In this document: positions 1 to 32,000 of the stretch, piece after piece
Layout: each line of letters begins with the position of its first letter
How positions within the stretch are numbered: position 1 is the first letter of the stretch
Source: Candidatus Saccharimonadota bacterium
GTDB taxonomy: Bacteria > Patescibacteriota > Gracilibacteria > BD1-5 > UBA2023
Assembly (NCBI GenBank): GCA_042852035.1
Contig: BAAFHK010000002.1
Location: 30,001 to 62,000, forward strand
Direction of reading: 5' to 3'
Length of the DNA stretch: 32,000 nucleotides
Program-made: the position numbers and the translations under genes
The notes under the pieces: generated by a model
Databases searched by the model: none
What the model was told of the DNA's origin: nothing
Seen by the model: only the letters and a program-made list of their open reading frames with translations

Positions 1-8
1 TTCTTTTT

Positions 9-569
9 ATGAAAAAACTCCTTATTACCGCATTTGTGGCACTTACAGTTTCCACTTCTCTCGTTTATGCTGGTGCTGGTGGTTGGTCTGATAGTGATGC
101 TCCAATTTATGATTTTTCAACGGGCGCTGTTGTCAAAACAGGTTATGCCACTTCACCAATGTCAGATAAGGCTTCACGGATGGGTGCTATTAGCTTCAAA
201 GTCCCTTGAATAGATAATCTTGGTTATGATATCAGTCATATCTATTTTGTTGATACAAAAGGAAATAAAGTATATCTCAATACCTTCAAAGCAAAAGAAA
301 ATGGTGTATTTCATACCGTGTATGCTATTACGCCACGAACAGAGGCAGTAATACAACAAAATATGGGGCTACTATTTATCTCACGAACGAATTGTAGTAT
401 AAACGACCCAATAAAGAAGGCGAAACTCTGCGACAGAATATCTAAAACAGAGTTCAATACTATTGGTCGTAAATATAAGTCTATCGGTGTGAAACTTCCA
501 GATGGATCAACAAAAGAAATGAAAATCACTTTTTCAAATCAAGAAACCATTCAAGATTGGTATCAATAG
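9..569 (+). CDS. secreted hypothetical protein, 186 aa, one in-frame UGA(Gly) at 207-209
   Basis: Track ORFs 9..209 and 318..569 share a frame and are joined by one TGA, with no TAA/TAG between them. The N-terminus MKKLLITAFVALTVSTSLVYA looks like a Sec signal peptide. Confidence 0.65.
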
Positions 570-655
570 TTTTTCTTTTTGATTTTGAAAAAACAAGATT
601 TTATCTATTGTATAGAAAATTTGCGCAACATAGTATGATTTTCTATAATATTTTT

Positions 656-724
<69 letters not shown>

Positions 725-775
725 ATTCTTGATACTTCGTAATCAAAATAAGAACACATAATCCCATCTGATATA

Positions 776-803
776 TTGACAAAATAATTATATAGACTAT
801 AAT
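776..803 (+). promoter_or_regulatory. sigma70-type promoter TTGACA-N16-TATAAT for the DGR target gene
   Basis: TTGACA at 776-781, 16-nt spacer, TATAAT at 798-803, 35 nt before ATG 838. Confidence 0.6.
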
Positions 804-837
804 GGAACGGTAATTTTTATTTTCTTACATATTCGCT

Positions 838-1596
838 ATGAACTTTCAAGAACAACTTCGTTATGATAAACTTCAACTTATGAAGTCAAGACGACAAAAA
901 AGAGCAACTTCAACTGTTCAGGCAACAACAGAAACAACAAAAGTTGCCGTTGAATGACCAAAAACCATAGAAATCGCAGGCAAGAAAATCCTTGCGATGC
1001 CACTTGAAACTATGGCACTCACCCCAGAACAACAAAAGAAGTTTGAAGAAGCAGGTGGTCTTATGAACCCTGCGCCAAAAATAGCAACAGCAGATAAAAA
1101 TCAAGACAAGATGATGTATTGGTCTGAAAGTTTTGAAACACTTCAAGCAGAAATCGACGGAACGCTTTACAAGGGTTTTGACCTCTTCAAAAAAGTTTAT
1201 GAAGCATTCCCAGATATTCGTTCTATGACAAAAGGCGAAGCCACAGAAGCAGGACTTTACCCAACTATTCATTACCGCAACTTTGCCGCTCGCAAATGGA
1301 TGGCAGAGATGAACGGCGGACACCTTGCTACTTTGGATAAGGATTATAATGGCGAACTCCGTGATATCTTTAACGCAGCAGAAGGAAAAACAAACCTTGA
1401 AAAACTCGCTGCTATGGGTCAAGCACCGCTTGGCTGACGTTATGCTAATGATGCGAAGGTGTATTACTTGGGGGATTGGGCGGGATTGGGTTCTGGCTCG
1501 CTCAATGGTGATGGTGATGTCCGCGTGTTGGGCGCGCACCGTGATAAGGTCGGGCGCTGACAATTACTGATATTGGCAGGGGAGCGCTGTCAGTAG
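838..1596 (+). CDS. DGR variable (target) protein, C-terminal VR. Start may be 838, 880 or 997; the C-terminal frame is uncertain because of a 1-nt indel in the VR.
   Basis: Frame open from ATG 838 with UGA(Gly) at 955, 1435 and 1558. WMAEMNGGHLATLDKDYNGELRDIF resembles a C-type-lectin/DUF1566-like scaffold. The last ~55 codons are the VR. Confidence 0.75.
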
Positions 1597-1610
1597 TGTC
1601 GTTGTATTGG
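1429..1610 (+). repeat. DGR variable repeat (VR)
   Basis: 182 nt matching TR 2248-2428. All 15 differing sites are A in TR (11 A->G, 4 A->T). One of them carries an extra T (VR 1549-1550 GT vs TR A2368). Confidence 0.9.
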
Positions 1611-1744
1611 ATAAATAGTCTCTTTGACACTTTGTCTCTTTTGGTTTCAGAAAATCGTATATACAGTTAATTTTGAAGTCTATATAACAGATGGGATATC
1701 CGCTTTATGCGGATTTTTCTGTATTTCTTCATTTCAAAAACCGT

Positions 1745-2098
1745 ATGGCTACTTATGACCTTCTTCCTGTATATAAGACAACCTATGATTTTCTATTACA
1801 GACTTTTCAATTTTCAAAAACATTTACCCGTGAATACAAATACACTATCTGACAAGAACTCAAAAATGAAACCATACGACTCATACTGGCAATATATCGT
1901 GCCAATGGATCACAAGCAAAAAGATATGAACTCCTTGATGATGCTCGGACAACATTGGAAACCATACGACTTCTTTTGCGTCTGACAAAAGACCTAAAAC
2001 AAATACCACTTTCAGATTTTGTATCACTGAATGAAAAAATAGAAAATATATCAAAACAGTTGGTCGGATGGCAGAAAATATCTGAACGGAAGATATAA
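1745..2098 (+). CDS. avd: accessory variability determinant (Avd-like four-helix-bundle protein), 117 aa, one UGA(Gly) at 1850
   Basis: Translation MATYDLLPVYKTTYDFLLQTF...LLLRLTKDLKQIPLSDFVSLNEKIENISKQLVGWQK has the helical Avd/23S-IVS-protein pattern. It sits between the target gene and TR. Confidence 0.75.
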
Positions 2099-2247
2099 TC
2101 CTAAAAATGTATGCGGGCGAGAATTGTCTATTTTATGGAATGGGCAAGAGTGCCTTTTTTTATCGGAAATTCACTACATTTTTGTAGTATTAAAAGATGG
2201 TGTCCTGGTATTTTTTAGGATACCACAAAAAAGTAATTTCTTTTCCA

Positions 2248-2428
2248 CTTGGCTGACGTAATGCTAATGATGCGAAGGTGTATAACTTGGGGAATTGGGC
2301 GAAATTGGGTTCTGGCTCGCTCAATGGTGATGGTAATGTCCGCGTATTGGACGCGCACCGTGATAAGACGGACGCAGACAATAACTGATATTGACAGAGG
2401 AACGCTGTCAGTAGTGTCGTTGTATTGG
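2248..2428 (+). repeat. DGR template repeat (TR)
   Basis: Invariant, adenine-rich copy of the VR lying 28 nt upstream of the RT start. Its reading frame holds AAT/AAC codons and three TGA codons. It ends in the hairpin TGACAG-N7-CTGTCA. Confidence 0.9.
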
Positions 2429-2456
2429 TTAATAATTGGCATACATTTTTAGGATT

Positions 2457-3635
2457 ATGTTTTTACTTGAAGATATTTTCAGTGCGTATTACGATTGTCG
2501 TAGAAACAAAAGAAATACACTTGGTGCTTTGGAGTTTGAACTTCATTATGAAACCGAGTGTATTCGTTTATTTGATGACATTATTCATAAAAGATATGTG
2601 TTATTACCAAACACTGCTTTTATCGTGCGCGACCCCGTCCAGCGTGAAATACTTGCCAGTCATTTTCGTGACCGTATTATTCACCATCTTATAGCAAGCA
2701 GGCTTGAACCGCACCTTGAAAAACTCCTTATACACGATGTGTATAGTTCCAGAAAAGAAAAATGAACGCACTATGGCATCAAACGAATAGAAAAGTTTAT
2801 GCGCTCGGCATCTGACAACTACCAGCGTGATGCTTATGTTTTGAAACTGGATATTTCAGGTTTCTTTATGGGTATCAATAGGGAACTTTTATTTGGGAAA
2901 ATACAAACCATAATACAAAGATATATGCCACCAGACGAGCAAGATATTCTCCTATATCTCCTTGATATTATCATATTTACAGATGTAAAAAAGAATATTC
3001 GCATTAAGTGAAATAAAACTGACTGGGTATGACTTCCAAAAAGTAAAAGTCTCTTTTATGCCAAACATTGATGTGGTCTGCCTATATGAAACCTGACGAG
3101 CCAGATATTTTCAAATATCTATATGAACGAGTTTGATGTGTTTATCAAAAAGACCTTAAAGATACAGTATTATGGAAGATATGTTGATGATTTTATCCTT
3201 ATCCACCAAGATAAAGAATATCTCAAATCGTGTCTTCCAAAAATACGACAGTATCTCATAGAGCATCTTTGACTGACGCTCCATCCCAAGAAGATATATC
3301 TCCAACCAATAAAAAATGGTGTATTATTCCTTGGAACATATATCAAACCGTGGCGAAAGTATGTGGGAAGACGAACAAAATGAAACTTTTATGAATGTAT
3401 AACTCATATCAATAAAAGATTAAAGAATACTGAACTACTTTCTGATACTGAAAAAAATCGTATTTTGGCACAAATGAACTCATATTTATGATTTTGTAGG
3501 CATTCAAATAGTTATTTATTAAGGAGCAAGATGATATGACTTCTACAACCAAGTTTCTGGGGCTATTTTGATATAGATATTTCATTTATAAAAATCACTA
3601 TCAAACCAAATCCCCAGAAACATATTAAAAAATAG
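2457..3635 (+). CDS. DGR reverse transcriptase, 392 aa, 9 in-frame UGA(Gly)
   Basis: Joins track ORFs 2436..2765 and 2799..3011 with untracked pieces. Motifs: FRDRIIHHL, GLPIGNLTSQIFSNIYMNEFD (the IGxxxSQ signature of DGR RTs) and YGRYVDDFILI (YxDD). Confidence 0.9.
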
Positions 3636-3638
3636 GAA

Positions 3639-4028
3639 TTATATTTTTACATCAAAATTATTCTTTAAGGCATTCAATTCTTCATCAGTGAGTTCATGGT
3701 CGTATATCATTTCTATTACTCTTTTTGCAAAGTTATCTATTCCAGAACAATCACTCACACCAATCCATATACCAAACGGATTATGCGTATGGGGAACTCA
3801 TTTTTCAATTAAAATATCCAAATCAACGATTTTTTCTATATCAGAAAATGTAATCCATGTGTCAAAATCAGCATATTGATTATCATCCGCGTCTTCATCA
3901 TCGTAATAAGGAAGATACATATCACCATCATTAATGAAGCCCTTATTATATAAAGTATCAATAAGTTCATTTTGTTCTACATAATTACAAATAGCAGTAT
4001 AGGTAAATGGGGAAATATGGGTTAACAT
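3639..4028 (-). CDS. hypothetical acidic protein, 129 aa, one UGA(Gly)
   Basis: Track ORF 3798..4028 continues through TGA to TAA at 3639-3641. It converges on the RT gene with a 3-nt gap. Confidence 0.55.
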
Positions 4029-4175
4029 AGGGAAGAAGTGGTTAAAAAGTTATAAGTGTGATTGTTTCACATATACCCATAAATTATTTCCAACTTTTTC
4101 TCAAATCTTTTTTGAAAAATGTATCAAAACCTATTACCAGATTAAAAATATATATTTTTATGTAGGAAAACAAAC

Positions 4176-4203
4176 TTGACTTTCGTAATCATTTTCATAT
4201 ATT
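4176..4203 (+). promoter_or_regulatory. candidate promoter TTGACT-N16-TATATT
   Basis: TTGACT at 4176-4181 and TATATT at 4198-4203. The predicted start near 4210 coincides with the 5' end of an acceptor-stem-like helix. Confidence 0.4.
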
Positions 4204-4295
4204 TCGCGCAGTGCTAAAACGGTTTCGACTTTTATTCCTTGAAGAAAAAGTTCTAAGACTAACTTTTTAGCACCGCCATGTTTCAGTATAAAAAA

Positions 4296-4404
4296 GGTGA
4301 TACGGGATGAGAATCTGAGTCCAGAGAAGTGACTGTAGTCACTTCGAAGACGAAGAGAGGCGGCTCGCGGCCGGAGGAGCGAGCGAATCCCCGACCCACC
4401 GCCA
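4296..4404 (+). repeat. structured ~110-nt repeat, copy 1 (candidate ncRNA or miniature integrative element) ending in a tRNA-like ...CGAATCCCCGACCCACCGCCA
   Basis: Shares GGATGAGAATCTGAGT, the hairpin GAAGTGAC-N4-GTCACTTC and a covarying second hairpin with 13003-13115. It is flanked by the direct repeat CACCGCCATGTT[T/C]CAGTA (4271-4288 and 4397-4414). Confidence 0.6.
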
Positions 4405-4526
4405 TGTTCCAGTAGTTACAATGTATAATTTACAAATAATAATGAACAACTTATAGGGTTGTTCATTATACATTGTTTATTCTTCATTATTTTTGGGGGT
4501 ATAGCTCAGTGGTTAGAGCAGTCGGC

Positions 4527-4889
4527 TTAAATAACTTTTTCTAAGTTCAGCTCAGGATAATGTTCTTCTGCATGGCAGTTATGACATAAGAGTATGCATG
4601 ATTGGATTTCTTTCTCGAATGCTTCCTGTGTTCTATTTGATAGAGATCGGACATCGAGCTTAAATACTTTCTTGCTCGGATCGGTATGATGAAATGAGAG
4701 TGCACCAAGATTTTTCTTGTAACCACATCTCATGCATACTCATCCAAACCGCTCAATCAGTTCTTGTTTTCTTTTGAAGCCACGAACTTTCTGAGTCGGG
4801 TAACTCTGATGTTGTTTGTTTTTGCAGAAGATGGAACAAAACAATTTTTGTTTCCCTGACAATGCATTTCAGCATATGACACAGTTCAT
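4527..4889 (-). CDS. HNH homing endonuclease, 120 aa, two UGA(Gly), antisense inside the intron
   Basis: MNCVICGNALSGKQKLFC...GALSFHHTDPSKK...LLCHNCHAEEH carries a zinc-finger-like CxxC and the HH...N...CHNCH motif. Its TAA stop (4527-4529) overlaps the 5' splice junction. Confidence 0.8.
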
Positions 4890-5127
4890 AGCGGAAATAT
4901 AGCAAAATATGAAAAATTTACAAGGGCGGTTATGAGAGCAATCTCATAATGTTTATCTGTCAAATTCGGGGAAACCTTCTTCTTGCAATGAGTGAGAAAT
5001 GGCAATCCCGAGCCAAGTTCGTTCTAGAACGAAAAGGTGTAGAGACTAGACGGCAGACATCCGATTCGGATGAAGGGATAGTCCAGACTTCAAACCCGAA
5101 AGGGGTAGTGAAAACTATGGAAGTAAG
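4528..5127 (+). mobile_element. group I intron (tRNA-type, IC3-like core) in the anticodon loop
   Basis: The 5' exon ends in U and the intron ends in G. Core strings CGGGGAAACC, GGCAATCCCGAGCCAAG, GGTGTAGAGACTAGACGGCAG and GATAGTCCAG match the conserved P3-P8 core of cyanobacterial/proteobacterial tRNA introns (from memory). Confidence 0.8.
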
Positions 5128-5235
5128 CATAACCGATTGGTCGCTGGTTCAAGTCCAGCTACCCCCACCACGTATATTTAAAACCACTCCAAGAGTAATC
5201 TGGGAGTGGTTTTCTTATGTATAATTTTTAAATTC

Positions 5236-6282
5236 TTATTCTCGAAATTCTCGAAAAGTTGGAAATAATCTTGCAAAAAACACTTCAGTTTTTGCCTCCA
5301 TTCGTTTAAAGTAAATTCCTACAAAGATAATTCCTATACCAATTCAAGAAAGAACAAAAGGAAATAGTAAGCTTCATTCAAAAACATTATAGGAAAGATA
5401 GCTAATATAACCGAAAATACCCAGAGCTCCAAAGATAACAAAAGTTCTTCTTAAAACAATCATGCCCAAGATAAGAAATCCGATATTAATCATACAATAA
5501 ATTATTGGTCACCAAAATGTTCCTGAATGCATCATGGATAAGGATCACCAGAATGTTATGGCTCAAAACAAAGCGATCCAAAATCAGAAATCAGGCCTTC
5601 TCTTATTATAGATATCTATAACCAAACTTCCAATAATCATAAGTATTCCAAATACAAATGATATATTTCTTTTTGTCTCGTATCCTGAGCTATAAGAGTC
5701 ATATAAAACATCTCGAAAAAGATAATCTCAGATATCCATACTCATATACCAAAGCGTAAGCGCAACGGGCATGAGCATAAAAGGATATCTGTAACGAGAA
5801 AATGCGAAACAGGCTCAAATAAGTGTTCATACTTCCATCATAAGCCATTTTCCATCGATATAAACATGATAAGAATGATAACTTGTTGGTGCGTACCATA
5901 AGCCCATTAACTTTTGTATAGTGTAGATTACAAGTGGAATGAGTGCAATGCCCATTGTTGCAAAGATTCATGCAGGAATTATATATCATCGTTTCTTTAG
6001 GGAATCAGCTAATCCGAATGCCACGAATAAATAGAGAGTTGCGATAATGAATCATGCCAAATCACCGAAAGATTCCCAAGCCATCCCCAGAAAAAATGAC
6101 ATAGCACCAATGGCGATTCATCCTCCCAAATAGTAAAGAATATTTATAAATGAGAATTTTGCAGTGCGTATATCGGGTACTGTATTCAAGAAGTTCCAAA
6201 GCAAAGAAACTTGAGTTGTTGAAATAATTCCTTGATTTGCAGCATTCTCGAGATCAGATTGAGCGATTTTTATTGTTTCCAT
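5236..6282 (-). CDS. multi-pass integral membrane protein, 348 aa, 13 in-frame UGA(Gly)
   Basis: Continuous minus-strand frame from ATG 6282 to TAA 5236. It has repeated hydrophobic segments with UGA at Gly-like positions. Only a 96-aa piece appears in the standard-code track. Confidence 0.7.
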
Positions 6283-6708
6283 AAATAATGCTTATTAAAA
6301 TAAACTCCTTTAAGTATAGTTTATAGTTTGATAAAAGTCAAAAAATTACATCATCTATCCAAGTTTTGGAATATATGGGATATTCTCCTGACTCATCAGT
6401 GCAGTTTTGACTTCCTCCACTAGTCACCACCATAGAGAATCAAAAGCTCTCTTTCTGAAAGGAAGGGGGGATTTTTTTATAGGGGGGATATTCCTAATAA
6501 AAGAAATTTTTCCCTAGAATTCATTTTTTGTGCAAAAATCATTCATTTTGTTCACTTTCTGTACTCAAAACCCCTTTTCTATGCAAAGATTCGCACTTTT
6601 ATTTTTGTCTCATGAATTCCCTCAGAAAAAGTAAAGAGGATATTTCCTTACTTCCTCCTGATCCACATTGACTTACTGATATTTCCCATAAAAATCTCAA
6701 AAATACTT

Positions 6709-6737
6709 TTGACTTCAAGGACGTTTTCCATATAAAT
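6709..6737 (+). promoter_or_regulatory. candidate rrn promoter TTGACT-N16/17-TATAAAT, with a weaker TTGACT at 6668
   Basis: TTGACT at 6709-6714 and TATAAAT at 6731-6737, about 140 nt upstream of 16S. Confidence 0.45.
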
Positions 6738-6876
6738 TCACACGTTGTCGTTCCGAACGACCCGAACCTTAACATTCCATATACAAGAAGACGATCGTTT
6801 CTGTCAAAAGAAACAATCTTGTAATCGTACAAAACAAAATTCAAAATCCTTCCGAATTTATTCGGAGGGTGCTACG

Positions 6877-8351
<1,475 letters not shown>

Positions 8352-8675
8352 TTAAGAGATTACAAGAAATCGTCTTCTGGTGTATGGAATGATAAGTGTT
8401 CGTATGAACCTTAACACACTTGAAATTAAGAATGTTATTCTAAATACTAAAAAAAACGAGAAACATTGCAATTAAACCAAATAATAATGAATAAATAATA
8501 ATGAACAACTATGGTTTCCATAATAATTCATTCTTCATTTTTCATTCTCAATTTAGTTTATTCTGTTTCCATCATTAATGTATTCAAGATTCTATTCATA
8601 CCAACAAACTAAATGTAAATCAAGCGAGAATAAAAAGCACAATTTATTTCTGAGCAATCAGAAATACACCTTTGT

Positions 8676-11772
<3,097 letters not shown>

Positions 11773-11962
11773 ATATGCTTTTTATTCTTACTCGAACATT
11801 GGTTCGTTGGTATGAATAGAAACTTGAAACATATAATGGAAACGCTCGCAATGTCATCGTACTGTATGCAAAGAAAATATCTTTCATACAGAGAAGTAAA
11901 TAGAACATTCAATCTTAATTCAAGTGGGGAAAATTGTAAATAAACCAAATTTCTCCTCAAAG

Positions 11963-12078
<116 letters not shown>

Positions 12079-12220
12079 CTTTGAGGAGAAATTGTCGTAT
12101 ATGGGCTCCACTGAGTAGTATATTTCATTCTACTCAGAGAAACATATGCTCCACATGCTTCCCATTGCTATTTTCTATTTTTTTGGATAGAATTTTTTTG
12201 CCGTTTCCTTTCCTTTGCTC

Positions 12221-12295
12221 GCCCGCGTAGCTCAGTGGAAGAGCAGCAGCCTTCTAAGCTGAAGGTCACAGGTTCGATCCCTGTCGCGGGTACCA
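12221..12295 (+). tRNA. tRNA-Arg(UCU), CCA encoded
   Basis: Hand-folded cloverleaf with anticodon loop CTTCTAA and T arm ACAGG TTCGATC CCTGT. Confidence 0.85.
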
Positions 12296-12400
12296 TGGTT
12301 CCCTTTCGACTTCTTCCTGATACTTCGATCCTCTTTTTAAAATCCTTTGATTTTTTGAAACACTTCGATTATCTGTGAAGTATACTGGAATCTTTTCCTT

Positions 12401-12477
12401 GGATCATTAGCTCAGTTGGTTAGAGCGCTTGCTCGACATGCAAGAGGTCACTAGTTCGAGTCTAGTATGATCCACCA
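12401..12477 (+). tRNA. tRNA-Val(GAC) with an atypical C at position 33, CCA encoded
   Basis: Cloverleaf GGATCAT..GCTCAGTTGGTTAGAGC G CTTGC TCGACAT GCAAG AGGTC ACTAG TTCGAGT CTAGT ATGATCC A CCA. Confidence 0.75.
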
Positions 12478-12875
12478 GAGAAACTCCAATAAAAATAAAA
12501 AACAGTGGAAAAGAGGAAGAAAAACTCAAACAGAGTGGGAAAAAAGAAGAAATGTAGAAAAGAATACAGAAAAAGAATAAGACAAAAACATAAGAAAAAG
12601 TGGAAAAACAAAATATTTCCATATACTCTCTCTGAAACCGTCTTCGAAGAAACAGTCTTCAAACAAAACTATTCTTCCTCAGAAATGGAAATATTCTTTC
12701 TAAGAATCTAAAACATTCTTCCCAAGTTTTTTCTCGAAGTCTCTGTCTCAAATTCTTTCCCCAACACTTCCCAAATTCCCCAGATTCTTCCCAAATCTCT
12801 TCTTGAATTCATTTTTTCCAATCCGTTCCCCTCTTTCTCATTCCGTCTCAGTGGTTCCATCATCTCAATATTCAT

Positions 12876-12951
12876 GGGCAATTAGTTCAGTGGTGAGAAC
12901 ACCTGCCTTACAAGCAGGGGGTCATAGGTTCGAATCCTATATTGCCCACCA
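12876..12951 (+). tRNA. tRNA-Val(UAC), CCA encoded
   Basis: Cloverleaf with anticodon loop CTTACAA and T arm ATAGG TTCGAAT CCTAT. Confidence 0.88.
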
Positions 12952-13002
12952 TGAAAAAACCAGAAAACTCGTTCGTAAGAATGGGTTTTTTATTTTTTTG
13001 TT

Positions 13003-13115
13003 GCAAAGAATATAGGATGAGAATCTGAGTGGTTTACGAGAAGTGACCGATGTCACTTCGAGAGCGAGGAGAGACGAGTGCGTCGGAGAGCACTCGAATC
13101 CTCTATTGCCCACCA
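13003..13115 (+). repeat. structured ~110-nt repeat, copy 2, ending in a duplicate of the tRNA-Val(UAC) 3' end
   Basis: Same core as 4296-4404. TCGAATCCT[A/C]TATTGCCCACCATGAAAAA occurs at 12930-12958 and 13094-13122 (28/29 identical). Confidence 0.6.
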
Positions 13116-13132
13116 TGAAAAATAAAAGAAAA

Positions 13133-13165
13133 ATCCCTCTTTCCGAAAGGAAGGGGGATTTTTAT
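13133..13165. terminator. bidirectional terminator hairpin (CCCTCTTTCC GAAA GGAAGGGGG + T-run)
   Basis: Lies between repeat copy 2 (+) and the minus-strand CDS ending at 13166. A near-identical motif is at 6446-6480. Confidence 0.55.
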
Positions 13166-13606
13166 CTAGAAGTGGGGAGGGGCTAGCTTTTCTCACTTAC
13201 GTTCCCTTTCTTCTTCTGCTCGTATTTTTTGAACATAATCATGATTTATATTTTCTTTTAAGATTGCATTTCTTTCGGCATCATGAAGACGGATTTGTGT
13301 ATATGCATCTCGAAGGCTTATTTCTCCTCGAATTCCTCTTCATGCAATATCATTATATTGTTCAATTACGCTGCTATATATTGGCTTCATATTGAGTAGC
13401 TCCCCAGTTATATTTCTATTTCTCAAGTCTTCGATAGTACTGATTAATAGATGTCTCCAATATTCATGATTTGAGTCTTCATCAGGATTTTTCCCATCAA
13501 CATAATAATTTTCGGGAATCCGATCTTCTATTTGTTGAAGAGCTCCTTGTTTTGCATAATCTTTTGTATAGAGTTCTCCTAAAATTTTAGGTACTTCTTT
13601 TTCCAT
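13166..13606 (-). CDS. hypothetical protein, 146 aa, two UGA(Gly)
   Basis: Track ORF 13340..13606 continues through TGA to TAG at 13166-13168. Confidence 0.55.
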
Positions 13607-13726
13607 ACAAGTTTAAATTAAGAAATAATACTGGTATATCGTATCTCTTCTTCTTCTTGTCAAAAATTCCTCTCGCTTTTCTCCAGTTTTCTATATACTC
13701 TGTGGTATCATTTCCTTATTCTTTCT

Positions 13727-14647
13727 ATGCGCATCCTGAAGTACGCCTATAAAAATATTATTCGAAACCCGATTCTCTCGCTTTCTTCCATTTTTGTGAT
13801 TGGACTTCTGATTTTCTTTGTGAATATACTCTTCTTGGTGCTCTTTGCTTCGGAGCGTTTTATTGCGAATGTGAATGCTCGTATTTCATTTACGATTAAT
13901 TTTCAGAGTGGATATACGGTGGATAGTCCGAATGCTAAAATTCTGATCACGAAATTAGGACAATCATTTTCTGGTATTTCTGTTGAGCCAATTTCGAAAC
14001 AGGCAGCATTTCTCCTCCTGCAGGAACGAAATCCAGATCTCGCAAATCTCATCGAAAATACAGGAGAAAATCCACTTCCAGATTCCATCCGTATCGATAA
14101 TATCCCGATCGATCAATACACTGCATTTAATACAATGATCGGTGAGCACAAGGATATGCTTCAATACAGCAAGGATGCATTCGATCGAAAACTCTTAGAC
14201 TATCAGAGTCAGTTTTCACGTATTGCTTTTATTGTATACCTTCTTTCTTTACTCGAATTTGGTGTATATGCCCTGCTTGCTTTTTTTGCTTTTACCGTGA
14301 GCGTTATTATTTATACTGTTATCAGTAATTCGATCTTTTTTTTCCGTCAAGAAATAGAAATTATTAGCTTGGTAGGGGGGCGCTCCTCTTTTATCTATGG
14401 ACCATTTTTGTTACAGGGCGTATTTTTTGGAGTGATGGCCACAGGAATAGTGGTATTACTTATATGAGTACTTCGTTCTGTTATTGTAGTTGATTTTGTG
14501 AGCGGACCACTCGCACATGTAGTACAAGATTTCTTCTTGGCTTTCCCTTTTTTTGGTGGCATGCAAGTCTTGGGGGTAGCACTATTGGGACTATTATCCT
14601 CAGCTATTGCACTTCGAAAATATATTCAGAAAGGCATTTTTGGATAA
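13727..14647 (+). CDS. ftsX: cell-division ABC-transporter permease FtsX-like, 306 aa, one UGA(Gly)
   Basis: N-terminus YAYKNIIRNPILSLSSIFVIG, a periplasmic alpha/beta insert, and three C-terminal TM helices. Track ORF 13727..14467 extends through TGA to TAA at 14645. Confidence 0.75.
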
Positions 14648-14783
14648 AATAATATTTTCTTCAAAAAAATATTTGCATTTTCAAAAAACGTATATATACT
14701 CCGCTCGCATTTTGATTTAGGTCTTGTATACATTACCTGTTCGAATGTGTGACATGAGTATAACTCATACAAAAACACCTTTT

Positions 14784-14860
14784 GGTGCTGTAGCTCAGTT
14801 GGTTAGAGCGCTGCCCTGTCACGGCAGAGGTCGCGAGTTCGAGTCTCGTCAGCACCGCCA
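14784..14860 (+). tRNA. tRNA-Asp(GUC), discriminator G73, CCA encoded
   Basis: Cloverleaf with anticodon loop CTGTCAC and 3' end CAGCACC G CCA. Confidence 0.88.
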
Positions 14861-14909
14861 TTCATAGAGGTATCGTTTCATATTTTGATCCAATATCTTT
14901 CCCCTTTGT

Positions 14910-14986
14910 GGGGCCTTAGCTCAGTTGGCTAGAGCGCCTGTTTTGCACGCAGGAGGTCAAGGGTTCGACTCCCTTAGGCTCCACCA
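14910..14986 (+). tRNA. tRNA-Ala(UGC), CCA encoded
   Basis: Cloverleaf with G3:U70 and anticodon loop TTTGCAC. Confidence 0.88.
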
Positions 14987-15023
14987 TGTTTCTGGTATAT
15001 TTAAAATCGTAATTGTTATTCCT

Positions 15024-15236
15024 ATGTGAGTGAGAAATAAGCGTCCACATAACATGATCTATTCTGTAAAAAGAAAAGGTTCATACAGTGGAAATAAGAT
15101 ACAAAATGCTATTGCACACTATAAAAAACTTCAAGCACGAAAAGCTATAGAAGGAGAAACTCTTTGGATAGCTAATGCAACAAAGATTGTTCTTGCAAAG
15201 TTTAAGAAGTATGCTATTAATCCAGCAAAAATCTAA
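15024..15236 (+). CDS. small basic hypothetical protein (~70 aa)
   Basis: ATG 15024, then TGA, then the 68-aa ORF in the track. No family recognised. A 28-aa basic ORF follows at 15263-15349. Confidence 0.3.
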
Positions 15237-15426
15237 TTATTTCTCTCGTTAATTACTCAAATATGCCACGACTCACAACTTATGCACATAAAAAGCTTAA
15301 GAAAGCAATAACTCGAATTAATAAGAAAATGCAAAAAACAAAGAAGTAGCCTCTTAAGTCGAGCAGAGGGCAGATAGATGGATATATCCTCCTCTGTGCT
15401 GTCTGCTAGAATATGTGCTACTTCCA

Positions 15427-15455
15427 TTTGCATTTTGCCTCCTTGTCCCTATAAT
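15427..15455 (+). promoter_or_regulatory. promoter TTTGCA-N17-TATAAT upstream of tuf
   Basis: TTTGCA at 15427-15432, 17-nt spacer, TATAAT at 15450-15455. Confidence 0.6.
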
Positions 15456-15487
15456 TTACCCGCATTTAATTTTTATTCTTTTCCCTT

Positions 15488-16681
15488 ATGTCTACTTTTG
15501 ATCGTAGCAAGCCACATATGAATGTTGGTACCATTGGTCACGTTGATCACGGTAAGACAACTTCAACGGCTGCATTTACATTTGTTCTCGCTCAGAAATA
15601 CGGAGGAGAGACAAAAAAGTATGATGAAATCGATGCTGCTCCAGAAGAAAAAGCACGTGGTATTACTATTAATACTGCACACGTTGAGTATCAAACTGCA
15701 AATCGTCACTACGCTCACGTTGATTGTCCTGGACATGCTGACTACGTGAAGAACATGATTACTGGTGCTGCTCAGATGGATGCTGCGATTCTCGTAGTAG
15801 CTGCTACTGATGGTCCAATGGCTCAAACTCGTGAACATATTCTTCTTGCTCGCCAAGTTGGTGTTCCTTACATCGTTGTTTGGATGAATAAGTGTGATAT
15901 GGTTGATGATGTAGAAATGCTTGATCTCGTTGAGATGGAAATCCGCGAACTTCTTTCAAAATATGAATTTCCTGGTGATACTCTTCCAGTTATCCGTGGT
16001 TCAGGTCTTGTTGCCCTTGAGAACCCTACTGATATGGAAAAGCCATACGGAGCAAAAGAAGTTATTGCGCTTTTTGAAGCACTTGAAGCTTATGTTCCAG
16101 TTCCTGAGAGAGATCTCGATAAGCCATTCCTTATGCCAGTTGAAGATGTCTTCTCTATTAAGGGACGTGGTACTGTAGTTACTGGAAAAATTGAACAAGG
16201 TATTATTAAGCTCAATGATGAAGTAGAAATCGTTGGTATCCGTGATACTCGAAAGACAACTGTTACTGGTATCGAAATGTTCCACAAGCTTCTTGATCAA
16301 GGTCAAGCTGGTGATAATGCTGGTCTTCTCCTTCGAGGTATTGAACGAACTGATGTTGAACGTGGACAGGTTCTTGCTAAGCCAGGTTCTATTAAGCCTC
16401 ATACTAAGTTTGAAGCAGAAGTATATGTACTTACGAAAGATGAAGGTGGACGTCATACTCCATTCTTCCAGGGTTATAAGCCTCAGTTCTACTTCCGTAC
16501 TACTGATGTAACTGGTTCTATCGAGCTTCCTGCTGGAGTAGAAATGGTTATGCCTGGTGATAACATCAAGATGACTATCGAGCTTGGTGCTCCAATTGCT
16601 ATGGACCAAGGTCTTCGCTTCGCGATTCGTGAAGGTGGTCGAACTGTTGGTTCAGGTGTTGTTGCAAAAGTTATTGCTTAA
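15488..16681 (+). CDS. tuf: elongation factor Tu, 397 aa, no UGA
   Basis: [17 protein letters not shown] and NKCD GTPase motifs with full-length EF-Tu similarity. Confidence 0.97.
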
Positions 16682-16696
16682 TAAACGTTTTATCTG

Positions 16697-16718
16697 CTTA
16701 CCAGGTATTCCTGGTAAG
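16697..16718 (+). terminator. perfect 9-bp hairpin CTTACCAGG-TATT-CCTGGTAAG between tuf and rpsJ (attenuator or processing site)
   Basis: Read directly from the sequence. No strong T-run follows. Confidence 0.35.
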
Positions 16719-16752
16719 TGATAAGATTTTTACTCCTATCCTTAAAATCCCC

Positions 16753-17088
16753 ATGGCTACCAAGAAATCAACAGCATCTTCTGCTCACAAGATTCGTATC
16801 ATTGTTAAGGCTTTTGAACATAAACTTATCGATGAGGCTGTAACAAAAATTGTTACAACAGCAAAAGATAGTGGTGCCATTGTGGTAGGACCAGTTCCAC
16901 TCCCAACAAAGATTGAAAAGATAACTTTGAATCGCTCAACTTTCGTTAATAAGAATGCGAGAGAGCAATTCGAGATCCGCCGTCATAAGAGACTTATTGA
17001 CGTAATGGAGCCAACTCCTAAGACTATGGAACTCCTTCAGGGACTTAATATTCCTGCTTGAGTTGGTGTTGAAATTAAGGTTGCTTAG
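16753..17088 (+). CDS. rpsJ: 30S ribosomal protein S10, 111 aa, one UGA(Gly)
   Basis: IRIIVKAFEHKLIDEAV...GPVPLPTK. The C-terminus LNIPA-UGA-VGVEIKVA aligns with E. coli LDLAAGVDVQISLG. Confidence 0.93.
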
Positions 17089-17116
17089 TACAAATTATCT
17101 CTAAAAATATTTTTTT

Positions 17117-17314
17117 ATGTCTCGCGTTTGTCAACTTACTGGTAAAAGAACTGCCGTTGGAAATAATGTTTCCCATTCCGTACGTCGTACAAAAAGAAAA
17201 TTCTATCCAAATCTTTTCTGGAGGAATGTGAAGGATCCTGCTACTGGTATTACTCTCCGTCTTCGTCTTTCAGCGAAAGCTATCAAGACTCTTAAGAAAA
17301 AGGGAATTCTCTAG
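17117..17314 (+). CDS. rpmB: 50S ribosomal protein L28
   Basis: [33 protein letters not shown] matches the L28 N-terminus. Confidence 0.9.
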
Positions 17315-17396
17315 TAGAGAACTTGAATCCAAGAGCTCGGAACTTAGTCTCACTTCTATATTCAGGTTTGAATCTCCATTCTAGATTCGCCTCTCT

Positions 17397-17480
17397 GCCC
17401 GGGTGGTGGAATGGTAGACACGGAGGACTTAAAATCCTCTTCCTTCGGGAGTACGGGTTCGAGTCCCGTCCTGGGCACCA
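17397..17480 (+). tRNA. tRNA-Leu(UAA), long variable arm, CCA encoded
   Basis: Cloverleaf with anticodon loop CTTAAAA and variable arm TTCCTTCGGGAGT. Confidence 0.88.
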
Positions 17481-17515
17481 AAATAACTTCATCTTACAAT
17501 TTTCCCCCCTTATTT

Positions 17516-17740
17516 ATGTTAAAGATTCGCCTTTCACGTGTTGGACGAAAACATGTTGCAAAATACCGCGTTGTTCTTACTGACCACCGTCAGAGTGCAA
17601 AGCACGGATTTATTAAAGTTCTTGGATCATATGATCCACATACAAAGGTTCTTATTATGGACCAAGCAGAAGCTGATAAGTATATTGCTACAGGAGCTCA
17701 GTATTCAGAGACACTCGCAAAAATTATTGCAAAAAAATAG
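17516..17740 (+). CDS. rpsP: 30S ribosomal protein S16, 74 aa
   Basis: MLKIRLSRVGRKHVAKYRVVLTDHRQSAKHGFIKVLGSYDP. The upstream part of track ORF 17411.. overlaps the tRNA and is not coding. Confidence 0.9.
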   Translation: MLKIRLSRVGRKHVAKYRVVLTDHRQSAKHGFIKVLGSYDPHTKVLIMDQAEADKYIATGAQYSETLAKIIAKK

Positions 17741-17828
17741 TATTCCCTCGAAATTCGGGGGTTTTCCTTTATTAGGTGTAATCAATTGATTATTTTTCCA
17801 GTTATTTCATATCATAACTTTTCATTAT

Positions 17829-18080
17829 ATGGAAGCGCAATCATTTCTTCGTCTTATTGTTGAATCTCTCGTTGAGAATACTTCCGCTATTGAGATTAGC
17901 GAAAAGCATGATGAGCTTTGAACTCTTGTTTCTCTAAAAGTTGCACCAGAAGATATGGGTACTATTATAGGAAGATCGGGAAAAACGGTTGATTCTCTCC
18001 GAACAGTTCTTCGAGTTTTTGGTTCAAAGAATGGAAATCGCGTGAATCTTCGTATACTTGAAGATGAACGACCTGCGTAG
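17829..18080 (+). CDS. KH-domain RNA-binding protein (YlqC/UPF0109 type), 83 aa, one UGA(Gly)
   Basis: VAPEDMGTIIGRSGKTVDSLRTVL is the KH GxxG motif. It holds the conserved position after rpsP and is absent from the standard-code track. Confidence 0.8.
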
Positions 18081-18148
18081 TTCGTCTTTTTCTCTTTTCC
18101 TTGTAAAATTATTTTACTTTCCAACTCTTTCTTTTAGAATAGGCATAT

Positions 18149-18547
18149 ATGAATCCAATAGCACTGAATATATCACCCATAGAGATGCTTTCGCTCGCTG
18201 TTGCGGGTGTTGTTTTTGTTTCAGTTCTTCTTGCTGTAGTGTATAGCCTTTGGGGCGGTTTTTTACTTATAACTTCATGATGAAATGAGGAAAAGGTAAA
18301 ACCAGCAGTAAACCACATACGACATGCATTCCTTGGATTAATTGTTCTCGTTGCTTTTTTATTTATTATCCCAAAGGTTTTAGATCTTTTCGGATTTCCT
18401 TATTGAGATAGCCTTTCACCAAAGGTGATATTTACGAATATACGTGTTATTTCTGCAAAATTTTTCAACATTTCTTCACCGAATGGGGTCGATAATTCCT
18501 CAGATACGAATATCGATACGCTTCCGTCGGATTTTTCTGATCTTTAA
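18149..18547 (+). CDS. small two-TM membrane protein, paralog A (VirB2/TrbC-like topology?), 132 aa
   Basis: ...YSLWGGFLLITS-UGA-UGA-NEEKVKPAVNHIRHAFLGLIVLVAFLFIIPKV... is paralogous to the next gene. Confidence 0.6.
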
Positions 18548-18560
18548 TTTCTCTTTCTTC

Positions 18561-19013
18561 ATGGGATCACTTGCTTTTGACTTTTCCATACCTACTGCTG
18601 AGGCAGCTACAACACTTGCTGACATTAGTGGAAATTATTCTACTTGAAACATGATTACGACTGGTGTAGCTATTGTCGTCCTTGTTGCTGTTATCTGTGC
18701 GGTTCTCTTTATTGTTTGGGGTGGTGTTATGCTCATACTTTCATGAGGGAAGGATGAAAAAGTGAAGCCAGCAATTAATTCTATACGATATGCAGTAATT
18801 GGGCTTATTGTAATAGTAATTTCACTTTTTGTAGCTCCAAAAATCGTTGAGTTTATGGGTCTTGAGAATATGAAGCAGTATCTTGGACCAGATGTTATCT
18901 TCCGTCAGATACGTGATATAGCAAACGGTATTTTCAGTGGTAATGGTTCATCTTCAAATTCTCTCCCTTCAACGGATACATCGGGAGGGGATATTGATTT
19001 TACAGATTTATAA
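18561..19013 (+). CDS. small two-TM membrane protein, paralog B, 150 aa
   Basis: ...FIVWGGVMLILS-UGA-GGG-KDEKVKPAINSIRYAVIGLIVIVISLFVAPKI..., with an S/G/D-rich C-terminal tail. Confidence 0.6.
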
Positions 19014-19174
19014 CAGTGATATTATTTCTGTTTTTAAAAGCCTCTTTTTAGAGGTTTTTTTGTTTGCAAAAATACCCATTTTTTCTATACTGGAAGGGAT
19101 TATTTTAGGGTAACGTTTTTTATTCTATTTCTCAACGAGATGGATTATAGTTCACATTAGTAATTTTATTTTTT

Positions 19175-21760
19175 ATGTCAGACACACAGGAAAACTTCGA
19201 ATCAACAGAATCAGATAACGCTTCAGTTAATAATACCCCACAGGCCATGAAGGGGGTAACTTATGATGGAGATCAAAATCGAAATATCGTCGATGAAATG
19301 GAAACTTGCTATCTCGATTATGCAATGAGTGTAATCGTTCAGCGTGCTCTTCCGGATGTGAGAGATGGACTCAAGCCAGTACATCGTCGCATTCTTTATG
19401 CAATGCATGATACAGGACTTCGTGCAACAGGGAAGTATCGTAAGTCAGCAACAGTAGTTGGTGAAGTGCTCGGTAAGTATCACCCACATGGAGATATAGC
19501 AGTATATGACTCAATGGTTCGTATGGCACAAGATTTTTCTCTTCGTTATCCTCTTATAGATGGACAAGGAAACTTTGGATCTATGGATGGGGACAATGCA
19601 GCAGCAATGCGTTATACAGAAGTAAAAATGGACAAACTCGGTGAAGCAATGCTTGCTGATATCGAAAAGGAAACGGTTGATTGGAGAGATAACTATGATG
19701 CATCCAAACAGGAACCAACCGTTCTTCCAACTAGAATCCCGAACCTCCTTCTCAATGGAGTTATGGGTATTGCTGTCGGTATGGCTACCAATATTCCTCC
19801 TCATAATCTTGGAGAACTTATCGACGCTCTTATCTATATCCTCGGTCATGAATCAAAAGAAACTATTTCTATAGAGGACCTCCTCCAATTTATCCAAGGA
19901 CCTGATTTTCCGACGGGAGGTATTATTTATAATAAGAAAGATATCCTTGAGGCTTATGCTCGCTGACGAGGATCAGTTGTTATGCGAGGTCGAGCAAATA
20001 TCGAAGAAATGAAAAATGGAAGAGATGCCATCGTTGTAACTGAGGTTCCATATCAAATGAATAAAAAAGAATTCGTAGAAAAGGTAGCGGATCTTGTTCT
20101 CGAAAAAATCATCGTAGGAATCAGTGAAATTCGAGATGAATCCAATAAGGAAGGAGTCCGAATCGTTTTCGAGCTGAAGCGAGATGCCTTCCCCAAAAAG
20201 ATTTTAAATCAGCTCTATAAGCTTACTCCTCTCCAGACAAGTTTCTCATATAATATGATTGCGCTTACAGGAAGAGGGCTCCAGCCAAGGCTCTTTAATC
20301 TCAAAGAGATGCTCATGGAGTTTATCGCTCATCGTGATGAAGTCATCGTCAGACGAACTCGATATGACCTTGCTATTGCCGAAGCGAGAGCTCACATCCT
20401 CGAAGGACTCAAAATTGCTCTGGATAATATCGACGCAGTTATTAAGACGATTAAAGAATCAAAAACTCGAGAAGATGCACACGTTTCTCTTATGCAAAAA
20501 TTTGCTCTTTCAGAGAGACAGGCAACAGCAATTCTCGAAATGCAGCTTCAACGCCTTGCTTGACTTGAGCGGAAAAAGATTGAGGATGAGCTTGCTGAGA
20601 AGATTGCGCTTATTGCAGACTTAAAGGATATCCTCTCAAAACCAGCTCGAGTAAACGATATTATGAAGAATGAATTCCTTGAGCTCAAAGAGAAGTATGG
20701 TGATCCAAGAAGAACTGAGGTTCACCTGGGTGCTATCGGTGAGTTTAATCCAACTGATACAATTCCAAATGAGGATGTCGTCGTTACCTTCTCAAAAAAT
20801 GGTTACATTAAACGTGTGAAGTCTTCAAGTTTCCGATCACAAAGAAGGGGTGGAAAGGGAATTACTACAGCAGTAAAAGATGAAGACGAGATTGCATCAA
20901 TTCTCTCAACTCGAAATCACAATACGCTCCTGTTTTTTACGAACACGGGTCGAGTCTTTCGTCTCCCTGCGTATGAGATCCCAGAAATGCAGAGAACTGC
21001 GAAATGACAGCCAATTGTTCAATCACTCGCACTCGCTAAAGATGAGAGTATTTCTGCCATTCTTGACCTCACGAATACAGAAGGGAAGAACCTCTTTCTT
21101 ATTTCGGCTCTCGGAACAGTAAAAAGAATTGATATTTCTGAAATTGCGAATATTCGCGCTAGTGGTCTTATCGTTATGAAGCCTCATGATGGAGACTCTC
21201 TTCGTTGGGTTCGAGTGACTGATGGTACTGATAATGTGCTTATGGTTTCTCGTGGAGGAAAGGCAATCCAATTTCCAGAAACAGATGTTCGTGTCATGGG
21301 GCGCGCTGCCGCATGAGTCCGAGGTATGAAGGTTGCAAGCGGTGATTCACTTATCGAGGGTTGCGTTGCATGAAAGGAGGATACGTATGTCTTTACGGTC
21401 ACAGAAAATGGAATGGGAAAAATTTCTGGGCTTGCTGAATATCGGGAGCAGTGACGTGGTTGAAGTGGAGTAAAAGTCGGTGCTATGACAGAAAAGACAG
21501 GGCAAGTTATCGGGGCATTTACTCTCACAGAAGAGCAGAAGAAAAACGGATCTGTTATTCTCATTTCGAAAGACTGACAAACTATACGAGTGCCACTCGC
21601 AGATGTTCGAGTCACGGGCCGAGCTACCCAATGAGTCATTCTCGCTAAACTCAAAGATGATGCTGATAGCTTCACAAGTGCTACGGTTGTCGACAAAGTT
21701 GAGTGAGAAGATGAAGGAGCTGATGTAGGTAATGGTGATGCTTCGCCAGATGTCGCATAA
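19175..21760 (+). CDS. gyrA: DNA gyrase subunit A, 861 aa, 10 in-frame UGA(Gly)
   Basis: [19 protein letters not shown] and the active-site region AAMRYTE. C-terminal beta-pinwheel repeats carry UGA in GRAAAGVRG, QGRGGSG and GRATQGV. Confidence 0.95.
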
Positions 21761-21813
21761 TCATACTATATCTTCACCTATTTTCCACCCCTCTGAGATT
21801 GCAATTAGATTGA

Positions 21814-21842
21814 AAAATCATACCATCAAGGTATGATTTTTT
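21814..21842 (+). terminator. rho-independent terminator after gyrA
   Basis: AAAATCATACC-ATCAA-GGTATGATTTT followed by a T-run. Confidence 0.65.
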
Positions 21843-21865
21843 CTTCTTATAAAAGAAGCATATAT

Positions 21866-23569
21866 ATGCTTCCGGTAGTGCTTGTTATTCCTCTTCAGCT
21901 TTTTGCGACTGAAACAATTACGAAAGAGGCAACTTATTACTCTGACTCATTTCAATGAGGACATACGGCAAATGGAGATACTTTCGATCAAAATAGCTAT
22001 TCTGCAGCTATGTGTGATATTCCTCTTGGTCAATACCTCCATGTTTCAAAATGAAATACGTGAGTGGTTGTCGAGCTTAATGATCGTCCGAATTGTTCTC
22101 GGTACCCAGAAGTTATTGATCTGAGCAGAAGAGCTTTTCAGGTATTTGCTCCACTGAGCGCCTGAAGAGTAGAGGCGCTAAATGTAACACCGATTGGCAC
22201 AGCGCCAATGGGCCAAACAAAGTGATTTCTTCCATCAGATAGCTTTCGTCACCTTTGAGTAACTCTCACAAACGATATCCCAAATATTTTGTTTTCGGGT
22301 GATACTATTGAGGTGTCTGGAAATATTACAACAGCCAATCAGTATGTTCTAGTCTATGCTCAGAAGGAAGGGAATCCACCTGTAAATAAGCTTCTAAAAG
22401 TTGGGAAAGATAAGACTTTTAAATGATACATTACTCTTCCTGATATTACAGGAGAACTCGTGTTCGTAGTTGCAAGTGGGAATAGTTTTGATACAGATAA
22501 ATACGTTACTTTGACCCTTATATGAAAAGACTCACTTTCATACCCGAATATTCCATCCTCTTCTCGAGTAAAGATTTCTCCGAAGCTGACGTATTCTCCG
22601 AATGGTGAACCGTTGATTCGTCTCCCAAAAAATATCTATGCTGAACTGAAGATTACTCAAGACAAAAGAATGTTTCAAACACAGTGAAATAGTCTCTTGC
22701 TTTCGAATCTACCACTTTCTGTTGGAAAGGCTCAAGTTTCAATCAATTGATTCTGACTTTCTAGTTCATCACCTCTCGATAGAGGTATTTCTTATCCGAG
22801 TCTTTTTTCTGGATCAATCCTCCTTGAGAGGTCACATGATACGATTGGTTGAGATCTTGTAAGTATTCAAAACAGGAATACTTTTGCGAAATTTCGATTT
22901 AAGTCACCTACCGACTATAAGCTCAGAAGTAAGTACTATATCTTATCACCTAATGGAGACGTAAAAGAAATGGCTTTCCCAAAATCTTATATTGGCGACG
23001 ATGGTTTTTTGCGCTCCTGATTTCTGGTGAGTTCTGTCTTTCGACTTGATGGGGAAGGGACCTATCTCCTTGAAATTGTTCGAGAAGATGGGATAGCTTT
23101 TGCAAATATTTCTGTTACAAAATGAAATGCTTGGCCTGTAGTTGAAATGCTTTCAGACAAGCAAATTTCACAAATTCGAGATGATAGAGCTCAGGTAATA
23201 GTTTCTACGGTCAATCGAATCAATGATCTCAGAAAAAATCTTGGCAGAAATTCTGTTTCACTCGATGATACTCTAACAAAACTTGCCCAGGCAAAAGTCG
23301 ATGATATGATCAGGCGATGATATGAGTGACACGCTGATCCAGATGGGAACTATATTGACTACCTTGCTCTAAAGCTAGGAATCAATCCAGGAGGGGCAAT
23401 CGGAGAAAATATAGGGTATTGAACCGTATCGGACCTCTCCCTAGAAGACGGACTTGAAGAATCATGAGTTCACCGTATGAATATCTTGCAAGATGCTTGG
23501 AATCGAGTTGGTATTGGTTATGGAGTAAATGAAGGTAAGGTATACCTTGTTCATATTTTCTGAGAGTAG
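21866..23569 (+). CDS. secreted protein with N-terminal RlpA-like double-psi beta-barrel and C-terminal CAP/SCP (YkwD-like) domain, 567 aa, 19 in-frame UGA(Gly)
   Basis: ATYYSDSFQGGHTANGDTFDQNSYSAAMCDIPLG...VVVELNDRPNCSRYPEVIDLSRRAF is RlpA-like. The C-terminus AQAKVDDMIRRGYEGHADPDG...GENIGYG...SGVHRMNILQDAWNRVGIGYG is CAP-like. No ORF >=60 aa exists in this frame under the standard code. Confidence 0.75.
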
Positions 23570-23724
23570 TATTATTCATACTATATATAGAGGAGAGTAT
23601 TTATGTAAAAACTCGAGTAATTGTCCTCTTTTCTTTTTTGACTTCTTTTCCTCTGAAAATATGATGAATTTGTCACAAAAAAACATATACAACGTCTCTC
23701 ATTTCAGAACCTAACTTTTTTTCT

Positions 23725-26103
23725 ATGAAAACTCGAATCTTGTTCCTATTTACCATTCTTTTTGGACTCTTTCCACTTGTAAGAGTTGATGCAGCAGCTC
23801 TCTGTGCACAGGTTATTCAGTACGCTGAGAATAATGACACTGGAGAATGTCAGGCATACCCAACTCCTTGTGATGTTCCTTCTGGTTGGACAGCTGTTCG
23901 AGAGTGTAGCATAAAAACTCCGTCAAAAAACTTTTCTCCAAAATTTGAAGTGCAAAAGTTCGCTTCATGTGAGGCAATGGAAGATAAAATGATCGATATT
24001 CTCAAACGATATCAATCCAGGTATTGGTATCCTACGTATACTCGTTGAGGGGTTATGTTTGCTAATGATGCGGTATCAGTCTGAGCGGTAGCAGAAAAAT
24101 CAGTTGCATCACCTGCACCTACGATGGCGCCTCTCGGTGATGGGGCTTGAGCGGGCACTGTTTCGACTACCAACATTCAAGTACTCGGAGTAGATGAGTC
24201 TGATACAGTGAAAACAGATGGAAAGAATCTCTATAGCTACTCTGAAGAATCTCGAGAAGTTCGTATTGTTCAGTCTAGTACCCTCAATCTCCTTTCAACC
24301 ATAAAACTCCCCGAAACTTTCAGTTCTGTTACTCTCTATCTTTCAAAAGGAAAGCTCGTTCTCGTTGGTACAAAATATACGTATTCAGGAAATAATTGGA
24401 ATTATCGCTGGTACGCCCCAGAATCAAAATCTATAGTTGCTGTATACAATGTTTCAACTCCAGAAAAACCAATTCTCGAAAGATATTCTCAAATTGATGG
24501 AAATTATAGAGAGTCACGACTTATTGGGGATATGCTTTATATGGTTTCATCGAGTTATCTCCGTATGCCTCCAGTGTATTCTACATTGTACGCGAAGAAA
24601 ACTACGGGATTCGATGACAGTATCAATGCAATAGGAAAGGACTTTAGTCTTAAAAATATTTCTCCTGAGATTCGTGAGAGCATCCGCACCAATAAAGGAA
24701 AGGTCCTTCAGTCAATTCGTTCGTCTGTTGCGAATTGTAAGGATGTCACCTTCGTCCTCCCTGATGATGAAACGCTTAAAAGTATAGATTTTAGTCCAAC
24801 TTTTGTCTCACTCTCTTCTGTTAATATTAGCGATCCGACTTCAAAAATGAAATCAGAACTCCTTTTTGGGGATGTCTCGCAGATTCATATGAGCCAATCC
24901 GCTCTCTATATTACTTCAGCAGTAAGTGTTTCAGGAAACTCGACTTCACCATGTCCAATAAACGCAGAATGTGCGATGCCAGCCTATTCATCTACGATAT
25001 CAAAAACTCTTGTTCATAAATATGCTCTTGCATGATGAGGTCTCACTTATAAATACTCAGTTACAGTAGACGGATATCCGATGAACCAGTATTCTATGGA
25101 TGAAGATGCCGGCTGAAACTTCCGACTTGTTACTCAAAATTATGCTTGGTCGAGCCAAGGTAATCAAAATACTACAGAACTTAATATTATAGGGACAAAT
25201 GGGAAGGTGATTGGCTTTTTAAAAAATATTGCCCCAGGAGAAAACTTTCAGTCGGCTCGTTTTATCGGAAAAAGACTTTATCTGGTCACATTCCAGCAAA
25301 TTGATCCATTTTTTGTAGTTGACCTCTCAGTTCCAACAGCTCCAGTCCTTCTCGGTGAACTGAAGATGCCTGGATATTCAACCTACCTTCATCCCTATGA
25401 TGATGATCGAATCATCGGACTTGGTTATGATACGAAGACAAACCAGTGGGGAGGAACCCAAAATGGAGGAATAAAAATTGATCTCTATAATATACGTGAT
25501 GTGAAGAATCCTCTTCAGGAATCTTCTCTTGTTCTCGGTGATGCTGGTTCTTCATCTGAGGTTCTTACAAATCCACGCGCTTTCGTCTGGTATAAAGAAA
25601 AGAAACTTCTCCTCCTCCCAGCGACTCTGATGAAAAGCGCGAATGATAAAAACGATCCATACAGAGCTCAGAGCGCATTCCAATGACTTCTTTGAATAAG
25701 TATTAATCCAGGTTCTGTTATCGAGAAATTTCGCATTACTCATATAACCCCTGATGCTTCTCTTGAGAAAAAATGGAAGGATGATTGTGCTCAATATACA
25801 AGTACAGCAACATCGTGTAAAACCCTCTTAGATGGATCAAGTTATTGTGGTGGGTCATCATGGGTCCCTTGATATTGTTATGCAGGATCTACGGTAGATA
25901 GTTACCTCGCGAGTAATCTTTGGAATTATTCTCGTGACTTCGTGACGAGAGCACTCTATATCGGAAATACTTTCTATTCACTCTCAGAATGAGGAATTAG
26001 ATCTTGGGATTTCGCGAATACTACTAAACCACTCAATACCATTACGTTCGTTTCTAAACCGGTAAGTTCTCCTATCTATCCAGTTCCTATGATGGTAAAG
26101 TAA
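23725..26103 (+). CDS. secreted beta-propeller domain protein (PF09826-like), 792 aa, 10 in-frame UGA(Gly)
   Basis: Joins track ORFs 23725..24048, 24208..25035 and 25207..25686 in one frame. Signal peptide MKTRILFLFTILFGLFPLVRVDA. STTNIQVLGVDESDTVKTDGKNLY and GYSTYLHPYDDDRIIGLG are typical of this family. Confidence 0.75.
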
Positions 26104-26117
26104 ATTCTGTTTTTTAG

Positions 26118-26150
26118 AAATCTCCCAAGTTTGGGAGATTTTGTTTTTTT
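26118..26150 (+). terminator. rho-independent terminator
   Basis: AAATCTCCCA-AGTT-TGGGAGATTT followed by TGTTTTTTT. Confidence 0.7.
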
Positions 26151-26174
26151 ACAAAGATAGGGTATTATACTGCT

Positions 26175-26807
26175 ATGGAATTCTCAGCTCGACATCATGA
26201 TGCCCTTGTTCACGGAGGAATAGATCGAAGTGAGGTATCCTTGCAAGCTCCACTCCTCGCAGACACTCTCAGAAAAATTGTGCATGCCATACTCGAATGA
26301 AAGAAATATGTAAAACTCAGTTCATATAAAAAAAAGAAGGGAAAGGAATCTAGCAAAGAAAAAAAATTTCCTCTTCCTCAAATTCGTGGACTTTCACACA
26401 AAGAGAGAAAGCATCTTGCGAAAGAGGCATTTCACGAGGCTCTCGAATTTCGAAATATTGACCTTAGGGATGATAGAATCGCCGCAGCATGTCGTGAAAT
26501 CAAATCGGAATACAGAAATGAAGAAATCTATACGGAAGAGAAGCTTTGGGCTGATGCAAAGATATTAATATGAGCTTACTTTCTTTTTCGAAAGACTGAC
26601 GGTGCAAAATGACTCCTCTCCACTTTTAAGACTATTACCAGACATCCATCGACCGCGGTGCTTGAAGCGAGTAATATACTTTCAACGCTAAAATCTCTCC
26701 TCCAAGCCGTGGAACGAAATAAGGCAATTGATTATAAATTGTTCGCAAAGAATATGAGGGAATACACAAAAGAGTTGCTTAGGAGCTACCCAGATGAAAA
26801 AAGGTAA
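26175..26807 (+). CDS. hypothetical Lys/Glu-rich protein, 210 aa, three UGA(Gly)
   Basis: Frame open from ATG 26175 to TAA 26805. The 60-aa track ORF 26386..26568 is in a different frame. Confidence 0.5.
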
Positions 26808-26817
26808 AAAATAAAAA

Positions 26818-27024
26818 TTGACTATCGAAGCGACTTTTATATCATAGAAAAAGAAGCAATTGAGCGGCCAACACCCGCGAGCTCATGAAAGAACAGCGAA
26901 AGCTTATTAGAATCATGCGGAGTCGAGATACTTCGTCAATAAAATAAAATCAAGTACCGCTCTCGGTGGCACCTTTCGATAAAACGAACCGAAGCACATG
27001 AATATTCTTTCGTGTGCTTTTTTT
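26818..27024 (+). promoter_or_regulatory. candidate T-box leader (Asp specifier) with its own promoter and terminator
   Basis: Promoter TTGACT-N16-TATCAT at 26818-26845. GGTGGCACC at 26965-26973 forms an antiterminator-like fold: TCGG[TGGCACC]TTTCG-loop-CGAA-CCGA. Terminator AAGCACA/TGTGCTT + T7 at 26992-27024. GAGATACTTCG (GAU then A) sits at 26925-26935. Confidence 0.45.
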
Positions 27025-27399
27025 ATGGCTTCGATTTCACTTCCATCCTTTGATACTCTTGCTGATGCTCAGAAGTACGATTGAGTAGAAGTACGAGACA
27101 CTCTTCTTCCGAGTGGATCGGAGATACTCCCGATTAATGATATCTCTCTCTGTAATGGAAGAGTTGATTGCTCATGATGTGAAAATCTCCTTACGAGAAT
27201 CCCTGGTGAAGTGGCTTGAGTCTTTCTCGGGAAAGAATCAAATCCTTCATTTGCGCTCTGTAGAAGATGAGAAACACCAGAACTAGAGCGACTCATCAGT
27301 ATCAGATATTCAAGTACAAGGGATCAGAGAGTCCCAACGGTCGTCCAATTCTGATCGACACAGTGTCCAAGAGAATTCTGAGAACATCCAACCAATTAA
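27025..27399 (+). CDS. doubtful ORF (124 aa, 6 UGA) between the T-box-like terminator and aspS
   Basis: Open only under table 25. The protein looks plausible at the N-terminus and poor afterwards. It may be non-coding leader or a gene remnant. Confidence 0.2.
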
Positions 27400-27420
27400 T
27401 CATTTACTTACTTTTTTCCT

Positions 27421-29202
27421 ATGCACCGCACCCATACCGCTGGCGAGCTCAACGCATCACATATCGGACAAGAAGTCACCCTCTCCGGATGGGTGGCGAA
27501 TCGCCGTGACCATGGTGGTCTCATCTTCATCGATCTCAGAGACCGATACGGTATCACTCAGACCGTCTATGATCCGACAGAGAATAAGGAGGCTCACGCT
27601 GTGGCAGACACATTCCGTTCTGAATATGTCGTGAAACTCACAGGAAAGGTGAGACGAAGACCAGAAGGTCAAGAAAATGAGAAGCTCTCAACAGGAGAGA
27701 TCGAAGTCATCATCTCTCACGCTGAAGTCTTATCCAAGTCTGAAGTCCCACCATTCGAAATCACTGAGTATACCGGAGCGGCCGAAGAAATCCGCCTCAA
27801 GTACCGCTACCTCGATCTCCGCAGAAAGAGTGTGTTCGATAAGATCGAGTTCCGAGCACGGATGAATAAGTTCACTCGTGACTGGTTTACAGAACACGGA
27901 TTCCTCGAAGTACAGACTCCGATATTCACGGTCTCATCTCCAGAAGGAGCGAGAGACTATCTCATCCCATCACGACTTCATCACGGGAAGTTCTACGCGC
28001 TCCCACAAGCACCTCAGCAGTACAAGCAACTTCTCATGGTGGGAGGAGTAGACAAGTACTTCCAGATCGCACCATGTTTCCGAGACGAAGACCCTCGCGC
28101 GGATCGTCACTCATGTGAGTTCTACCAGATCGACTGTGAGATGAGCTTCGTCGAACAGGAAGATGTATTCGCTGTCGCAGAACCGTTCGCGAAAAACTTA
28201 ATCGAAACTATTACAGAGAAAAAGATAATTTCTCTGAACACAGATAAAACATTCAAAAGAATGACCCATAAAGAAGCCATCGATACCTATGGTTCAGACA
28301 AGCCAGATATCCGCTTTGATATGCACTTTGAAGACCTAACGCAAAACTTTGCGACAAGTGGTTTTTCGCTCTTTTCTCGTGCAGTGGCTGAGGGTGGAGT
28401 CGTGAAAGCGATGAAACTCGAGAACAAAGTCCTCTCACGAAGTGAGATCGACTCACTCACGGAAGTGGCGAAATCTCATGGAGCCGGAGGACTCGCATAC
28501 ATCATATACGAGGCTGATGGTCCAAAAAGTCCTATTCTCAAATTCTTCACGGGAGATGAACTCGCGACCCTCGAAGCGAAGCTCGCACCAAAAGTGGGAG
28601 ATATGATCTTCTTCGGAGCGGGTGAGTATAAGGTCGTCTGTAAAGTCCTCGGACAAGTGCGACTCGCGTGTCGTGATCGATTCGATCTCGTGAATCGAGA
28701 TGAGATAGCATTTTGCTGGGTCACCGACTTCCCGATGTACGAACAAAAGGATGATGGAAGCTATGACTTCGAACACAATCCATTCTCAATGCCTCATGGA
28801 GGACTCAAAGCCTTCGAAGGCAATCCTGATCCACTCTCGATCTACGGATGTCAGTATGACCTCGCGTGTAATGGGTATGAGATCCTCTCTGGGTCTATCC
28901 GAAATCACTCGGCTGAGGCACTCGTGAAAGCGTTCAACATAGTCGGGAAGGGGGAAGCGGAAGTGAAATCAAAGTTCGGTGCGATGTATACCGCGTTCCA
29001 ATACGGTGTCCCTCCACATGGAGGATTCGCGTTCGGATTCGATCGTCTCCTCATGATACTCCGCGACGAGGAGAACATCCGTGAGATTTATGCATTTCCG
29101 AAGTCGGGGAAGGCAGAGGATGCGATGATGAATGCTCCGTCAGAGGTGGATGAGATGCAACTCAGAGAATTGCATATTAAGGTGAGGGAGACGAATAAGT
29201 AA
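27421..29202 (+). CDS. aspS: aspartyl-tRNA synthetase, bacterial type, 593 aa, no UGA
   Basis: MHRTHTAGELNASHIGQEVTLSGWV..., class II motifs FRDEDPRADR and GGFAFGFDRL, and a GAD insertion-domain length. Confidence 0.95.
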   Translation: MHRTHTAGELNASHIGQEVTLSGWVANRRDHGGLIFIDLRDRYGITQTVYDPTENKEAHAVADTFRSEYVVKLTGKVRRRPEGQENEKLSTGEIEVIISHAEVLSKSEVPPFEITEYTGAAEEIRLKYRYLDLRRKSVFDKIEFRARMNKFTRDWFTEHGFLEVQTPIFTVSSPEGARDYLIPSRLHHGKFYALPQAPQQYKQLLMVGGVDKYFQIAPCFRDEDPRADRHSCEFYQIDCEMSFVEQEDVFAVAEPFAKNLIETITEKKIISLNTDKTFKRMTHKEAIDTYGSDKPDIRFDMHFEDLTQNFATSGFSLFSRAVAEGGVVKAMKLENKVLSRSEIDSLTEVAKSHGAGGLAYIIYEADGPKSPILKFFTGDELATLEAKLAPKVGDMIFFGAGEYKVVCKVLGQVRLACRDRFDLVNRDEIAFCWVTDFPMYEQKDDGSYDFEHNPFSMPHGGLKAFEGNPDPLSIYGCQYDLACNGYEILSGSIRNHSAEALVKAFNIVGKGEAEVKSKFGAMYTAFQYGVPPHGGFAFGFDRLLMILRDEENIREIYAFPKSGKAEDAMMNAPSEVDEMQLRELHIKVRETNK

Positions 29203-29207
29203 TTTAT

Positions 29208-30122
29208 ATGAGAAAAATTTTTGATTCTAAAATTTTTGATTGAATTGAAATTACTTCCCAAATTGAATTTGAATCTTTTTGTAGGAAACATTCTGAATTT
29301 TGTAAATCTTATTTGCGAGCATGAATTAAAAATACCTATAGAAATGAATATGAGGAAATCTATCAATCTTTCTGAGAGATTTTTCCTGTAAAAGGAATTA
29401 TAGAAGAAGTAAGTAGAAATGATGAAAAATTTACCCAGAGATTCTGGGAATTAGAAATTTATAATGCACTCAGAAAGATAAGTGGAAGTTTAAACAGGAC
29501 TAAACAATGAGTAGACTTTAAATTTTTACCACAATGATATTCCGCCTTTATTGATATAGAATGTGTAGCGCCATGAAGATGAACTGGGAAAACGTCCATT
29601 GCAGAATATGATAATTATATGAAAGTCCAAATATCTCCCCCAGATATTGATGAGAGAGTTGTTTTAAGAATTATTAAAAAAATTGATGAAAAACTTAAAC
29701 ACAAAAACCAAACATTTTCTTGTACACGACCTTATATTATAGCAATAAATACAGCAAATCTACCATGGGAGTTCCATACTAAAAGAATTTATCAAACACT
29801 TTTTGCACTTAAATATCCGTTATCAAACAATCCCTTGAGATGGTGGAGTGAGAAAAATGTAAAACTATGATATTTCGCCACGGATAAGTATAAATATATT
29901 AGTGCAATTATCTATAGTAATTGTCATCCAAATGAGTATAGAGAATGAAATCCTAATAGAAGACATTTGTATATGATCCATAACCCATTTGCACAATTTC
30001 CTATCAATAGGGTTACTTTTCCATTTTTCCAACATGTACTATTCAATCCTGAAACTCTTGAAATTATAGATGAAACATCAGATCCTAATGATATACCTGA
30101 ATGAACAATTATTAATTTCTAA
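29208..30122 (+). CDS. hypothetical protein, 304 aa, 10 in-frame UGA(Gly), very AT-rich
   Basis: ATG lies 6 nt after the aspS stop. The frame runs through track ORF 29619..29870 to TAA at 30120. Confidence 0.55.
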
Positions 30123-30126
30123 AGAA

Positions 30127-30152
30127 TCCCACCCCACTCGGTGGGAATTTCT
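30127..30152 (+). terminator. hairpin TCCCACC-CCACTC-GGTGGGA (weak terminator)
   Basis: Read directly from the sequence. The following T-run is short. Confidence 0.35.
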
Positions 30153-30215
30153 TCATTCACTCATTTTTGACAAAAGTATTATAATATCTAAAATTCGAGA
30201 AATACTTTTGTACAT

Positions 30216-30986
30216 ATGACACAGAAAAATCTCTCATGAATGGCAAATACTCCAGAGTTCCAGCAGGCACGAATCCTCGCGAAAAATGGAGGGAGGGGAG
30301 AGTGGACATTTTATACTACAATGTGACATATCGTGACGAAGATACTCGATATGGATCTCCGAGTAACCCTTCCTGACGGGAGTGTGATGCCACTTTTTAC
30401 GACGGTGTGAGAAGTGAATACGTATTTCCGTATTCGTCCTGATCAGTATGGAGATACCCCGAATAGGTATGCTATGGATCATTTTGTCGGAGAAATGTAT
30501 CGACGAAAAATAGCACCAATGGAACGAGCCATTCTCGATCCAGAGAAAGAGGGAATGAAAGATTTTTTTCGTTTGAATGTCTGGGAAATGCTTGTGGAGA
30601 ATGATACTATTGACCAGCTCCTGGATGAGGTTGATGCTCTCGCAGATATGTGAATCGTATGAGTCGATAGGGCTGTCACTGGTGATGTTCGTGACTGGAT
30701 CGTGAAGAATGCTTACCATAAGCAGAAAGACCTGTTTGATTGGTACCAACTTCCTCCAGAAACTCGGAAAGGATATTGCATTAATCTCCTTGATAGAAAC
30801 CAATTTACAGACTATTTTGCTGATCTCGTGGTAGAGTATCCATGGCGAAAACACCCGATGAGTGCCCACCGGCAGATGAATATCATCCAGTCAAGAATCA
30901 GAGCACTCTATGTGGTAGATGCGGACCTTGAGAAAGTGGTTGGAAAGGGGAAGTGAGACCAGATGAGGAATACGAGATATTTATAA
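30216..30986 (+). CDS. hypothetical protein, 256 aa, 6 UGA(Gly)
   Basis: Joins track ORFs 30414..30653 and 30702..30956 in one frame from ATG 30216. The protein looks globular, unlike the 211-aa antisense ORF. Confidence 0.6.
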
Positions 30987-31066
30987 TTTATAAATTCCAA
31001 CCTCACTAGGAGAATTTTGTATTCATCTGAGAATATGGTAGACTCTTGGTATCCTTAGTTGTCATT

Positions 31067-31858
31067 ATGAAATCAAGAATCTTCTCTCTCGGACTCATGC
31101 TCACTATCATTTCTCTCGTAATAGTACCTCTCACAGATACCTTTGCACGTGCGGGAGGTGGGGGTCGGAGTGGTTGAGCGGGAGGTGGTATCGCCCTCGT
31201 CCTCGCTGGTATATACTATGCCATATATACTATCCGCCGAAAGAAGCTCCTGAAAAAAGCTCAGAAAAATCTCGAAAAGGCCCAATCGACAGATTCATCA
31301 TGGAATGAAGAAGAGTTTAAGGAGATTGTCAGAAAGACATTTTTCCTCTATCAGGATGCCTGGATGAATAAAAATCTCGAGAGTCTCGGAGAATACCTGA
31401 GTACTGACTATCTCGAGCGTGCGAAGGCAGATATGGCAGATATACTCGATGGGAAGAAAAATATCATCAAAGACCCAAAGATACGATCGCTCAATCTCAT
31501 CTCCGTGAAAGACACAGAAGGACATGAAGGGGATATGTTCGTCATGGAGATCATCGCTGCGATGATCGACTATACAGTATCTGAGAAGACGGGTGAATTC
31601 ATAGAATCGACTCTCACACAAGAAAAAAATGAAAGTGATGCGAGTTATGAGTCTCGAGCAAAAAGAGAAAAAGAAGAATTTACTGAGTTCTGGACATTTA
31701 TCCGTATCGATGGAAGATGGCAGCTCAATGATATCAAGCAAGGGGGAGTCCTCCTCAGTGATATCGGTTCGAATCCTTCTGAGTCAGAACTCAATGAAAT
31801 ACTCGCCAAAGAAGAGGCAACTGAGGAGATATCGGATGATATGTTTTATAAAAAATAA
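31067..31858 (+). CDS. Tim44-like domain membrane protein, 263 aa, one UGA(Gly)
   Basis: Signal/TM segment, Gly-rich linker ARAGGGGRSGGAGGG, a second TM, then a domain with the WNEEEFKEIVRKTFFLYQDAWMNKNLESL...FWTFIRIDGRWQLNDI pattern typical of bacterial Tim44-like proteins. Confidence 0.65.
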
Positions 31859-31941
31859 AAAATCCAGAGAAAATACCGTAAGAGCTTTATTTTTTACACT
31901 TTTTTAGAATTATCTTTTGCTTTTCAAACAGGGGTAATATA

Positions 31942-32000
31942 ATGAGATTTATTATCATTTTTTACTTTTATGAATCTTCTCCAGAGGACACGAGCGGTTT
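31942..32000 (+). CDS. 5' end of an ORF running off the window (MRFIIIFYFYESSPEDTSG...)
   Basis: An ATG with open frame to the window edge. Too short to judge. Confidence 0.25.
   Translation, partial: MRFIIIFYFYESSPEDTSG

Follow-up and report, generated by a model that had tools for sequence, protein, structure and literature searches.

A probably active chromosomal diversity-generating retroelement in a Gracilibacteria-type bacterium with a UGA=Gly genetic code

The closest described counterpart of the locus examined here is the diversity-generating retroelement (DGR) of Bordetella phage BPP-1 (mtd-avd-TR-brt), in which target, avd, template repeat (TR), and reverse transcriptase (RT) gene follow one another in that order. 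Its variable region (VR) occupies the target's 3′ end and differs from TR at adenines only, its accessory protein Avd is a four-helix bundle, its RT (bRT) carries IGxxxSQ and Y(M/V)DD motifs, and the 3′ end of avd pairs, as RNA, with sequence downstream of TR; all of these features recur in the window (the whole 32,000-nt stretch of DNA that was analyzed). DGRs have also been described from CPR/Patescibacteria and from Bacteroidota (Paul et al, 2017, cited by PMC10221324). The structured RNA motif RT-7 (Rfam RF03028) has no function assigned to it, the RT motifs other than RT-10 having been speculated to belong to DGRs (Weinberg et al, 2017; PMC5737381).

We read the window element as an active chromosomal DGR of a Gracilibacteria-type bacterium that uses genetic code 25, with a probability of roughly 0.9. 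The DGR is genuine yet ordinary, belonging to a known class and having a textbook layout: all four parts (target, avd, TR, and RT, in that order, with a promoter ahead of the target) were found, which upholds the complete cassette in a UGA=Gly genome put forward in the original prediction, as well as its remark that CPR genomes are known to carry DGRs frequently. With that abundance already established, the cassette on its own is of little weight. Unlike the phage BPP-1 element, the window DGR is chromosomal, belongs to a code-25 bacterium, and adjoins an rRNA operon; the window also carries EF-Tu, gyrA, and aspS, and these genes, together with the rRNA operon, led us to dismiss a phage origin. 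Among neighboring ORFs, a 129-aa ORF at 3639–4028 (minus strand), an ORF at 9–569, and an HNH-like ORF at 4527–4889 gave no Pfam match.

The repeat pair carries the strongest signature. VR (1426–1614, plus strand, the last ~63 target codons) aligns to TR (2245–2432, plus strand) with 16 substitutions, all 16 of which fall at TR adenines (p ~4e-11, given 48 adenines in the 188 nt of TR, 43 of them in the TR core at 2247–2402), and no non-adenine substitution occurs inside the repeat; on this adenine-only pattern we dismissed a plain duplication. It had been proposed that the repeats differ at 15 sites and are otherwise identical. The 15 substitutions at TR adenines (11 A>G, 4 A>T) stand, and their count does not change if related TRs and VRs are used to anchor the alignment, but VR is one base longer than TR, an extra base already implied by the lengths first assigned to the two repeats (182 versus 181 nt). 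The sixteenth substitution, A2247>G1428, lies just beyond the limits first drawn, the repeats being slightly longer than predicted. VR forms the 3′ end of a protein-coding target (ORF 838–1596, or 838–1618 in the frame of its family), and a search of the window for a second VR found none.

Three UGA(Gly) codons of TR stand in the target frame with a mutable third-position A, and these recoded codons would act as mutable codons giving Gly, Trp, or Cys, an outcome impossible in the standard code; a code-25 TR can in this way employ UGA itself as a diversifying codon.

Downstream of VR the locus departs from BPP-1 in having no recognizable IMH/IMH* pair or cruciform: TR/VR homology ends at 1610–1614, no GC-rich IMH was recognized downstream of VR, and a DNA hairpin directly after VR is not significant (z −1.5). 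The VR 3′ flank (1615–1722, plus strand) is conserved in the related loci L002, L008/L009, and L003 and ends in a terminator-like hairpin (1698–1714) followed by a T run; its first ~27 nt are conserved in L001 too, even though neither avd nor RT follows there. A metagenome scan with a DNA pattern drawn from this flank returned no match.

The extra VR base is a single T inserted at 1550 (plus strand), directly 3′ of a mutated TR-adenine position (VR GATAAGGTCGG versus TR GATAAGA-CGG), producing a +1 frameshift within VR. It is missing from three TRs (window, L002, and L097) and from the VRs of L001, L002, L003, L008/L009, L097, and L098. As assembled, the target gene (838–1596, plus strand) encodes 252 aa with three in-frame UGA codons, is frameshifted after codon 237, and stops at 1596, ending ...VGRGQLLILAGERCQ*; read in the frame of its family, the gene would instead run for 259 aa to 1618 (TAG at 1616–1618), ending ...SGADNYGYWQGSAVSSVVVLDK*. 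The frameshift therefore scrambles the last 15 target codons, with loss of the family's conserved C-terminus (...AVSSVVVLDK), and 15 of the 16 homologues whose full sequence was read have an ...SSVVVLDK-like ending in the other frame. The description of this instance as intact thus fails for the target as assembled, RT and Avd being intact.

We infer that T1550 is probably a real allele, one of the rare single-base indels that the error-prone RT would leave at adenines; bRT–Avd cDNA contains ~0.1% one-base indels (PMC6182149). The principal alternative is that the DGR is active and the real target gene intact, T1550 being a consensus or assembly artefact of population VR heterogeneity. DGR VRs are heterogeneous within populations, and such heterogeneity is a classic source of local consensus errors; moreover, the insertion is private to the window sequence, and family contigs often break at the repeat (L011–L013 begin just upstream of the RT gene, and the L008 contig ends soon after its VR). 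We hold this explanation to be quite possible, though short of even odds. Set against it, the insertion falls exactly at a mutated adenine site, its context (GG-T-CGG) contains no homopolymer, and a frameshifted VR of the same family (L008/L009), with a one-base deletion at a TR adenine, is identical in two independent samples. Long genes checked elsewhere in the 32-kb window (EF-Tu, gyrA, and AspS), like the RT itself, are also unbroken, making general assembly indel noise unlikely. Taken as a real allele, T1550 would yield a temporarily null target that a later round of retrohoming could overwrite; one-base indels at template adenines may more generally give reversible null target alleles, an on/off switch arising as a by-product. 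Frameshifted VR alleles at template adenines in two family members bear on the cost of DGR mutagenesis to the host.

Recent activity, as originally proposed, is supported by comparison with two sister cassettes (L002 and L097, ~90% identical): in the window, L002, and L097, each VR carries the non-adenine variants of its own TR. Between the window and L002 the TRs show 10 differing sites, and between the window and L097 a handful; all of these have been copied into the cognate VR. Inside the repeat, non-A differences between a VR and its own TR number 0 in the window, 4 in L002, and 0 in L097, against 3–14 when the same VRs are compared with the TRs of the other lineages; one further T>A, at the 3′ repeat boundary, turns up in every comparison of a VR with its own TR. 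Since the window lineage parted from its two sisters, its VR has kept pace with its own TR.

These zero non-A differences inside the window repeat, despite a dS of 0.4–0.5 to the sister lineages, are hard to reconcile with a recently dead DGR in which the frameshift would mark relaxed selection on the target and the cassette would be a fossil. The full-length RT and Avd, with catalytic motifs and low dN/dS, the perfect promoter consensus, and the intact leader RNA and duplex described below also speak against such a fossil. In its favor are the assembled target being out of frame, the target homologues kept without adjacent avd or RT in L001, L003/L004, L006/L007, and L009, the disruption of the L010 cassette by an IS element, and the documented existence of DGRs with recently inactivated parts (PMC3521204); on balance we regard it as improbable, and retain the reading of an active element.

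The RT bears on the genetic code. As predicted, it contains nine in-frame TGA codons, the Gly of IGNLTSQ among them. Across 103 homologues, six of the nine lie in Gly columns (79–100% Gly) and none in a Trp column, and four align to Gly residues of bRT. The placing of UGA codons in Gly-dominated and never Trp columns supports code 25, and the want of any Trp column at these positions led us to dismiss code 4 (UGA=Trp). Close homologues bear the name Candidatus Gracilibacteria; among the six tRNAs within the window, the anticodon UCA does not occur. The expectation that table-11 pipelines would miss the element is correct insofar as the RT fragments into ORFs of ≤109 aa under table 11, but is overstated, given that JGI, ENA, Logan, and NCBI records already contain full-length calls of close RT and target homologues. 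The locus makes a clean worked example of how code-25 genomes need UGA=Gly translation before DGR parts become recognizable.

Read in this code, the RT gene (2457–3635, plus strand) encodes 392 aa with nine UGA=Gly codons and matches Pfam RVT_1. It carries both the DGR-specific IGNLTSQ and the YVDD motif that had been noted; IGNLTSQ aligns with IGSLTSQ of bRT, and the SQ motif typifies DGR RTs (PMC3521204). Its best solved relative in the PDB is bRT (8ub7, E 1e-31), ahead of group II (3.5e-8) and retron (3.5e-4) RTs; it differs from bRT in having a ~45-aa insertion between two matched blocks. We found 7652 RT homologues, the full-length close relatives among the matches listed being 383–392 aa long. 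The best relative in the genome scan is 69% identical.

The avd gene (1745–2098, plus strand) encodes 117 aa, with one UGA in a TIGQEL motif, and matches Pfam bAvd at 55.6 bits (cut-off 40), its score against NCBIfam DivGenRetAVD (49.9 bits) being under the cut-off of 80. Both RT and Avd are intact proteins that evolve under purifying selection (dN/dS 0.11–0.12 for the RT, whose dS versus the sister cassettes is 0.42–0.51, and 0.12–0.14 for avd versus L002 and L097). That there is no DGR here, but a partial gene duplication beside an RT of group II intron or retron type, the A bias being due to chance or composition, is vanishingly unlikely: the best NCBIfam match of the RT is indeed a group II intron RT/maturase model, but at 83.5 bits, far under its cut-off of 300, and NCBIfam appears to be without a DGR-RT model (none is among the nine RT families reported), while the A-only pattern, the lead of bRT over group II RT by 23 orders of magnitude, the DGR-typical SQ motif, the presence of Avd, and the concerted evolution of TR and VR all oppose it, and we dismissed a group II intron or retron identity on the closeness of the RT to bRT and on an Rfam search of the window, which showed neither group II intron nor retron RNA.

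The sole strong promoter, a sigma-70-type element at 776–803 (plus strand; TTGACA, 16 nt, TATAAT) upstream of the target, is where it had been predicted, matches the consensus at 12 of 12 positions with a 16-nt spacer, and is conserved in L002 and L008/L009. Two terminator-like hairpins (1698–1714 and 2142–2155) separate it from TR. TR itself is bracketed by a long-range duplex, whose 5′ arm (2090–2114, plus strand, overlapping the last avd codons) is 25 nt long and 92% complementary to a 3′ arm (2439–2463, plus strand) spanning both AGGA and ATG (2457) of the RT gene. This duplex closes the minimum-free-energy fold of 2080–2480 (z −6.15), and it recurs at the same position with differing sequence in four loci (window, L002, L010, and L014), including one compensatory U-A to C-G change.

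Between avd and TR, RNAalifold, covariance-model searches, and folds delineate an RT-7-like structured leader RNA (2110–2246, plus strand). It begins with a hairpin, P1 (2117–2156, plus strand), bearing a GAGAAUU/AAGAGUG internal loop, and continues with a closing helix (GGAAA at 2165–2169 with UUUCC at 2242–2246, plus strand) that abuts the 5′ boundary of TR and encloses two inner hairpins (~2173–2190 and ~2197–2227, plus strand). Covariation counts support the leader, 17 of 31 pairs having compensatory changes (RNAalifold), and six sequences folded independently give the same architecture; for the closing helix the evidence is these six folds, the MAFFT alignment being out of register there. 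Of 85 other distinct loci searched, 51 have P1 upstream of TR, and RT-7-like RNA was found just upstream of TR in 55 distinct DGR loci (56 matches) from distant phyla.

Rfam RT-7 RNA shares this build, its P1 hairpin with GAGA.../...AGAGUG loops being followed by a helix that closes off two hairpins, and likewise lies directly 5′ of TR: the RT-7 model matches locus L020 at 1171–1332, where TR occupies 1328–1522, albeit below its gathering score (74.8 versus 116.8 bits), and a covariance model built from Gracilibacteria leaders alone recovers the same L020 stretch. No RT-7 match was obtained in window positions 2050–2500 at E≤10, nor in L002, L014, or the Patescibacteria loci tested at E≤0.1; we therefore name the leader RT-7-like rather than a member of the family. 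The shared architecture, and the covariance model linking the window leader with the L020 match, suggest that leader and RT-7 are related.

The arrangement differs from that of BPP-1, in which a 140-nt Sp RNA with the priming adenosine A56 lies downstream of TR: here ~146 nt of structured RNA lie upstream, and the TR–RT spacer is just 24 nt, which leaves no visible BPP-1-like Sp carrying a priming adenosine in the window. By analogy, duplex and closing helix may act as the avd:Sp duplex and Sp RNA do in BPP-1, where these position the template and halt cDNA synthesis; a precedent has been published in the cPRT Stop duplex (bioRxiv 10.1101/2023.10.23.563531). That the RT-7-like leader and TR-bracketing duplex together form the functional counterpart of BPP-1 Sp RNA, placed on the opposite side of the template, is a suggestion we advance tentatively. 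If true, a very large DGR clade (Patescibacteria, Gracilibacteria, Bacteroidota) would position and stop its RT via an RNA geometry unlike that of the solved structure, the same geometry would perhaps prime reverse transcription too, and an orphan Rfam motif would gain a function. The fixed position of the leader 5′ of TR offers a testable lead on template-RNA handling in the largest DGR clade.

In the mechanism we envisage, a transcript reaching from the end of avd across the structured leader and TR into the start of the RT gene would be copied by the RT–Avd complex, with misincorporation by the RT at template adenines; the mutagenized cDNA would then replace VR at the 3′ end of the target, rewriting ~27 codons for the ligand-binding end of the target protein, which is small, divergent, and probably C-type-lectin-like.

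Shared RT clade membership (33–53% identity) places the window element with the CPR/Patescibacteria and Bacteroidota DGRs (L018–L096), and one genome scan yielded 572 confirmed RT relatives. These DGRs likewise have small targets with a C-terminal VR and a P1 hairpin module ~110–215 nt upstream of TR on the RT strand. Their targets belong to other families (Fib_succ_major in L020, for example). Their genomes use the standard code, and the Patescibacteria loci inspected are ordered target, leader, TR, avd, RT, whereas the window has avd ahead of the leader and uses code 25.

In place of the BPP-1 tail-fibre tip, the window target is a 259-aa protein of a small unannotated family, with 55 cluster representatives in 1.84 billion proteins (full profile search); a protein-profile scan of metagenomes added two loci only, L097 and L098. 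Family variation (16 relatives) is concentrated at codons with A in TR position 1–2 (0.60 versus 0.10, p 3e-9). The signal peptide said to be missing is indeed missing from this lineage's copy, and two relatives (P0018 and P0036) have lipoprotein-like leaders. The C-lectin/DUF1566-like segment proposed upstream of VR went undetected when the target sequence was searched against Pfam, NCBIfam, and PDB, the lack of a Pfam or NCBIfam match setting it apart from CLec-fold DGR proteins, and a Pfam scan of eight distant family members was equally negative; fold comparison does weakly suggest such a domain. For this comparison we used an AF2 model of P0001, a close homologue (88% identical, modeled with W at UGA codons) and not the window protein itself. 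The model is confident (pLDDT 89.7) and its top Foldseek matches are to C-type lectins, at E 0.04, and to a phage protein of the Fib_succ_major family (E 0.006, probability 1.0); none of the matches to PDB or BFVD reached E≤0.001, and Mtd and TvpA are absent among the 50 PDB matches listed. By hhalign the family is linked at 97% to the target of L014 and at 71% to target-B of L010, which itself has a weak Fib_succ_major match, and alignment of the family to a canonical Fib_succ_major protein was not significant. On this modeling, the target fold appears weakly C-type-lectin-like. In common with the C-type-lectin DGR proteins (Mtd, TvpA, and those of Fib_succ_major/DUF1566 type), VR would form the last strands of the domain; a hydrophobic end strand is common to the target (...AVSSVVVLDK) and the CLec-type target of L020 (...LGFSVRCLRD), and the HLATLD...ELRDIY segment, judged by eye from the sequence, resembles the lectin-core helix of C-type lectins.

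The cassette is, and works like, a member of the diversity-generating retroelement (DGR) class, and four defining features are present: differences between template repeat (TR) and variable region (VR) confined to adenines, a DGR-type reverse transcriptase (RT), a VR at the 3′ end of the target gene, and Avd. Alignment of the direct repeat jointly with TRs and VRs from related loci places the VR, its upstream copy, at 1426–1614 and the TR, its downstream copy, at 2245–2432, with 16 substitutions between them, every one at a TR adenine (12 A>G, 4 A>T; p ~4e-11 for 16/16 random differences on A, given 48 A in the 188 nt of the TR). Within its own coordinates, the original prediction of 15 adenine-site substitutions (11 A>G, 4 A>T) is reproduced by the alignment; the further claim that the copies are otherwise identical does not hold, as the VR is one base longer through an inserted T at 1550 (VR GATAAGGTCGG, TR GATAAGA-CGG; an A>G change, then the inserted T). 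A search of the window for a second VR returned none. Of the expected boundary elements 3′ of the VR, no GC-rich IMH was recognised and folding gave no significant hairpin (z −1.5), although this flank is conserved across loci.

Avd is encoded at 1745–2098 (Pfam bAvd, 55.6 bits, cut-off 40) and the RT at 2457–3635 (392 aa, nine in-frame UGA codons); the promoter proposed at 776–803 matches consensus at 12/12 positions, and terminator-like hairpins lie at 1698–1714 and 2142–2155. The RT's best match among solved structures is that of Bordetella phage BPP-1 (bRT, 8ub7, E 1e-31), ahead of a group II intron RT (3.5e-8) and a retron RT (3.5e-4), and its IGNLTSQ and YVDD motifs align with IGSLTSQ and YMDD of bRT, in keeping with the earlier assignment to the DGR type rather than to group II introns or retrons. 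The expectation that table-11 pipelines would miss the element is borne out insofar as the RT fragments into ORFs of ≤109 aa under that table, but public pipelines already contain full-length calls of the cassette's close homologues. DGRs are common in CPR genomes (PMC10221324). The window is chromosomal, containing an rRNA operon (6876–12078), six tRNAs, EF-Tu, S10, gyrA and aspS.

The reading of UGA as glycine was examined using 103 RT homologues of ~50% identity (source-named ones include Bacteroidota and Candidatus Gracilibacteria, the latter name also being carried by close homologues). Six of the nine RT UGA positions occupy columns that are 79–100% Gly, one is mixed N/D/G and two are variable, with no Trp column among them; four of the codons align to Gly in bRT, and the avd UGA sits in a TIGQEL motif. 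These placements support code 25 over code 4, as had been proposed. No tRNA-Gly(UCA) was found among the six tRNAs of the window. UGA is absent from EF-Tu (15488–16681, 397 aa) and AspS (27421–29202, 593 aa) and occurs 10–19 times in several other genes (e.g., ORFs 5236–6282, 19175–21760, 21833–23569, 23725–26103 and 29208–30122), so that the reassigned codon seems to be used unevenly. Three UGA(Gly) codons also lie within the TR in the target frame (2254–2256, 2386–2388 and 2392–2394; VR equivalents 1435–1437, 1568–1570 and 1574–1576). Their third-position A is mutable, one having become UGG (Trp) in the window VR, and the last two positions read Gly/Trp, Cys, Val, Arg or Phe in relatives. 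Diversification through a mutable UGA codon is possible only where the code reads UGA as sense, and such codons, giving Gly, Trp or Cys in relatives, are of modest originality.

Recent activity, also part of the original prediction, is well supported by sequence comparison with two full sister cassettes, L002 (JGI, 17-kb contig) and L097 (activated sludge), each ~90% identical to window 533/759–4218/4284. Their TRs differ from the window TR at non-adenine sites (10 in L002, a handful in L097), and the VR of each lineage shows variants of its own TR: inside the repeat, non-adenine differences from the own TR number 0 (window), 4 (L002) and 0 (L097), versus 3–14 from the TRs of other lineages, with one further T>A at the repeat 3′ boundary in each own-TR comparison. 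Synonymous divergence of the RT among the three lineages is 0.42–0.51 (dN/dS against the sister lineages 0.11–0.14 for RT and Avd), such that a VR not overwritten from its TR would have drifted; no such drift is seen. Across 16 close family members of the target, departures from the residue encoded by the TR occur in a fraction 0.60 of sequences at codons whose TR position 1–2 contains A, versus 0.10 elsewhere (p 3e-9), and this variation, together with the tracking of each VR to its own TR, argues for recent activity.

Around the cassettes, the upstream context differs among the window, L002, L097 and L008 (a locus of target homologue P0003), and the downstream context is common to all. The L097 cassette is flanked by two diverged copies (1–177 and 4035–4150, 94% identical) of the sequence found at 4103–4279 in the window, downstream of the cassette there; this pattern may reflect a tandem duplication of the cassette, its mobility or a chimeric assembly. 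Locus L010 (1–6600; RT 92% identical to the window RT) carries two target–avd modules with an IS (rve integrase) between them. The first has a window-type target lacking a cognate TR, the second another target, 211 aa long, the VR of which is paired with another TR, so that the same RT–Avd pair serves interchangeable TR/target modules.

The element had been described as apparently intact, which the inserted base contradicts for the target as assembled. The target ORF (UGA=Gly) opens at 838, runs out of frame past T1550 and terminates at TAG 1594–1596 (ending ...HRDKVGRGQLLILAGERCQ); without T1550 it would stop at 1616–1618 (ending ...HRDKSGADNYGYWQGSAVSSVVVLDK), the frame of the conserved C-terminus in 15/16 homologues read full length. 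The residues lost correspond to the last three strands (pLDDT 95–98) of an AlphaFold model of P0001, a homologue 88% identical to the window target (model pLDDT 89.7). With conserved C-terminus and final strands gone, the target allele as assembled is probably non-functional.

An assembly artefact could explain T1550, given VR heterogeneity and the frequency with which assemblies of the target's family break at the repeat. Neither the TRs of the window, L002 and L097 nor the other readable VRs (L001, L002, L003, L008/L009, L097 and L098) contain T1550. In favor of a real allele, the insertion falls exactly at a mutated adenine and outside any homopolymer, no break was seen in the window's other long genes that were checked, and purified bRT–Avd yields one-base indels at ~0.1% (PMC6182149). 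Moreover, the P0003 VR (L008/L009) has lost one base at a TR adenine (TR GACAGAGG, VR GGC-GGGG), and two independent runs assembled identically there. We therefore lean slightly toward a real allele (probability roughly 0.55–0.6); frameshifted VR alleles at adenine sites, as in the window and P0003, are modestly original.

The TR is bracketed by a long-range duplex (2090–2114 with 2439–2463; a 25-nt inverted repeat, 92% complementary), one arm overlapping the avd stop and the other spanning the RT's AGGA and ATG, which closes the predicted fold of 2080–2480 (z −6.15). It recurs at the same position in L002, where one pair has changed compensatorily from U-A to C-G, and in L010 and L014, where the sequences are unrelated, and it corresponds to the avd:Sp "cPRT Stop" duplex published for BPP-1 (Sp being the RNA downstream of TR), predicted in 207 other DGRs (bioRxiv 10.1101/2023.10.23.563531). 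Unlike BPP-1, the window cassette has a structured leader, 146 nt of conserved structure between avd and TR, comprising a P1 hairpin between GAGAAUU and AAGAGUG and a closing helix (GGAAA 2165–2169 with UUUCC 2242–2246) around two hairpins, the end of the helix coinciding exactly with the start of TR/VR homology. Compensatory changes affect 17/31 pairs across four distinct Gracilibacteria loci, and six sequences folded independently share the architecture. An Rfam search of the window leader region gave no match; the equivalent stretch of Bacteroidota locus L020 matches RT-7 RNA (RF03028; 74.8 bits, below the gathering score), an orphan motif near RT genes (Weinberg et al, 2017, PMC5737381), and a model built from Gracilibacteria leaders alone recovers that stretch.

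Searching 666 kb of fetched loci with a P1-only model gave 56 matches at E<1; all are on the RT strand, and 51 fall in loci left out of model building. P1 starts 135–215 nt upstream of TR in the six loci with TR located, both where avd precedes the leader and where it follows TR, and 96% of cells pair in an alignment fitted to the model (covariation 0.95; shuffles 0.25, slid controls 0.10–0.16). By analogy, leader and duplex would do the same job for this DGR clade as Sp does in BPP-1, and the closing helix may act as a cDNA stop. The RT-7-like leader is likewise modestly original.

The target family is small (48 word-indexed matches; 55 representatives at 50% clustering among 1.84 billion proteins), with a conserved body from ~residue 40 to the end and variable N-termini. 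Some relatives (P0018, P0036) have lipoprotein-like leaders; the window target begins with a charged helix and disordered stretch lacking any hydrophobic segment, consistent with the predicted absence of a signal peptide. Homologues at L001, L003/L004, L006/L007 and L009 have no adjacent avd or RT. The C-lectin/DUF1566-like segment proposed earlier finds no sequence match in Pfam, NCBIfam or PDB, but its lectin aspect persists below significance: Foldseek with the P0001 model gave nothing at E≤0.001 (PDB, BFVD). C-type lectin domains predominate in its PDB list, led by 1egg (E 0.04), and in BFVD a phage protein named for the "Fibrobacter succinogenes major paralogous domain" ranks first (150 columns, probability 1.0, E 0.006). 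By hhalign the family links to the L014 cassette target (97%) and more weakly to L010 target-B (71%), itself a weak Fib_succ_major match; similarity to the canonical Fib_succ_major target of L020 was not significant. The structural list and these links make a divergent C-type-lectin-like fold likely but not established.

Several features adjoin the cassette. Upstream of the target promoter, ~55 nt from its −35 box, a perfect (AGCC)16 tetranucleotide repeat (656–720) may serve as a contingency (slippage) tract; the homologous place holds 1–2 units in L008/L009 and none in L002, so the expansion is private to the window lineage. A 30-nt inverted repeat (761–790 and 1668–1697, 80% complementary) brackets the entire target gene, its left arm overlapping the −35 box and its right arm just preceding the terminator hairpin; both arms lie within the stretch aligned to L008/L009, the left at the homology edge in L002. 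After the RT gene, an acidic 129-aa ORF (3639–4028, minus strand, no Pfam match) recurs in L002, L010 and L011 (150 aa there) despite differing wider contexts, and may be an accessory gene or merely linked. Further downstream, Rfam detects a group I intron (4909–5108) at 70.9 bits, which exceeds the gathering score; it falls in no rRNA or tRNA gene, is syntenic in L002 (7467–7664) and adjoins an HNH-like 120-aa ORF (4527–4889, minus strand; CxxC...HH...CxxCH).

Follow-up and report, generated by a model that had tools for sequence, protein, structure and literature searches.

A family of structured RNA elements beside tRNA genes in Gracilibacteria that may imitate the top half of tRNA

Two copies of a structured element

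The stretch of DNA analysed here (the window, 32,000 nucleotides) encodes an EF-Tu that is 87–96% identical to Candidatus Gracilibacteria proteins. Its open reading frames are short under code 11, but long once UGA is a sense codon. The window contains two copies of a structured RNA element, both on the forward strand. The first, c1 (4294–4404), is of type A and was delimited with a covariance model and by its fold. The second, c2 (13004–13115), represents a third subtype and was delimited by its covariance-model score and sequence. An earlier note, made from the sequence alone, had placed two copies here, and three kinds of search confirm it. The 16-mer GGATGAGAATCTGAGT occurs exactly twice in the window (at 4305 and 13015), and the hairpin GAAGTGAC-N4-GTCACTTCGA lies at 4326 and 13040 (0.04 occurrences expected from shuffles). 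Moreover, the covariance model of the family, run with filters off, matches these two places alone in the window, with 104 bits for c1 (E about 1e-25 to 1e-27) and 87–92 bits for c2. Both copies fold more stably than their shuffles (z-scores of −3.2 for c1 and −2.7 for c2), and the minimum free energy of c1 is −41.3 kcal/mol. In agreement with the earlier suggestion that the element belongs to no Rfam family, Rfam 15 has no family over c1 or c2 at the gathering threshold in the whole window, nor over c1 at E≤10 (region 4100–5400). We also found no paper describing this RNA family.

The c1 copy has a diversity-generating retroelement on one side and an intron-containing tRNA-Met gene, which starts 93 nt later, on the other; an rRNA operon lies downstream. 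The copy begins with a 5′ arm (4296–4308), identified from sequence, fold and pair counts of helix 1. The arm contributes to a closing helix resembling the acceptor stem and T stem of tRNA (GGTG 4296–4299 with CACC 4397–4400, and CGGG 4303–4306 with CCCG 4390–4393). The alignments then place a junction, J1 (ATGAGAATCTGA, 4307–4318), whose pentamer TGAGA is T-loop-like. At the same position, the copies that we call type B have a true T loop, TTCGAAT, and we infer from these sequences that the c1 pentamer may form a T-loop motif as well. Sequence and covariation define the next part (4319–4351), which consists of the short helix P3 (GTC 4319–4321 with GAC 4349–4351) and the hairpin H1 (GAAGTGAC 4326–4333 with GTCACTTC 4338–4345, loop TGTA). 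A purine-rich linker, J2, and an H-type pseudoknot follow (4352–4384), supported by covariation. The pseudoknot consists of S1 (GGC 4359–4361 with GCC 4370–4372), H2 (GCTCGC 4363–4368 with GCGAGC 4379–4384) and the loop L3 (GGAGGA 4373–4378). The sequence ends like a tRNA (GAATCCCCGACCCACCGCCA, 4385–4404, resembling tRNA-Ser with anticodon GCU), in the order 3′ part of the T loop, 3′ strand of the T stem, 3′ strand of the acceptor stem, discriminator G and CCA. Copies orthologous to c1 occur in two related contigs, L003 and L010, and there the corresponding end is the 3′ end of the adjoining tRNA-Ser(GCT).

An 18-nt direct repeat is associated with c1, and its reported identity of 17/18 was reproduced. 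Its left copy (CACCGCCATGTTTCAGTA, 4271–4288) comprises the last 8 nt of a tRNA and a 10-nt trailer, and its right copy lies at 4397–4414. The first 16 nt of the left copy are identical to the end of the L010 element plus its trailer. The earlier note had likened this pair to the attL and attR sites around a tRNA-targeting integrative element. In the family, direct repeats of a tRNA 3′ end do bound the unit, and relatives have precise empty sites. At c1, however, the likeness fails: the left repeat has no tRNA body and retains only the last 8–12 nt of a tRNA and the trailer, joined to an A+T-rich hairpin. Therefore, the c1 repeats are not a clean attL/attR pair. ARAGORN found no tRNA upstream of c1, either by default or in a relaxed run on the forward strand. 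Where relatives have tRNA-Ser(GCT), the window has a sigma-70-like promoter sequence (TTGACT-16-TATATT, 4176–4203) and the A+T-rich hairpin (about 4209–4279), which together span 4176–4279 on the forward strand. The stem ends of this hairpin resemble the acceptor stem of tRNA-Asp. Synteny with L003 and L010 suggests that the left repeat marks the expected end of tRNA-Ser(GCT). We infer that the left side of c1 is either a rearrangement or the right end of a retroelement-carrying island inserted at the 3′ end of tRNA-Ser.

The c2 copy is in a tRNA cluster after 5S rRNA. Its partner, a tRNA-Val(TAC) gene detected by ARAGORN and Rfam (12876–12951, forward strand), ends 52 nt before it. The gap (12952–13002) holds the trailer and a terminator-like hairpin (12962–12991), and is the left part of a 164-bp repeat unit. 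The parts of c2 are a 5′ arm (GCAA 13003–13006 and ATATAGG 13010–13016), J1 (13017–13028), P3 (GT 13029–13030 with GC 13064–13065), H1 (13040–13047 with 13052–13059), S1 (GAC 13073–13075 with GTC 13082–13084), H2 (GAGTGC 13076–13081 with GCACTC 13090–13095), L3 (GGAGA 13085–13089) and the 3′ end (GAATCCTCTATTGCCCACCA, 13096–13115). A 29-nt direct repeat surrounds c2 (12930–12958 and 13094–13122, 28/29 identical); its right copy runs from the tRNA-Val T loop through CCA and then for another 7 nt (TGAAAAA). The last 22 nt of c2 match tRNA-Val from T loop to CCA with one mismatch. An intrinsic-terminator-like hairpin follows c2 at 13136–13157. In six relatives whose EF-Tu is 93–96% identical to that of the window (L013–L016, L040 and L042), no cassette was detected after tRNA-Val(TAC), and a terminator stands there instead. 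The c2 cassette is therefore a lineage-specific gain, both of whose arms match the new tRNA.

Further copies at tRNA-Ser loci

The element is not confined to the two copies of the window: there are 12 more beyond it, always adjoining tRNA genes. This brings the family to 14 copies in nine loci, all in Gracilibacteria, with the additional copies lying in seven other contigs. Pattern scans revealed true copies in three contigs, L003 from a Gracilibacteria MAG and L010 and L011 from metagenomes. The five pattern matches in IMG/VR and nine of 12 in genomes and metagenomes are chance occurrences in coding DNA. Using as bait the ribosomal protein L25, whose gene neighbors the tRNA-Ser in L011, plus the family covariance model, we found copies in L022, L026, L027, L033 and L038. 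Family members score 43–115 bits, versus at most 16 bits for the rest of about 290 kb of related Gracilibacteria DNA. The weak matches are tRNA-Ser genes, which share the ends of the element.

All copies outside the window are at tRNA-Ser(GCT) loci, where each follows either the tRNA itself directly or, within a tandem array, a preceding copy. Among those with a tRNA-type end, the partner is the tRNA-Ser with anticodon GCU in nine of ten cases; that of c2 is the tRNA-Val with anticodon UAC. In L003 and L010, the order is tRNA-Ser, 13–15 nt, the element, 22–82 nt and tRNA-Met, so that the element occupies a tRNA slot in a tRNA operon. Terminators stand after the element or the array. The copies fall into at least four lineages: type A (c1, L003, L010 and L011), types A2/A3 (L022, L038A, L026A, L027A and L033A), type B (L026B, L027B and L038B) and c2. 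The earlier note mentions neither the pseudoknot nor the retained T-loop motif, and it has nothing on tandem arrays or on the setting in a tRNA operon (tRNA-Ser, element, tRNA-Met).

RNA architecture and covariation

The element is about 110 nt long, and the cassette unit about 125–165 bp. The T stem of a tRNA, together with the whole acceptor stem or a part of it, forms the closing helix of the element, and an insert of about 75 nt is located within the "T loop". This insert begins with a pentamer resembling a T loop; a variable hairpin, whose internal loop is rich in G and A, comes next, and after it a linker rich in purines and a compact H-type pseudoknot. From 5′ to 3′, the element thus consists of the arm, the T-loop-like segment, P3, the G/A-rich internal loop, H1, the purine-rich linker, H2 and the 3′ end. 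The 5′ arm corresponds to part or all of the partner tRNA's acceptor 5′ strand followed by its T-stem 5′ strand. The 3′ portion contains GAAT or GAAC, the 3′ strands of the T stem and acceptor stem, the discriminator and CCA. Given this anatomy, the insert lies between T-arm positions 60 and 61, with GAAT flanking both sides. The proposal that each copy ends in the portion of a tRNA from T loop to CCA is accordingly supported, and most copies repeat the last ~21 nt of the adjacent tRNA.

The extent of the closing helix varies. Type A copies of the L026/L027/L033/L038 lineage have a full 12-bp acceptor/T minihelix; in L026A, for instance, the arm GG(A)TGAGT-GAGGG forms it with the 3′ end. The type B arm is only GTGAGGG, and type B has a 9-nt 3′ tail. 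The T-loop-like segment reads TTCGAAT in type B and (A)TGAGAAT in type A, and type B retains GAGGG-TTCGAAT 5′ of the insert. Overall, the closing helix (helix 1) is 67% paired: the inner T-stem pairs are kept in 100% of copies, and the acceptor part in about half of them.

Covariation was evaluated in a model-guided alignment of the 14 copies, in which the sequences are fitted to the model, and the pairing frequencies must be read accordingly. H1 is 96% paired, with two-sided changes in seven of its eight pairs, H2 is 98% paired, with such changes in five of six, and the figure for P3 is 92%. The observed covariation was not reached by any of 500 column shuffles, and when the partners are slid by 1–3 columns, pairing is 29–44%. 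The second pair of H1 documents a stepwise compensation, from A-U (c1) through G-U (L026B) to G-C (L038B). The 3-bp helix S1 connects the last bases of the linker with the first bases of the H2 loop. Across the four lineages, its sequences are GGC/GCC, GCC/GGC, GUC/GAC and GAC/GUC, and its middle pair adopts all four Watson-Crick forms; a flush match of this kind is expected by chance in 0.02–0.04 of cases per sequence. S1 and H2 together make up an H-type pseudoknot with a conserved third loop (GGAGGA, GGAGAA, GGAGA or GGUGA; GGRGRA). The compensatory changes in the two hairpins and the pseudoknot argue that the RNA is under selection. In addition, the junction sequences are identical between contigs even though their tRNA-Ser genes differ.

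These data support the earlier idea of a structured RNA with a three-way junction. The hairpins described there for the window copies hold in the alignment of all 14. Covariation was also claimed for the closing helices (GGGAT/ATCCC versus AGGAT/ATCCT, and GGTG/CACC versus GCAA/TTGC), but in these helices each copy simply has the T-stem and acceptor sequence of its own tRNA, which is Ser-type for c1 and Val for c2. The differences are not independent compensatory mutations.

Duplicated tRNA ends and cassette gain or loss

Nine of the 11 copies that have both an upstream tRNA and a tRNA-type end differ from that tRNA by 0–2 nt in the 3′ end. Those of L003, L010, L026A, L027A, L038A and L038B are identical to it, and those of c2, L026B, L033A and L027B are one or two bases off. 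A duplicated end is seen solely at tRNAs that adjoin an element. Where the end of an element departs from its tRNA, the 5′ arm shows no compensating change (c2 and L027B), so that the identity of the 3′ ends looks driven at the DNA level rather than selected in the RNA. The two copies that do not match are L011 and L022. Their arms match tRNA-Ser, but their own 3′ end, an unrelated tRNA-like sequence (CCAAGACGAACCGCCA), is not complementary to the arm, and no tRNA matching it was found in the related DNA examined.

Copy number varies among close strains from zero to three in tandem, and empty sites are located exactly at the repeated tRNA end. The contigs L033, L034 and L035 encode the same L25 protein (P0127). 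In L034 and L035, the CCA of the tRNA is followed by a terminator, T2, whereas L033 has the tRNA, another terminator (T1), the element and T2; the difference is a 166-bp unit that extends exactly from the CCA of the tRNA to the CCA of the element. Contigs with a second L25 protein (P0124) have either no copy (L023) or two copies of different subtype (L026 and L027). The array in L038 consists of an A copy, a B copy, a second T1 and a degenerate, chimeric A copy (43 bits); the re-duplicated T1 and the chimera are direct evidence for unequal recombination between repeated ends.

Flanking repeats with an intact tRNA at the left are found for c2, L033, L026, L027, L038, L003 and L010, but not for c1. 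Empty sites are seen in L034 and L035 relative to L033 and in the six tRNA-Val loci of the relatives, although a homologous deletion would look alike. The duplicated end makes the gain, loss and stacking of cassettes explicable by ordinary homologous recombination. With duplicated 21-nt ends, plain recombination gives the same pattern of gain and loss as integration.

Imitation of tRNA, mobility or regulation in cis

The covarying helices and pseudoknot, the conserved junctions, the placement in operons, the T-loop motif and the CCA ends suggest that the RNA is functional and mimics the top half of a tRNA. This half is the part of a tRNA that is recognized by RNase P, 3′-end trimming, the CCA-adding enzyme, EF-Tu and class II synthetases. 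Our preferred reading is that the element is such a mimic, embedded in tRNA operons, that tRNA-processing enzymes would excise it, and that cassettes would come and go through recombination at the duplicated tRNA end. Going by comparison of sequences, we consider this combined reading about equally likely to be right or wrong. The element RNA would be transcribed together with a tRNA, or in the manner of one. The tRNA-processing machinery would cut it out, with RNase P acting at the 5′ side of the minihelix and the 3′ end being trimmed to the CCA; excision in the manner of a tRNA is probable. The released RNA could persist as a stable, non-decoding mimic of tRNA, and the conserved insert would be its working part, a platform that binds a protein, a ligand or another RNA. 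At the DNA level, the copy of ~21 bp of the tRNA 3′ end at the right end of the cassette forms a direct repeat with the tRNA gene's own end, and recombination between the two would delete, duplicate or stack cassettes. Such recombination would account for the attL/attR-like appearance, the tandem arrays and the presence or absence between strains.

Against this reading stand the acceptor part of the closing helix, which is ill-paired in about half of the copies, the 9-nt 3′ tail of type B, the ends of L011 and L022, which are not complementary to their arms, and the differences between element ends and tRNAs that the arms do not compensate. Moreover, a patchy distribution with variable copy number is unusual for a housekeeping RNA, and plain recombination does not explain how c2 acquired two arms that match tRNA-Val.

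One alternative is rather unlikely, though not negligible. The element could be a non-autonomous micro-integrative element, akin to a CIME as the earlier note had proposed, whose recombinase is encoded elsewhere and whose attP-like site extends from T loop to CCA. The cassette would bring a replacement tRNA 3′ end and a terminator and shift the original end to its right border, successive integrations would build the arrays, and the RNA fold would serve the element itself, e.g. in recognition or guiding by the target-complementary 5′ arm. One class of tRNA-targeting tyrosine integrases reportedly uses a sublocation that starts at the T loop, and the direct repeats here begin in the T loop and extend through CCA. 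The precise empty and filled pair of L034 and L033, the accretion-like stacking of different subtypes (A, then B) at one tRNA and the patchy distribution also fit integration. So do the lineage-specific gain of c2 at a new tRNA, with both arms matching, and the 5′ arms of L011 and L022, which still fit the upstream tRNA-Ser and not their own 3′ end. However, ORF maps, gene tables and a Pfam search of seven window proteins revealed no integrase or transposase gene near any copy. The sole enzyme-like matches among these seven proteins, which are encoded in the c1 region and beside c2, are the reverse transcriptase/Avd pair of the retroelement. The crossover flank (GAGCAC|TCGAAT) has no symmetric T-stem half-site, which would be expected for such integrases, terminal inverted repeats are absent, and the phage, plasmid and IMG/VR collections have no true matches. 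The unit measures only 126–166 bp; to our knowledge, all known integrative elements are far larger. Finally, homologous recombination between the 21-nt repeats would yield the same pattern.

Still less likely is a new kind of retargetable micro-mobile element that has no recombinase of its own. Its RNA or DNA arm would guide it to the 3′ strand of the T stem and acceptor stem of a chosen tRNA gene. Insertion in the T loop, by a trans-acting enzyme or mediated by RNA, would regenerate the tRNA, the displaced end would become the CCA end of the element, and a change of arm would retarget it, as from tRNA-Ser to tRNA-Val.

We regard it as very unlikely that the element is a cis-acting 3′ extension of the tRNA transcript. 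In that case the arm, being complementary to the last ~12 nt of the upstream tRNA, would bind the 3′ strand of this tRNA, either within the precursor or in trans, and would thereby tune how tRNA-Ser and tRNA-Val are matured or charged, or their CCA status. Complementarity to the upstream tRNA is perfect in L011, L022, L026–L038 and c2, the c2 arm pairs better with tRNA-Val (9/9) than with its own end (8/9), and the element is always immediately 3′ of a tRNA. By contrast, a terminator-like hairpin separates the two in most loci, c1 is intact with its own promoter-like site and no upstream tRNA, and the arms of L003, L010 and c1 are weakly complementary. Unfolding a mature acceptor/T helix would also seem energetically implausible.

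The least probable reading, which we disfavor, takes the copies for functionless, decaying by-products of tRNA gene duplication or rearrangement, as their tRNA-derived ends, variable copy number, degenerate (third copy of L038, 43 bits) and chimeric (L011 and L022) members and 3′ ends that follow the tRNA rather than the 5′ arm might suggest, but it conflicts with how strongly H1, H2, P3 and the pseudoknot covary through compensatory changes, with junction sequences that are unchanged between contigs with differing tRNA-Ser genes and with an insert that has no significant likeness to tRNA-Ser 1–48 (p = 0.08–0.99).

If the RNA is indeed processed and CCA-ended, as the preferred top-half mimic would be, it would amount to a naturally occurring "tRNA scaffold", and, in hosts with minimal genomes and recoded UGA, would be a candidate for a decoy, a donor or a regulator of enzymes that bind tRNA. 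If it is instead mobile, no smaller element that targets tRNA genes would be known, and a new mechanism of targeting could be involved. Either way, the duplicated ends make tRNA loci prone to local genome plasticity and to mis-annotation.

Relation to known RNAs and elements

The family appears to be previously undescribed, and in principle resembles the tRNA-like domains of tmRNA, YrlA and viral tRNA-like structures. What sets it apart is that the T loop holds the insert, that the ends are borrowed from the adjoining tRNA gene and that it behaves as a variable cassette. The design is unusual: within the top half of a tRNA, the T loop accommodates a conserved module with a pseudoknot, and a neighboring tRNA provides the ends. 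With this family, the Candidate Phyla Radiation, for which, as far as we know, very few non-coding RNAs have been described, gains a class of structured RNA.

Like the tRNA-like domain of tmRNA, including two-piece tmRNA, the element is non-decoding, its ends form an acceptor/T-arm mimic with CCA, and its body has a pseudoknot. tmRNA is matured by tRNA-processing enzymes, and the element may share this property. However, the T arm of tmRNA is contiguous and its body lies between the acceptor 5′ strand and the T arm, whereas the insert of the element is inside the T loop. Also unlike tmRNA, the element has neither a tag reading frame nor G3-U70, and its ends copy the adjoining tRNA.

In the bacterial Y-RNA-like YrlA, viral tRNA-like structures and mascRNA-type RNAs, tRNA mimicry modules recognized by tRNA enzymes are grafted onto another RNA (PMC4201824; PMC7749636). 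These share the use of a T arm and acceptor-like stem as a module, but they have their own fixed sequences, not tied to a neighboring tRNA gene, and none has a T-loop insert with a hairpin-plus-pseudoknot core.

tRNA-targeting integrative elements and their integrase-less derivatives (CIMEs) are similar to the cassettes in their empty sites, their tandem accretion and their tRNA 3′ repeats, which begin in the T loop, and also, c1 excepted, in leaving an intact tRNA at the left. They differ in that the cassette is 126–166 bp long, has no recombinase that we could see, contains a single RNA under RNA-level selection and has a 5′ arm complementary to the displaced tRNA end. The sRNAs derived from 3′ external transcribed spacers (e.g. 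3′ETS-leuZ) are likewise encoded directly downstream of a tRNA and presumably freed by tRNA processing. These are unstructured spacers without tRNA-like ends, whereas the element is a separate and highly structured RNA that has a CCA end of its own and, in many cases, a terminator too.

Other identities considered

The element is not a tRNA cloverleaf. ARAGORN calls six tRNAs in the window, none of them at 4294–4404 or 13004–13115, the relaxed run is empty on the forward strand, and no RF00005 match overlaps c1 even at E≤10. There is no anticodon, since the H1 loops are not conserved. What the ends do contain is the T stem, acceptor 3′ strand, discriminator and CCA of a tRNA. tmRNA was rejected because neither ARAGORN nor Rfam calls one; the sole weak tmRNA match in the region (5102–5170) is on the 3′ exon of tRNA-Met. 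Motifs such as CUGA...GAA and the GGAGG loops brought to mind hammerhead, HDV-like, pistol and hatchet ribozymes, SRP RNA, 6S RNA and RNase P fragments, but Rfam has no match over c1 at E≤10 and the supposedly diagnostic bases vary in types A2 and B. As for a rearranged tRNA-Ser (positions 1–48), the 8–11-mers AGAGGCGGGT and AGTCGCCG are suggestive, but local alignment compared with shuffles gave the p-values quoted above and does not support this origin, so that mere decay of a tRNA would not account for the insert.

A phage or plasmid origin was rejected, as INPHARED, PLSDB and IMG/VR (phage, plasmid and viral collections) contain no true match. A MITE or IS-derived element was rejected because no terminal inverted repeats were found. 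The inverted repeats that do occur are the internal hairpins, a terminator-like hairpin upstream of c2 (12954–12999) and an A/T run flanking c2; the GAAT(C) that flanks the insert on either side belongs to the T loop. We see no link to the reverse transcriptase (2457–3635), which is part of the diversity-generating retroelement with Avd and TR/VR and is absent from all other element loci. An anti-Shine-Dalgarno sponge was discarded, given that the 3′ end of the host 16S rRNA has no CCUCC and the genes have no Shine-Dalgarno sequences. Lastly, a small peptide starting after the CCA (CC-AUG...) was considered, but CCATG follows five of seven tRNA genes in the window, the intron-split tRNA-Met included, and is thus unspecific.

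Surroundings of copy 2

Copy 2 (13004-13115), one of two window members of the cassette family, lies between tRNA-Val(TAC) (12876-12951) and an FtsX-like gene. Insertions are locally concentrated in this slot, and its small orphan genes differ among relatives. The window has a 146-aa gene there (13166-13606, minus strand), whose protein has no match in Pfam. In L015, one of six relatives that have the tRNA-Val(TAC) locus without copy 2, the same slot has an ORF of about 117 aa (about 7690-8043, minus strand; read by eye from the sequence) that looks unrelated to the 146-aa gene. Two others, L013 and L016, have no orphan gene in this slot.

Upstream, the spacers separating tRNA-Arg, tRNA-Val(GAC) and tRNA-Val(TAC), within 12296-12875, are 105 and 398 nt long in the window and 1-30 nt in six relatives. 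In the 398-nt spacer, which contains short internal repeats, purines dominate the first half (12490-12620) and pyrimidines the second (12700-12870). This spacer may have arisen as a further lineage-specific insertion, or it may act as a long stem for processing. Copy 2 itself is flanked by a perfect 10-nt inverted repeat, TTTTATTTTT (12988-12997) and AAAAATAAAA (13118-13127). Because this repeat is of low complexity, it may be due to chance or may form a flanking processing stem.

Surroundings of copy 1

Just 5′ of copy 1 (4294-4404), where relatives have tRNA-Ser(GCT), is an A+T-rich hairpin (4209-4279), preceded by the region's best sigma-70-like promoter. The hairpin has a terminal stem, (A)GTGCTAA...TTAGCACC-G-CCA, that reproduces the tRNA-Asp acceptor stem and 3′ end seen in relatives (13-nt match). 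The hairpin was not recognised as a tRNA.

Downstream, a CAU-anticodon tRNA of the Met type (4498-5170) carries a group I intron of 597 nt (4531-5127) that separates positions 33 and 34 and within which the Rfam match to this intron class spans 4909-5108. The orthologous tRNA-Met genes in L003 and L010, two Gracilibacteria contigs with copies orthologous to copy 1, have no intron. The intron region also contains a 120-aa Cys/His-rich ORF (4527-4889) on the strand opposite to the tRNA. This ORF includes an in-frame UGA and has HNH-endonuclease-like CxxC...HNCH motifs, and Pfam gave no match for it.

Other features of the window

UGA is a sense codon in this organism: the ORFs of the whole window add up to 3.6k aa when read with code 11 and to 13.4k aa with code 25. 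The 3′ end of the 16S rRNA is GGAUGGACUAUCUCUUUA, in which the anti-Shine-Dalgarno CCUCC is absent, and throughout the window the tracts 5′ of start codons are pyrimidine-rich, not purine-rich.

The 23S rRNA gene (8676-11774) has 3099 nt, versus 2925 positions in the model; one or more insertions can be seen, including one around 8940-9000.

A diversity-generating retroelement occupies 838-3635. It comprises a target gene (838-1596) with a C-terminal variable region (VR; ...GGRYANDAKVYYLGDWAGLGSGSLNGDGDVRVLGAHRDK), a bAvd-like gene (1691-2098), a template repeat (about 2230-2400) and a reverse transcriptase with a YVDD motif (2457-3635). At the sites where it differs from the VR, the template repeat has Asn/Lys/Asp/Thr.

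Follow-up and report, generated by a model that had tools for sequence, protein, structure and literature searches.

A bacterial tRNA(CAU) gene split by a group I intron with a putative HNH endonuclease gene on its opposite strand

In a 32,000-nt stretch of bacterial DNA (hereafter the window), we found a tRNA(CAU) gene that is split by a group I intron of the IC3 type, confirming the central claim of a preliminary description made from the sequence by eye. Together with an HNH gene on the opposite strand of the intron, the locus very probably represents a mobile IC3 intron in the tRNA-Ile2(CAU) gene of a Patescibacteria-like bacterium using genetic code 25, equipped with an antisense, self-promoted homing gene. 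Sequence comparison showed the anatomy of this element, a covariance-model match of its core, and covariation in both the tRNA and the P1 extension. While the intron type and the 33/34 insertion site were already known, the layout with its backwards-oriented gene is widespread and apparently undescribed in bacteria.

The split tRNA gene and the intron core

The 5′ exon (tRNA positions 1–33) occupies 4495–4527 on the forward strand, comprises 33 nt, and ends in ...GTCGGCT, its U33 forming nucleotide U-1 of the intron. The 43-nt 3′ exon (positions 34–76) lies at 5128–5170 on the same strand, starts with CATAACC, and holds the entire CAU anticodon at its start plus an encoded CCA. As proposed in the preliminary description, the exons join into a canonical 76-nt cloverleaf with CCA and anticodon CAU, the predicted spliced junction on the forward strand being the exon sequence ...GUCGGCU joined to CAUAACCGAU. 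ARAGORN with introns allowed (-i) returned a split tRNA with exactly these bounds, 4495–5170, and a 600-nt intron; run with default settings, it reported no tRNA at 4495–5170. Because default tRNA finders miss the split gene, carrier genomes will appear to be without tRNA-Ile2, and estimates of their completeness and codon capacity can be skewed as a result, above all in Patescibacteria. The -i call itself, a tRNA-Leu(UAA) with an intron at 36/37, was rejected, since this register puts an A at -1 and a U at the intron end, the variable arm of the split tRNA is short, and a real tRNA-Leu(UAA) is present at 17397–17480.

The intron spans 4528–5127 on the forward strand (600 nt). Its catalytic core, P3–P9, matched the Rfam model Intron_gpI (RF00028; gathering score 50 bits) at 4909–5108 on the forward strand with 70.9 bits (E 2.7e-16, model positions 1–253) and contains the P3/P4/P6/P7/P8 strings GUCAAAUUCGGGGAAACC, AAUCCCGAGCCAAG, GGUGUAGAGACUAGACGGCAGA and AAGGGAUAGUCC; related loci scored 55–88 bits. 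The group I rules that had been noted for the insert hold as well: U4527 directly precedes the 5′ splice site, G5127 is the last intron nucleotide (omega-G), and among the registers of the anticodon loop only U33|C34 satisfies both. The omega-G also ends the intron in 74 related loci and in 49 ORF-less loci. Insertion thus occurs between anticodon-loop positions 2 and 3 (U33|N34; GGCU|...G|CAUAAC), from which the exons rebuild the canonical tRNA. The preliminary description had located this site correctly but had taken it to be unusual, whereas 33/34 is the classical site of the cyanobacterial tRNA-fMet intron, 'fMet.2Ug' (Williams 2020, bioRxiv 10.1101/2020.01.27.920355). Downstream of P1, a P2 hairpin is formed by UUAUGAGA-GCAA-UCUCAUAA (4930–4949, forward strand); the hairpin at this position differs in sequence among relatives while its form is kept. 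These features predict that the intron self-splices and that the exons are in fact ligated.

The exons have evolved as parts of one tRNA. Across 66 distinct split tRNAs, 99.2% of stem positions are paired, with many compensatory changes, and pair 28:42, which spans the intron, occurs as UA, CG, GC and AU; the same 5′ exon recurs at 74 related genome loci. This compensatory evolution across the intron, alongside the significant covariance-model match, argues against the dead pseudogene that the preliminary description had named as a possible outcome.

By its likeness to E. coli ileX, and not by an isotype-specific model, the host gene is probably tRNA-Ile2, in line with the resemblance noted earlier. 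Over positions 8–76, the joined exons share 88% identity with E. coli tRNA-Ile(CAT). Were the interrupted gene instead an elongator tRNA-Met, the element would be of the 'Met.2Ug' type and have no role in AUA decoding. The CAU anticodon is indeed common to Met and Ile2, ARAGORN names all spliced products tRNA-Met by anticodon, and Williams' alignment assigns to Met.2Ug the ORF-less seed whose P1 and guide (UGGGCU) are closest. However, the best E. coli match is a gene annotated as tRNA-Ile with anticodon CAT, this gene agrees fully with the window tRNA in its D arm, anticodon loop, variable loop and T arm, and the G27.U43 pair of the E. coli ileX-type gene is retained in 55 of 66 family members, which makes a tRNA-Met very unlikely. 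An initiator tRNA is contradicted by the presence of G1-C72 and the lack of three G-C pairs at 29–31:39–41. ATA accounts for 161 of the 701 Ile codons in the long ORFs of the window, so that a tRNA-Ile2 is needed, and the split gene would be the sole one of its type, the scope for further tRNA(CAU) copies being the 32-kb window.

A distant guide sequence and the P1 extension

The preliminary description had failed to find a P1 guide by eye. Near the 5′ end of the intron, between 4528 and 4600, nothing convincing was found, but a guide is present at 4924–4927. It came to light by comparison of relatives. The 5′ strand of the P1 core (4525–4528, forward strand) comprises G31, C32, U33 and intron nucleotide U+1 and is predicted to pair with 4927–4924 (G-C, C-G, U.G, U.G), with G4925 as the partner of U4527 (U-1). 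The 3′ strand of P1, the internal guide sequence GGGCGG (4924–4929, forward strand), is separated from the upstream 5′ splice site by ~390 nt; its core GGGC is located immediately 5′ of P2, as in all relatives. Equivalent core pairs were found in 72 of 72 distinct relatives. Most of these have the guide GGGCU; the clade of the window has GGGCG, which places a G opposite G30 as a mismatch. Rfam's own placement of 'P1' at 4913–4935 pairs poorly and was rejected.

Next to this core, 4532–4541 (UAA-C-UUUUUC) is in register with 4911–4920 (GAAAAA-U-UUA), both on the forward strand, giving a putative P1 extension. When the P1 region was aligned with MAFFT, RNAalifold found the four core pairs only, missing the extension because indels misalign it. 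The extension was therefore examined by comparing cognate with non-cognate duplex energies and by motif-anchored pair counts. Cognate strands had a mean duplex energy of -15.0 kcal/mol compared to -7.0 kcal/mol for non-cognate ones (p = 9e-34), and 300 of 371 extension cells were paired, compared to 176 +/- 9.5 with shuffled partners. Four to six pair types occur per position among the relatives. In the window clade, the helix is AU-rich and weak (-5.6 kcal/mol). The MFE fold of an ORF-deleted mini-intron formed the anticodon stem instead of P1 and was uninformative on P1.

Both strands of the extension appear to serve twice, encoding the end of an ORF on one strand and a promoter on the other: 4532–4541 doubles as the last codons of the antisense HNH ORF, and 4911–4920, read on the minus strand, falls inside the promoter spacer and -35 region. 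The covariation points to a P1 loop that is filled by the endonuclease gene and closed by the extension helix, an arrangement in which the 5′ splice site and the guide would be joined by a covarying helix despite their separation by ~390 nt.

In the mechanism we propose, the pre-tRNA would be transcribed from the forward strand, and G31-C32-U33 together with intron nucleotide +1 would pair with the guide GGGC (4924–4927) as P1. The extension helix (4532–4541 with 4911–4920) would close a loop of ~370 nt, so that the 5′ splice site, though distant, comes to lie at the core. Attack by guanosine after U33 and the subsequent chemistry at omega-G (5127) would then join the exons to give a normal tRNA of 76 nt, in which C34 would be convertible to lysidine for reading AUA.

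The antisense HNH gene and its promoter

The HNH ORF runs on the minus strand from an ATG at 4889–4887 to a TAA at 4529–4527 (4527–4889; 120 codons plus stop). It lies entirely within the P1 loop (L1) save for its stop codon, which overlaps the splice junction as described before, TAA being the complement of 4527–4529. The preliminary description had rightly singled out the antisense orientation as unusual, and its 120-aa HNH ORF proved real, but it had overlooked that this ORF requires TGA to be read as an amino acid. Two in-frame TGA codons, at 4871–4869 and 4742–4740 (codons 7 and 50), break the ORF into pieces of 68 and 40 aa under table 11; the 120-aa ORF is intact only with TGA as sense, and both codons align with conserved Gly residues of the homologues (CxxC-G and GG). 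Throughout the window, stop-free frame segments of at least 100 aa sum to 6,542 aa under table 11 compared to 23,740 aa with TGA as sense, and 21 long ORFs contain 142 TGA codons. The window thus appears to be read with genetic code 25 (TGA = Gly), the choice of Gly over Trp having been checked on one protein. The ORF itself also holds two ATA codons.

Pfam and NCBIfam gave no match above threshold for the window protein (PF01844, 15.9 bits with a cut-off of 21.4), and a PDB sequence search yielded a weak McrA match only. After these sub-threshold results, the HNH assignment was settled by matches to PHROGs families annotated 'HNH endonuclease' (phrog_2255, E 1.5e-17; phrog_3106, E 2e-17). PF01844 does match seven of 30 family members, with E-values of up to 2.9e-6. 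In 30 sequences, C52, C55, H67, H68, N85, C102, N104, C105, H106 and H110 are invariant, corresponding to CxxC...CxxC, HH, N and H motifs with catalytic His/Asn/His and zinc-binding CxxC pairs; the N-terminal C3, C6, C18 and C22 are likewise invariant. An AlphaFold2 model, made for a homologue (P0008) and not for the window protein, reached a pLDDT of 90. Its top PDB matches in Foldseek were all HNH nucleases (Cap5 HNH, T4 endonuclease VII, Gme HNH and Cas9 HNH), at E-values that were not significant (best 0.047) and TM-scores of about 0.3. We collected 99 homologues of the protein and, as genome loci, 330; public records label the ORF 'hypothetical protein'. Its dN/dS of 0.05–0.14 showed that the coding sequence is under purifying selection.

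Immediately upstream of the ORF, a promoter scan predicted a sigma-70-type promoter on the minus strand (4896–4923), located in the 3′ strand of the P1 extension and consisting of a -35 element TTGTAA (4923–4918), a 16-nt spacer, and a TG-extended -10 element TATATT (4901–4896) that ends 6 nt before the ATG. A -10-like hexamer ending exactly 6 nt before the ATG was present in 52 of 72 distinct relatives, and their ATG-anchored profile reads TAtaAT with information peaks at -12, -11 and -7, showing that the promoter position is conserved across relatives. Because the -10 element is only 6 nt from the ATG, transcription would start such that the HNH mRNA is leaderless or near-leaderless. Upstream of the tRNA, at a distance of 26 nt, a palindromic hairpin (4439–4469) is terminator-like on both strands in a consensus scan and is a candidate end point of the antisense transcript. 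The identity of 4296–4405, upstream of the tRNA, was sought and not found.

We propose that its own sigma-70-type promoter drives transcription of the HNH gene on the minus strand, the mRNA probably being leaderless, and that the putative enzyme cuts the DNA of tRNA-Ile2 alleles without the intron or without the ORF, near the anticodon. During repair, the intron or the cassette would be copied into the cut allele. The family may also offer compact (about 120-aa) site-specific HNH nucleases, with a universally conserved tRNA gene sequence as their target.

Distribution, mobility and related systems

The same layout was found in 74 of the best 80 of the 330 related genome loci, hosted by Patescibacteria, Chloroflexota and other phyla, and 49 ORF-less introns occupy the same site. 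Among the carriers of the element are the complete genomes OY782391.1, OY970170.1 and OZ246404.1. One ORF-less intron (L109) is identical to an intron with the endonuclease gene (L047) at 189 of 190 core positions, and the two differ by a clean cassette of ~403 nt, showing at the sequence level a presence/absence polymorphism of the cassette among homologous introns. Compared to a 97%-identical relative (L004), the flanks of the window are unrelated outside 4384–5170. Free-standing HNH homologues lie just upstream of a tRNA-Ile2 with an Azoarcus-type 36/37 intron in Rhodanobacter (L071) and between tRNA genes in Anaerolineae (L034), and a further homologue is located inside a phage tRNA array. 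Rhodanobacter spathiphylli B39 is a cultured carrier of the free-standing variant. At two loci with the HNH gene (L010 and L021), exon motifs and a group I match were looked for and neither was found. ORF-less introns, cassette-bearing introns and free-standing genes beside tRNA genes form a natural series for models of the birth and decay of mobile group I introns.

On another reading of these patterns, the HNH cassette would be a selfish element in its own right that shelters in the P1 loop of the intron and moves as a unit. Its enzyme would cut ORF-less introns or further targets in tRNA regions and would not be the homing endonuclease of the intron, which would be inherited vertically. The clean indel between otherwise near-identical introns, the complementary sequences that bound the cassette, its free-standing homologues in Rhodanobacter, Anaerolineae and the phage array, and the unrelated flanks of the window and L004 would all fit. 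Yet the cassette resides within one intron at one site in those 74 of the best 80 loci, and cutting of an intron-less allele would still mobilise the intron, leaving this reading compatible with the main explanation; as a substitute for it, we consider it doubtful. It is accepted that mobile group I introns arise when an endonuclease gene invades an intron. A further step, which we regard as unlikely, would make the cassette, with its promoter, ORF and complementary arms, an autonomous invader of the P1 loops of ORF-less tRNA-Ile2 introns that is coupled to AUA decoding. It is similarly unlikely that this coupling operates through head-on antisense transcription across the 5′ exon and the two ATA codons of the ORF. 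If so, endonuclease expression would be tied to how much spliced tRNA-Ile2 is available. A selfish gene and the decoding of a single codon would thereby form a feedback circuit, one that would be spread over many bacterial phyla, recoded (code 25) lineages included.

That the locus is a decaying relic, whose intron no longer splices or whose ORF is a TGA-broken pseudogene, or both, is extremely improbable. Such decay would be suggested by the split of the ORF under the standard code into 68 and 40 aa and by the G-G mismatch and weak extension helix in P1 of the window clade. However, TGA is sense throughout the window, both TGA codons of the ORF fall on conserved Gly positions, and its dN/dS is low; the exons show compensatory evolution and the core scores above the Rfam gathering threshold. 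We therefore retain the mobile intron with its antisense homing gene as the preferred reading.

Relative to the cyanobacterial fMet.2Ug intron, the window intron shares the site after U33 and before C34 of a CAU anticodon, the IC3 architecture, and the logic of P1 (GCU|CA paired with UGGGC), with 74% core identity to the Tpc1 seed. The host there is the initiator tRNA-fMet and here probably Ile2. Both are bacterial tRNA introns able to carry an endonuclease gene; in Synechocystis PCC 6803 this encodes I-Ssp6803I, a 150-aa PD-(D/E)XK enzyme, in contrast to the 120-aa HNH protein of the window, which is antisense and has its own predicted promoter. The I-Ssp6803I ORF lies on the sense strand of its intron. 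Of the 'Ile2.2Ug' and 'Met.2Ug' types catalogued by Williams (2020, bioRxiv 10.1101/2020.01.27.920355), the window intron shares tRNA class, site, U-1 and omega-G. The Met.2Ug seed also has the guide UGGGCU and 72% core identity, whereas the core of the Gba28 Ile2.2Ug seed differs (62% identity). Unlike the window intron, the seeds in the catalogue are short and lack an ORF, and an endonuclease gene, its orientation, a promoter or a P1 extension are not described there for the 2Ug types.

Antisense endonuclease genes with an internal promoter have been described for the nuclear rDNA introns Dir.S956-2 of Didymium iridis and Dsq.L2066 of Diderma squamulosum (PMC9548176). As in the window, the gene lies opposite the ribozyme strand. 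These eukaryotic systems feature His-Cys box enzymes, pol II transcription, polyadenylation, spliceosomal introns and an rRNA host gene, whereas the window combines, in a bacterium, a tRNA host with an HNH enzyme, a predicted sigma-70-type promoter and an mRNA that is probably leaderless. For bacteria, an HNH gene that lies antisense in P1 and has a promoter of its own seems not to have been described, and it would be a bacterial counterpart to these rDNA genes.

Free-standing phage HNH genes can act with ORF-less introns by 'collaborative' or trans homing, as for T4 mobE with I-TevIII (PMC2790892, PMC3984707). The best-scoring PHROGs of the window protein are HNH families, and free-standing homologues adjoin tRNA genes, which fits a free-standing endonuclease gene that invaded an intron. 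Unlike T4 mobE, the window HNH gene already resides inside its intron, and collaborative homing applies to this family as an analogy only. Finally, the tRNA-Ile(CAU) intron of Azoarcus sp. BH72 ('Ile2.5Ug') shares the probable host tRNA, the IC3 type and tetraloop-capped P2 and P9 with the window intron, but is inserted after U36 instead of U33, lacks an ORF, and has a core identity of 62%.

Split tRNA(CAU) gene and its group I intron

The exons at 4495-4527 (+; GGGGGTATAGCTCAGTGGTTAGAGCAGTCGGCT) and 5128-5170 (+; CATAACCGATTGGTCGCTGGTTCAAGTCCAGCTACCCCCACCA) join into a CAU-anticodon cloverleaf of 76 nt that includes a gene-encoded CCA, in agreement with the split tRNA(CAU) gene that the preliminary description had placed at 4495-5170. 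Default ARAGORN reported six tRNAs in the window without this gene, and the intron-aware search recovered it at exactly 4495-5170 with a 600-nt intron. The label given by ARAGORN, tRNA-Leu(UAA) with an intron at 36/37, was rejected because that register breaks the group I rules and the variable arm is short. Only in the U33|C34 register does the intron both follow a U at the 5' splice site and end in G (5127). Comparison with the Rfam group I model, which had been proposed earlier, gave an Intron_gpI match at 4909-5108 (+) with 70.9 bits (E 2.7e-16), above the gathering score of 50. We infer that the locus is spliced.

The spliced tRNA shares 88% identity over positions 8-76 with the E. coli gene annotated as tRNA-Ile, anticodon CAT; no differences occur in the D arm, anticodon loop, variable loop, or T arm, and initiator features are absent. 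Judged from these likenesses, the product is very probably tRNA-Ile2, with elongator tRNA-Met remaining a rival identity for the split gene. ATA accounts for 161 of 701 Ile codons in the long ORFs of the window, and a decoder of AUA is therefore needed; the ORF within the intron has two ATA codons of its own. That the locus might be a dead pseudogene, as had been considered before, is argued against by 66 distinct spliced tRNAs, in which 99.2% of stem positions are paired and compensatory changes are numerous, including UA, CG, GC, and AU variants of pair 28:42, which spans the intron. The split genes thus evolve as working tRNAs.

Comparison with catalogued introns showed that the insertion site is not unusual, contrary to the initial statement. 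The four classical bacterial tRNA intron types are Leu.3Ug, Arg.5Ug, fMet.2Ug, and Ile2.5Ug, to which 17 new types were added, with Ile2.2Ug and Met.2Ug in the seed alignment (Williams 2020, bioRxiv 10.1101/2020.01.27.920355). Since "2U" in this naming denotes insertion after loop position 2, i.e. U33, the 33/34 site is the classical one in tRNA-fMet, and its use in Ile2 and Met had been catalogued too. From guide to omega-G (204 nt), the window core is 74% identical to the fMet.2Ug seed, 72% to Met.2Ug, and 62% to both the Azoarcus (Ile2.5Ug) and the Gba28 Ile2.2Ug seeds. [quoted passage not shown] Ordinary in the locus are the IC3 intron, its previously known site, and a tRNA type in which introns had been found before. 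The finding is real and, apart from the novelty of the site, its original interpretation right.

Antisense endonuclease gene in the loop of a long-range P1 helix

No convincing P1 guide had been recognised by eye, but comparing relatives revealed a GGGC motif directly 5' of the P2 hairpin in every one of them, usually as GGGCU and as GGGCG in the window clade. In the window, U+1 (4528) and U33 (4527) form wobble pairs with G4924 and G4925, C32 (4526) pairs with G4926, and G31 (4525) with C4927. These core pairs form in 72/72 distinct sequences, in which intron position +1 is C or U, either of which pairs with G. As the endonuclease gene occupies the P1 loop, guide and splice site are ~390 nt apart; the loop is closed by an extension helix (4532-4541 with 4911-4920 in the window). 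Two tests support this helix. When the first 25 intron bases were paired with the 30 nt upstream of the guide, mean duplex energy was -15.0 kcal/mol for the own guide region versus -7.0 for other loci (Mann-Whitney p = 9e-34), the cognate partner being the best in 30/72 cases. With the conserved motifs CUAAG and AUAUG as anchors, pair counts gave 300/371 paired extension cells versus 176 +/- 9.5 with shuffled partners (maximum 210 in 2,000 shuffles), with 4-6 pair types per helix position. The window helix is AU-rich (-5.6 kcal/mol) and G30 faces a G, which places its P1 at the weak end of the family.

The antisense 120-aa HNH ORF described before is present, although its dependence on TGA as a sense codon had not been mentioned. 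Under table 11, the minus strand gives a 68-aa (4527-4733) and a 40-aa fragment (4740-4862) in one frame, with a TGA between them; reading TGA as sense yields a single 120-codon ORF from ATG 4889-4887 to the stop at 4529-4527. Its TGAs at codons 7 and 50 (4869-4871 and 4740-4742) fall where homologues have a conserved Gly (CxxC-G and GG), and the summed length of frame segments of 100 aa or more without a stop increases from 6,542 aa to 23,740 aa across the window once TGA is sense. Together, these observations point to genetic code 25, as in Gracilibacteria/Absconditabacteria, as the probable code of the source; 142 in-frame TGAs occur in 21 long ORFs. Any table-11 ORF list of the window is fragmented. 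As noted earlier, the stop codon overlaps the splice junction: TAA is the complement of U33 and the first two intron bases, likewise in the four closest relatives. In Saccharibacteria-type relatives (e.g. proteins P0029, P0054, P0057, and P0060), the ORF has no stop there and gains a conserved tail, ...IEPTALTTEL..., antisense to tRNA exon 1 and equal to the reverse-complement translation of the D-arm region.

By homology and modelling, the product is a predicted HNH endonuclease, whose cleavage specificity is likewise presumed. PHROGs HNH families match the window protein (E 1.5e-17), Pfam HNH stays sub-threshold on that protein itself, and catalytic and zinc-binding residues are invariant in the homologue alignment. 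The best PDB matches to an AlphaFold2 model of a homologue (pLDDT 90) were all HNH nucleases, none significant. dN/dS values of 0.05-0.14 among code-25 relatives indicate purifying selection.

A promoter scan of the minus strand identified a -35 TTGTAA (4923-4918) and, after a 16-nt spacer, a TG-extended -10 TATATT (4901-4896), with 6 nt left to the ATG. In 52/72 distinct relatives, a -10-like hexamer, most commonly TATAAT, ends at precisely this 6-nt distance from the start codon, and a -35-like hexamer directly adjoins the guide complement. The ATG-anchored profile, TAtaAT at -12 to -7 with information peaks at -12, -11, and -7, is the signature of a putative sigma-70 -10 element. As no Shine-Dalgarno-like sequence fits into 6 nt, a leaderless mRNA, with its transcription start predicted accordingly from the promoter position, would be the simplest inference. 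The 3' strand of the P1 extension holds the promoter and its 5' strand the last ORF codons, so that a single DNA stretch combines the roles of RNA helix, coding sequence, and promoter.

Distribution and mobility of the endonuclease gene

A metagenome protein collection contained 99 homologues, the few with a source name being labelled "hypothetical protein", and the first three contexts examined shared one layout of exon 1, antisense HNH gene, group I core, and exon 2. A scan of one genome per species returned 330 relatives. The best 80, which were characterised, come from Peribacteria, Peregrinibacteria, Gracilibacteria, Saccharibacteria, Moranbacteria, Doudnabacteria, Chloroflexota, Armatimonadota, Bdellovibrionales, Latescibacteria, Krumholzibacteriia, and Gammaproteobacteria. 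Among these 80, 74 have the same tRNA split as GGCU|intron|CAUAAC, with introns of 587-684 nt except for a single one of 1,307 nt, four have a free-standing HNH gene, and two were placed in neither class. The 1,307-nt intron, at the same site in L011 (Anaerolineae MAG), is about twice the usual length and therefore has an additional insertion.

Metagenomes were also searched for loci in which the same exon precedes a short L1, the guide, and the P3/P4 string. Of the 77 matches, 49 are ORF-less introns at GGCU|...G|CAUAAC (191-307 nt, median 221). The ORF-less 202-nt intron of L109 and the 605-nt, endonuclease-encoding intron of L047 have identical first exons and agree in 189/190 of their last intron bases, differing by a clean ~403-nt block in L1. 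L095 and L120 have an L1 hairpin resembling the extension helix without an ORF. A homing endonuclease gene that cycles through an intron would be expected to leave this presence/absence pattern.

In Rhodanobacter spathiphylli B39, a cultured gammaproteobacterium (L071, NZ_AJXT01000037.1, 1050-1960; also L069), a free-standing, 52%-identical HNH gene lies ~70 nt upstream of and divergent from a tRNA-Ile2 carrying an ORF-less Azoarcus-type intron at 36/37 (after U36). In an Anaerolineae MAG (L034, 1250-1980) it stands between tRNA-Gly(UCC) and a tRNA(CAU) that has no interruption, an arrangement repeated, by tRNA positions only, in a second (L037); this tRNA(CAU) differs in sequence type from the split tRNA-Ile2, which related genomes have in this position, following tRNA-Pro and tRNA-Gly. 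Vibrio phage VH1_2019 (L162, MN794232.1, 1201-1578), a KVP40-like phage, has an unannotated, 38%-identical homologue in its tRNA array, between tRNA-Trp and tRNA-Asn and abutting the latter. Such copies beside tRNA genes would fit a model in which a free-standing endonuclease gene invades an intron.

I-Ssp6803I of the PD-(D/E)XK family is the only endonuclease gene that a 2007 compilation gives for bacterial tRNA introns (PMC1995217), and the words "antisense" and "opposite" are absent from a 2014 review of bacterial group I introns (PMC3984707) and a 2024 survey of CPR rRNA insertions (PMC11270868). For nuclear rDNA introns of eukaryotes, endonuclease genes in antisense orientation are on record (PMC9548176). 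The literature searched yielded no account of an HNH gene lying antisense within a tRNA intron of bacteria, which does not prove that none exists. Apparently new are an antisense, self-promoted HNH homing endonuclease gene in a P1 loop with a long-range covarying P1, the broad distribution of this layout among phyla, and its adaptation to code 25.

Genomic surroundings

Window 4384-5170 and L004 (MAG CAZDFE010000005.1) are 97% identical over tRNA and intron, with similarity ending abruptly on both sides, and blastn of the flanks outside 4384-5170 detected no similarity. The unrelated flanks suggest that tRNA and intron were transferred together as one unit or that a rearrangement took place. 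In L074 (1255-1470, 1963-2203), L027 (1262-1469, 1981-2226), L006, and L038, a neighbouring tRNA gene has a second group I intron; ARAGORN -i assigned it as tRNA-Phe(GAA) with a ~245-nt intron after position 33. Some Patescibacteria-type genomes therefore contain runs of intron-split tRNA genes.

The rRNA operon (6876-12078) is complete, with 16S at 6876-8351, 23S at 8676-11774, and 5S at 11964-12078; its 16S-23S spacer has no tRNA. With 3,099 nt matched to a 2,925-position model, the 23S contains insertions, within which no group I matches were found. Just upstream of the split tRNA, 4296-4405 gave no tRNA fold and no Rfam match; its 3' end, GAATCCCCGACCCACCGCCA, matches that of the intact tRNA-Ser(GCU) occupying the same place in the related locus L001. 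The segment could be what is left of a tRNA-Ser after decay or rearrangement, or an integration scar. The sequence CACCGCCATGTTTC is repeated ~125 nt upstream, as a short repeat at 4272-4286.
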